Origin: Armatimonadota bacterium
GTDB taxonomy: Bacteria; Armatimonadota; SYMT01
Direction: 5' to 3'
Assembly: GCA_041690135.1 (NCBI GenBank)
Contig: JAWLHY010000022.1
Coordinates: 1-50,099, forward strand
Length of the DNA: 50,099 nt
Made by a program: the position numbers and the translations under genes. The notes under the pieces were generated by a model. It worked only from the letters and a program-made list of their open reading frames with translations, did no database searches and was not told the DNA's origin. Positions 1 through 50,099 of this stretch are shown in pieces; position 1 is the first letter of the stretch, and each line of letters opens with the position of its first letter.

Positions 1-1
1 A

Positions 2-88
2 GTCCTGGAAGGGAGCGAACTGATGAAACGGGTCTACGCCCATTTTGACTGTCCGGCTCACCCGCGCCTTTCCACGAAGGTCTCTTGA
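2..88 (+). CDS. possible 3' end of an upstream CDS (partial)
   Basis: Open frame from the window edge, VLEGSELMKRVYAHF...KVS*, with TGA at 86-88. It loosely resembles the last helix of a receiver domain. Confidence 0.3.
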   Translation, partial: VLEGSELMKRVYAHFDCPAHPRLSTKVS

Positions 89-129
89 GTTTGCACTAGC
101 CAGGCAGGCACTCACAACACAAACCAAGA

Positions 130-1908
130 ATGAACGGACACCCAGAAGACGCGACGGACGCGTCGTTCGATGGCTCGCTGCCGAAAACCCCCACGGGCAT
201 TGCGGGCCTGGATGAAATCACGCAAGGGGGACTACCGAAAGGACGCCCGACCCTGGTCAGCGGCGGGGTCGGATGCGGCAAGACGCTGTTCGGCGTCGAG
301 TTTCTGGTCCGGGGCGCCACCGAGTTCGGCGAGCCCGGCGTCCTCATGACCTTCGAGGAGACCCCCGCCGAACTGGTCGCCAATGTCCGCTCTCTCGGAT
401 TCGACCTCCAGGGCCTGGTGGACGAGAAGAAGCTGTCGCTCCACCACGTCCACATCGACCGGCGCGAGATCGAAGAGACAGGCGAGTACGACCTGGAAGG
501 GCTCTTCGTCCGGCTTGGGTACGCCATCGATACGCTAGGCGCGCAACGGGTCTTACTGGACACCCTGGAATCGATCTTTTCCGGATTCAACAACGAGGGC
601 ATCCTCCGTGCCGAGCTGCGCCGCCTTTTCCGCTGGCTGAAGGAACGGGGCGTAACCGCCGTGATCACCGCGGAGGCCCTGGGCGAACGCCTCTCCCGGC
701 ATGGCCTGGAGGAGTTCCTCTCGGACTGCGTCATTCGCCTCGACCGCCAGATGACGGAGGATGTCTCCACCCGCCGGTTGGAAATCGTCAAGTATCGAGG
801 CTCCGGCCACGGCACCAACGTGTACCCGTTCCTGATCGACCGGGGTGGGCTCTCCGTGCTCCCGATCACCTCCCTCGGCCTGGAGCATCGGGTCAGCCGC
901 GACCGCGTCTCCAGCGGCATCCCGCGCCTTGATGGCATGCTCGGCGGCGGTGGCTTCTACCGCGGGAGCAGCGTTCTCGCTTCCGGCACGGCGGGAACGG
1001 GCAAGACGAGCATCGCCGCCCACGCGGCCCGGGCCGCGTGCGAGCGCGGCGAGCGCTGTCTCTACTTCGCCTTCGAAGAATCGCCCGATCAGATCATCCG
1101 CAACATGCGATCGATCGGAGTCGATCTTCAACCCTGGGTAGATCGGGGGCTCCTTCGCTTCCATGCCGCTCGCCCGACGCTCCACGGATTGGAGATGCAC
1201 CTCACCACAATCCACAAGTGCGTGGAGGAGTTCCAGCCTTCTCTGGTGATCCTCGATCCGATCACCAACTTCGTGATGTCCGGCACTCCCACCCAGGTCA
1301 AGTCGATGCTGATTCGCCTGATCGACCTGCTCAAGACGCGCCAGATCACCTCCCTGTTCACCAGCCTCACCGAACCGGACGGAAGCCTGGAGCGCAGCGA
1401 GGCGGGCGTCTCGTCGCTCATCGATACCTGGCTGCTGCTCCGTTTTGTGGAGAGCAACGGCGAGCGCAACCGCACGCTGTATATCCTGAAGTCGCGCGGG
1501 ATGGCGCACTCCAACCAGGTGCGGGAGTTCACCATCTCGGAGCGCGGCGTCGACCTGGTGGACGTGTACCTCGGCCCGACCGGAGTGCTTACTGGCGCGG
1601 CCCGGTTCATGGAAGAAGCCCGCGAGCGGGCACGAGCCAGCGCGCAGGAAGAGGAACTCGAAGCCCGGAAGCGGGAACTCGCCCGCCAGCGCCTGGCGAT
1701 GGAGCGGACTATCGCCGCCCTGCACGAAGAGTTCCAGGCCCGCGAGGAAGAGTTCCAACGCCTGATCGCACAGGAGCAATCCCGCCAGACCATCGAGCGA
1801 ACGGATCGGGCGAAGCTGGCGCACCTCCGGTATGATCATGGCGAAGTGAGCGATTCGAGCGAAGAACGAATGGATACTGTGGGCACTGGAGAACAAGATG
1901 GCAACTGA
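130..1908 (+). CDS. kaiC: circadian clock protein KaiC (KaiC2-like, C-terminal coiled coil)
   Basis: Duplicated RecA-like ATPase: Walker A GGVGCGKT and GTAGTGKT, catalytic [26 protein letters not shown], phosphosite segment GVSSLIDTW, long E/R-rich tail. Confidence 0.97.
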
Positions 1909-2239
1909 GTATTTTGACCTCACTAATCTGGACCCTGCCGATCTGGAGGGGGACGAGGAGGAGGGGCCGGTCTGGGACCTGCGCCTTTACGTAGCCGGCC
2001 AAACGCCACGCTGCATCAGCGCGTTCGCCAACCTGAAGCGGCTTTGTGAAGAGCACCTGGAGGGGAAGTACCGCATCGAAGTCATCGACCTGCTGGCCAA
2101 CCCACAGTTGGCGGAGGGCGATCAGATCCTGGCGATCCCCACCCTGGTCCGCCGCCTGCCCAGGCCGCTGCGGAAGGTGATCGGAGACCTGTCGAACACC
2201 GAACGGGTGCTCGTGGGCCTCGACCTCCGCCCTCTTTGA
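1898..2239 (+). CDS. kaiB: circadian clock protein KaiB
   Basis: [10 protein letters not shown]...[29 protein letters not shown]...IGDLS; overlaps the kaiC end by 11 nt. Confidence 0.95.
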
Positions 2240-2271
2240 TCCGGTAGCGTCGAGTTGGTGATTGCGGCAAG

Positions 2272-2649
2272 ATGTCGATCTCCTTTGAGGATGAGGATCG
2301 CTACGCACCGGGCTTTCTGGAAGCAGTCGAAGCTTTCGAACAAGTAGCAGCAAGGCCGCCAACTTTTGAATTGGTGCTGTATGTGGCAGGATCCGCGCCG
2401 CGCTCGCTCCGCGCTATCGCCAATACCCGGCGCCTTTGTCAGCAGATAGAAGGCGACTACGACCTGGAGATTGTGGATATCTATCAACAGCCCGATCTGG
2501 CGGAAGAAGACGGAATCCTCGCCGTTCCGGTGCTGATCAAGAGGCAACCGCTCCCTGTGATGCGCTTCGTGGGTGACCTGAGCGATCTGGGGCGCGTGGC
2601 TGCCGGGCTGGGCATTTCGCCCCGCCGGCGGGGCAACGAGGAGGCATGA
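2272..2649 (+). CDS. kaiB: second KaiB-family protein
   Basis: LVLYVAGSAPRS...LEIVDIYQQPDLAEEDGILAVPVLIK...VGDLSD. Confidence 0.92.
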   Translation: MSISFEDEDRYAPGFLEAVEAFEQVAARPPTFELVLYVAGSAPRSLRAIANTRRLCQQIEGDYDLEIVDIYQQPDLAEEDGILAVPVLIKRQPLPVMRFVGDLSDLGRVAAGLGISPRRRGNEEA

Positions 2650-4460
2650 CGGAACGCACTCCCCTGGAAGAAGAGCAGTCCCTCATCATCCACGACCTGC
2701 GCATGCGCCTGGAAGAGGCCGAGGAGGTCCTGGCCGCGCTCCGCCGGGGTGAAGTGGACGCGCTGGTCGTCAAGCCTGGAAACCGGCCCCAGATCTGGTC
2801 GCTCAATGGGGTCGATCACGTCTACCGCGTCCTGTTCGAGACGCTGAACGAAGGCGCGCTGACCCTCAACTCGGAAGGGACGATCCTCTACTCCAACGCT
2901 CAGTTTGCCGGTCTCACGGGCAACCGTCTCCAGCGGGTGCTCGGCACCCCCTTCCAGGACCACATCATCGAAACGGATTGGGAGGTTTTCCGGATGCTGC
3001 TGGAGAGGGGCCTCCAGCGTTGCAGTAAGGGAGAGATCCGTCTTCAGCGGGCCGATGGCACGCTCGTCCCCGTGATGATCTCCTTGAACGCGGTGGAGAT
3101 CGAGCAAGTTGGGCGCACCTGCACGGTGGTGGTCTCCGACCTTACCGAGCTGAAGCGGGTGCAAACAGCGCTGGCTGAAGTCAACGACCAGCTCGAACAG
3201 CGCGTCGAGTCGCGCACCCGGAAACTGCGCGAAGAGATCGCGCGGCGCACCCAGCTCGAAGCGGAGCTCCAAAAGCGGGCGGAGCTACTCGCGGACGCCG
3301 ACCAGCGCAAAAACGAGTTCCTCGCCATGCTTGGCCACGAGCTCCGGAACCCACTGGCGCCGATCATGAACGCGGTGGAGGTCATCCGTATCCGCGGCGG
3401 GCGCAACCCGGAAGTGGGCCGGGCTCGGGAAGTCATCGAGCGCCAGATTCGCCATATGGCCCGCCTGGTGGACGATCTCCTGGACGTCTCTCGGATCACC
3501 CGCGGACTGGTGGAACTCCGACGCGAGCGCCTCGACCTGGTCTCCGTGGTAGAATCGGCCGCAGGTGCCTGCCGAGGCGCCGTGGAGGCGGCCGGCCATC
3601 GGCTTTCCGTTTCGATGCCGGACGAGCCCTGCTGGCTGGAGGGTGACGGTACTCGCCTGGAGCAGGTGGTCACCAACTTGCTCAGCAACGCCATCAAATA
3701 CACCCCTCCCGGAGGCGACATAGTCCTGACGCTGGTGCGGGAAGGGGACTGGGCCGAGCTGGCGGTACGGGACTCGGGCCGTGGAATTCCCCCCGAAATG
3801 CTGGCCCATATTTTCGACCTGTTCACGCAAGTCGACACCACCATCGACCGCTCTCTCGGCGGTCTGGGCATCGGCCTCACGGTGGTTCGCAACCTGGTGG
3901 AGTTGCATGGCGGCACGGTGCACGTCAGCAGCGACGGACCGGGACACGGCAGCGAGTTCCTGATCCGCCTCCCGCTCTCGCCACGTGAGGCGCCTGGAAT
4001 TCCCCCGGAGAACCCGCAACCGGAAAGCGCCCATCGGGGTCTGCGGGTCCTCATCGTCGAGGACAACATCGATTCGGCGGAGACCCTGGCGGAATTGCTG
4101 GAAATCTGGGGACACGCGGTGCGATTCGTACATCATGGGCAGGCCGCGCTGGAGGAAGCCCGCGAGTTCCACCCCGATGCCGTTATCCTGGACATCGGCC
4201 TCCCCGGTCTCGACGGTTACCAGGTCACCCGAGAATTGCGCCGCGACCCCTCCCTGGCCGCTACCCGGGTGATCGCCCTCACCGGCTACGGGCTGCACCA
4301 GGACCGCGAGAAGGCGCTATCCGCGGGTTTTGACATCCACCTGACCAAACCGGTGAACCCCGAACGGCTCCGCGCTCTGCTGGCCTCTCTCGACGGCAAA
4401 CCGGCGCTCGCCAAATCCGAATCCAACCCTTCAAGTCCAACCCCCTCCGATCGGGGCTAG
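2646..4460 (+). CDS. PAS-domain hybrid sensor histidine kinase/response regulator
   Basis: N-terminal coiled coil with GEVDA, PAS domain, H-box FLAMLGHELRNPL, N-box NLLSNAIKYT, G1 DSGRGI, G2 GLGIGL, receiver VEDN...LDIGLP...KP. ATGA overlap with the second kaiB. Confidence 0.95.
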   Translation: MTERTPLEEEQSLIIHDLRMRLEEAEEVLAALRRGEVDALVVKPGNRPQIWSLNGVDHVYRVLFETLNEGALTLNSEGTILYSNAQFAGLTGNRLQRVLGTPFQDHIIETDWEVFRMLLERGLQRCSKGEIRLQRADGTLVPVMISLNAVEIEQVGRTCTVVVSDLTELKRVQTALAEVNDQLEQRVESRTRKLREEIARRTQLEAELQKRAELLADADQRKNEFLAMLGHELRNPLAPIMNAVEVIRIRGGRNPEVGRAREVIERQIRHMARLVDDLLDVSRITRGLVELRRERLDLVSVVESAAGACRGAVEAAGHRLSVSMPDEPCWLEGDGTRLEQVVTNLLSNAIKYTPPGGDIVLTLVREGDWAELAVRDSGRGIPPEMLAHIFDLFTQVDTTIDRSLGGLGIGLTVVRNLVELHGGTVHVSSDGPGHGSEFLIRLPLSPREAPGIPPENPQPESAHRGLRVLIVEDNIDSAETLAELLEIWGHAVRFVHHGQAALEEAREFHPDAVILDIGLPGLDGYQVTRELRRDPSLAATRVIALTGYGLHQDREKALSAGFDIHLTKPVNPERLRALLASLDGKPALAKSESNPSSPTPSDRG

Positions 4461-4563
4461 TGAGTTGCCTATCGCGCAAGTTCGATTGACCCCGCGTCGG
4501 GTCCGTCGAGCCAAGACGGACCCGGCGGAGTGCGGTAGGCACTCTGTCGCTGCACCCGCAGAT

Positions 4564-4588
4564 GTAGGGTGGAGGCTCCGACCCCGCC
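4564..4588 (+). repeat. GTAG-type REP-like palindrome
   Basis: gtagGGTGGAGgctccgaCCCCGCC; related to copies at 20691 and 26303. Confidence 0.5.
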
Positions 4589-4798
4589 GGGCTCTGGGTT
4601 AGAACCGGTCCTGCCGTGTGAGCCTCCGCTCGCACCGCCGCTATGCCGGACGGTAACCATCCCTGCCCACCATTCGCTTGGCGCATCACCGGAACGCACC
4701 CAGTGTGCAGCTCCACAGCCGCAATGCACCTGGTTAGGGTCGCGGTCATACACCCGGCAGATTACTCCCGGTGGAGTACACCCGGCGGAGCATAGGGC

Positions 4799-4929
4799 AT
4801 AGGGTTTGGCTGTCCCCGACCTGAATCATGCCTCCGCAGCCGTACTGCACCTCGGTAACCGTAATGCACCCTGTAGGGTCGGCGTCGCCGTCCCCGACCA
4901 GGGCCTTGCCCGCGCACCCGTCCGGCACT
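4799..4929 (+). repeat. two copies of a ~57-bp GTAG-REP-containing element
   Basis: 4799-4851 and 4873-4929 (gtagggtcggcgtcgccgtccccgaccaggg...) align by eye with the reverse complement of 43929-43985. Confidence 0.7.
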
Positions 4930-5016
4930 ATGGACCGCCGTCCCGAACTCTGCCCGCGCCGCTGCCCGGGTGCCGATCCTGTCCCACACCACGCGCACCG
5001 TCTCGTCCGCCTCCCG

Positions 5017-5039
5017 GTGGCGCGGGCGTCTCGCCTGCC
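5017..5039 (+). repeat. REP-like palindrome GTGGCGCGGGCGTCTCGCCYGC
   Basis: Same motif at 9128, 17478 (inverted), 25059 and 25099. Confidence 0.75.
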
Positions 5040-5187
5040 ACACCAACGTCACACTTCCCGTCCGCCCCTTTAACCCACATCCCCTCCGCCCCGATAGTTC
5101 ATGCGATGCGGGATCGGCAATCCTCCAAAATCCCGCAATTGCTTGCACACACCGCACCGCCGGGTTCCGGCCGTTTCGAAAGTACCT

Positions 5188-5832
5188 ATGCGCAAAAGCT
5201 TTTCTCGTTCCGGCTTCACCCTGATCGAATTGCTCGTGGTGATAGCCATCATCGCCATCCTCGCCGCCATCCTCTTTCCCGTCTTCGCCCGCGCGCGGGA
5301 GGCCGCTCGCCAGTCCAGTTGTCTCAGCAACACCCGGCAGTGGGGCGTCGCCGCCATGGCGTACACCCAGGATTACGACGAGACGCTTCCTCCGGGCGCC
5401 AATCCCCCCGGAGTCTCCGGGGGCTGGATGGGACTGCTGGAGCCCTATGTGAAGAACACCCAACTCCGCAAGTGTCCGTCGCTCCCGGCCAGCTACAACT
5501 ACGGCTACGGCTGGAACTATCAGAACCTGGGCTACTACAGCGGCGGTTCCGGGACCTACAGCAATTGGGGCGTCTCCCTGGCTGCCTTCACGAAACCGGC
5601 TGACACCATCCTGCTGGGCGACAACCCGGACATCGGGTTCTGGGGTGCCAACGCCGTCTACTGCTACGGCCCAACGCAGTTGAACACCGCCGGTGCGGCT
5701 ACGGATGACCCCGTCCTGGCCAACATCGCGCACCGCCACAATGGCGGCGGCAACTACGCATTCGCCGACGGTCACAGCAAGTGGATCGTGGCGGGCAAGG
5801 CTACCCAGGACACGGCTATCTGGCAGAAGTAA
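5188..5832 (+). CDS. DUF1559-family protein with prepilin-type N-terminal cleavage/methylation motif and H-X9-DG C-terminus
   Basis: [40 protein letters not shown]; C-terminal [16 protein letters not shown] 5188 chosen as start. Confidence 0.93.
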
Positions 5833-5856
5833 AATCCGGACCCAGGTGACCGGCTG

Positions 5857-5902
5857 AAAAAGAGCTCCCGAGGAGGATATCGCCCACCTTGGGAGCTCTT
5901 TT
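5857..5902. terminator. bidirectional intrinsic terminator-like hairpin
   Basis: aaaagagctcccgagg...ccttgggagctctttt directly after the first DUF1559 stop. Confidence 0.75.
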
Positions 5903-6132
5903 GGCGGCCGGCTCACTCCTCTACCTGGGATTGTCGTTTTTATGATTGGCTATATTAATCTATCAGGCACTTACTCTAAATAAATCCTAACGACCCACTG
6001 CAGTGACAGTGCCGCGAGGCGTGTCAAATTAACACGATCTCCCAACGGCAATGCGGAAGAACCGTTACCCGCTCTCCGCCTCATTGCCCTTACCTCACCA
6101 TTACCCGCTAGGAGTGGGTTCAGGAGTCCCGC

Positions 6133-6867
6133 ATGCGTAAGTGCCTCAACCGCCCCGGTTTTACCCTGATCGAATTACTTGTGGTCATAGCCATTATCGC
6201 CATTCTTGCCGCTATCCTCTTCCCGGTATTCGCCCGCGCGCGGGAGGCGGCGCGCCAGACTTCTTGTCGCAGCAACCTCAAGCAGATCGCCACGGCCGCG
6301 AACATGTACACCACCGACTACGATGAGGTGAAGGTACCCTCCGCCAACTGCGGCGGCCCCACCCTGGAAACGGGAGTGGCTGCGGGTGCCAACAGTGGCT
6401 GTCCCAGCGGCTTTATCGGGCTGTGGCAGCACCGGATTCACCCGTATGTCAAGAACACCGGCCTCTTCAACTGTCCCAGCCACCGGACGTTCACCTACAG
6501 CGGACAGTACACCGGTAACTTCGGCTACGGCATGAACCGGGCGCTGTCCGGAAGCTGGTCGGATGCCGCCATCACCCGTCCCGCCGACCTGATCTACTTC
6601 GCCGACAGCTACTATTACCTGGTGCGCCCCTCCGACGGCTCAAACGCCGGCAACTACCTCCGCACCAGCAACGCCGGCAACTGCAATGCCTCCCCACTGG
6701 ACTTCCGGCACAACGACATCATCAACGTGGCCTATTACGACGGGCACGTAAAGAGCATCAAAGCCCGGTCGGTCTTTGGCGGTGGCTGGACTCCCAGCAC
6801 CACCGACTGCCCCGCTGCCAGCGTCTTCGACGGCGTCCAGTCCGCCTGGAACCCCGCGTCGCCATAG
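6133..6867 (+). CDS. second DUF1559-family prepilin-type/H-X9-DG protein
   Basis: [44 protein letters not shown]; [15 protein letters not shown]; SD aggag upstream. Confidence 0.93.
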
Positions 6868-6977
6868 GCTCCCTCGGGTGCTACTCACATCCGACCCCCA
6901 AATGCTTGTCAACCGGCGAAACGACCCGTGTTGCAGTGCCGGCAATGGACGAAGCATGTCCCGTCATAGGTACGGAA

Positions 6978-7019
6978 CTCCCCTCTCCCGCAGCGTGGGA
7001 GAGGGGTGGGGGTGAGGGG
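6978..7019 (+). repeat. CCCCTCTCCC...GGGAGAGGGG REP-like hairpin
   Basis: ctcccctctccc gcagcgt gggagagggg tgggggtgaggg. Confidence 0.65.
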
Positions 7020-7215
7020 AATTTGAGCACGGTGGACGCTGGGTTTAGTGGGTTCGGGAGACGGATATCCGAGGGCACTCCCTACCACCCCCTCGCACCT
7101 GCTCGTCCTACCCCCTATGGCGTCGCGCGCCATTCACCTGGCTCCGCCGCAACCTCTCCCTCTCGCAGGTGTCCCATAGTCCTGGTAGATCTGTGTGCGG
7201 AGAGGATGCGCGACG

Positions 7216-10200
7216 ATGCGAGCAGGACCCCCCGGGACAAAGTTCGTCCTGGCAGCAGCCACCCTCTGGTGCGGCGCGGCCACCTGGGCCGCCGCACCAG
7301 TCCAACTCGACCCTTGGCTCCCGTCCGTACAACTCGCGTCATCCGACACCCGCACCAACCACGCCGCCCCCGACGGTCCGATGCGTTCGGACATCCGCAC
7401 CGGCGCCACTGGTCCAACAACACCGGTCGCGCCAGCGTGGCATCTTTCAGGCTCCAAGCCCTCACGCATTGCGCGTTACGCTTTACGCCTCCCCGGCACG
7501 AAGCCCCCGTCCAGGCCCACAGCTAAAACCTCGTCCGAGAATCTCGACTTCTTCGAGCGCGAGATTCGTCCCCTGCTCGCCGAGCACTGCTTTTCCTGCC
7601 ATGGACCTAGAGTCCAGCAATCCGGTCTGCGCCTCGACTCGCGGCAGGCGCTCTTCAAGGGCGGCACGCGCGGCCCGGCCCTGGGGGCCGGCAAGCTCGA
7701 AGACAGCCTTCTCCTGAGATCGGTCCGCCACGACGGCCTCCAGATGCCGCCCGGCAAGAAGCTACCGGACCGCCAGATCGCCGCCCTTGAGAAGTGGCTC
7801 CGCCTCGGCGCTCCCTGGCCCGATGCCGGGGGAAAGGGGCCGGGGGCCAGGGGTCAGAACAAATCGACAATTGACAATTCTCAAGTGTCAATTGTTAATG
7901 CCCCAACCCACTGGAGCTTCCGTCCTCTTCGCCGCCCTGCCGTTCCCGACGTCCGGATGAAGGGGTGGGTGAAAACGCCGATTGACGCGTTCGTGCTGGC
8001 TCGCCTCGAGAAGGCCGGTCTCAAGCCCTCGCCCGCGGCGGACCGGCGAACACTCCTGCGACGCGTCTACTTCGACCTGATCGGCCTGCCGCCCACGCCG
8101 GAGGAGATGGACGCGTTCCTGGTCGACCGGAGTCCCGCCGCCTACGAGAAAGTGGTGGACCGCCTCCTGGCCTCCCCGCACTATGGCGAGCGGTGGGGTC
8201 GGCACTGGTTGGACGTGGCCCGGTACGCGGACACGAAAGATGGCGTATTGATGTTCGGGCCGAACCGGATCCGGCCGTTCGCCTACACTTATCGCGACTA
8301 CGTGATCCGCGCCCTAAACGAAGATACGCCATTCGACCGTTTCGTCCACGAGCAACTCGCCGCGGACCAGATCCAGCCGCCGGTGGAACCATGGCGACTT
8401 GCCGCCATGGGGTACCTCACGCTCGGGAAGATGTTCGACAACAACGTCCACGACGTGATCGACGATCGGATCGACGTGGTGACCCGCGGCTTCATGGGGC
8501 TCACCGTCTCTTGTGCCCGGTGCCACGACCACAAGTACGATCCGATCCCCACCGCGGACTACTACTCCCTCTACGGAATCTTCGCCAGCAGTGAGGCCCC
8601 CCTGGAGTTGCCCCGGATCGAGCGGCCGGAAGACGTGCCCGGCTCGGCGGAGTTCGAGAAGGCTTATGCCGCCAAGCGCGCCGAGATCGCGAAATTCCTG
8701 GACGAGCAGTTCACCCTCCAGAGCGAGACGGCGCGAAAGCGAACGGGGGACTACCTGGTGCGCGTCGCGACCGAGAAGCCGGATCCGCTCGAAACCGCCA
8801 TCTTCTTCCTTTCTCTCGCACCCGAAGACCTGCGGCCGCAGATCGTCGCGCGGTGGCGCAAGTATCTGGAGCGCCGCGCCCGCCCCGAGGACCCGGTGTT
8901 CGGTCCCTGGCACGACCTGATGCAGCTTCCGGAGAACGGCTTCACCGACGCGGCGCAGCAAGTCGCCACTCGCTGGCTGGCGCGCCCCACGGGCACCGCA
9001 CCCCGGCAGTTGAACCCGCTGGTCGGGGAACTCCTGGCCGGCGCCCCGTTCGCGGATCGGGCCGCCGTCGCCCGCGCCTATGGCGCGCTGATCCTGCGCG
9101 CACACGAGGAGAGCCGAAACCACAAAAGTGGGACGGGCGTCTCGCCCGCCACCTCGGCCCCGCGTGCCGGCACACAAGAGCGAGCTCAATGGCAGCTCTT
9201 GGAGATCCTGGGGGCGCAGGACAGCCCCGCCTTCTTCCCACGGAGCCAGACCTGGCACTACATGTCCCGCGGCGAGAAGGACAAGTACGCCGGCATGCTG
9301 GTAGAGCTGGACCGGCTGGCGGTGACCTCGCAGAAGGTCCCCGCGCGTGCCATGGTGCTCAATGATGCGCCGGAATTGCTGCAGCCGCGGATCTTTGTTC
9401 GGGGCAACCCCTCGCAGCCCGGCGATGCGGTCCCCCGGCAGTTCCTCGCCGTACTTTCCGGAAGTAAGCGACAGCCGTTCGTCCACGGCAGCGGTCGTCT
9501 CGACCTAGCCCGCGCCATCACGTCCCCCGACAACCCGCTTACCGCCCGGGTCATCGTCAACCGTGTCTGGATGCACCACTTTGGCGAGCCCCTCGTCGCC
9601 ACCCCCGGCGACTTCGGCTCCCGCAGCACCCCGCCGACCCACCCCGAACTGCTGGACTACCTGGCCAGCCGCTTCGCGGCGGGGGTTGGGGGTCAGGAGC
9701 CAGGGAAAGAAGGCAAATTGGCAATATCCAATTTGCAATTGCCAATTGTCAATTCCCGCCTCTCGTCCGACGCCGGGCCCCAGCCCCCAGCCCCCAGCCA
9801 CGCCGAAGGTTTAGGTTGGAGTCTAAAGAAGCTGCATCGCCTCCTCGTCACCAGCAGCGTCTACCGGCAAGCTTCGCTGGTGCCCGCAACCAGTCCCGCC
9901 CAGGGTAAAGCCGCAGTGAAGGATCCGCGGGTCGTCGATCCCGAGAACCGCCTCCTCTGGCACTACCACCGGCGCCGGCTTGACCTGGAGGCGATGCGGG
10001 ACGGAATACTCCATGTCGCGGGACGCCTGGACCCCGCGATGGGCGGCCGGCCGGTGGACATCGTGGGGGAACCGGCGAACCAACGACGGACTGTCTACGG
10101 CCTGGTCGACCGTCAAGGTCTACCCGGTCTCTTCCGCAACTTCGACTTCGCCAACCCGGACCAGTCTGCCGATCGCCGGCCCCAGACGACGGTACCACAG

Positions 10201-10491
10201 CAGGCCCTCTTCGCCCTGAACTCTCCCTTCGTGGTGGAGCAGGCGAAGGCGCTCGCCGCACGTCCGGAAATCACCCGGGAGACGGAACCCGCCGCCCGGA
10301 TCGCCGCGCTCTATCGCCGGGTGCTCCTCCGCGAGCCCAACCCGGCGGAGGTGAGCACCGCGCTCCGCTTCCTGGCGGCCGCCGGAACGCCGCCCGAGGC
10401 CGCGACCGACGCACAGAAGTCTCAACTGACTCCCTGGGAGCAACTCTCCCAGATTCTGCTCCTCACCAACGAATTTCTGTTCATTGACTAA
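7216..10491 (+). CDS. planctomycete cytochrome c (PSCyt1) + DUF1549 + DUF1553 protein
   Basis: Signal-like N-terminus, FFEREIRPLLAEHCFSCHG, YGERWGRHWLDVARYAD, CARCHDHKYDP, NPLTARVIVNRVW, HPELLDYLA, PQQALF. Start uncertain (7195 or 7216). Confidence 0.93.
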   Translation: MRAGPPGTKFVLAAATLWCGAATWAAAPVQLDPWLPSVQLASSDTRTNHAAPDGPMRSDIRTGATGPTTPVAPAWHLSGSKPSRIARYALRLPGTKPPSRPTAKTSSENLDFFEREIRPLLAEHCFSCHGPRVQQSGLRLDSRQALFKGGTRGPALGAGKLEDSLLLRSVRHDGLQMPPGKKLPDRQIAALEKWLRLGAPWPDAGGKGPGARGQNKSTIDNSQVSIVNAPTHWSFRPLRRPAVPDVRMKGWVKTPIDAFVLARLEKAGLKPSPAADRRTLLRRVYFDLIGLPPTPEEMDAFLVDRSPAAYEKVVDRLLASPHYGERWGRHWLDVARYADTKDGVLMFGPNRIRPFAYTYRDYVIRALNEDTPFDRFVHEQLAADQIQPPVEPWRLAAMGYLTLGKMFDNNVHDVIDDRIDVVTRGFMGLTVSCARCHDHKYDPIPTADYYSLYGIFASSEAPLELPRIERPEDVPGSAEFEKAYAAKRAEIAKFLDEQFTLQSETARKRTGDYLVRVATEKPDPLETAIFFLSLAPEDLRPQIVARWRKYLERRARPEDPVFGPWHDLMQLPENGFTDAAQQVATRWLARPTGTAPRQLNPLVGELLAGAPFADRAAVARAYGALILRAHEESRNHKSGTGVSPATSAPRAGTQERAQWQLLEILGAQDSPAFFPRSQTWHYMSRGEKDKYAGMLVELDRLAVTSQKVPARAMVLNDAPELLQPRIFVRGNPSQPGDAVPRQFLAVLSGSKRQPFVHGSGRLDLARAITSPDNPLTARVIVNRVWMHHFGEPLVATPGDFGSRSTPPTHPELLDYLASRFAAGVGGQEPGKEGKLAISNLQLPIVNSRLSSDAGPQPPAPSHAEGLGWSLKKLHRLLVTSSVYRQASLVPATSPAQGKAAVKDPRVVDPENRLLWHYHRRRLDLEAMRDGILHVAGRLDPAMGGRPVDIVGEPANQRRTVYGLVDRQGLPGLFRNFDFANPDQSADRRPQTTVPQQALFALNSPFVVEQAKALAARPEITRETEPAARIAALYRRVLLREPNPAEVSTALRFLAAAGTPPEAATDAQKSQLTPWEQLSQILLLTNEFLFID
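7835..7899 (+). repeat. in-frame heptamer cassette (GGGGCCR x3 + AATTGAC-like x5)
   Basis: ggggccg ggggcca ggggtca ... aatcgac aattgac aattctc aagtgtc aattgtt, encoding GPGARGQNKSTIDNSQVSIVN. Confidence 0.7.
9128..9150 (+). repeat. REP-like palindrome inside a CDS (encodes SGTGVSPA)
   Basis: gtgggacgggcgtctcgcccgcc matches the intergenic copies at 5017, 25059 and 25099. Confidence 0.7.
9676..9813 (+). repeat. in-frame nested heptamer cassette in the DUF1553 domain
   Basis: G-rich heptamers (gggggtt gggggtc aggagcc), CAATT-type heptamers, then C-rich ccccag cccccag cccccag; 46-aa segment between LASRF and GWSLK. Confidence 0.75.
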
Positions 10492-10597
10492 GCACGACAG
10501 GAGATTACCGGGCAGCCTCAGCACCGGAAGTAGCTCGCCCTTTCCCGGGTGCAACGGCGCCCACTCCTGCCCTAGCCTTCACGCATCACGCACGAAT

Positions 10598-12049
10598 ATG
10601 CCTGAACGAAACTCCGAGAGAATCCCATTGATCACCCGCCGCGATGCCCTCTGCCGGATGGGAACCGGTATGGGAATGCTCGGGCTGGCCGCGCTTCTGG
10701 CCGAGGAGGTCCAGGCGACGTCCAGCTCGGCGCGGGTGCCGCCGGCTCCCGGCGAGGCGGAGCACCCGCTCGCCCCCCGCAGTCCCCACTTCCCGGCGAA
10801 AGCGAAACACGTCATCCATATCTACCTCAACGGAGGGCCGTCCCAGGTCGATACCTTCGACCCCAAGCCGCTCCTGAAGAAGTACGAGGGCCAGACGCTC
10901 CCAACCGGCAATCTCACCACGGAGCGGAAGACGGGTTATGCGCTTCCCTCTCCCTTCGAATTCCGCAAGTACGGCCAGAGCGGCCTCGAAATCAGCGAGA
11001 TCTTCGCGAAGACCGCGGCGCACGCCGACGACCTGTGCGTGATCCGATCGATGCACGCCAACACGCCCAACCACGAGCAATCGATGCGGCTGATGAACTG
11101 CGGCGACGAGCGGTTGTCGCGCCCCAGTATGGGAGCGTGGATCAACTACGGTCTCGGGACGGAGAACCAGAACCTGCCGGGCTTCATTGCCATGTGCCCC
11201 GGCCTACCGGTGGCGGACGTCTCCAACTGGCGCTCGGCATTCCTTCCCGGCATCTACCAGGGCACCCATATCAACACGCAGAAGACGAAGGTGGAGGAGC
11301 TGGTCGAGAACATCCGGAACCCATGGGTCACCCGGGCGGATCAGCAGCGCCAACTGGACCTGCTGACGGAGTTGAACCGGAAGCACCAGGAGCTTCGCCG
11401 CGAAGATGCCGCGCTGGAGGCCCGCATCCAGTCGTTCGAGCTCGCCTACCGGATGCAGATGGCCGCCAGCGAAGCGTTCGATATCAGCCGTGAGCCGGAG
11501 TACGTGCGCAAAGCCTACGGGGATACCGTCCAGGCCCGGCAACTCCTCATCGCCCGCCGGTTGATCGAGCGCGGCGTCCGGTTCGTCCAGCTCTACCACG
11601 GCGACGTTCAGCCCTGGGACAGCCACGAGAAGATCGCGGAGAACCATCGGAACCTGGCGGGCCAGTGCGATCAGGCGATCGGGGCCCTGCTGACCGACCT
11701 GAAACAACGGGGGCTCTTCGAGGAGACGGTCGTCCTCTGCGGCGGCGAGTTCGGCCGCACCCCCGCGGTCGAGCTGGTCGGCGGGAAGCCGGGGCACGGG
11801 CGGGATCATAACCACTGGGGCTTCAGCGTATGGCTGGCGGGCGGCGGAATCCGGGGAGGGCACGTTCACGGCGCCACGGACGAGTTCGGTTACCGCGCAG
11901 TGGAAAAGCTGGTCCACGTCCACGATCTCCACGCCACGCTGCTCCACCTGCTCGGTTTCGACCACACCCAGCTCACCTACCGCTATGCGGGACGCGATTT
12001 CCGGCTCACCGACGTTTACGGCCACATAGTTCGTGAAATCCTGGCATAG
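10598..12049 (+). CDS. DUF1501-family protein (Tat-exported)
   Basis: TRRDAL Tat motif, GGPSQVDTFDPKP, ARRLIERGVRFVQL, WDSH, GEFGRTP, GRDHN, YRYAGRDFRLTDV. ATG 10598 chosen. Confidence 0.93.
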   Translation: MPERNSERIPLITRRDALCRMGTGMGMLGLAALLAEEVQATSSSARVPPAPGEAEHPLAPRSPHFPAKAKHVIHIYLNGGPSQVDTFDPKPLLKKYEGQTLPTGNLTTERKTGYALPSPFEFRKYGQSGLEISEIFAKTAAHADDLCVIRSMHANTPNHEQSMRLMNCGDERLSRPSMGAWINYGLGTENQNLPGFIAMCPGLPVADVSNWRSAFLPGIYQGTHINTQKTKVEELVENIRNPWVTRADQQRQLDLLTELNRKHQELRREDAALEARIQSFELAYRMQMAASEAFDISREPEYVRKAYGDTVQARQLLIARRLIERGVRFVQLYHGDVQPWDSHEKIAENHRNLAGQCDQAIGALLTDLKQRGLFEETVVLCGGEFGRTPAVELVGGKPGHGRDHNHWGFSVWLAGGGIRGGHVHGATDEFGYRAVEKLVHVHDLHATLLHLLGFDHTQLTYRYAGRDFRLTDVYGHIVREILA

Positions 12050-12214
12050 GACTCAAAGGAATCGCCACCCTCGCCGCGCAACAACGATCGGCTCCCGGGT
12101 GTCATCTCTCATGAAGTGCGTGTGCCGGATCGCTCACGAATGCCACGAAGCCACGGCCAGGCGGCATGATAAAAAACAGAGGTAAGGAACGGCACCCAAC
12201 TGTGCCCACATTCC

Positions 12215-12300
12215 TCACGCATCACGCATCACGAAACCAACCGGCCGAAGTAGGAGTCGCGTTTCCCGAAGCGCACCTGCACGAGCAATACGCATTACGT
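12215..12300 (+). repeat. ACGCATC-family heptamer tracts
   Basis: tcacgcatcacgcatcacgaa ... agcaatacgcattacgt. Confidence 0.6.
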
Positions 12301-12323
12301 TTTAAGAATTTCAGGAACAGCCA

Positions 12324-15300
12324 GTGAAGCGAGCGCGGATCTTTGTCGTAGGGGGGTCGTTAACAGCCTGGTGCGGACTTTCCGCGCTGGCGGCGGCACC
12401 CATCAAGGCGAGCAAACCGGCCCGGCCGGCTCCGGCGAAGGCGCCGGCGGCCGGTGCGAAGCAGGCGCAGCCCGCCCCCTCCGCCGGGCAGGCCCTGCCC
12501 CGGGAGACCATGGAGTTCTTCGAGAAGGAAGTCCGTCCCGTCCTGGCCGAGCAGTGCTATTCCTGCCATGGTGAAAAGATCCAGCAGGCCGGGCTGCGCC
12601 TCGACTCGCGCGCCTGGTTGTTGAAGGGTGGCGACACCGGCCCGGCCCTCGACCTGAAGAAGCCGGCCGCGAGCCTCCTGCTGAAAGCCGTGCGGCACGA
12701 AGGTCTCCAGATGCCCCCCGGCCGCAAGCTGCCCGCGAAGCAGTTGGCGGCGCTGGAGAAATGGGTCGGTATGGGCGCCCCATGGCCGGGCTCTGGAGGG
12801 GCCGGGCCGGCGGTTTCGACCAGTTGGAACGACGTGCTCCACGCCCGCAAGCAGTGGTGGAGTCTCCAGCCGGTGCGAAAATCGGCGGCGCCCCTCGTTA
12901 AGAACGCGAAGTGGAGCGCCGATCCGATCGACCGCTTCATCCTCAGCTCGCTGGAGAAGAAGGGCCTCAAGCCCGCACCTCGCGCCGACCGTCGCACGCT
13001 CATTCGCCGGCTCTACCTCACGCTGGTCGGCCTCCCTCCGAAGCCGGAGGAAGTGGAGCAGTTCGTCAAGGACCCCTCCCCGAAGGCATACGAACAACTG
13101 GTGGACCGTCTCCTGGCCTCCCCACACTTCGGCGAGCGGTGGGCACGCCACTGGATGGACGTGGTCCGCTTCGGCGAGAACCACGGCTACGAGTGGAACT
13201 ATGAGGTCCGCGACGCCTGGCGCTACCGCGACTACCTGATCCGCGCCTTCAACCAGGACCTCCCTTACGACCAGTTCATCCGCGAGCACATCGCCGGCGA
13301 CCTCCTGGCCAACCCGCGTGTCAACGCCGAGGAAAAGACCAACGAGTCGATCGTCGGCACCGCCTTCTACCGCTTCGGCGAAGCGGGGCACGACGTCTTT
13401 AAGGAGATCGGCCTCGACGTGCTCGACGGTCAGATCGATACGCTCTCCAAGGCGTTCCAGGCGGCCACCGTCTCCTGCGCCCGCTGCCATGACCACAAGC
13501 TGGACGCCGTCTCAACAAAGGACTACTATGCCCTGCTCGGCGTCCTGGCCAGCTCCCGGCAAGTGATCCACACGCTGGACCGTCCGGAGGCGCACGAGCC
13601 GGCCAAGCAGCAGCTCCGCGACCTGAAGAAGGACCTGCGCCGCGAGATCGGCGAGGTCTGGCGGGTCGAGGCAAAGGAGATGGGTCGCTACCTGGCGGCC
13701 GCCCAGGCGACCCGCGACGGCAAGATGCCCGCCGAAGCCATGCCCGACATGGCCCGGGTGAAGGCGTGGGCGGAAGCCGCCACCAAAGCCACCGCCATGG
13801 AAGACCCGCTCTTCCCCTGGCAGAGCATCGCCAAGCCCGGCACCGAAATCGCTACGGCATGGCAGGGCCTCGCCACCCGTTACCAGACGGAGATCCAGTC
13901 CCGGAAGGAGTTCAACGAGAAGAACTTCATCGTGCTGGGCGACTTCCGCGACGGCACTATGGACGGCTGGCGGGTGGACGGCATCGGCCTGCGGGACGGA
14001 CCGGTGAAGAGCGGCGACTTCGCAGTCGCCGGCGGCGGCGATAAGGCCCTGATGGGCGTGCTGCCGGCCGGTATGTTCACCTATTCCCTCTCCGACCAGT
14101 TCAACGGCTCGATGCAGTCGCCGGACCTTCCCGCCGATGCGCGCCAGATCAGCTTCGAAGCGATCGGCGGCAAGCAGGGGGCGATCCGGGTCGTTCCGGA
14201 CTTCCGCCACCTGAACGACGCGGGCCAGCAGCTCAAGCCGGAACGCCTCTACTGGGCACGAGCCGGGCGGTCCGAGCGCGACGAGCGGGTCTACGTGGAA
14301 CTCGTGACGAAGCTCGACAGCCAGCGCTATGACCGGGTCGGAAAGAACTACAAGCCCGGCAAGTCCGAGGACACCCGCTCCTTCTTCGGCGTCACCCGCG
14401 TGTTGATCCACAAGACCGGCGAAGGCCCGAAGGCCGAGTTGGAGCACGTATCGCCGCTGTTCCGTGAAGCCGCTCCGCAGAACCTCGACCAGGCCGCGGA
14501 GCGTTACGCCGCCTATTTCCAGGCGGCGGTGAATGCCTGGGCCAGCGACAGCGCGACGGACGAGCACGTGCGGGTGCTCAACTGGCTACTGGAGAAGAAC
14601 CTCCTTACCAACAGCGTCAAGGCCAACCCGCGGATCGCCGAGTTGCTTCGCCGTTACCGGGAGATCGACCAGGAGATCCCCGCGCCGAAGGTGGCGGCCG
14701 GCCTCGCCGACCAGGGCCCCGGCATCGACCATCCGGTCTACCTGCGCGGCGACTTCCGCAACGTGGGCGACATGGTCCCACGCCGGTATCTGGAGGTGCT
14801 CTCCTCCGCCGAGGATCGGTTCTCCGCGGCTGGCAGCGGCCGGTTACAGCTCGCCGACCGGATCATCGACCGCAAGAACCCGCTCACCGCGCGGGTGATG
14901 GTCAACCGCGTGTGGCACTGGCTCTACGGCACCGGTATCGTGCGCAGCGTCGACGACTTCGGCCACATGGGCGAAGAGCCCTCCCATCCCGAGCTCCTCG
15001 ATTACCTGGCCACCGCCTTCTCCAGCCCCGCTACGGTCACCCTCAGCACCCAAGCGCCTTCGAAAAAGGGGAAGCGCACGCCGTCCACACCTCCACACTC
15101 CCCTACTCCACTACGGGGCCTTAACTGGAGCGTCAAAAAGCTCATCCGCCACCTGGTGCTCACTGAGACCTTCCAGCAGCAGAGCCGCGCTACTGCCCAG
15201 GGGATGGAGGTGGACCCGGAGAACCGTCTGCTGCATCACTACCCGGCCCGGCGCGCGGAAGCGGAAGTGATCCGCGATTCGATGTTGTCGGTTTCCGGCC

Positions 15301-15806
15301 GCCTGGACCCCACCCTCTATGGCTCGAGCATCCACCCCTACCGGCCCCAGGAGAAAGGCGACCGCAAGCTCTTCTCCGGTCCGCTGGACGGCGACGGCCG
15401 CCGGAGTGTCTACACCCGCATCACCCTGATGGAAGGGCCTCCGTTCCTGGGGGTGTTCAACCAGCCGGAGGCCAAGGTGGCGCAGGGGCGCCGCGACGTC
15501 ACGAACGTGCCGGCTCAGGCGCTGACCCTGATGAATGACCCCTTCGTCATCCAGCAGGCCCAGGTGTGGGCGGACGCGCTGCTGACCCAGGCGGACGCCA
15601 ACGTGACCGCTCGCCTCGATCGGATGTTCCTCACCGCCCTCGGTCGCAAGCCGGCACCGGCGGAGACGGTGCGCTTCGAGACGGCGGTCCGCGAGTTGGC
15701 GGAGTTGCACCAGGTCCAGCCCGACGGCGTGATGAAGCACCGCGACCTCTGGAAGGACGTCGCCCACGCCGTCTTCAATCTCAAAGAGTTCATCTACGTA
15801 AGGTAA
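12324..15806 (+). CDS. second PSCyt1 + DUF1549 + DUF1553 protein
   Basis: FFEKEVRPVLAEQCYSCHG, FGERWARHWMDVVRF, CARCHDHK, NPLTARVMVNRVW, HPELLDYLA, PAQALTLMN. Confidence 0.93.
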   Translation: MKRARIFVVGGSLTAWCGLSALAAAPIKASKPARPAPAKAPAAGAKQAQPAPSAGQALPRETMEFFEKEVRPVLAEQCYSCHGEKIQQAGLRLDSRAWLLKGGDTGPALDLKKPAASLLLKAVRHEGLQMPPGRKLPAKQLAALEKWVGMGAPWPGSGGAGPAVSTSWNDVLHARKQWWSLQPVRKSAAPLVKNAKWSADPIDRFILSSLEKKGLKPAPRADRRTLIRRLYLTLVGLPPKPEEVEQFVKDPSPKAYEQLVDRLLASPHFGERWARHWMDVVRFGENHGYEWNYEVRDAWRYRDYLIRAFNQDLPYDQFIREHIAGDLLANPRVNAEEKTNESIVGTAFYRFGEAGHDVFKEIGLDVLDGQIDTLSKAFQAATVSCARCHDHKLDAVSTKDYYALLGVLASSRQVIHTLDRPEAHEPAKQQLRDLKKDLRREIGEVWRVEAKEMGRYLAAAQATRDGKMPAEAMPDMARVKAWAEAATKATAMEDPLFPWQSIAKPGTEIATAWQGLATRYQTEIQSRKEFNEKNFIVLGDFRDGTMDGWRVDGIGLRDGPVKSGDFAVAGGGDKALMGVLPAGMFTYSLSDQFNGSMQSPDLPADARQISFEAIGGKQGAIRVVPDFRHLNDAGQQLKPERLYWARAGRSERDERVYVELVTKLDSQRYDRVGKNYKPGKSEDTRSFFGVTRVLIHKTGEGPKAELEHVSPLFREAAPQNLDQAAERYAAYFQAAVNAWASDSATDEHVRVLNWLLEKNLLTNSVKANPRIAELLRRYREIDQEIPAPKVAAGLADQGPGIDHPVYLRGDFRNVGDMVPRRYLEVLSSAEDRFSAAGSGRLQLADRIIDRKNPLTARVMVNRVWHWLYGTGIVRSVDDFGHMGEEPSHPELLDYLATAFSSPATVTLSTQAPSKKGKRTPSTPPHSPTPLRGLNWSVKKLIRHLVLTETFQQQSRATAQGMEVDPENRLLHHYPARRAEAEVIRDSMLSVSGRLDPTLYGSSIHPYRPQEKGDRKLFSGPLDGDGRRSVYTRITLMEGPPFLGVFNQPEAKVAQGRRDVTNVPAQALTLMNDPFVIQQAQVWADALLTQADANVTARLDRMFLTALGRKPAPAETVRFETAVRELAELHQVQPDGVMKHRDLWKDVAHAVFNLKEFIYVR

Positions 15807-15832
15807 GGTAAGGGCCTCGCCCTTCCCCTCTC

Positions 15833-15864
15833 CTACTCTTACGCTTACTCCTACTCTTACTCTT
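15833..15864 (+). repeat. hexamer tandem repeat (TACTCT-like x5)
   Basis: tactct tacgct tactcc tactct tactct tg. Confidence 0.7.
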
Positions 15865-15904
15865 GATCGATACGCTGAAATCACTGCCGCCGAGGGGAGA
15901 TCGA

Positions 15905-17362
15905 ATGATCCGCAAGAGAACTGAATCACTCACAGCGCAGCCAGGCTGCTGCCCCGGGCGCGCGGCCGGCCCCCTGACCCGGCGCGGGCTGCTCCAGGCC
16001 ACGGCCAACGGTTTCGGGATGCTCGCCCTTTCCGCCCTGATGGCGGATGAGTCCTACGCTGGGCTGGCTCAGCCGGGCGAGGCGGGTGCGCACCACTTGC
16101 CGAAGGCGAAGAACATCATCTTCCTCTTCATGGACGGCGGCGTCTCGCACATCGACTCCTTCGACCCCAAGCCGAAGCTGACCGAGCTGGACGGTAAGGA
16201 AGTCGGCAAGGTCGATAACCCGACCGCGGGCGGCAACCGGAAGTGGCTGAAGAGCCCCTGGAGCTTCAAGCAGTACGGGGAGTGCGGGCTGCCGGTGAGC
16301 GAGCTGTTCCCGCACATCTCCACGCTCGTCGACGAGTTGGCCGTCATCCGCTCGATGAAGGGCGAGTTCCCGCTCCACTCCCGCGGCAACCTGCTGCTGC
16401 ACACCGGACGCAACACCGGCGGCCTCCCCAGCTTCGGCTCGTGGGTGCAGTACGGCCTGGGTTCCGAAAACAAGAATCTTCCCGGTTTCGTGGTCCTGAA
16501 CCACGGGAACGTTCCCGCGGGCGGCATGGAGTGCTTCTCCAACGGCATCCTTCCGGCGACCTACCAGGCCACGCTGCTCAAGTCCACCGGCGTGCCGATC
16601 GACAACCTCTCACCGGCCGATCGGATCGCCCGCCTTCAGCGCGCCAAGCTCGACCTGCTGCAGCAGCAGGACACCGACTTCGCCGCTTCCCTGGGCAATG
16701 GCGACGCGGTCGAATCGGCCATCAAGAACTACGAGCTCGCCTACCGGATGCAGTCGCTCGTTCCCGACCTTCTCGATCTGGACAAGGAGAGCCCGGACGT
16801 CAAGAAGCTCTACGGCATCGACTCCAACGTCAAGAGCAAGCAGATGTTCGGGATGCAGTGCCTCCGGGCGCGGCGGCTCGTGGAAGCGGGCGTCCGGTTC
16901 GTGGAAGTCTGCTGCCCGCAGCTCTACGGAAGCACCGGCACCTGGGACCAGCACGGCGAGCTCAAGGCCGGGCACGAGAAGAACGCGATGACTACCGACC
17001 AGGGCGTTGCCGCGCTGATCAAGGACCTGAAGCAGCGGGGCATGCTCAAGGACACGCTGGTCCTCTGGGCCGGCGAGTTCGGTCGCACCCCGCACTCCGC
17101 CGGTCGCGACGGACGCGACCATCATCCGGAAGGCTTCACCGTCTTCATGGCGGGCGGCGGTGTGAAGGGCGGCACGATCTACGGCGCCACCGACGAGATG
17201 GGCATGTTCGCCGTGGAAAACGTCTGTACGTTCCACGACCTCCACGCGACCATGCTCCACCTGATGGGCCTCAACCACGAGCGGCTCACCTACCGCTTCG
17301 GCGGCCGCGACTACCGCCTCACCGACGTCCACGGCCGCATCGTCAAGGAGATCCTCGCCTGA
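15905..17362 (+). CDS. second DUF1501-family protein (Tat-exported)
   Basis: TRRGLL, GGVSHIDSFDPKP, ARRLVEAGVRFVE, WDQH, GEFGRTP, GRDHH; SD gagggga before ATG 15905. Confidence 0.93.
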   Translation: MIRKRTESLTAQPGCCPGRAAGPLTRRGLLQATANGFGMLALSALMADESYAGLAQPGEAGAHHLPKAKNIIFLFMDGGVSHIDSFDPKPKLTELDGKEVGKVDNPTAGGNRKWLKSPWSFKQYGECGLPVSELFPHISTLVDELAVIRSMKGEFPLHSRGNLLLHTGRNTGGLPSFGSWVQYGLGSENKNLPGFVVLNHGNVPAGGMECFSNGILPATYQATLLKSTGVPIDNLSPADRIARLQRAKLDLLQQQDTDFAASLGNGDAVESAIKNYELAYRMQSLVPDLLDLDKESPDVKKLYGIDSNVKSKQMFGMQCLRARRLVEAGVRFVEVCCPQLYGSTGTWDQHGELKAGHEKNAMTTDQGVAALIKDLKQRGMLKDTLVLWAGEFGRTPHSAGRDGRDHHPEGFTVFMAGGGVKGGTIYGATDEMGMFAVENVCTFHDLHATMLHLMGLNHERLTYRFGGRDYRLTDVHGRIVKEILA

Positions 17363-17451
17363 CGAGACGTTCCCGGTCACGGCAAATTCTGGCAGGGGCC
17401 GCTTCCACATAAGGGAGGCGGCCCTTCTTCATGTGCCGCGCCCCCCTTCCT

Positions 17452-17500
17452 CGTGATCGTGATCGTGATCGCACACGGGCGGGCGAGACGCCCGCCCCAC
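17452..17500. repeat. CGTGAT x3 hexamer tract followed by an inverted REP-like palindrome
   Basis: cgtgatcgtgatcgtgatcg, then ggcgggcgagacgcccgccccac (reverse complement of the 5017-type motif). Confidence 0.7.
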
Positions 17501-17746
17501 TCCGGCCCCATTCCGGCCCACCCCTCGCTACTCACCACCCTGGTGCGTAGCAGCAGGTGAGGCGGGGAAGGCACACGAACCCGCAGTTGGCCGGCTCGAG
17601 TTTCTCGGTGACTACGGTGTTGCTCGCACTCATCTCATGCAGGAGAGGGCAACCAGAGCCGATGCCCCTACAGGTCGATTCTCCCCAACGGGTGCTGTTT
17701 GTAGAGTTAACGCCCAACGTTTACCCTCCACAGGGGTGCCGGAATG

Positions 17747-17842
17747 CCTGATCACCCGAACACCTGACCACCCGAACACCTGACCACCCGAACACCTGAC
17801 CACCCGAACACCTGACCACCCGAACACCTGACCACCCGAACA
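17747..17842 (+). repeat. 16-bp tandem repeat, 6 copies (CCTGACCACCCGAACA)
   Basis: Five exact copies and one single-mismatch copy, flanked by a ~25-bp direct repeat at 17720-17744 and 17843-17867. Confidence 0.92.
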
Positions 17843-17981
17843 TTTACGCCCCACAGGGGTGCCCGAACACCCGGCGGACGGGACGTCCGCGCTCCCAGCG
17901 CCCCCCCATGAAGGACCTTCCGCCCCCTTTCGGCAACTTAGCGGAAGTTCCACCTCCACCCATCCCAGAGGACTCCCTTCA

Positions 17982-19052
17982 ATGGCTGAAAACGAGTATC
18001 TCTTCCCCTGCCGGCTGGACCGCCGCGAACTGCTCCAGGTGGCCGGGGCCACCATGGCCGGGCTGGCAATAGGACGCTCTGCCTCCGCGCAGGAAACCCC
18101 GCCGGTTACGCTCGGCAGCGGCAAATGGACCTACACCCTGGACGAGAAATGGGGCCAGCTCCCTGCCGGGATGAAGTACGGTCTCGGCTGCGCGATCGTC
18201 GTCGACTCGAAGGACCGGGTCTACGTCACCTCCCGCTCCAACAACCCGTGCGTCGCCGTCTTCAGCCGCAAGGGCGACCTGATCGAAACCTGGAGCAACG
18301 ACTTCGCCGAGAAGGTGGGATACTCCACCGACCAGGTGGTCGCCACCGCCCACGGCCTCTACTGGAGCAAAGAGGGCCGCGACGAGTTCCTCTACTTTAC
18401 GGAAAACAACTCCCGGGTTGGCGGGGCGCGCGTCTACAAGACGGACCTCAAGGGCAAAGTCCTGTACCAGCTCGGCAAGAGCGTGGCGGCTACTTCCACG
18501 TCGCAGCCGTTCGACTTCACCAACCCTACCGATGTCGCGGTCGCTCCGAACGGCGATATCTACATCGTCGATGGCTACGGCAGTCAGCTCGTCCACCGGT
18601 TCGACCGGAACTTCAAGCACCTGAAGACCATCGGCGGCCGCGGGAAGGAAAACGGCAAGTTCAACGTATGTCATGGCGTGTGGGTCAGCACCCTCAACCG
18701 GGAGCCCGAGGTTTACATCGCCGACCGCGCCAATAACCGGCTGGAAGTCTACTCCCTCGACCTGGACTACAAGCGCACGGTGCCGGAGATGCGTCTCCCC
18801 TGCTGCTTCTACCAGGCGAAGGGCCACCTCTACGTCCCCGAGCTTGGATCGCGCGTGAGCATCCTCGACGCGAAGGATCAGGTCGTGGCGCGGCTGGGAG
18901 ACGGCTCCGCGGTGAAGCCGGAGGAGATCCAGAACCACCCGCACCTTTTCTCCAAGCCGCACGCTATGTGCGTCGACTCAAAGGGCGACTTCTACGTCCT
19001 CGAATGGCTCCCGTATGGCCGGGTGCGCAAGTTCAAGCACACCCCGGCCTGA
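17982..19052 (+). CDS. Tat-exported NHL-repeat beta-propeller protein
   Basis: DRRELL Tat motif, PTDVAVAPNGDIYIVDGYG, VYIADRANNRL, PHAMCVDSKGDFYVLEW. ATG 17982 chosen. Confidence 0.85.
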   Translation: MAENEYLFPCRLDRRELLQVAGATMAGLAIGRSASAQETPPVTLGSGKWTYTLDEKWGQLPAGMKYGLGCAIVVDSKDRVYVTSRSNNPCVAVFSRKGDLIETWSNDFAEKVGYSTDQVVATAHGLYWSKEGRDEFLYFTENNSRVGGARVYKTDLKGKVLYQLGKSVAATSTSQPFDFTNPTDVAVAPNGDIYIVDGYGSQLVHRFDRNFKHLKTIGGRGKENGKFNVCHGVWVSTLNREPEVYIADRANNRLEVYSLDLDYKRTVPEMRLPCCFYQAKGHLYVPELGSRVSILDAKDQVVARLGDGSAVKPEEIQNHPHLFSKPHAMCVDSKGDFYVLEWLPYGRVRKFKHTPA

Positions 19053-19068
19053 CCCCAGGACAAACTCA

Positions 19069-20130
19069 ATGAGCGAGAATAAACCCAAGGAACACCGCCT
19101 CGGCCGCCGCGCGCTTCTGGCCGCGGCCGGAGCCCTGCTGCCCACGGCCGCACTGGCCCGCGATTACGGCAAGAACGCCGCGCCCGTCCGCTACCCGGAA
19201 CCCGATGTCGTCGTTCTGGACCCGCGGTTCGCGAAGTACAAGATCGGCAATACTCCTATCCAGCGCCTCTACACCGGCATGCTCTGGGCGGAAGGCATCT
19301 GCTGGAACGGCCTCGGCCGCTACGTGATGTGGAGCGACATCCCCAACGATCGCCAGCTCCGGTGGTTGAATGAAGATGGCCATGTCAGCGTTTTCCGCAC
19401 CCCGGCCGGCAACAGCAACGGCAACACCTTCGACTACCAGGGCCGCCAGATCTCCTTCGAGCACGGCAACCGGCGGGTCGTCCGCTATGAGAACGACGGC
19501 ACCATCACCGTGCTGGCCGACAAGTTCCAGGGCAAGCGGTTCAACGCCCCCAACGACGGAGCCGTACACCCGGACGGCAGCATCTGGTTCACCGACCCCG
19601 GCTACGGCAGCATGATGCACTATGAGGGCAACAAGGGCCCCCTGGAGATCAAGGAAGCCGTCTACCGGATCGACGGCAAGACCGGCAAGGTCGATAAGGT
19701 CACCGACGAGCTCTTCAAGCCGAACGGCCTCTGCTTCTCCCCGGACTACAAGAAAGTTTACGTAGCCGACACCGGAGGCCCCACCAATGGAGAAGGGCCC
19801 AAGAACATCAAGGTGTGGGACATCGACGGCACGAAGTTGAAGAACGGCCGCGAGTTCTGCAAGATGAAACTAGGCGACAGGGCTGGGGTCGCGGACGGCA
19901 TCCGCGCCGACACGGACGGCAACATCTGGGCTTCCGCCGGCTGGGTCGGCGAAGGCTACGATGGGGTCCACATCTTCGCCCCCAATGGCGAGCGCATCGG
20001 CCAGATCCTCCTCCCCGAGATCTGCGGAAACCTCTGCTTCGGCGGCCCCAAGCGCAACCGGCTCTTCATGGCGGCCAGCCAGTCGATCTACGCTGTCTAC
20101 GTCGAAGCCATCGGCGCCCACATCTGCTGA
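19069..20130 (+). CDS. SMP-30/gluconolactonase/LRE family protein
   Basis: GRRALL Tat motif, WAEGICW, SDIPN, SNGNTFD, NAPND, FTDPGYG, PNGLCFSPD, ADGIRADTDGNIW. Confidence 0.92.
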   Translation: MSENKPKEHRLGRRALLAAAGALLPTAALARDYGKNAAPVRYPEPDVVVLDPRFAKYKIGNTPIQRLYTGMLWAEGICWNGLGRYVMWSDIPNDRQLRWLNEDGHVSVFRTPAGNSNGNTFDYQGRQISFEHGNRRVVRYENDGTITVLADKFQGKRFNAPNDGAVHPDGSIWFTDPGYGSMMHYEGNKGPLEIKEAVYRIDGKTGKVDKVTDELFKPNGLCFSPDYKKVYVADTGGPTNGEGPKNIKVWDIDGTKLKNGREFCKMKLGDRAGVADGIRADTDGNIWASAGWVGEGYDGVHIFAPNGERIGQILLPEICGNLCFGGPKRNRLFMAASQSIYAVYVEAIGAHIC

Positions 20131-20690
20131 TCCCTCCCCGCAGCAGATTCTCCATCACCCCGGTGCCGGCTCCCCGCTCGCACCGGGGTGAGTTTCCGAT
20201 AGAGTCCACCATTACGATCCGGCGCCCGACCTAGCTCCGGTGAAACCGAGGCGGTCATGGAGCTTGCCGGAGTGACGCGCTCGCGCGGCCTCCCTGTGGG
20301 TACCGCACCAAGACCGGCAAGTCTCCACCAGGCGCATTACAGATCCAAGGTGCGTGGCCCCTGCTTCGTCGGACGTGTAGGAGTCGCTTGTCGTCGCGTT
20401 CGGGTCTCCAGTGGCGGGTGTAGGGATCACGGCCACCACAACATGCCGGGAGAAAACTCATCAGGCTTCCATCGCCTCCTCAAAGGGAGGCCGCGCAAGC
20501 GCCGGCACTCCGGCAACAACCCTGCCTGCGTCCGGTTCACCTGTACGCGCTCCAAATCCAAATACGCGGCAATCCATGATTGGGTAGGTCACTGGCCACG
20601 TAAGTTCCGGTTGTCAGCCCCAGATCTGTACAACGGATCTTGTGAGGCGGCGCTTCGGGTGAGCAAGACAATCTCTTTTCTTGCACCGGC

Positions 20691-20715
20691 GTAGGGCGAA
20701 TTCTCCGTCACAGCG
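20691..20715 (+). repeat. degenerate GTAG-type REP
   Basis: gtagggcgaattctccgtcacagcg versus 26303 gtagggcggattctccgtcaccgcc. Confidence 0.55.
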
Positions 20716-20871
20716 AGGCTTGGGACCTGGACCCCATCACGCCGGGTGGGAATCTGCTTGCGCCATTGAAACCTCACCCTCAACTAACGCAGGTGCCCCG
20801 TTGGCCCTCGGATGAACCTACCTCCAGTGGCGCCGCATTCTGTAGCGGCTCCCACCAGGAGGCACCCCCTC

Positions 20872-22242
20872 ATGGCCAAAGTACTCTTCACCATCCTCAC
20901 CCTGGCGGCGACCCTGGCGGGCCCCCTCGCCGCACGCGAACGACGCGAGGCGCGCATGTGGAAAGCAGGCATCGCCCGGACCGTGATTACCCCGGAAGGA
21001 ACGCAGTGGCTGTCCGGATATGGCAGCAAGCGCCCCGCGGAGGGGAAGCGGCACGACCTCTGGATCAAAGCGCTGGCGCTGGAGGACCCCAGCGGCCGGC
21101 GCTCCGTCCTGGTCACCACCGACCTGGTGGGCATGTCCAAGGGCATGTACGACCGGATCAGCGCCGCCTGTGAGAAGCGCCTGAAACTGAAGCGCGACCA
21201 GGTGATGCTCACCTACTCGCACAACCACTGCGCCCCGGTGACCTCCGACTGCCTGCCGGACTATTACCCCCTGGAGGAGGCCGACTGGAAAGTCGTCGAG
21301 TCCTATTCCCGTGACCTGGAGGAGCGGACGGTCCGCCTGGTGGAAGAAGCGCTCCGCAACCTGGCGCCCGCGACCCTCTCCGCGGGGGAAGGGGAAACGA
21401 CCTTCGCGGTCAACCGCCGCAACAACAAGGAGGCGGAGGTTCCGGATCTCCTGGCGAAGGGTGTCCCGCTCCAGGGGCCGGTTGACCACAGCGTACCGGT
21501 GCTGGCAGTTCGCAGCCCCCAGGGGAAGCTGCTCGCGGTCACCTTCGGATACGCCTGCCACCCGACGACTCTGAGCGACCTGCAGTGGTGCGGCGACTAT
21601 CCCGGATACGCGCAGATCGAGATCGAGAAGAAGCACCCCGGCGCCACCGCCCTGTTCTGGACCGGCTGCGGCGGCGACCAGAACCCGCTGCCCCGGCGCT
21701 CGGTGGCGCTCTGCGAGAAGTATGGAGGCATGCTGGCCTCCGCCGTCGAAGAAGTGCTGGCGAAACCGCTCCGCCCGGTGCATCCGAAGCTGCGGACCTC
21801 TTTCGAGTTCGTCCGGCTGGACTTCGACCGCCGCCCGACACGTCCAGAGTTGGAGGCGGATGCGAAATCGCCGAACAGCGTCCGCGCGCGCTGGGCGAAA
21901 CGCATGCTGACCCTGCTGGACGGCAACCACCGCTTCCCGGAGAAGGTGGACTACGGCGTGCAGGCGTGGCAACTGGGAGACCAGCTCTGGATCGCCCTCG
22001 GCGGAGAGGCGGTCGTGGACTATTCCCTCCGCTTCAAGCGGGAGTACGGTCCCCACACCTGGGTCGCCGGTTATGCCCATGACATGGTCGGATACGTGCC
22101 TTCGCGCCGCGTCTGGAACGAGGGCGGTTACGAGGCGGAGTTCATCTACGAGTACGGCTGGCTGGCCTACCGGTGGACGGCCGATACGGAGGACCGCATC
22201 GCCGCCGCCGTCGAACGGCTGGTAGATAAGGTGAAGCGCTGA
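20872..22242 (+). CDS. neutral/alkaline ceramidase-like N-terminal domain protein
   Basis: WKAGIARTVITP...LSGYG, HDLWIKALAL, SHNHCAP, YACHPT, GDYPG, GCGGDQNP, GGYE; SD aggagg before ATG 20872. Confidence 0.85.
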   Translation: MAKVLFTILTLAATLAGPLAARERREARMWKAGIARTVITPEGTQWLSGYGSKRPAEGKRHDLWIKALALEDPSGRRSVLVTTDLVGMSKGMYDRISAACEKRLKLKRDQVMLTYSHNHCAPVTSDCLPDYYPLEEADWKVVESYSRDLEERTVRLVEEALRNLAPATLSAGEGETTFAVNRRNNKEAEVPDLLAKGVPLQGPVDHSVPVLAVRSPQGKLLAVTFGYACHPTTLSDLQWCGDYPGYAQIEIEKKHPGATALFWTGCGGDQNPLPRRSVALCEKYGGMLASAVEEVLAKPLRPVHPKLRTSFEFVRLDFDRRPTRPELEADAKSPNSVRARWAKRMLTLLDGNHRFPEKVDYGVQAWQLGDQLWIALGGEAVVDYSLRFKREYGPHTWVAGYAHDMVGYVPSRRVWNEGGYEAEFIYEYGWLAYRWTADTEDRIAAAVERLVDKVKR

Positions 22243-22245
22243 CCC

Positions 22246-23313
22246 ATGAAGATCCTGGTTTCCTCCCTCTGCGCCGCGCTCGCCCTGGGTGCAGGGCCGG
22301 CACTGGCGGACACCTTCGCCTACGTCTCCGTCGCGGGTGAGAACAAGATCGCGATCTACCGCGTCGATCCCGACCGGGGTACCCTCACCCGCACCGGCGA
22401 GGCCGTCCTCCCCGGCGCTCCCGGCGCCCTGGCGGTCGATCCACAGAAGCGCTACCTCTTTGCCTCCATCCGCTCCAACAACAGCCTCGGCTCCTTCCGG
22501 ATCGATCCGGCAACGGGCGCCCTCACGCCGATCAACACCGTCAACGCCGGCGCCAACTCCGCCTATGTAGGCACGGATCAGTCCGGGCGTTATCTCCTCT
22601 CCGCCTACTACCAGGCGGGGAAGGCGATGGTCCACGCCATCGGTAAGGACGGCTCTCTGAGCGCCGAGCCGGTCCAGGTGGTGGAAACTGCCCCCAACGC
22701 CCACTCGGCCATTTCGGACGCGCAGAACCGCTGGGTTTTCGTACCCCACACCGGCCCTAACGCCATCTTCCAGTTCCGGTTCAACCCGGCCACCGGCAAG
22801 CTCACCCCCAACCTCGAGCCGAAGGTCGAGCCCCCCGCCAACGTCGGGCCGCGGCACCTGAAGTTCCACCCCACGAAGCCGGTGGCCTACACCTCCGATG
22901 AACTGGGGAGCAGCATCTCCGCCTACAGCCTGGAGCCCCAGACCGGACGTCTCTCCCGTTTCCAGACCCTCTCCACGCTACCGGCGGATTTCCAGGGCAA
23001 GAACACCACGGCCGAGGTGAAGGTCCACCCCACGGGGCGCTTCGTCTACGTTTCCAACCGCGGCCACGACAGCATCGCCGGCTTCCGTATCCAGGACTCC
23101 GGCGTGGTCGAGGCGATTGGCCAGGCTCCCACGGAGAAGACTCCCCGCTCGTTCGACATCGATCCTTCGGGGCGCTACCTCTACTCTGCGGGCCAGGGCA
23201 CCACCCGCCTCGCCGCCTACCGCATCGATCCGAATACCGGAAAGCTCGACCGCTTCGAGACGTACGAGGTCGGCAAACAACCCTCCTGGATCACGGTGGT
23301 GACCCTGCGGTGA
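22246..23313 (+). CDS. lactonase family protein (6-phosphogluconolactonase Pgl-like beta-propeller), secreted
   Basis: Signal peptide, NAHS, GPRHLKFHP, VYVSNRGHDSIA, TPRSFDIDPSG. Confidence 0.9.
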   Translation: MKILVSSLCAALALGAGPALADTFAYVSVAGENKIAIYRVDPDRGTLTRTGEAVLPGAPGALAVDPQKRYLFASIRSNNSLGSFRIDPATGALTPINTVNAGANSAYVGTDQSGRYLLSAYYQAGKAMVHAIGKDGSLSAEPVQVVETAPNAHSAISDAQNRWVFVPHTGPNAIFQFRFNPATGKLTPNLEPKVEPPANVGPRHLKFHPTKPVAYTSDELGSSISAYSLEPQTGRLSRFQTLSTLPADFQGKNTTAEVKVHPTGRFVYVSNRGHDSIAGFRIQDSGVVEAIGQAPTEKTPRSFDIDPSGRYLYSAGQGTTRLAAYRIDPNTGKLDRFETYEVGKQPSWITVVTLR

Positions 23314-23316
23314 TTC

Positions 23317-23508
23317 CCAGCTCCGGAGGGGCGGTAGAGATCGGGCGCCCGCATGCGGGCAGGGGGTGCAAACCCCCGGAACAGGGCGCCCCCACAAACG
23401 CCAGCCCCGGAGGGGCGACAGAGATCGGGCGCCCGCATGCGGGCAGGGGGGTGCAAACCCCCGGAGCAGAGCGCCCCCACGTACACTAGCCCCGGAGGGG
23501 CGGCAGAG
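23317..23508 (+). repeat. ~84-bp tandem BIME/REP-like repeat (2.3 copies)
   Basis: Units start at 23317, 23401 and 23486, each beginning agc(t/c)ccggaggggcg. The two full units also contain gcccgcatgcgggc and gggggtgcaaacccc palindromes. Confidence 0.85.
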
Positions 23509-23564
23509 CTTCCGATCCGCTCAACTGCGGATCCCGACCCTTGACGAATGAAACAGGAACACTC

Positions 23565-25019
23565 ATGCGCTGGTTGTTGATGGCAGGAATAGCAGCTTCG
23601 GCACTCACGGTCGCGGCCCGGCCGCAAATGGTAGAGGCCCAGGAGCCTATGCAGCGGCCGAACCTGATCGTGCTGCTCTCCGACGACCAGCGCTGGGATA
23701 CGATGGGCTGTGTGGGGAACCGGGTCATCCGCACTCCCAACATGGATGCGCTCGCCGCCGGCGGGGTCCGCTTCCGCAACGCCTTCGTAACCACCCCCAT
23801 CTGCGCCGCCAGCCGCGCTTCCCTCTTCACCGGGCTGTACGAGCGAACTCACCAGTACACCTTCAGCACGCCCCCTATCCGGAAAGCGCATGGCGAGATC
23901 AGCTTCCCCACCCAGCTTCGCAAGGCTGGCTACCGCACCGGCTTTGTCGGCAAATTTGGCGTTGGCGTCGAAGAGCAGGGCCAGAAGGAGATGTTCGACT
24001 ACTTCCAGCCTCTCAACCGGACGCCCTACCACAAGAAGCAGCCGGACGGCACCGAGCGCTACGTGGAAGACATCGCCGGGGATAAAGCCATCGAGTTCCT
24101 GGAAGGCTGCAAGGCGGACCAACCGTTCTGCCTTTCCGTCAGCTTCAACGCCCCCCATGCCGAAGACAACGACCCCAAACAATACTTCTGGACGAAGAGC
24201 GTCGACGGCCTCTACAACGACGTCACCTTCCCCCAGCCGCACACCATGGCGCCCGCCTTCTTTGAAGCCCTGCCCCCCTTCCTGAAGGACACGGAAAGCC
24301 GGGTCCGGTACAACTGGCGCTTCGACGATCCCCAGAAATACCAGGAGATGGTCCGCGGCTATTACCGGATGATCACTTCCGTCGACCTGGTCATCGGCCG
24401 CATCCGGGAAGAGCTGGAAAAGCGCGGCCTGGCGAAGAACACCGTCATCCTCTTCACCTCGGATAACGGCTATTTCCTGGGTGAGCGCGGCATGGCCGAC
24501 AAGTGGTACGGCTACGAACACTCCATCCGCGTGCCCATGATCGCCTACGATCCCCGCATCCCCGCCGACCGCCGCGGCACGGTGGTCGATCCGGTCGCCC
24601 TCAATGTCGACCTCGCCCCCACCCTCCTCGAGTTGGCCGGAGCAAAAAGCCCCACCCTATACCAGGGCCGCAGCCTGCTCCCCGTGATGCACGGAGAAAC
24701 ACCTGTCGACTGGCGCACCGACTTCCTCTTCGAGCACCTGTTCGAGCGCCACAACATCCCCAAGAGCGAGGGCGTGCGCAACGAGCGCTGGACCTACATC
24801 CGCTGGTTCGAGCAGCAGCCGGTAGTCGAAGAACTCTACGACCACCAGACCGACTTCGAGCAGACCCGCAACCTGATCAAAGACGAACGCTACGCCAAAG
24901 TCCTCGCCGAACTCCGCCGCCGGACGGACCAACTCCGCGACGAATACGGCGGCCCTTACCAACCCCGTCCCAAACCCCAACCCTCCGGAGCCCGCCCAAA
25001 ACCCCGAAAGGGAAACTAA
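23565..25019 (+). CDS. sulfatase (Cys-type, formylglycine-dependent)
   Basis: RPNLIVLLSDDQR, CAASRASLFTG, GYRTGFVGK, FNAPH, FTSDNG, YEHSIRVP; signal peptide. Confidence 0.93.
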   Translation: MRWLLMAGIAASALTVAARPQMVEAQEPMQRPNLIVLLSDDQRWDTMGCVGNRVIRTPNMDALAAGGVRFRNAFVTTPICAASRASLFTGLYERTHQYTFSTPPIRKAHGEISFPTQLRKAGYRTGFVGKFGVGVEEQGQKEMFDYFQPLNRTPYHKKQPDGTERYVEDIAGDKAIEFLEGCKADQPFCLSVSFNAPHAEDNDPKQYFWTKSVDGLYNDVTFPQPHTMAPAFFEALPPFLKDTESRVRYNWRFDDPQKYQEMVRGYYRMITSVDLVIGRIREELEKRGLAKNTVILFTSDNGYFLGERGMADKWYGYEHSIRVPMIAYDPRIPADRRGTVVDPVALNVDLAPTLLELAGAKSPTLYQGRSLLPVMHGETPVDWRTDFLFEHLFERHNIPKSEGVRNERWTYIRWFEQQPVVEELYDHQTDFEQTRNLIKDERYAKVLAELRRRTDQLRDEYGGPYQPRPKPQPSGARPKPRKGN

Positions 25020-25058
25020 CGGCTCATCATTGCGTGCTGACGTCCGCGCATCACTCCA

Positions 25059-25121
25059 GTGGCGCGGGCGTCTCGCCCGCCTCCCGCACAACGATACAGT
25101 GGCGCGGGCGTCTCGCCCGCC
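25059..25121 (+). repeat. two REP-like palindromes in tandem (40-bp period)
   Basis: gtggcgcgggcgtctcgcccgcc at 25059 and 25099. Confidence 0.85.
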
Positions 25122-25190
25122 TCGCGCACCCATCCCGCCGTGTGCGCCTCGGGCCCGCCCCGCCAGACGAACTAACCTGTGGCTTCGGAC

Positions 25191-25217
25191 GTAGGGGAAT
25201 GGTCGCTGTCCCTTCCC
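25191..25217 (+). repeat. GTAG-type REP variant
   Basis: gtaggggaatggtcgctgtcccttccc shares the gctgtccc core with the 4799 and 43929 copies. Confidence 0.5.
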
Positions 25218-25342
25218 AAGATCTTGACGAAGAACCCGTCAACCAACCATTCGCCCTGATCCCGATTCCCGGAGCAACGGGCACCCGCTCGGCCTCCCGC
25301 CGCAACGCCCTCGCCCGCAATTCCCTGCGGCACCCGCCAGAC

Positions 25343-26209
25343 TCACCGCCCACATTTCCGCCACTGCGCCTCCGCCTGCAGCAACACCTCCGCCACCGCA
25401 CGGTGCTTTTTCCGCCGTACATACTCCCGCGCCGTCCTTCCCTGGCCATCCTTCCGGGTCGGATCCGCACCCGCCGCTAACAAAACCCGCACCGCCGCCA
25501 ACCCCCCGCTCCACGCGGCTTTCATGAGTGGGGTCACTCCCGCGTCAGCCGTCGCATCAACCTTCGCCCCCAGATCAAGAAAGCGGCGAAGAATTCGGAC
25601 ATCTCCGCCCCAGGCTGCGCCATGGAGAGCGGTCAGGTTCCGCGGTGGTACCGCCGCGGTTGGGTCGGCCCCTCGCGCCAGAAGCAAGTCGACTACATCG
25701 CGATGAGGTCCCGCTGCCGCATGCATCAGCGCGGTCTGCCCTTCCGTGGCCAGGTCGGGAGGCACACCCCGGTCCAGCAGGAGCCGGACCGCCTCCAACT
25801 GTCCCGCTTCCGCAGCGGCCAGGATCGGCTGAACCCCGCCGTGGTAGACTGGGTCGTCCGGCTTCACCCCCCGCCGGAACAGCAGCTCCATCAGTTCGAG
25901 ATCCCCTTCTTCCACGGCAAACGCCATCACGGTCTTGTTGCCCGTGTGGTAGTCCAGACAGAGATCGGGGCTCGCCCCGGACCGGACCAGGGACCGCATC
26001 GCGGACAGATCGATCCGGAGCATGGCGGCCTCCAGGGCCCGGTCCAGTTCCTGCTGCCGCTGTCTCACCAGCACCCAGGCCGCGACGCCAAACAGCAAGA
26101 GCAGGACCAGCAGCGCCAGCGACCCGGAGAGCCACGCCCGCGCCCTCCGAGCCTGCCCCTCTCCCGTCGCTCCGCCCTCAATTTGCCCCACGCGAGATCG
26201 CAGCATCAA
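25343..26209 (-). CDS. membrane-anchored ankyrin-repeat protein
   Basis: One TM helix, then repeats GQTALMHAA, TALHGAAWGG, GVTPLMKAA, DGQGRTA. Start uncertain. Confidence 0.88.
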   Translation of the reverse strand: MMLRSRVGQIEGGATGEGQARRARAWLSGSLALLVLLLLFGVAAWVLVRQRQQELDRALEAAMLRIDLSAMRSLVRSGASPDLCLDYHTGNKTVMAFAVEEGDLELMELLFRRGVKPDDPVYHGGVQPILAAAEAGQLEAVRLLLDRGVPPDLATEGQTALMHAAAGPHRDVVDLLLARGADPTAAVPPRNLTALHGAAWGGDVRILRRFLDLGAKVDATADAGVTPLMKAAWSGGLAAVRVLLAAGADPTRKDGQGRTAREYVRRKKHRAVAEVLLQAEAQWRKCGR

Positions 26210-26302
26210 CCCCTCGCTCTTGTTCCCCCCACTGGTCCGGGATCTCCGAGGCCGTTAGGAGCAGCTCTTGTAGGCCGGATTGCCCTCTGAACACGCACCG
26301 AT

Positions 26303-26327
26303 GTAGGGCGGATTCTCCGTCACCGCC
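26303..26327 (+). repeat. GTAG-type REP
   Basis: gtagGGCGGattctccgtcaCCGCC. Confidence 0.6.
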
Positions 26328-26430
26328 GGGCTATGTGCTAGTACCCGTCATGCCCTGCGGTAGCCTCAACTGGACTGCGCCCCGGACAAAACACGATGCA
26401 CCGCACGCAACTCGCAAGACACGCACTCCA

Positions 26431-26646
26431 CTACTTGGCACTGGTCGGCTCCTCGGCCTCCTCTGTCGCACATTTCGTGCAGACCGCCGGCTCCGAGCTC
26501 CGGAACAGCCACCGACCGCCCGGCACGCACCGGGCACACCCGATGCGTTTACAGACGGAACACGCGCGGCCCGGGTCACCCGTCATGAACTGCGGGTCCA
26601 ACCCCTTCCCGCAAAAGGCGCACTTCCACTCCACGATCCCCGCCAT
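26431..26646 (-). CDS. small protein with four CxxC motifs (putative double Zn finger)
   Basis: CAFC, CSVC, CARC and CTKC in 71 aa; SD-like ggtgaggg before ATG. Confidence 0.65.
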   Translation of the reverse strand: MAGIVEWKCAFCGKGLDPQFMTGDPGRACSVCKRIGCARCVPGGRWLFRSSEPAVCTKCATEEAEEPTSAK

Positions 26647-26692
26647 GCCCTCACCCCCATCCGTACCGAAGTAGAGATCTCAGTTCTAGCTC

Positions 26693-26896
26693 TCAGCCAT
26701 CCTTATCCATTTCCGGGTCGCACCGCGCGCACTCCAGTTCCCGGCCAATCCTGCTCCGGCGGCCCTCCTCCGTAGTGACCCACGGCCGGTTCAGGAACGG
26801 GGGCTCATGGCGGACATGCTGCCGATGCCCGCAGCCAAGCAGTGCCACCCAGTGCCCTTCCTCATCCTGTATGAATCCGGTAATCGCCTGTTTCAT
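26693..26896 (-). CDS. DUF3565-family small protein
   Basis: MKQAITGFIQDEEGHWVALLGCGHRQHVRHEPPFLNRPWV...CARC; true start at ATG 26896. Confidence 0.85.
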   Translation of the reverse strand: MKQAITGFIQDEEGHWVALLGCGHRQHVRHEPPFLNRPWVTTEEGRRSRIGRELECARCDPEMDKDG

Positions 26897-27088
26897 CAGT
26901 AACCATCCTAACCCGGCACCCGGTGACGCCGATTTTCCCCCACGCGAGCGATTCCGCGCAAAAGGGTGCAACACCCCCACCCGCCGCGTGACAGGAACAG
27001 GGGAGGTTCCCTCTACCGCCAGCCACCCGCACTCGTCCTGGGTCAACCGGCGCACTACGAGGGACACTGATGTCCAACTTCTCTTTTC

Positions 27089-27126
27089 CCTCTCCGTGTG
27101 CCCTCTGTGTCTCCGTGGCTCCGTGG
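27089..27126 (+). repeat. nonamer-type tandem micro-repeat (CTCYGTG..)
   Basis: ctctccgtgtgccctctgtgtctccgtggctccgtgg. Confidence 0.55.
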
Positions 27127-27141
27127 AGAGAATAGTCCGCC

Positions 27142-29499
27142 ATGACTGATGAAACCGTCCTGAATGCCCTCCGCGCCTGCCTCACCTGGGAGGAGGTCGC
27201 CGCTTACCTCGATCTCGATATCGACGCGGCCCGCGCCCGGGCCGAAGCGCTGCTGCAAAGCCGGGTGCCCGCGCGCTCCGGCGAAGTGGTCGTCCCCGAG
27301 GTGTCGACGCGCATCGTGCGCGACGCCTGGGGCATCCCGCACGTCTTGGCGGAATCGGAGCTGGACGCGTACGTGGGCCTGGGATTCGCGATGGGGCAGG
27401 ATCGCCTGTGGCAGCTCGACGCCTTGCGCCGGGCGGCGACGGGCACCCTGGCGGAGATTCTCGGGCCGGCGCTGCTGGAGAGCGACCGCTTGATGCGGAC
27501 CCTGAACCTCCGGCGCGTGGCGGAACAGAGTGAGGCCACGCTACCGGACGACGTACGAGAGCAGTTGGAGGCCTTCTGCGGCGGTATCAACCTGGCGCGG
27601 GCCCTGGCGGAGCGGGAGGGCCTGCCGTTCGAGTTTGCCTTCCTGGAGTACTCGCCGGAGCCGTGGACGCCCCTGGACTCCCTGGTCGTGATGCGCGCCT
27701 TCTGGTGGCAGCTCACCGGGCGCTTCCCCGTGATCTGCCTGCCGGAGTTCGTGCGCCGTATCCTGGGCGACACCCCCCTTCTCCCGGCCTTCATGCAGCC
27801 GGAGGGAGATGAGGCGACCATCTGGCCGCGCGGCGTGCCGTACCCGCATCTCCCGCGGTGGGACGGGGGCCGGCTGGAGGGGCCGAAGCCGACCGACTCC
27901 GGCACCGTCGGCAGCAACAACTGGGTGGTCGGCCCCTCGCGGAGTGCCACGGGCGCACCGATGCTCTGCAGTGACCCGCACGTGCCTTTCATGCTGCCGA
28001 GCGTGTGGTACGAGGCCCGGCTCCAGGGCGGCGACCTGGATGCGGTTGGGGCCTTCTACGCGGGCGTGCCGGGCATTCTGTTCGGGCGCAACCGGAGCGT
28101 GGCCTGGGGGCTCACGAACAACATCTCCTCGCTCCGCGACCTCTACCTGGAAGCCACTGACAACACCGATCCCCAGCGCTACCGTCGCGGCGCCGAGTGG
28201 AAGGGGTTCACTGTCCGCACGGAGACCATCGCCGTCCGGGGCGCGGAGCCGGTGACTCTGGAAGTCCGGGAAGCCGATCACGGCCCCGTCGTCTCGGAGT
28301 TCCTGCCGGACTTCGCGCGCGTGGGGGAGACCGTGTCGCTGCGCTGGGTCGGCCACGAGCCGACCCGCGAGTTGGAAGCGCTGTTTGCCTTCGCCCGGGC
28401 CGGCTCCGTGCCCGCGTTCCGTGAGGCGCTCCGGCTCTGGTCCTGCCCCACTTTCAACTTCCTGATGGCGGACACGGCCGGGGAGATCGGCTACCAGCTC
28501 ACGGGTAAGATCCCTCTGCGCCGCATCGCCGAGCGCGGCTACCGGCCGGGGGACGATCCGGCCCACGTATGGGAGGACTATGTGCCGTTCGAGGCCCTTC
28601 CGGCCGTCGGGGAACCGCCGGAAGGTTGGCTCGCGTCGGCCAACAACCCCGTGGTGACGGATGCCTGGCCCTACCCTCTCTCCGGTACCTGGCCCAGTGA
28701 CTACCGGATGCAGCGGCTGATCCAGTACCTGAACCGCGCGGGCGCCCTCACCCCCGAGGATATGGCCGCGGGCCAGTCCGACGCCTACTGCATCCGTGCG
28801 GCCCAGTGGACCGAGCCGGCCGTCCGCGCCCTGCGGGAGGCCGGGGTCGACAGTCCCCTGTTGGACGAGCTACTCGCCTGGGACTCCATCTACACGGTGG
28901 ACAGCCGCCCCGCCTGTGTGTTCGAGGTCTTCTTCGTCGAGTGGAGCCGGCGAGTACTCCACCAGCGGTTCCCGGCGGCGATGCTCACCCACCTCTTCCC
29001 CAACGCGGCGGGGCTGGTGGAGCAACTCCTGATCGCGGACACCGTCGGCTGGTTCCCATCCGCGAAAGAGCGCCGACGCGCGCTCGCGGAAGCCTGGGAG
29101 GCCGCTCTGGACTGTCTCCAGACACGGATGGGCGCAGACGAGACGGATTGGCGCTGGGGCTCGATCCACGCGCTCCAGCTCCGCCATCCCCTGGCCCGAA
29201 CTCCCGTGCTCACCGATCTGCTCAACCGGGGGCCCTTCCCCCATCCCGGCACCTGGAATTCGGTCAACAACAGCCTGTACGACCCGGGCCGGCTGTTTGA
29301 GGCGATCAGCGGAGTCAGCTACCGGCTTTTCGCGAACCTGGCGGGGGAAACCCGGTCCATCAACGCCAGCGGTCAGTCCGGCCACCCCGGCAGCCCGCAC
29401 TATGTGGACCAGGTCCCCCTCTGGCAGCAGGGCGAGTACCACCCCCTCAACCTCGACCCCGACCCGAAAGGAGACACCTGGACCCTCCGCCCCGACTAA
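27142..29499 (+). CDS. penicillin acylase family (Ntn hydrolase)
   Basis: IVRDAWGIPHV, GQDRLWQLD, nucleophile motif GSNNWVV, SDPH, ASANN, WRWG, GQSGHPGSPHYVDQ. Confidence 0.93.
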   Translation: MTDETVLNALRACLTWEEVAAYLDLDIDAARARAEALLQSRVPARSGEVVVPEVSTRIVRDAWGIPHVLAESELDAYVGLGFAMGQDRLWQLDALRRAATGTLAEILGPALLESDRLMRTLNLRRVAEQSEATLPDDVREQLEAFCGGINLARALAEREGLPFEFAFLEYSPEPWTPLDSLVVMRAFWWQLTGRFPVICLPEFVRRILGDTPLLPAFMQPEGDEATIWPRGVPYPHLPRWDGGRLEGPKPTDSGTVGSNNWVVGPSRSATGAPMLCSDPHVPFMLPSVWYEARLQGGDLDAVGAFYAGVPGILFGRNRSVAWGLTNNISSLRDLYLEATDNTDPQRYRRGAEWKGFTVRTETIAVRGAEPVTLEVREADHGPVVSEFLPDFARVGETVSLRWVGHEPTRELEALFAFARAGSVPAFREALRLWSCPTFNFLMADTAGEIGYQLTGKIPLRRIAERGYRPGDDPAHVWEDYVPFEALPAVGEPPEGWLASANNPVVTDAWPYPLSGTWPSDYRMQRLIQYLNRAGALTPEDMAAGQSDAYCIRAAQWTEPAVRALREAGVDSPLLDELLAWDSIYTVDSRPACVFEVFFVEWSRRVLHQRFPAAMLTHLFPNAAGLVEQLLIADTVGWFPSAKERRRALAEAWEAALDCLQTRMGADETDWRWGSIHALQLRHPLARTPVLTDLLNRGPFPHPGTWNSVNNSLYDPGRLFEAISGVSYRLFANLAGETRSINASGQSGHPGSPHYVDQVPLWQQGEYHPLNLDPDPKGDTWTLRPD

Positions 29500-29507
29500 G
29501 CAGGATC

Positions 29508-29744
29508 CTACCTCGGGGTGCTCGGCGTGCGCAGATACTCCGCGGCTTCCTGATCCGTGAAGTCGGCGCCCGCGGAGGTCTTCATGTGGGGCTCCCAGCG
29601 GTCCAGGTCTTCGGCGCGGATGTAAAATGCACCGCCCTGGTTCACGAAGGGAAGATCGCCCGCGTCGATGCTCTTGCGGAGATCGCCGACGGGCACCCCC
29701 TTGCGGGTCGCGGCTTCGTGCAGCGAAAGTAGCTCTTCCTTCAT
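29508..29744 (-). CDS. small excisionase-like (HTH_17/MerR-type) DNA-binding protein
   Basis: LLSLHEAA...IDAGDLP...FYIRAEDLDRW; SD aaggag. Confidence 0.7.
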   Translation of the reverse strand: MKEELLSLHEAATRKGVPVGDLRKSIDAGDLPFVNQGGAFYIRAEDLDRWEPHMKTSAGADFTDQEAAEYLRTPSTPR

Positions 29745-30006
29745 AACGTACTCCTTGTCCTCTCAGGGTTGCGTAACTGCGGCACGCTCCATGCACGGTT
29801 CCCCCGGCGCCGGGAAATCCAAACGGTAGAGATCGTGAGGCCGGAGAATGACCGCGGCAAAATCTGGCGCCCGATCACGACCGGAGGGCGGAATCGATGG
29901 CTTGTAGGGCTAACATGGAAATGGCGAGACAGTCTGGGAGGGCGCGCCGCCGCCTACCGGGCACCGGTAAAGAGACCCTTTCCCGAACTGAACCCTGAAT
30001 CGACCC

Positions 30007-31059
30007 ATGCGCAAGCACACGTTTCAACTCCTGGCCTGTACCTTTCCCCTGGCACTCTTCCCCACCGCGCTGGCCGGTTGCGCCGGAGCTTCTGCGCCGG
30101 CAACCTCCGCCAGTGCATCCGGAGCGGTGGAGCGAGGAACCCCGGACCGGAGCCCCGCCACCGGTGAAAGCCGCCGGTCTGCGTCGTCCCACCTAGCCGA
30201 TGCGCAACCCGAGACGGATGCATCCTTTTCGGCCGGCGCGCGCGAACTCTTTCAACCGCTCGTAATGAAGGAGACACGGACCCCCTCCCGCCGGGCCGGG
30301 GAGGAGCACAGCCGTCAGGGCGCGCTTGCTCCGGTCCCGGAATCCACCTTCCGGCAGCCGGAAGAGATTCCGCAGGTCGGTGAGGGAGACGGGGATGCGG
30401 ACGAGGATCGGCCTATTCTGCGCGGAGTGATGCGTCAGGGTAACTCCGTGCGGGCCGTCATCGAAGACCCCGAAGCAAAGATCACCCGCACCGTGCGTGC
30501 CGGCGAGCGGGTCTTCGGCTACGAGGTGGTAGAAATCGCCAACGAGAGCGCCGTACTCCGCGGTGAGGGTGAAACCCTCGCCCTCACGCTCGATCCCGGC
30601 GAAGCCCCGGCCCTCATCGAACCGCTCTCCGATGGCCTGGGCCTGGCCGATCCCCGCAACTCCGCCCTGGCGGGCCTTCCATCGCACCTGGCCCTGACCC
30701 TCTCCCGGGTGCTGCCGAAGGAAGGGGAACTGGTCCGCGTGCGGCCCGATACGGACGACGGGATCCGTCTCTGGCGAGTGGAGAAGCGGATCAACGGTAT
30801 GTCCCACGAGGTCCGGATCGCCGAAGACGGCCGTATCCTTCGGGTGGAGGCCCGCCTGAAACTGGAGGACGTTCCGAAGGCGGTCACCGCCGCCGCGGAG
30901 AAGGCGGTGGAAGGCTACGTGATCAACCCTTCCGATACCCCTCGTTACTGGGACCGCAACGGCCGGAAGTACTACGAGATCGAAGTGATGCGCCCCGGTA
31001 CCCGGGATGAGATCGACCTTCAAATCGCCCCCGACGGAAGCGTCATCGGTCGAGACTGA
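30007..31059 (+). CDS. putative lipoprotein with GspC/PilP-like segment and PepSY-like C-terminal repeats
   Basis: Lipobox LAGC; LRGVM..RAVIED...VRAGERVFGYEVVEI; HEVRIAEDGRIL, LEDVPKAV, YYEIE...IAPDG. Confidence 0.7.
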   Translation: MRKHTFQLLACTFPLALFPTALAGCAGASAPATSASASGAVERGTPDRSPATGESRRSASSHLADAQPETDASFSAGARELFQPLVMKETRTPSRRAGEEHSRQGALAPVPESTFRQPEEIPQVGEGDGDADEDRPILRGVMRQGNSVRAVIEDPEAKITRTVRAGERVFGYEVVEIANESAVLRGEGETLALTLDPGEAPALIEPLSDGLGLADPRNSALAGLPSHLALTLSRVLPKEGELVRVRPDTDDGIRLWRVEKRINGMSHEVRIAEDGRILRVEARLKLEDVPKAVTAAAEKAVEGYVINPSDTPRYWDRNGRKYYEIEVMRPGTRDEIDLQIAPDGSVIGRD

Positions 31060-31188
31060 CCTTCCGACAATGGAGGGGGAATAACCGCGCTTGCCGCAAA
31101 CTCCGGTGCGAGTTCCTTGCCGGCCTCCGGGTAGGTGGCCGGGGGCGTTGCTCCGGTTGTTCGCGTTTCCTATCACGCAAAGCTCACC

Positions 31189-33708
31189 ATGAACCCTTCG
31201 TCCCCCCTCCAAGGGCGCCTCGCCGCCGCGGCACTCGTTGTACTTTCCTGCCTGGCGGTCGGGCACGCCCGTGCCGCAAAGCCCGCACTTTCGCGTCAGG
31301 CCGCGAGCCCGCGGGTTCCCCAGCGCTACAGCCTGTTCGATTTCGGCGTAGCGCCGAGCGGGCAGCCGCGGATGGCTCGGGCCATCTCCAACAGCGGGTG
31401 GGTCGTTGGATCCTTCGAACTCGATTTCTTCGATACGCGCGGCTTCGCCTGGAAGGACTCCTTGTACTACAACCGGCTTCCCCTCCCCGGGGGCTCCAGC
31501 AGCACGGTGACAGACGTCAATGAAGCAGGAGTAGCCGCCGGTTCCGCCCTCAACGCGGACTTTCTGTCCCGCCCCTGCCGCTGGGGCAGCCTGACGCTCC
31601 CGGTGGACCTGGAACCCGGCAGCGAAGAATACGAAGAGGCGTTCGGCATCAACAATCTGGGCGCGGTCGTCGGCTACGGAATCAACCCGGACGGCGAGGT
31701 GCGCGGCGCCGTGTGGTATGAAGGCGTTAAGACCCTCCTTCCGACCCTGGGTGGCTTGATGGGCCAGGCGAACGCCGTGAACGACGCTGGTCAGGTCGTG
31801 GGCACGGCGGAGACATTGGACGGCTGGACCCACGCCTGCCTCTGGGAGTCCGGCGCTCCGACGGACCTGGGCACCCTGGGAGGTCTGGACAGCGCGGCTT
31901 ATGCCATCAATGCGTCCGGACAGATCGCCGGAAGCGCGACGGACAACGACGGCTTTCTCCAGCCGGTGGTGTGGGAACAGGGAGTGATCCGGCCTTTGGA
32001 GTTGATGGAGGGGGCCGAGGGAGAGGCGCTGGGTCTGAACGGTCAGGGCCACGTGGTGGGAGAGGTCCTGGACGCCGAACTCGTCTCCTCCGCCGTGCGC
32101 TGGATCGGCGGTACCCCGGCCGATCTCAACGCATTGATTCCCGGCGGCACCGGGTGGATTCTCGAAAGGGCCCTCGACATCAATGACCGGGGCCAGATAG
32201 TCGCCGCAGGAACGCTCAATGGTGAGCCGCGTTCCTGCCTTTTGACGCCGGTCGCGACCGACCTCTCCGTTGTTGGAACGACGACGCCCGCTCCCGGGCT
32301 CGCAGGTCGAGCCCTGACCGTCAACCTGACGGTACGCAACTCGGGGCCGAACGCCAGCCCGGAAAGCCGCCTCACTCTAACTCTCCCACCGGGAGTAACC
32401 TTGAGTTCGGCCAGCCCCGCCTATACTCAATCGGGGAGTGAACTGACGTTCGACCTGGGCACCCTCTCCAATGGGGCTACCAGAACAGCAACGGTTGTGG
32501 TGATCCCATCCGCACCTGGCTCATTGAGCTTCGGAGCCAGCGTCTCCAGTGCGGAGTACGACCCGGACGCGGCGGACGATTCGACCCAGATCACCACGAC
32601 GGTGGCACAGCCGCAGGCCGATCTCCGCATCACGCAGACCGCCAACCCGGAAACGGGAGTGGCCGAAGAGCTGCTCACCTACACGCTTACGGTCCACAAC
32701 GAGGGACCGCATGCGGCGGAGGGAGTCATCGTCACGAATATGCTCCCTTCCGGAGTAGAACTGGTTTCGACCAGTCCGGCCGCTACACGCGCGGAAAACA
32801 CCCTCACCTTCGCCCTGGGCAACCTGGGAGTTCAGGAGACCGCCGGCCTCACGATCGAGGTGCGGCCGGAAACCGCGGGAACCCTTTCCAATACCGTCAC
32901 CCTCTCCAGCGCCACTCCGGACCCAGATCCCCAGAACAACACGTCTTCGCTGACCACGACCGTGACTCCCGAACCTGGGCCCGATCTGACGGGGAGCTGG
33001 CAGGGACTTTACGCCCGCTGCCGCGGCGCCGGACGGGCCCTACGCTGTAACCTCACCGGCAGCTTCCGCGTGCGGAACAGTGGGTCGCAAGCTGCGGGCG
33101 CCTCCACCCTCCGCTTGTTGCTATCCGAGGACGCGATAGCGGATGCGCAGGACACGCCCGTCAAGTCCGTCCCGATCCGCGCGCTGGGTGCCGGCGAGGC
33201 GGTGGAGATCGGGATATCCGGTCAGCTTCCTCGCGGCATCTCCCCCGCTGGGAAGTACGTTCTCGCGGTCATCGACGCCGACGGTAGGGTCTCCGAGCCG
33301 GTCGAAACGAATAACGAGGTGGCCTACGGTCCCCTTCCCACCCTGCCGGACCTGGCCGGCAGCTGGCAGGAAGTGACGCACGTGTGCCGGGGGCCGGAAA
33401 ATCGGCGGCGCTGCTCCGTGCGCGGCAACCTGACAGTGCGCAACGAGGGAGCCGACAGCAAGCCCGGCTTCATCGTCCGCCTCCTCCTCTCGTCCGACTC
33501 GATGCCGGACCCAGGCGACCGGAAGCTGCGGGACATCCGGGTGCGCTCCCTGGCCGCGGGGGCGACCCGCACGATCAAGTTCGTTGCTACCTTACCGCGA
33601 GGAGTGGAGGCCGCCGGCCAGTATGTGCTGGCCGTAATCGATGCCGCGGGTGCCGTCCCGGAGAGTGACGAGACGAACAACATCCTGTCGCATGGGCCGC
33701 TGGAGTGA
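31189..33708 (+). CDS. secreted protein: HAF-type extracellular repeats + 2x DUF11 + 2x CARDB-like domains
   Basis: DLGTLGG..SAAYAINASGQIAG repeats; TYTLTVHNEGP...DPDPQNN; two PDLxGSW...V.ExxETNN domains. Confidence 0.85.
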   Translation: MNPSSPLQGRLAAAALVVLSCLAVGHARAAKPALSRQAASPRVPQRYSLFDFGVAPSGQPRMARAISNSGWVVGSFELDFFDTRGFAWKDSLYYNRLPLPGGSSSTVTDVNEAGVAAGSALNADFLSRPCRWGSLTLPVDLEPGSEEYEEAFGINNLGAVVGYGINPDGEVRGAVWYEGVKTLLPTLGGLMGQANAVNDAGQVVGTAETLDGWTHACLWESGAPTDLGTLGGLDSAAYAINASGQIAGSATDNDGFLQPVVWEQGVIRPLELMEGAEGEALGLNGQGHVVGEVLDAELVSSAVRWIGGTPADLNALIPGGTGWILERALDINDRGQIVAAGTLNGEPRSCLLTPVATDLSVVGTTTPAPGLAGRALTVNLTVRNSGPNASPESRLTLTLPPGVTLSSASPAYTQSGSELTFDLGTLSNGATRTATVVVIPSAPGSLSFGASVSSAEYDPDAADDSTQITTTVAQPQADLRITQTANPETGVAEELLTYTLTVHNEGPHAAEGVIVTNMLPSGVELVSTSPAATRAENTLTFALGNLGVQETAGLTIEVRPETAGTLSNTVTLSSATPDPDPQNNTSSLTTTVTPEPGPDLTGSWQGLYARCRGAGRALRCNLTGSFRVRNSGSQAAGASTLRLLLSEDAIADAQDTPVKSVPIRALGAGEAVEIGISGQLPRGISPAGKYVLAVIDADGRVSEPVETNNEVAYGPLPTLPDLAGSWQEVTHVCRGPENRRRCSVRGNLTVRNEGADSKPGFIVRLLLSSDSMPDPGDRKLRDIRVRSLAAGATRTIKFVATLPRGVEAAGQYVLAVIDAAGAVPESDETNNILSHGPLE

Positions 33709-36327
33709 CTATGCGTTAGAAGGCCCGACCGGAAGGGCGGCCAGAAGACGGCCCAACTCTTCCGGATCGATCGGCTTCACCAGGTGTTGGTCGAAGCCCG
33801 CCTCCCGCGCGCGACGGCGGTCTTCGGCCTGACCATAGCCGCTTAGCGCAATAATGGGGAGTTCCGCTGTCTCCGGGTTGGCCCGCAGTTGCCCCGCCAC
33901 GGCGTAGCCGTCCATCCCCGGCAGGCCGATGTCGCAAAGGATCACGTGAGGCCGAACCGTGGCGGCCAGAGCCACGCCCTCGTCGCCCGTAGCCGCCAAC
34001 TCCACCTGGTGTCCGTTGAGTTCCAAAAGGTCCTGGAGTGTCTCGGCAGCATCCACGTTGTCCTCGATGACCAGGATTTTCAGGGAGACGGGACGGTCCG
34101 AAGACACCACCGCCGGCTTGTCGGGTTGCGGCGCCGAAGGCGCTTCCGGGGCGGTAACAACCGGAAGGTGGAAACAGAATTCCGAGCCGCAGCCGAGTCC
34201 GTCGCTCCGTACTTCCACCTGGCCCTGGTGGAGCTCCACAAGACCCCTGACGAGTGCCAACCCCAGCCCCAGGCCACCCTGGCTGCGGTCCAGGCTCCGG
34301 CGATCCTGCACGAAGGCATCCCACACCCGTGGAAGTACTTCGGGCGCGATACCGATCCCGGTATCGCGCACCGAAACCGTTACGCGCATGCCCGCGGTCT
34401 CCGCCACGCGAACGGTGACCTTGCCCCCTTCCCGGTTGTACTTGATCGCGTTGCTGATGAAGTTGGTCACTACCTGGGCCAAGCGGGTCGGATCACCATG
34501 CACCCACACCGGCATTTCCGGCAGTTCCACCTGCCACGCCAACCCGGCATCGCGGGCCGCCGGCCCGAAGTCCTGGCTCGCCTCGCGAACCACCCGCACC
34601 AGGTCTACCGGCTGCCGCTGCAACTCGATCTTTCCGCGGTTGATCCGCGACACGTCGAGAAGATCGTCTACGATGCGACCTTCATGCCGTAGCTGCCGCT
34701 CGATGACGTTCAACGCGCGGGCCCAGGCCGGCGTCTGGGGCGAAGCAGCCCGGAGCACCGCCACGGCATTCCGGATCGCGGCCATGGGGTTCCGCAATTC
34801 GTGGCCCAGCATCGCCAGGAACTGCTCCTTTTGCCGGTCCGCCTCCGCTAGCTGCTCGGCGACATGCTGCAGGTGTTCGTTCTGCGAGTGGACCTCGTCC
34901 GTGAGGTTGTGCAGTTCCTCATTCTGCGCCTGGATCTCTTCATTCTGCGCCTGGATCTCTTCGGACTGCGCCTGCAGTTCCTCGTTCTGCGCCTCGAGTT
35001 CCTCGTTCTTGTCCTGCAACTCGGCAGCCAGCCGGCTCACTTCCGCGTGCGTGGCGGCATTCTGCAGGCTAACGGCGAGGCTGCGAGCACTCTGCTCCAC
35101 AAACCGAAGTGTCTCCTCGGGCAGGTCGCGGACACTCCCCAGCAGGATCACGCCGTGCGCCTCACCCTGGAACAGAAGCGGGACCGCGGCGATGGTGCGC
35201 GGCGGTACATCCTCGAACCCGAACCGGAGCTGGAACGGCGCATCCTTCGGAATGCCACGCACCACCACGGGCGCCTTGCGGGCGACGGCTTGACCGGGCA
35301 CGCCTTCGCCCACCCGCAGCCAGGGTGCAGCCCCATCCAGGGCATACCCCGCCACGCGCTGAAGAGTCTCCGGCTCCGCTCCTCGCAGGTAAATCGCACC
35401 CAACTCGCACTGCGCGTGACCGACGATCTGAGCCAGTGCCTCGGAGGAGATCGCTTCGAGGTCGATGCTGGCGGCCAGCGCCGCGGATACCGCCGCATCC
35501 GCCTCCAGCCGCTGCTCGCGCCGCTGCAGGATGACCGCCATGTGGGCCACCGCGCGGCTGAGTGCCGTCAACTCATCGCGGGGCTTACCCGCCGCCAGGC
35601 CCTCCTCGGGTCCCTTCTTCTGCAGGGCCAGGGCCTCCCCGAAGTCCCCGGCTTCGAGCGCGGTCGTAACCTTGAGGAGGCGGACTACGGGTGCGCGGAC
35701 TGCATGAACGGTGCTGGCGGCGGTGGTGACCCCAATGCCGAACATCAGGAGGGTGAGGATCACGAAAATGCGACTGGAAACGATCTGCATCTCCAGCAGT
35801 TCCGCGTGCGCCACCTGCCGCTTTCGAACCTGCAGGTCCAGGAACTGCTGCGTGCGGGAGATCAGGCCGGCGCGAATCTCCCCCAGTTCGCGCTCTGCCG
35901 CCCGGCGCTCGGCCAGCGAAACGTTCCGTCCGGCGAGTTCCACAAAGCGGTCCGCGGTCTCGTCATAACGAGCCGCCAGCGCCGGAATGGGAGCGAAGAT
36001 CGCCTGGCCATCGGGATCTTTGGGGAGGGACTGAAGGCGATCCAGGGCCACGGAGCCTTCTTCTCTCGCACGCTCGTATTCCGAGAGCAATTGCGGCGCC
36101 GGCGAGAGTACAAAACTGCGTGCGGCTACCGCTTGCCGCAGATTGGCCTGCTGGATCGCGTGCGCCGCGTCGGCGCGAGGACCGATCAGTTGCGAGAGGC
36201 GACGCTCCAGCGTTTCAACCCGGTGCGACTCATAAAGAGAAAAGGAGACCAGGATAGCCAGTAGCATCAGGACCGTGCCAAACCCAACCGCCAGGCGCTG
36301 TCCGATGCTCAAGTCCAGTTTTGCCAT
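33709..36327 (-). CDS. membrane hybrid histidine kinase (periplasmic 4-helix sensor, HAMP, GAF, NEEL heptad coiled coil, HisKA, HATPase, REC)
   Basis: LSIGQRL+TM, second TM, DELTAL, GEGVPGQA, FLAMLGHELRNPM, NAIKYN, GLGLGL, CDIGLPGMDG...KP. ATG 36327 chosen. Confidence 0.93.
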   Translation of the reverse strand: MAKLDLSIGQRLAVGFGTVLMLLAILVSFSLYESHRVETLERRLSQLIGPRADAAHAIQQANLRQAVAARSFVLSPAPQLLSEYERAREEGSVALDRLQSLPKDPDGQAIFAPIPALAARYDETADRFVELAGRNVSLAERRAAERELGEIRAGLISRTQQFLDLQVRKRQVAHAELLEMQIVSSRIFVILTLLMFGIGVTTAASTVHAVRAPVVRLLKVTTALEAGDFGEALALQKKGPEEGLAAGKPRDELTALSRAVAHMAVILQRREQRLEADAAVSAALAASIDLEAISSEALAQIVGHAQCELGAIYLRGAEPETLQRVAGYALDGAAPWLRVGEGVPGQAVARKAPVVVRGIPKDAPFQLRFGFEDVPPRTIAAVPLLFQGEAHGVILLGSVRDLPEETLRFVEQSARSLAVSLQNAATHAEVSRLAAELQDKNEELEAQNEELQAQSEEIQAQNEEIQAQNEELHNLTDEVHSQNEHLQHVAEQLAEADRQKEQFLAMLGHELRNPMAAIRNAVAVLRAASPQTPAWARALNVIERQLRHEGRIVDDLLDVSRINRGKIELQRQPVDLVRVVREASQDFGPAARDAGLAWQVELPEMPVWVHGDPTRLAQVVTNFISNAIKYNREGGKVTVRVAETAGMRVTVSVRDTGIGIAPEVLPRVWDAFVQDRRSLDRSQGGLGLGLALVRGLVELHQGQVEVRSDGLGCGSEFCFHLPVVTAPEAPSAPQPDKPAVVSSDRPVSLKILVIEDNVDAAETLQDLLELNGHQVELAATGDEGVALAATVRPHVILCDIGLPGMDGYAVAGQLRANPETAELPIIALSGYGQAEDRRRAREAGFDQHLVKPIDPEELGRLLAALPVGPSNA
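34912..35016 (-). repeat. 21-bp coding tandem repeat (Q-A-Q-N-E-E-[IL])
   Basis: QDKNEEL EAQNEEL QAQSEEI QAQNEEI QAQNEEL. Confidence 0.85.
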
Positions 36328-36352
36328 ACCTGACGTGTTCCTTATCTCTCCC

Positions 36353-37246
36353 TCAGGTTTCCTCCCTTCTCCGGAACAGGCGCGCCCGCCGGTCGACGAT
36401 CTCGAATTGAGGAAGGACCCTGGCGCAAGGCCATTCGGCTTCCCCGAGACAGAGATAGCCACCGGGAACCAGGCTCGCGCAGAGCAAGTACTGTACCTTT
36501 TCAACAGTTTCCTGGTCAAGGTAGATCAGTACATTTCGACAACAGATGAGGTCGAACGGCTCGGGGCTGGGTGGTGCGGCGGCGGCGACGAGGTCGTGGC
36601 AGGAAAACTCAACGCGACTCCGGATGGAGTCACGCACTTCGTAAGCCAGGGACTTGCGGGCTACGTGCGGTATGAAATGCGCTGACACCCGGTCTGGAGT
36701 CACCTCCACGAGCGCCGAGGGAGCATAGATGGCACGGCGGGCCGACTCGAGCGCCCGCCGATCGATATCGGTCGCGCAGATCCGCGACGCAGGGTGCACT
36801 CTCTCGGGGGAGAGCTCTTCCAGCAAAATAGCCAGGCTGTACGGTTCCTCGCCGCGGCCACAACCGGCACTCCAAACATTCAGCGGCCGCTCGGGACGCC
36901 GCATCCCTCGTTCGGGGAGGACATGGTTGCCCAGCAGGTCGAAGACTGCCGCATTCCGGAAGAACCGGCTCACCTTGATGGTCACATAGTCGATCAGCCG
37001 GTCGACTTCGGTGACATCCTTGCGAAGGAGCTCCAGATATTCGCCGGCATCGGGCAACCGGCAGAGGCGCATGCGCCCTTCGACCCGGCGTCGCACAATC
37101 CCGCGCCGGTAACGCCGGAAGTCGAGGCCCCGGAGTTCATACAGGAGTCCCAGGATCTGGACCAATGTATCTTCCGGGAACTCCCCCGAAGGAAGGGCGC
37201 TGTGGGGTGCCTGTGTTCCGGTTTCGGACGAGGGTGTAAGCAGCAC
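36353..37246 (-). CDS. cheR: CheR-type protein-glutamate O-methyltransferase
   Basis: GLDFRRYR, VSRFFRN, VWSAGCGRGEEPYSLA, ATDID, FDLICCRNVLIY, LCLGEAE. Start uncertain (GTG 37246 or 37327). Confidence 0.92.
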   Translation of the reverse strand: MLLTPSSETGTQAPHSALPSGEFPEDTLVQILGLLYELRGLDFRRYRRGIVRRRVEGRMRLCRLPDAGEYLELLRKDVTEVDRLIDYVTIKVSRFFRNAAVFDLLGNHVLPERGMRRPERPLNVWSAGCGRGEEPYSLAILLEELSPERVHPASRICATDIDRRALESARRAIYAPSALVEVTPDRVSAHFIPHVARKSLAYEVRDSIRSRVEFSCHDLVAAAAPPSPEPFDLICCRNVLIYLDQETVEKVQYLLCASLVPGGYLCLGEAEWPCARVLPQFEIVDRRARLFRRREET

Positions 37247-37451
37247 GCGGTGTATTGCGGACGGGATGAAGACGCGACAGATCAGTAGCGAGAAAGAGAT
37301 CCGCGCACCCGAGAATAGCGGAAGCACACCTCACGGCGCAAGCCACCCACACGGGTTTTGGCGAATGCGGGACCGCCAGGATATACCCGGATCCCATTCG
37401 GTACACACCCCGGACCCGGGTTTTTCTGGGAGGGTGCGGCATTGAGACGCG

Positions 37452-38984
37452 TCAATCAGCGTGGGGTGGGAAAGCTGCCGGCAGGACAAACCGGTAGCCC
37501 ACTCCGAGTTCCGTTAGCAACAACCGGGGCCGAGAAGGTTCCGTCTCGATCTTCTTGCGCAGGTTGGCCACGTGAACCCGCAGCGATTGGATGTCCGCCT
37601 CGTAGGCAACACCCCTAAGATGCTGCAGGATCAACTCGTGCGTCAGAACACGGCCGGCGTTCCGAGCCAGGAGCAAGAGCAACTCGTACTCGGTGGGGGT
37701 GAGCCGGAGTGGGAGCCCGCGAAGAGAAACTTCGCGCTTCCGCGGATCAATCCGCAGTTCGCCCGCAAGGATCGGTTCGTGAGGCAGCGGCAAACCTCCC
37801 CACCGGCGCAGATGCGCGCGCACCCGCGCTAGGAGTTCATCCCGTCCAAACGGCTGCACCAGGTAGTCATCGGCCCCGTGGTCTAGGGCCGCCACGAGAT
37901 CCCTTTCCAGGGCACGGGAGCCCACAACAAGCAGGGGACAACCGGAACGGCTCCGGATGCCGCGGCAAACCTGGAGTTCGCTCTGCCCCTTCACTTCGGG
38001 AGCGCCTTCGGCCTCGAGAAAGAAGAGCACCAGGTCCGGAGGGGTGCGATCCACCAGGCGTAGAGCATCCCCGCCCGAACTCGCAAAGGAGACCACGTAG
38101 CCTTCCCCGGTGAGCTCCTTCTGCAGGCTTCTCCGCATCCGGCGCTCATTTGCGACCACCAGCAGGATGGGATTGCCTTCCCGCGTGGCGGCCACGGGAA
38201 TGTCGCCCCCCTCGATCTGGGGAAGCAGTTCCGTCGAACTCCGGCGAGCCACCCGTTCCACGGCCATCCCCAGTGCGCCAAGCACCTCCCCGGACGGACC
38301 TACAAAAGGGCTCAGGTGTATCTGGAACTGTATTCCCCGCCATGCCTGCTCGTAGCTCACACTCTGGCCCTCCAGGGCCTCCCGGTGCGCGCGGACCGAG
38401 GGCATACCCTCCTCCACGGTCTCAAACAACTCGTAGAGAGGCTTCCCGATGACCTGATCGACGTGTACTCCCAGCGCGGCAAGCCCAGCGCCCATTGTTG
38501 AGGTAATTCGCAACTGGGCATCCGTGGTCCAGAAGATGGCCGGCAGGCGCTCGGTGACGGCGAGGAGATGGTCCGCTAGTTGACGCCGCGTTTCCTCCGA
38601 GTTCCGCAACCGCAGGAGTGCATTCACATGGGCCAACAGTTCCCGGGGGTCGCCGCTGTCCACGACGTAACCGTCGGCCCCTTCTTCCAGACCCCGGACG
38701 CGATGCTCCGTTCGCCGGAAATGAGCGGAGCGTTGCAGGACGAGAATGGACCGGGTCAGGGGATTCTCCTTCAGGCGGCGGCATACTTCATAGCCGTCCA
38801 CACCCGGCAGATGAACGTCCAGAAGGATCAGGTCGGGGCACTCCCCGGCGCGGCGGAGTGCCTCCTCGCCGGAAGCAGCCTCCCATACGGTATAACCCGC
38901 ATGGGTGAGCGTTCGCGTCAATGCGTAACGAGCGCTGTCGTCGTCATCGACATTGAGAATCGTGGCGGCGGGTCCGGATGACAT
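37452..38984 (-). CDS. REC-PAS-pseudoREC-winged-helix response regulator (KdpE-like C-terminus)
   Basis: NVDDDD...LLDVHLPG; PAS; degenerate REC; LTPTEYELL...LRVHVANLRKKIE..PSRPR..TELGVGYRF. Confidence 0.88.
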   Translation of the reverse strand: MSSGPAATILNVDDDDSARYALTRTLTHAGYTVWEAASGEEALRRAGECPDLILLDVHLPGVDGYEVCRRLKENPLTRSILVLQRSAHFRRTEHRVRGLEEGADGYVVDSGDPRELLAHVNALLRLRNSEETRRQLADHLLAVTERLPAIFWTTDAQLRITSTMGAGLAALGVHVDQVIGKPLYELFETVEEGMPSVRAHREALEGQSVSYEQAWRGIQFQIHLSPFVGPSGEVLGALGMAVERVARRSSTELLPQIEGGDIPVAATREGNPILLVVANERRMRRSLQKELTGEGYVVSFASSGGDALRLVDRTPPDLVLFFLEAEGAPEVKGQSELQVCRGIRSRSGCPLLVVGSRALERDLVAALDHGADDYLVQPFGRDELLARVRAHLRRWGGLPLPHEPILAGELRIDPRKREVSLRGLPLRLTPTEYELLLLLARNAGRVLTHELILQHLRGVAYEADIQSLRVHVANLRKKIETEPSRPRLLLTELGVGYRFVLPAAFPPHAD

Positions 38985-39023
38985 GTCTTGCTGCGGAGAG
39001 GTGAACAAGTATCTCTGGCAAAG

Positions 39024-39088
39024 GTAGGAGACAGGCCCTCGTCAGGTACATCATAAGTAGAGTACCCGCGAGGCGCCTGTCAACCTAC
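39024..39088. other. long imperfect hairpin between the lipoprotein stop and the regulator start
   Basis: gtagg-agacaggc-cctcg...gtac / gtac...cgagg-cgcctgtc-aa-cctac. Confidence 0.55.
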
Positions 39089-39096
39089 ACCGATAC

Positions 39097-41796
39097 CTAT
39101 TGTTCCCGCTTCCACTCGGTCGTGTCGCTGAACTGCACAGATTCTACGGTAAGTGCGACATCTCGGGTTGCCTTGGGCATGAAGAAAGCCAGAATCTCAA
39201 ACTCCGCGGACTGGCCTTTGGGGACCAGGACCGGCAACTCGCGCCGACCGACGGGGCGTTCCGCATCCTGGACGTGGGGTTTGACCTCGAGAGACTTGCC
39301 GGCCGCGTCGCGATAGTCGGCCTTCAGGTCGATCCGCCGGATCGGTTTGTCGGAATGGTTCACGGCCCGTACCAGCAGCTTGGGGAAATCGGCGCTTCCG
39401 ACGATCTTCAGAAACTGCAGGGTCACGGGGCCGCGGTTTGCCGGGAACCGCGCCGGAACGATCCGCGCCGGCATCCGCTCCGCATCCAACGCGATCCCCC
39501 CGAGCGGCAGGCGGAAGCTGAGGTCGGTGGTCGCCAGGGTGACCCGTGCCAGTACAGCTACCGGGTTGCCGCGCACCGTGATGCTCTGCCCACCCTGGCT
39601 GCCGAAACTGAAGCTCCCGGCGCCGTAGCTTTCCAGGGCCTTGCCCCGGGCATCGAGCGCAATCAGTTCGGCCTTGCCGGGAAGCCCGCGCGTCTCAAAG
39701 TTCAGAGTCTTATCCTGGGCGCCCTCGACCTTCTTGAATGAGATTTGTCCGTTGCCGACCTTCTGGGTCGCGCCGGGAACCAGCCGGTTGAACTTGACGG
39801 TGGCAACCCGCGCGGGCACCGTGAGCACTGCGGTGACGTCCAGCGTGCGGACCCCACTCACGCCCCGGAGCAGGTTCTTGAGCGGGATCTCCAACTCTTG
39901 CTCGAAGACCCGCTCGCTCCGGGCGAAGCTGGGACGTTCCCAGGTAGCGTCAAAAAGGTCCTGACCCTGGGGACCCCGCACGGCGGTGGGCTTGAATGCG
40001 GCGGAATGGGACTCCAGTGACTTCACCGCGGCAGGAGACATGCCGAACCCCAAGACGCGGACCTTGACGGTTCCCACCCCAGATTCCGGATACTGCTCCA
40101 CTCCTTCGACCTGAGCGTAGAACGGCCCCACGGTCGTAGCGGGCCAGGGACGCGGGCCGGAGCGGAAGCCGACCGCCTCGTCGTTGAAGATCGGATAGAG
40201 GCCCACCTTCGCGGCCGCCTGCATGATGCCTTCAAGGCGGGAGCGACCCTTCAACTCCACGGAGATGGGGCGGGCGAGGGCTGCCTGCACCTCTTCACCA
40301 GGCCGATATTGAAGTTTCAACCCGGTGGCCAGCGAGCGAAGCACCTCCCCCGCCGGACGGTTCTTTACACTCAGGTTAGTGCGCCAGCCGGTGGTGAGTG
40401 CGGTCAGTATTTCCGGCACCGCCGGAGCGCCCGCCGGCGTCGCTCTGGCTGCCGGGGTCGGCCTCTTCGTGGGAGACGGCTTCTTGACCGTCTTCGCTAC
40501 GGGCTTCTTCCCCCCCTTCGCCGTCGCTTTTCCGGGCGCAGCGAGTGGCGCAACCTTTTGCAGCATCGCCTGTCCGTCCTTCAACAGGTAGACGGTGCGT
40601 TTACCCGAGGGAAGCTCGTACAGGCGCAGTTCATAACGGTTGAGGGCGGGTTCCGTGTGCACCAGGGCCAGCCGCTTTTCATCCGGAGAGTAAGAAAGGT
40701 GGGGAAAAGCGCCGATCTCCGGTTGCCGGCCCGCCTGGTCGGGAAAGGGCTTGGCGGCCTTGGGCAGGTGGTCCAACACCTGCGGCTTCTTAAAGGGCCA
40801 CGGCCGGTAAATGACCGTGGCCTCGTCATTCCCGCCGAGGTAGGCCATCGACCGCAGGCTGGGAGCGACACTGCCGAGAAAGCTGGGGAAGTCGCCCATC
40901 AACTGCGGCTCCCCTCCGGTAGCGGAGATGACGTGGGGCTGCGTGGCAAAGAGTGCCGAGAGGTCGTTCTTCTTGGACGAGATCGCCGTGACGACGAGGC
41001 GGGCGCTATCGGTCGCCCACTGCAGGCCACCAAAGGGGAAGATCTTCGGCTCCCGAGCCGCCTCCCAAACGCGCCGGGAGATCTTTCCTTCGGCATCCGC
41101 CACGTAAAGGTCCACGGGAGTACTCTTGCCGCCGGGAGTATCTTTACCCATGGCCAAGTAGGCCAGCCGTTTGCCGTCGGGAGACCAGGTAGGATGGAGT
41201 TGCGACTCTCCCCGCAGCGGAGGGAGCGTGACGGCTCCGGTGGCGACATCGACGATCTCCACGCGGCCCTCATTCTCCGCCAGCGTCCGGATGTGTATCA
41301 GTCTCCGGCCGTCCGGGCTCCAGTTCGGACCGATACCCATCTTGATGATCAGCGCCAGCCCGGCCACCGGATCTTCCTCGCCGCCTCCGGGCGCCCCCGG
41401 ACCGGCCGGCACGGGTGGCTTCAGGCCTTCTTTTGGGAGCACCCCCGCAGCCAGCTTCCGCTCCTGGTGGGTGGCCAGATCGCGGACCCATAGGTCAATC
41501 TGGTCGAGTTCCTTCCCTTTGAGGGTGAAGCCGTAATAGGCCAGGGACTTCCCGTCCGGCGAGAACGTTGGATTGACGATCTTCTTTCCGGCGGTGTCCA
41601 GCCGCGTCAACTTACCGGTCGCCACATCGAACACCTGGAGTTGCCCACCCACGTCCAGCGCGATCGAGCGCCCATCCGGCGACCAGAATGCCGCTTTGCA
41701 CCCGGCCAGAGCCACACACACCAGCAGCGACAATGCAGCCCAAAGGCCGGACCGCCACCGGCCGCTTCTTCGCACCCTTACCTGTTCCGCAACCAT
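39097..41796 (-). CDS. large lipoprotein: TolB/PD40 beta-propeller + K/P/A linker + STN-like and uncharacterised beta domains
   Basis: Lipobox LAGC, several WSPDG/FSPDG repeats; SD aagggg before ATG 41796. Confidence 0.8.
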   Translation of the reverse strand: MVAEQVRVRRSGRWRSGLWAALSLLVCVALAGCKAAFWSPDGRSIALDVGGQLQVFDVATGKLTRLDTAGKKIVNPTFSPDGKSLAYYGFTLKGKELDQIDLWVRDLATHQERKLAAGVLPKEGLKPPVPAGPGAPGGGEEDPVAGLALIIKMGIGPNWSPDGRRLIHIRTLAENEGRVEIVDVATGAVTLPPLRGESQLHPTWSPDGKRLAYLAMGKDTPGGKSTPVDLYVADAEGKISRRVWEAAREPKIFPFGGLQWATDSARLVVTAISSKKNDLSALFATQPHVISATGGEPQLMGDFPSFLGSVAPSLRSMAYLGGNDEATVIYRPWPFKKPQVLDHLPKAAKPFPDQAGRQPEIGAFPHLSYSPDEKRLALVHTEPALNRYELRLYELPSGKRTVYLLKDGQAMLQKVAPLAAPGKATAKGGKKPVAKTVKKPSPTKRPTPAARATPAGAPAVPEILTALTTGWRTNLSVKNRPAGEVLRSLATGLKLQYRPGEEVQAALARPISVELKGRSRLEGIMQAAAKVGLYPIFNDEAVGFRSGPRPWPATTVGPFYAQVEGVEQYPESGVGTVKVRVLGFGMSPAAVKSLESHSAAFKPTAVRGPQGQDLFDATWERPSFARSERVFEQELEIPLKNLLRGVSGVRTLDVTAVLTVPARVATVKFNRLVPGATQKVGNGQISFKKVEGAQDKTLNFETRGLPGKAELIALDARGKALESYGAGSFSFGSQGGQSITVRGNPVAVLARVTLATTDLSFRLPLGGIALDAERMPARIVPARFPANRGPVTLQFLKIVGSADFPKLLVRAVNHSDKPIRRIDLKADYRDAAGKSLEVKPHVQDAERPVGRRELPVLVPKGQSAEFEILAFFMPKATRDVALTVESVQFSDTTEWKREQ

Positions 41797-41869
41797 CGGT
41801 ACCCCTTCCCTGGGCGATCCGTCGCCCACTCTATCATTGGAACGGTGTGTTCCGGCTGGAGGTGCGGTT

Positions 41870-43330
41870 CTACATCCAGGCAGGACCGACGTCCTGAGGG
41901 CGGAGGGGTCGACGAAGGACTGGGCTCGAGCCCGGCTCATCGGCGCCGGCGGTGGGCCGCTCGGCGCGTGGCTGGCCATCCATGTCTTCCCGAATCGGGG
42001 AGATCCCCTCCAGGACCGCGCCGGACAAATCCCGCGGGCGGGTGGGCCGGTAGAGGTTGCTCTCCCCCTGCATCAGCCTCGGATCACGCACGACAAGCCC
42101 GGTCCGAGGCACGAGTCCCAGCCGTGCCTCGCCCTCGGTGAAGAAGTAGTTACCGGCCCAGGTTACCGGTCCGGCGAACAACTCCTGAAGCAGTAAGGCC
42201 CCTTTCGTGCGGCCCGTGACCAGGTTGTTGAGGAAGATCGCGCGGGTGGGAGGCGTATCGCGGAGGGAGGATCGGTCGGCACCGAGCACCACGGCGGGGC
42301 CGGCAGGATCCACGACCGTGTTGTGGGCCACCAGGCAGTCCAAAGTTGGCTCGTGCCCGGCGGGGACGAACTTCGCCTGGCCCGCGGGGAGGGCCAGGCT
42401 GTATTGTCCCAGCCCCGCCAGGTAGTTATTGACGACCTGGTGTCCCGTGCCGTGGACGCGAATGCCGGCGGTGCGGAGGCGGCCGTTTCCAAAGAAGAAG
42501 TTGCCTTCGATGCGACTGCGGTGCCCGTGCCGCATCACCACGCCACCATCGCAATCGATGAAGGTGTTGTACCGGTAGGTGTTGCCGCAGGACTTGCTGG
42601 AGATGATCTCGGCGTCACCACTCGCGTTGTGGAACAGGTTGTACTCCACCACCGCGCGGGCGTCCACCTGGCCGAAGTGACTGGTCCCCACCCGGATCGT
42701 CTCCATCCCATTGCGGACCGCCCGGACCACATCCTTGAAGTAGTTGTGGTCGATGCGGGTATCGAGCGGCATCTTCCCGTCGCTGCCGTCCACCACCAGC
42801 ACCACCCCGTCCTTCGTTTTCCCCTCGGTGTAGCAGTGATCGATCCGGTTACCGCGCGCCTTCCCCCCGGCCACCCGGATCCAGTGAATGCGCTTGCCGT
42901 CCTCCGGATTGGAGTGCCGCACGGCACACTGCGTGACACGGCAAAACTCCGTATCGCGCAGGAGCAAAGGATCCACGGTACAGCGCTCGAAGACCAGCCC
43001 TTCCACCGCCAGGTGCGAGCCCCGGACCTCCAGGGAGGACTTCCCGGTGAACACGACCTTCCCCGGCACCTCCGCCCGCAGCGTGATCGGCTTCCCCTCC
43101 TCCCCCTGCGCCGCGAACCGGAGCGCCTGGTCGCGGTAGGTCCCCTCGGGGAGGATCAGGATATTGCCTGGGCGCGCGGACTTCAGAGCGGTCTCCAATG
43201 CAGCGGGGGAGGACAGCCGAATCTCGTGTCCGGCCTGCCCAAGACTAGGCCCGGCGAGCGTCAGGGACAGCAGAACGAGACCCAGACGTCTGGTCAGGAT
43301 CGCCCGTTTCCTTACGCTTGCTGCACTCAT
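41870..43330 (-). CDS. polysaccharide lyase family 6 (chondroitinase B/alginate lyase-like beta-helix)
   Basis: Signal peptide, PITLRAEVPGKV, RIDHNYF, NGMETIRVGTS, EIISSKS, RHG, GIRVHG. Confidence 0.9.
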   Translation of the reverse strand: MSAASVRKRAILTRRLGLVLLSLTLAGPSLGQAGHEIRLSSPAALETALKSARPGNILILPEGTYRDQALRFAAQGEEGKPITLRAEVPGKVVFTGKSSLEVRGSHLAVEGLVFERCTVDPLLLRDTEFCRVTQCAVRHSNPEDGKRIHWIRVAGGKARGNRIDHCYTEGKTKDGVVLVVDGSDGKMPLDTRIDHNYFKDVVRAVRNGMETIRVGTSHFGQVDARAVVEYNLFHNASGDAEIISSKSCGNTYRYNTFIDCDGGVVMRHGHRSRIEGNFFFGNGRLRTAGIRVHGTGHQVVNNYLAGLGQYSLALPAGQAKFVPAGHEPTLDCLVAHNTVVDPAGPAVVLGADRSSLRDTPPTRAIFLNNLVTGRTKGALLLQELFAGPVTWAGNYFFTEGEARLGLVPRTGLVVRDPRLMQGESNLYRPTRPRDLSGAVLEGISPIREDMDGQPRAERPTAGADEPGSSPVLRRPLRPQDVGPAWM

Positions 43331-43928
43331 TTGCACGTCATTGCACTCCTGGGGTCCGTTTCTCCATTTCGTGTTGCGCTCTTCCACCCTTTCGCCCCCC
43401 CTTCCCCCCAATCCTGGAGGAATTACTTACCAGATCAGCTTCCGTACTTCCGCCCTTTAGGTCACCAACTCCACCACCGAATGCCCCACACCATACGGGG
43501 CAGTGAGGCGGGACGTAGGAGTCGGGAGTGTATGGGGGCAGTTGGGTCGGGATGTGTTGGCGAAAAGATCGGCAGTAGCGGCCGGGTCCGTGCTTTCCCA
43601 AGAGTGGGAATTCCCCTTGGAGTAGACCGTCCGGAGATCTCGCATTTTGCCACGCTAGGGGCAGTATCCGAGCATTTTCTGCCCAGGCGGCGGGAGGGTC
43701 GTGGTCGCCGCAAGGAGGCGGGCGAGATGCCCGCGCCAAAGTTCAGTTACCGGAATGCATCCCGGGTGCGGAGGTACGATCTGGGTGGGGGCAGCCCTCG
43801 AGCGTGGTATCACGCCCTTCGCGCACCGTGCAGCGTCACCGGGAGGCGGACGGGACGGCGACGTGTGGTGCACGACGGGATCCAAACCAGCGTGCCGGAT
43901 TCGGTTGGGGTTCGACGCGGCGGCGCGT

Positions 43929-43985
43929 GGTGCACTACGGGTGCGGGAGCATGATCCTGGTCGGGGACAGCGGCACCGACCCTAC
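43929..43985 (-). repeat. inverted copy of the ~57-bp GTAG-REP element
   Basis: Reverse complement gtagggtcggtgccgctgtccccgaccaggatcatgctcccgcacccgtagtgcacc matches 4799-4851 and 4873-4929. Confidence 0.7.
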
Positions 43986-44037
43986 GTGGGTCTAATACAG
44001 GTGCGGTTGTGCATTCCGAGTAGGACCCAAGGGGAAG

Positions 44038-44070
44038 CCCAGGGGGCCGCACGGATAGCGGCCCCCTGGG
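44038..44070 (-). terminator. hairpin downstream of valS
   Basis: 13-bp perfect stem cccagggggccgc/gcggccccctggg, 12 nt after the valS stop; weak U-tract. Confidence 0.6.
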
Positions 44071-44082
44071 AGATACCGTTGC

Positions 44083-47037
44083 CTAACCGGCGAAGAGCTG
44101 GAGGCGCTCCTCGAGCTTGGCGCGCTTCTCCAGAAGCTCTTGCTGGATGCGGCGCTGCTTTTCGATGATGTCGGCGGGGGCGCGGCTAAGGAACTGCTCG
44201 TTGGACAGCTTGCTTTCCACTCCCTTCAGATCCTTGGCCACCCCGTCCAGCTCTTTGCGAATGCGGGCCTGCTCGGCACTGACATCGACCAAGCCGGCCA
44301 CGGCGACGGCCACTTCCATCCCCGCGGCCACGGTGTGGGCGGCCTGGCCTTCGGGACGCTCGCGGCTGATGCGGGCCTTTGCCATCTGCTCGACGTAGGC
44401 CGTCTCCAGATGACCGTCGCCCATCACCGATACGTCCACCGTCTGGAGCGGCACCCCCAGTTCGGCCTTCAGGTTGCGGATGGCGCGGGTCACCTCGATC
44501 ATGGCGTCCATCCGTGCCTCGGCTTCCTCATCGCGGAGCTCCGCCAGCGCTCCCGGATAGGGTTGGACGATCAACGCGCTCTTCGGGTCCGTTCCGGGCA
44601 GGGCCTGCCAGATCTCCTCCGTGATGAACGGCAGGAAGGGGTGCGCCAGCCGCAGGAACGCTTCGAGCACCGCCACGATCACCTCGCGGACGAGGGTGGG
44701 GTCTTCGCTCCGCAGGCGCGGCTTTGCCAGCTCCACGTACCAGTCCGCGAACTCGTCCCAGAGGAAGTGGTACAGGACCCACGACGCCTCCCCCAACGAG
44801 TAGCGGTCCAGCGCGTCGTTCACGGCCGCCGAGGCCGCCGCAAAACGGGAGAGAATCCAGCGGTCGGCGAGCTCAAGTTGGGGGCCGGAGGTTGGGTGTT
44901 GGGGGTTGGGGGCTGGGGGCTGGGGTTCGGAGGTTCCGAGTTCCGAGTTCTGGGTTCCGGGATTCCACTCACGCAAGAGGAGTCCCAACCGTTGGTCGCC
45001 GAGTATGGCCCCTGGCCCCTGGCCCCTGACCCCTGGTCCCTGGTCTCCGGCCCCTGACCCCTGGCCCCCGGCCCCTGACCCCTGCGAATCGCCGAGGTTC
45101 ATGAGGACGAAGCGGGAGACGTTCCAGAGCTTGGTGCAGAAGTTGCGCATCTGCTCGATCTGCTCGGCGCGGGCCAGCTCGTCGTCGGGACCGGTAGCCT
45201 TGATGCCGCCGGACTTCCAGCGCATTTTGAACCGGATGTCCTGACTGTCCGTTACCAGGCTCGCCAGACCGAACCGGGTAGCGTCGGCTCCGTACAGCCG
45301 GATCAGCTCCAGCGGGTCCACACCGGTGCCGAGGCTCTTGCTCATCCGCTGCCCTTCCTCGGTCATGACCGTAGCATGGACGAGCACCTGCCGGTAGGGC
45401 TCCTTGTCGAGGAACTCCTCGCCGGTCATGATCATGCGCGCCACCCAGAGATAGAGGATGTCGCGCCCGGTGATCATCAGGTCCGTGGGATAGAAGTAGC
45501 CCAGGTCGTCCGTCGCCTCCGGCCAACCCAGGGTGGCATGCGGCCAGAGGGCGCTGCTGAACCAGGTGTCGAGAACATCCGGATCCTGCTCCATCTCAGA
45601 TCCGCCGCAGTGGGGGCAGGTGTCCGGCTTCTCCACGGAGGGGATCGGCTTCACGTCCGAACCCACCTGCAAAGCACCTTTGGAGAGCCGGCTCACGCCG
45701 GAGTCGCACTGCAGGCAGTACCACAACGGGATCCGATGGCCCCACCAGAGCTGGCGGGAAACGCACCAGTCGCGGATCCCCTCCAGCCAATCGATCTCCA
45801 TCTGGCGGAAGCGCTCCGGGGTGTAGTCCACTCGACCGGCACGGATGGCGGCGAGCGCCTGGTCGGCCAGGTCGCGGCAAGCCGCAAACCACTGCAGCTT
45901 GAGCAGCGGCTCGATCACCGTCCCGCACTTGTCGTGATGACCCACGGCGTGTGTGTGCGGCTCGATCTTCACCAGCAGCCCGCGGGCGTCCAGGTCCGCC
46001 ACCACCTTCTTGCGGGCTTCCTGCCGGCTCAATCCGGCGTAGGCGCCAGCGGCTTCCGTGATGGCGCCGGTATCGCCTATCACCTGGATTGGCGGCATCA
46101 ACTCCGGGTGCCGCTGGGCGATGTCCCAGTCGTTGGGGTCATGCGCGGGGGTCACCTTCACGGCACCAGTCCCGAAAGAGGCATCCACGTGGTGGTCGGC
46201 CACCACGGGGATTTCCCGCTCCATCAGCGGAAGGACCACCTTCTTGCCCACCAGGTCGGTGTACCTCGTATCCGAGGGAGCGACAGCCACGCCGGTGTCC
46301 CCCAACATGGTCTCCGGCCGAGTGGTAGCTACCACCACCCCCTCGCCGCCGTCGGCACCCGGGTAGCGGAAGTGCCACAGGTTCGATTGGAGCTCCCGGT
46401 GCTCCACTTCCAGGTCGCTGACCACGGTCTGGCACTGCGGGCACCAGTTGACGATCCGCTCGCCGCGGTAGATCCAGCCCTTCTCGTAGAATTTCACGAA
46501 GGCGGTCAGCACCGCGCGGGCGTAACCGCTGCGCGTGTAGAGCTTACCGAGCGCCCAGTCGGCCGTCTGCGGTCCTTCCTCGACGAACTCGTCCAGAGTG
46601 AACCGGGTGCGGGACCAGTCGTACGAGCAGCCAAGGGCCTGAAGCTGCCGGAGGATCGTGCCGCCGTACTTGAGGGTCCACTCGCGGGCGTGCCCCAAGA
46701 ACTTCTCGCGGCCCATGTCTCGACGGTCGAGACCTTGCGCGCGGAGAGCCTGATCCACCTTCATCTGCGTGGCAATTCCGGCGTGGTCGGTGCCGGGCAG
46801 GCACATCACGTTGAAGCCCTGCATCCGCTTGCGGCGCACGATGAGGTCGTGGATGGTGTGCTGCAACGCATGGCCCATGTGCAGTTCACCGGTAACGTTC
46901 GGCGGCGGAATGGTGAGGGAGAACGGCTGCTTCGCCGGGTCCACTTTCGCCGTGAAGTAGTCCCGGTTGCGCCAGAACTCATACTGCTTCGGTTCAACTT
47001 CCTTGGGTTCGTAAGTCTTTGAGATTTCGGTAGACAT
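44083..47037 (-). CDS. valS: valine--tRNA ligase
   Basis: PPPNVTGELHMGH, PGTDHAGIATQ, ATTRPET, GTGAVKVTPAHD, DWCVSRQLWWGHRIP, DVLDTWFSS, RMSKS, C-terminal coiled-coil arm. Confidence 0.98.
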   Translation of the reverse strand: MSTEISKTYEPKEVEPKQYEFWRNRDYFTAKVDPAKQPFSLTIPPPNVTGELHMGHALQHTIHDLIVRRKRMQGFNVMCLPGTDHAGIATQMKVDQALRAQGLDRRDMGREKFLGHAREWTLKYGGTILRQLQALGCSYDWSRTRFTLDEFVEEGPQTADWALGKLYTRSGYARAVLTAFVKFYEKGWIYRGERIVNWCPQCQTVVSDLEVEHRELQSNLWHFRYPGADGGEGVVVATTRPETMLGDTGVAVAPSDTRYTDLVGKKVVLPLMEREIPVVADHHVDASFGTGAVKVTPAHDPNDWDIAQRHPELMPPIQVIGDTGAITEAAGAYAGLSRQEARKKVVADLDARGLLVKIEPHTHAVGHHDKCGTVIEPLLKLQWFAACRDLADQALAAIRAGRVDYTPERFRQMEIDWLEGIRDWCVSRQLWWGHRIPLWYCLQCDSGVSRLSKGALQVGSDVKPIPSVEKPDTCPHCGGSEMEQDPDVLDTWFSSALWPHATLGWPEATDDLGYFYPTDLMITGRDILYLWVARMIMTGEEFLDKEPYRQVLVHATVMTEEGQRMSKSLGTGVDPLELIRLYGADATRFGLASLVTDSQDIRFKMRWKSGGIKATGPDDELARAEQIEQMRNFCTKLWNVSRFVLMNLGDSQGSGAGGQGSGAGDQGPGVRGQGPGAILGDQRLGLLLREWNPGTQNSELGTSEPQPPAPNPQHPTSGPQLELADRWILSRFAAASAAVNDALDRYSLGEASWVLYHFLWDEFADWYVELAKPRLRSEDPTLVREVIVAVLEAFLRLAHPFLPFITEEIWQALPGTDPKSALIVQPYPGALAELRDEEAEARMDAMIEVTRAIRNLKAELGVPLQTVDVSVMGDGHLETAYVEQMAKARISRERPEGQAAHTVAAGMEVAVAVAGLVDVSAEQARIRKELDGVAKDLKGVESKLSNEQFLSRAPADIIEKQRRIQQELLEKRAKLEERLQLFAG
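44878..45087 (-). repeat. in-frame heptamer cassette in valS (70 codons)
   Basis: About 11 CAGGGGY-like units, a spacer, GAACTCG-like units, then CCCCCAR units. Confidence 0.85.
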
Positions 47038-47047
47038 GGGTGTTTCC

Positions 47048-47316
47048 GTGATACGTGATGCGTGAAACGTGAGGCTTACGTGCGAGGCGGCTGCGAAGGC
47101 AAAGATGCGGCCTCGCACGTGAGCGTGTTGCGTGATGCGTAATTCGTGAGCTTGCGTTCGCGACGACTGCGGAGGCTAGGAAGCGGCTTCGAACTTGAGT
47201 GTGATCCGAGTTGCGTATTTCGTATTGCGTGAGAGCCACGTGCGAGATAGTTGCAAGGGCAGGGATGGTGCCTCGAACTTGAGTGCATTCCGCGTTGCGT
47301 GTTTCGCATTGCGTGA
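47048..47316. repeat. three degenerate ~80-bp units built of TGCGTGA heptamer tracts plus a hairpin
   Basis: Tracts at 47048, 47118, 47211 and 47288; cgaacttgagtg at 47190 and 47274; hairpin gcttacgtgcgagg...cctcgcacgtgagc. Confidence 0.7.
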
Positions 47317-47558
47317 TGTGTAAGGGTCGGGCTCTGGTTGGGTGGGAGGCAGGACGGATAGCTCGGGTTAGGGCAGTTACGCTGCGGTGCCTTTGGTGCA
47401 GCAATTGTTTCGGATCATAGACATCGCAATTGCCAGTCTCCGGTCGGGGGCGGCGCATTGCAACCCATCACCCCTTCGGGGTACCCGGGCGTAGGCCTGC
47501 GCACGAACCGCCTCGGCTGCAGTGCAACTGTAGCCGATCGCGTCCTCCCGAACCGCCG

Positions 47559-47623
47559 CTCATTATCCTTATCCTCATCCTCATCCCAATCGGGCCGAAG
47601 GCCACTTCATCCTTCATCCTTCA
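47559..47623. repeat. hexamer (CTCATC-like) and heptamer (CTTCATC) micro-repeats at the HIT stop
   Basis: ctcattatccttatcctcatcctcatcccaatc and cttcatccttcatccttca. Confidence 0.6.
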
Positions 47624-48036
47624 AAAAGGGGCCGCAGGCGACTGGCCATGGCGGCGCGGGCGGCGGGGGCCACTTCCTCGCCGAACTTGTGATCCATCTC
47701 GTCCCCGTCGTAGCGCGGAACCACGTGCAGGTGAGCGTGATAGAGGCTCTGGCAGGGGGCCTCGTTGTTGAACACGAGCATCACGCCGCACTTCAGGACA
47801 CCGCGCAAACCTGCAGCCATGCGCTTCGCGACGAGGACCATGTGGCAGAGCAGGTCGTCGTCCATCGTGAGGGCGTTCCGCACGTGCTCACGGGTGACCA
47901 CCACCAGGTGCCCCGGGTTAACGGCATGCTGCGCCACCACCACCACGACGCGGTCGTCCCGGTAGACCTCGTCCGCCGCGGCGGCTCCGGCGGCAGTTCG
48001 GCACGCCATGCACTGCTGGAGTTCATTCGCGCTCAT
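47614..48036 (-). CDS. HIT-family nucleotide hydrolase
   Basis: CMAC, VYRDD, NPGHLVVV, NNEAPCQSLYHAHLHVVPR (HxHxHxx triad); SD gaggga before ATG 48036. Confidence 0.92.
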   Translation of the reverse strand: MSANELQQCMACRTAAGAAAADEVYRDDRVVVVVAQHAVNPGHLVVVTREHVRNALTMDDDLLCHMVLVAKRMAAGLRGVLKCGVMLVFNNEAPCQSLYHAHLHVVPRYDGDEMDHKFGEEVAPAARAAMASRLRPLFEG

Positions 48037-48065
48037 TCCTGCTCCCTCGTTTCCAATCGGGCCAG

Positions 48066-48108
48066 AAAAACAGAAAACCTCTTCCGTCCTCCTGAAGGAC
48101 GAAAGAGG
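48066..48108 (-). terminator. T-box attenuator terminator
   Basis: CCUCUUUCGUCCU-UCAGG-AGGACGGAAGAGG followed by UUUUCUGUUUUU. Confidence 0.9.
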
Positions 48109-48334
48109 CGCGCTCTTCCGCGGTACCACCTTCATTCCCCACCCGGCTAACTCGCGGGAAGGGCTCTTCATTCTCGCGTTAACGGGCGAACCCGGGCAGC
48201 ACTAATGGGCGGTAGCCGTTCGCACTGCCGGCTCCGGGGCGACGTTCGGGGCTGCGCAACCGAGGAGAGCTCTCAGCCGGTGACTCTCCCTCTCTGGCGA
48301 TGCAACAGGCGCCTACTCTTCCCCATCCCAGCCT
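48066..48334 (-). promoter_or_regulatory. T-box riboswitch leader, Val specifier (GUC), transcriptional type
   Basis: Minus strand: GAUGGGGAAGAGUA, AGAGAG, GCUGAG loop, GAAC-GUC-G specifier (48241-48243), CCGUUA, AAUGAAGGUGGUACCGCG T-box (48119-48136), antiterminator GAAGG/CCUUC and GCG/CGU. Confidence 0.93.
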
Positions 48335-48352
48335 GTCCAAACTTTCGCCCCT

Positions 48353-48361
48353 ATGTTAACA
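48353..48361 (-). promoter_or_regulatory. possible extended -10 promoter for the T-box leader
   Basis: TGtTAACAT about 20 nt upstream of T-box stem I. Confidence 0.45.
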
Positions 48362-48658
48362 CGCCGCAAACGGTTCCGCCAGGGGTTCACGCAGCCGGAT
48401 CACTGTGCCTATTCTTAAAGGGTTCTTCAGCATGGCTGCCGAGGACCCTATCTGACGAGCCTGTGTCCTCACCGCCCAGGGGCTACGGAAGAATATCGGA
48501 GCCGTTCCGAAATTCATTGCGGATGCGGGGCACCAGCGCCCGCCACGGAATGGAATTCCGTGGCTACTACGGAGTGAAACCCCTCCGGGGTTGGCGTGGC
48601 ACGAGACCGGTTCAAGCCTTCGCAATCACTTTTCTTAACCTGTTAGGACGTACAGTTC

Positions 48659-49981
48659 ATGTTGCTGCTTCAACGCTCTTCACTCGCCGCGTTCTTGCTC
48701 GTTGCGTCGGCCTACGCGGTTTCCGCCGCGGCCCCGGTCCTGCGTCTGCCCACGGCCAGTATCGCACTTACGCCTTCCGGAGCTACGGTCGCTCCCGGCG
48801 CGTCGCTGTCGTTCTCCGCACAGCCCCTGGACCGAAATGGAGAACCGGTACCCGACGTGACGGTCACCTGGAGCAGCAACCGTTCCCGGATCGTTTCCGT
48901 CAACGCCCAGGGCCAGGCCCTCGCCCACGCCGTGGGCACGGCTACACTCACCGCCCGCGCCGGTGGGAAAACCGCAACCGCCGTGGTGTCGGTCGTCAAC
49001 CCTTCCACCTCCGCTGGCCTCGTTGCCGCCAACATCGGCCAGGTTAACCACGTGCTGGTCGACGACGAGTGGGTCTACTGGACAGAGACCAACAGTCGGC
49101 TGGTACGGTTGCGCAAGACGGCAATAACCGGCGGACCCATTTACGATCTCGCAAGCGAACCGTCTCGGACCTCGCAGCGGCTCACGGTCACCTACGTACA
49201 CCTGAAACAAGTGGGGGACGATCTCTACTGGTCACGAGAAACGTTCGGCGCCCTGGATCACTGGAGCATCCGGAAGATCGCGAAGACGGGAGGTCCGGTC
49301 ACCGAGGTCCTCGCCGAGGACATCAGCATCGAGCCGATGCTCGCCACGGGCTGGGCCGTAGCCGGCAAGTACCTCGTGGCCGTGCTGTGGGACCCCAACG
49401 AGCTCGGGCTGCCCAACAATACCCGGGTGGCCGCCTATGATACGGATTCCGGCATCTGGACGCCCGTGCTGCAGGGAAATTATGGTGAGAACTCGGTTCA
49501 CCTTCTGGCGGCAACGGAAGGGAAGGTCTACATTCGCACCGTCACCGAGCAATCCCGCACCGAACTCCTGCTCGCGGATCCAGCCGCGATGCCCAACACG
49601 CACCAGGTTCTACACACGGAAGGGCGACGCGACCCGCGCATCTCCCTGCCCGGTGCAGTCAGTGACACCGAAGTTTTCTACTGGACGCAAGTGAGAGATG
49701 GAACTCGCCTGATGGCGATCCCGCTGGCAGGCGGCACCCCGCGCCCGGTCGTCCGTGGTTACCTCGGACAGGGACTGGTGACGGATGGAACCTCTCTCTA
49801 CTGGGCGCCCCTACAGAAATCGGTCGTGAAGCTTCCAGTGGCGGGAGGCACGCCAACGACGGTGCTGCGGCGCATCGTCTCCAACCCTCCCTTCGGGGGG
49901 CTCGCCCTCGACACGGACAGCCTCTTCCTGGCTCGCATTGAGCCCGGAGGCAAAAGCTCGATCGTCCGGGTCAGCAAGTAG
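48659..49981 (+). CDS. secreted protein with Ig-like (Big_2) domain and putative beta-propeller
   Basis: Signal peptide; VTWSSNRSRIVSVNAQGQALAHAVGTATLTARAGG; repeated D..VYW/LYW blades. Confidence 0.82.
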   Translation: MLLLQRSSLAAFLLVASAYAVSAAAPVLRLPTASIALTPSGATVAPGASLSFSAQPLDRNGEPVPDVTVTWSSNRSRIVSVNAQGQALAHAVGTATLTARAGGKTATAVVSVVNPSTSAGLVAANIGQVNHVLVDDEWVYWTETNSRLVRLRKTAITGGPIYDLASEPSRTSQRLTVTYVHLKQVGDDLYWSRETFGALDHWSIRKIAKTGGPVTEVLAEDISIEPMLATGWAVAGKYLVAVLWDPNELGLPNNTRVAAYDTDSGIWTPVLQGNYGENSVHLLAATEGKVYIRTVTEQSRTELLLADPAAMPNTHQVLHTEGRRDPRISLPGAVSDTEVFYWTQVRDGTRLMAIPLAGGTPRPVVRGYLGQGLVTDGTSLYWAPLQKSVVKLPVAGGTPTTVLRRIVSNPPFGGLALDTDSLFLARIEPGGKSSIVRVSK

Positions 49982-50015
49982 ATACAACCCATAATCGCAG
50001 CATACTGAGGCCAGT

Positions 50016-50069
50016 CCTCATTTCGATCGATTACCGCGTGGCACTACGCGGTAATCGATCGAAATGAGG
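50016..50069. repeat. 24-bp perfect inverted repeat with 6-nt loop
   Basis: cctcatttcgatcgattaccgcgt ggcact acgcggtaatcgatcgaaatgagg. Confidence 0.9.
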
Positions 50070-50099
50070 GGGCCAGCGAGCGACCGCCGTTTAATCGGC

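Follow-up and report, generated by a model that had tools for sequence, protein, structure and literature searches.

The analysis points to a two-gene unit in which an attenuating, valine-specific T-box drives a HIT-family hydrolase gene and valS, and we consider it likely that the HIT protein is a retained accessory of valyl-tRNA synthetase (ValRS), one whose probable substrates are adenylylated compounds, either by-products or mimics of the ValRS reaction. The T-box parts, their match to tRNA-Val, the gene order and its conservation were observed directly. The window, which is the whole stretch analysed, comprises 50,099 nt of an Armatimonadota contig (JAWLHY010000022.1), and the unit runs on its minus strand from 48338 to 44083 as T-box, HIT, spacer and valS (Table 1). 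T-box-HIT-valS is a real, conserved and moderately novel operon variant: one HIT subfamily is tied to one aminoacyl-tRNA synthetase (aaRS) by gene order and a tRNA-Val-sensing switch, clade-wide, and HIT becomes a new gene class for T-box regulons, in a phylum with poorly annotated attenuators. In the literature searched, two key T-box surveys and all supplements aside, we found no paper linking T-boxes with HIT proteins.

Table 1 Features of the T-box-HIT-valS unit and its cognate tRNA gene
Feature	Coordinates	Strand	Details
Val-specific T-box leader RNA	48338..48092	minus	RF00230 match over model 1-219/219, 88.5 bits, E 2e-19
Specifier codon GUC (Val)	48243-48241	minus	next base purine G48240; cmscan alignment
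T-box sequence GGUGGUACCGCG	48130-48119	minus	cmscan alignment, sequence reads
T-box bulge UGGU	48128-48125	minus	complementary to 3' ACCA of uncharged tRNA-Val; sequence reads
Intrinsic terminator	48109-48077	minus	15-pair hairpin, then U-rich tract to ~48064; terminator scan
HIT-family hydrolase gene	48036..47614	minus	140 aa; Pfam HIT (PF01230) 57.3 bits vs cut-off 21.5
HIT-valS spacer	47613..47038		exactly 576 nt; dispersed repeat elements
valS, valyl-tRNA synthetase	47037..44083	minus	984 aa, ATG at 47037; Pfam tRNA-synt_1, Anticodon_1, Val_tRNA-synt_C
In-frame insertion of heptamer tandem arrays in valS	45084..44877	minus	~residues 651-718; TRF, repeat analysis
tRNA-Val(GAC)	G000:C1:709472-709543		discriminator A73; tRNA gene of same genome

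The T-box leader and its proposed action

The leader has Stem I and its conserved motifs, a specifier loop, an F-box (CCGUUA) and an antiterminator that includes the T-box sequence. Its score in the full-length model alignment was 4.5 bits below the curated Rfam gathering score of 93, so the T-box is absent from a default gathering-score scan; orthologous leaders of relatives scored 58.9-94.4 bits, and that of G001 scored 93.2. The cmscan alignment showed that the specifier loop (48247-48240) reads GAA-C-GUC-G and that the antiterminator 3' arm overlaps the 5' arm of the terminator hairpin, which means the two folds are mutually exclusive. The specifier context GAA-N-GUC-G-C was found in 12/12 leaders examined, and in all 12 the terminator hairpin and U-run were kept via compensatory changes. 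The U-run stops 27 nt short of the HIT start codon, and a GAGGGAG Shine-Dalgarno sequence lies 5' of the gene. The tRNA-Val genes GAC, UAC and CAC, all three present in the genome, each terminate in ...GCCC-A, and the discriminator is therefore A73. The original prediction, a complete transcriptional T-box with a GUC specifier, a UGGU bulge compatible with the tRNA-Val discriminator and a terminator ending about 30 nt ahead of the HIT gene, was borne out by the full-length, slightly sub-threshold Infernal match and by the coordinates.

In the mechanism that we propose, uncharged tRNA-Val(GAC) would pair with the GUC specifier and, through its ACCA end, with the UGGU bulge, giving the antiterminator, and RNA polymerase would then pass the terminator hairpin into a two-gene unit with HIT first and valS second. 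HIT, whose catalytic triad is complete as in Hint/bacterial Hit-type hydrolases, would most likely hydrolyse compounds such as released aminoacyl-AMP or AMP-phosphoramidates while tRNA-Val charging is low. The link to valS and to the tRNA-Val-sensing switch turns a vague "nucleotide hydrolase" into a narrow hypothesis, with valyl- or threonyl-adenylate, their mimics or ApnA as substrates and induction when tRNA-Val is uncharged.

Gene order and history of the HIT-valS pair

Strong HIT profile matches (187-241 bits) were found in only 5 of 401 phylum genomes, all from one order, with the next best match at 101 bits, and the orthologue group was sharply bounded, with 75 protein clusters at 52-92% identity followed by a drop to 37%. 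The orthologue lay directly before valS in 5/5 genomes carrying one and in 6/7 metagenome loci (identity at least 45%), and a T-box stood ahead of HIT in four of these five genomes and in metagenome loci L041, L042, L043, L045 and L049. In G002 and L046 the HIT-valS pair remained, but the space ahead of HIT is too short for a T-box, the gap to the upstream gene being 116 nt in G002 and ~10-35 nt in L046, depending on the HIT start. The HIT stop and the valS start overlap as ATGA in G001, and the pair persists over ValRS divergence to ~57% identity. In the synteny comparison across relatives, which had been proposed as a check, the HIT-valS order was kept in every orthologue-bearing genome, including where the T-box was lost; and of the two readings first offered, HIT as a co-regulated partner of ValRS is the one favoured by the comparison (5/5 genomes, 6/7 loci, the ATGA overlap and invariant catalytic residues). 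Related soil bacteria keep the order of switch, HIT and valS, a hint that the hydrolase works with ValRS. Among 80 metagenome loci of HIT relatives, only members of the orthologue group had an exact copy of the T-box core motif ahead of HIT; L065 had near-matches to the motif, yet no T-box by cmscan.

In 20 of 41 phylum genomes valS was preceded by a same-strand T-box, 4 with HIT between the two, 1 with another ORF between and 15 with the T-box directly before valS. This last arrangement, with HIT absent, had been named beforehand as evidence against a tie between the genes and counts in part as such; two of the 15 are same-family genomes, G004 (90% complete) and G005 (98% complete), in which a profile search found no HIT orthologue at E <= 1e-25. 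However, in the ValRS tree the HIT-bearing genomes formed a single clade (support 100/100) and those two were nested within it (97/99), so we read them as cases of HIT loss; the T-box-less G002 and L046 were sisters (91/92). The tree suggests a single gain of HIT at the base of one order, its loss in two genomes, and its retention next to valS where the T-box disappeared. The T-box-valS unit would then be old in the host phylum, HIT would have been recruited once between leader and valS at the base of this order-level clade, and it would since have been retained beside valS under purifying selection, as a ValRS accessory. The dN/dS of HIT was 0.16-0.34 in 28 pairs excluding G007 and up to 0.77 in pairs with G007, values that are rough because dS was saturated (0.85-2.2).

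Persistence of the pair to such ValRS divergence, and despite T-box loss, argues against a neutral passenger, that is, a HIT gene that landed by chance in an insertion-tolerant junction and is functionally unconnected with ValRS. Other sequences do occur at the junction: in G039, which belongs to a different family of the phylum, HIT's position is taken by an unrelated membrane ORF of 162 aa, and in G006 a repeat element of ~480 nt separates HIT from the terminator. HIT is also dispensable in some lineages, as its loss in G004 and G005 indicates, and L047 has an orthologue-like, frameshifted HIT after gyrB and not before valS. But the ATGA overlap, the invariant catalytic residues and a dN/dS mostly of 0.16-0.34 weigh on the other side, as do two further HIT paralogues elsewhere in the same genome, which make the HIT before valS an extra, specialised copy. 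We therefore regard a neutral passenger as very unlikely.

The repeat-filled spacer and transcription of valS

HIT-valS gaps in relatives ranged from -4 to ~140 nt and held no repeats of the spacer type, and the spacer here is at least ~4 times as long. It consists almost wholly of dispersed elements that only this genome carries, and a 20-nt bin can have as many as 37 matches elsewhere in the genome; hexamer/heptamer arrays flank hairpins, several hairpins are present (e.g. arms 47074-47091 and 47107-47124, 89% complementarity), and three tandem 76-84-nt units lie at 47316-47079. Since relatives carry HIT without these repeats, the repeats came later, and the earlier suggestion that HIT was a passenger inserted with them is not supported. 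The HIT-valS junction would thus have been widened after HIT recruitment by inserted elements, and this one locus may display a whole sequence of HIT gain, alternative loss of HIT or T-box, and repeat invasion.

Both the 576-nt distance from the HIT stop to valS and the lack of an evident U-tailed terminator across the repeats agree with the original prediction: no convincing U-tailed terminator was found in the spacer, where the sole terminator-like site was weak (5-pair stem 47118..47105, tail CTTTGCCTTC). The scanned region 46900-48700 had 4 terminator-like sites vs 2.0 +/- 1.4 in shuffles. The length of the spacer could nevertheless mean that the repeats split the unit, so that the T-box gates HIT only, with valS transcription starting at a promoter within the spacer. 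One sigma-70-like match (47589..47562; 0.3 expected in shuffles) could provide such a promoter, but it reaches only 9/12 and sits in a dispersed repeat whose segment has 18-26 other genomic matches. Several stable repeat hairpins could attenuate transcription even without U-tails, and valS is essential and single-copy (one match, the sole copy found in the genome), so selection would tolerate or even favour a separate promoter. Against this, a like repeat array lies in-frame within valS itself. The valS start lines up with those of relatives, whose ValRS alignment breaks at residues 650-704/719, and the heptamer arrays inside the gene have matches elsewhere in the genome; because the insertion is in-frame in a single-copy valS, at least some such repeats are transcribed through. 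The tight HIT-valS pair is also clearly ancestral, and we think a split unit unlikely. In the preferred reading of one T-box-driven unit, transcripts passing the leader terminator would read through the repeats into valS.

The HIT protein and known systems

The HIT protein carries the canonical triad H100-x-H102-x-H104. Alignment of 36 HIT sequences gave 21 invariant columns, including H43, H51, H100, H102 and H104, and the catalytic histidines were unchanged in 36/36. A HIT fold is supported by the AF2 model (pLDDT 93.3) and by superfamily matches in Foldseek, with probability 1.0 to 3l7x, 1y23 and HINT1. The E. coli HinT equivalog (NCBIfam NF007965, PRK10687) was rejected at 24.3 bits vs a cut-off of 206. 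To our knowledge, few physiological substrates have been established for bacterial HIT/Hint proteins.

One possible task is Ap4A housekeeping, in which HIT would clear diadenosine polyphosphates made as a side product by induced ValRS. According to the available text of PMC10148737, aaRSs form Ap4A out of aa-AMP and ATP, and FHIT and Apa2 of the HIT superfamily degrade ApnA; Fhit and M. tuberculosis Ap4A phosphorylase matched our model at TM 0.59-0.61, which is superfamily level only. But the same text classes ValRS among the low Ap4A synthesisers, and the NCBIfam ATP adenylyltransferase model gave 25.7 bits vs a cut-off of 290. Closer kinship with the Fhit/ApnA hydrolase branch was likewise rejected, as the 30 PDB sequence matches (E <= 1e-3) included HINT1 and bacterial Hit but not Fhit. 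We rate Ap4A housekeeping highly improbable.

Resistance enzymes offer another comparison. MccH-type HIT phosphoramidases inactivate processed microcin C, which mimics an aminoacyl-adenylate and so poisons an aaRS, and their C-terminal extension is held to shape substrate choice (PMC7157772, available text). The HIT protein here also has a C-terminal extension, but the MccH clade is described there with H-x-H-x-K, an N-terminal His changed to Phe and a gained Glu, whereas our protein retains H104 and H43, both invariant, and so falls outside that clade as described; the MccH type was rejected. No mcc-like cluster was seen beside the HIT gene at the locus. The unit might still act as an antidote against natural valyl-adenylate-mimic inhibitors of ValRS: an inhibitor would block charging, uncharged tRNA-Val would rise, and T-box read-through would yield both HIT, cleaving the mimic, and extra target enzyme. 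In a kindred version HIT would clear mis-activated Thr-AMP in trans, acting on Thr-AMP shed by ValRS under valine scarcity. We consider this pair of ideas distinctly unlikely.

The best sequence and fold matches were S. mutans SMU.412c (3l7x), B. subtilis Hit (1y23) and M. smegmatis HIT (3o0m), with phmmer E 7e-18 to 5e-11 and Foldseek TM 0.70-0.82. These share the H-x-H-x-H-x-x triad, an N-terminal CxxC and a C-terminal extension with our protein, but identity is only 24-27%, and the subfamily here differs by conserved features such as P94-C95-Q96 and G111-D112 and by its fixed place before valS. HinT/HINT1 has the canonical triad and N-terminal histidine as well (HINT1 sequence match E 3.7e-8), and the Foldseek matches included 4eqe, a structure of HINT1 together with Lys-AMS, an analogue of lysyl-adenylate; the HIT protein here, however, is longer, at 140 aa versus ~115-126 aa, and has a C-terminal helix.

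T-boxes before ileS, leuS and valS are the most widespread, according to the available text of PMC2494555. The leader resembles the valS T-boxes of Firmicutes and other phyla in the full model, the Val codon followed by a purine, the UGGN bulge matching the discriminator, the competing antiterminator and terminator, and the aaRS gene downstream. It differs in that its first gene is HIT, neither an aaRS nor a biosynthesis or transport gene, in a score slightly below the Rfam cut-off, and in a host outside the Gram-positive groups best studied for T-boxes. A tRNA-Trp-sensing B. subtilis operon of genes of unknown function was reportedly described by Sarsero et al. in 2000, a study cited in PMC2494555. 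As far as that account goes, there too a T-box switches on a helper gene beyond aaRS, biosynthesis or transport, but the amino acid, protein family and phylum are others, and the helper here shares its leader with the aaRS.

The valine T-box leader and the genes behind it

A valine T-box with a GUC specifier, a UGGU bulge and a terminator had been proposed upstream of the HIT hydrolase gene, and the cmscan alignment together with the terminator hairpin bears this out. The Rfam T-box model was matched in full, and a whole-genome Rfam search returned the identical match at 48338..48092, though the score is 4.5 bits under the curated cut-off of 93 bits, which is why the leader is absent from a default gathering scan. 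The alignment also contains the F-box CCGUUA and the Stem I motifs. The terminator's 5' arm doubles as the antiterminator's 3' arm, which makes the two structures mutually exclusive. The expected compatibility with tRNA-Val holds as well: the genome encodes tRNA-Val(GAC), and A73 is found in all three tRNA-Val genes, which fits both the GUC specifier and the UGGU bulge. The minimum-free-energy fold of the whole leader had a z-score of −0.65, a value that says nothing about a switch whose structures alternate.

The HIT gene starts 27 nt past the U-run (about 30 nt in the original prediction), behind a GAGGGAG ribosome-binding site, and is separated from valS by a spacer of the predicted 576 nt. 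The original description is thus correct in every checkable detail. Two other HIT paralogues are encoded elsewhere in this genome.

Coordinates of T-box elements and genes in the window and elsewhere in its genome (G000)
Feature	Position	Strand	Details
T-box leader (Rfam)	48338..48092	minus	whole model 1-219/219, 88.5 bits, E 2e-19 (E-value scan)
Specifier codon GUC	48243-48241	minus	loop reads GAA-C-GUC-G in the cmscan alignment
T-box sequence GGUGGUACCGCG	48130-48119	minus	gives UGGU bulge
Terminator hairpin	48109-48077	minus	15 pairs, then U-rich run
HIT ORF	48036-47614	minus	140 aa; Pfam HIT 57.3 bits vs cut-off 21.5
valS	start 47037	minus	984 aa; all expected domains; sole copy in genome
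In-frame insertion in valS	44877-45084	minus	about residues 651-718
Leu T-box	G000:C13:135397-135757 (extracted locus L001, 1501-1861)		88.8 bits, CUC specifier

The assembly (9.1 Mb in 25 contigs, 65% G+C) contains two T-boxes in total, the Val leader and one with a Leu specifier. The latter carries two large insertions, is 361 nt in all, and lies upstream of an ilvB-like gene for the large subunit of acetolactate synthase. At the same locus, an upstream ORF (L001 1-375) has a C-terminus made of a hydrophobic stretch and then basic residues, which may be a PEP-CTERM-like sorting signal.

Distribution and evolution of the HIT-valS pair

A T-box was detected at E <= 1e-4 in 30 of 41 phylum genomes, and by coordinate comparison 20 of the 41 carry one shortly before valS, in the same orientation. 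Fifteen of these have the T-box directly before valS, four have HIT in between, and one (G039) has another ORF there. GUC was present in all 12 leaders inspected by sequence, as was a U-run terminator. These counts indicate that a Val T-box before valS is an old and common state in the phylum. In G039, from another family, the Val T-box (94.4 bits; locus L039, G039:C35, 1970-3020) is followed by a hydrophobic 162-aa ORF with about four hydrophobic stretches, like a membrane protein and without a Pfam or NCBIfam match, and valS begins about 290 nt later; upstream of this T-box, in divergent orientation, are a radical-SAM gene and a canonical HinT-like gene. The Val T-boxes of genome G016 (locus L040) and metagenome locus L049 have a UGGC bulge, not UGGU, which would require G73, or wobble, in tRNA-Val there.

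The HIT protein belongs to a well-bounded group of 75 protein clusters at 52-92% identity, after which identity drops to 37%. Strong matches to a 36-member profile of the group (187-241 bits; next best 101 bits) were confined to 5 of the 401 phylum genomes, four from one family (G000, G001, G002, G006) and one from a different family in the same order (G007). The predicted synteny is kept across relatives: HIT is directly before valS in all five genomes, and valS comes right after HIT in six of seven metagenome loci with at least 45% identity, of which L042, L043 and L044 probably represent a single population (zero branch lengths for L043 and L044, equal T-box scores for L042 and L043). A search of the genome contigs with a single HIT protein returned one locus only, with the HIT coordinates of the G001 contig. 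HIT and valS overlap as ATGA in G001 and are about 12-140 nt apart in the other relatives. In the exceptional locus L047 (1981-2421), an orthologue-like HIT, frameshifted in the contig, starts at the gyrB stop codon, and no valS is found downstream. We also considered whether more distant HIT genes are linked to a T-box or to valS, which searches of their loci rejected: tblastn found no valS in L126-L129 or L048, the L049 contig ends just past HIT, no T-box was present in L065 or L126-L129, and the only valS-like match in the other 73 metagenome loci was a weak one (28%) in L084, 3 kb away.

The T-box precedes HIT in G000, G001, G006 and G007 and in metagenome loci L041, L042, L043, L045 and L049, and the HIT-valS pair is kept without it in G002 and L046. 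The possibility of an overlooked leader in G002 is rejected for this locus (L035, G002:C425, 690-810), where 116 nt separate the end of a DUF1501 gene from HIT; no T-box was found in the G002 genome (80% complete) even at E <= 1. A hairpin with a short U-run lies between the DUF1501 gene and HIT. In L046 (1269-1305) the upstream gene ends about 10-35 nt before HIT, depending on the HIT start chosen. The ValRS tree (19 rows) places G002 and L046 as sisters (91/92), and the simplest reading would be a single T-box loss in their line. The HIT-bearing order forms one clade (100/100), inside which G004 and G005, two genomes of the same family that lack HIT and whose T-box directly precedes valS, are nested (97/99). 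Most simply, HIT would have been gained once at the base of the order and then lost in G004 and G005.

An alignment of 36 sequences shows no variation at the catalytic histidines or at 16 further columns. The dN/dS values of HIT, rough because dS is saturated, were 0.16-0.34 in 28 pairs without G007 and 0.32-0.77 in pairs with the fast-evolving G007 copy, and by these measures the gene looks functional. Group bounds, valS linkage, tree and conservation together support a selected HIT-valS pairing. The suggestion that HIT is a partner of ValRS gains from this selected pairing, but the two losses mean that HIT is not indispensable. The opposite suggestion, a passenger inserted with the repeats of the spacer, is rejected by the conserved linkage, the tree and the invariant residues; the relatives keep HIT-valS and lack the spacer repeats, which are therefore a late, lineage-specific expansion.

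Repeats in the spacer and the genome

The 576-nt spacer is nearly all dispersed-repeat DNA; a 20-nt bin of it can match as many as 37 other places in the genome. Next to the HIT stop is a hairpin flanked by GGATGA-type arrays, followed by a middle element; the spacer also holds three tandem units of 76-84 nt, each with a hairpin and TCACGCA-like heptamers. As originally stated, no convincing U-tailed terminator was found in it, and it has one sigma-70-like match (9/12). A similar heptamer array lies in frame within the single-copy valS, so such DNA can be transcribed through. In this genome valS may still be under the T-box promoter. Among sequencing runs searched for this DNA, none of RNA was listed, and the one with a small share (0.11) of the words is probably DNA. 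The valS insertion is made of about 11 copies of a GGGGCCA-type heptamer and then GGAACYC- and CCCCAAC-type units, and its translation is a linker rich in Gly, Gln and Pro. For most relatives the ValRS alignment breaks at this point, and the arrays of the insertion match elsewhere in the genome.

The genome is unusually rich in short-period tandem arrays (for example 47047-47316 and 47555-47613 of the window). Perfect arrays of at least three copies number 98 for period 6, 127 for period 7 and 53 for period 8, with six of period 9 and one of period 10. The commonest heptamer, TACGCAA, also occurs in the HIT-valS spacer. Many of the arrays sit beside hairpins, an arrangement that recalls miniature repeat elements of one family. 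In G006 the T-box terminator and HIT are separated by an element of about 480 nt (locus L034, G006:C156, about 585-1040), which has (CTAATCC)x4 at one border, GGAGTAG/GGATTAG arrays at the opposite border, and an Acido-Lenti-1 RNA match on the opposite strand (32.6 bits, under the cut-off of 37). Acido-Lenti-1 has 32 matches in G000, 22 over the cut-off, and none in 14 control genomes, so the 'sRNA' may belong to a mobile repeat. Going by the name and range of this RNA family, and short of a taxonomic assignment, the phylum would be Acidobacteriota.

Kind of HIT protein and proposed role

The AlphaFold model of HIT is confident (pLDDT 93.3). The best matches in sequence and fold were the bacterial Hit proteins 3l7x, 1y23 and 3o0m, followed by HINT1, and no Fhit sequence was among the PDB sequence matches, so assignment to the Hint branch in the wide sense is fair. 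The Protein Atlas gave only generic HIT clusters, commonest in Actinomycetota, and no functional lead. A complex prediction of HIT with ValRS residues 1-650 from separate alignments scored 0.00, which is evidence neither way.

In the best-supported mechanism, uncharged tRNA-Val would stabilise the antiterminator and transcription would then proceed into HIT; read-through would have reached valS ancestrally, and probably still would. The hydrolase would act on adenylylated compounds that arise as side products of the ValRS reaction or mimic it. Passages of PMC10148737 place ValRS among the low producers of Ap4A, which weighs mildly against an Ap4A role.

In the literature covered, which took in neither the two main T-box regulon surveys nor any supplements, no paper connects T-boxes with HIT proteins, and nothing relevant came up for Acidobacteria; the supplements of PMC2494555 include T-box genes unrelated to amino-acid metabolism. 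The Hint-branch placement holds in its wide sense only, as this protein is not a HinT equivalog by comparison with E. coli HinT (24.3 bits vs 206) and is not of the microcin-inactivating MccH type, whose H-x-H-x-K signature, as given in a passage of PMC7157772, it lacks. Both the T-box and the fold are ordinary, and what is new is their conserved and informative combination.
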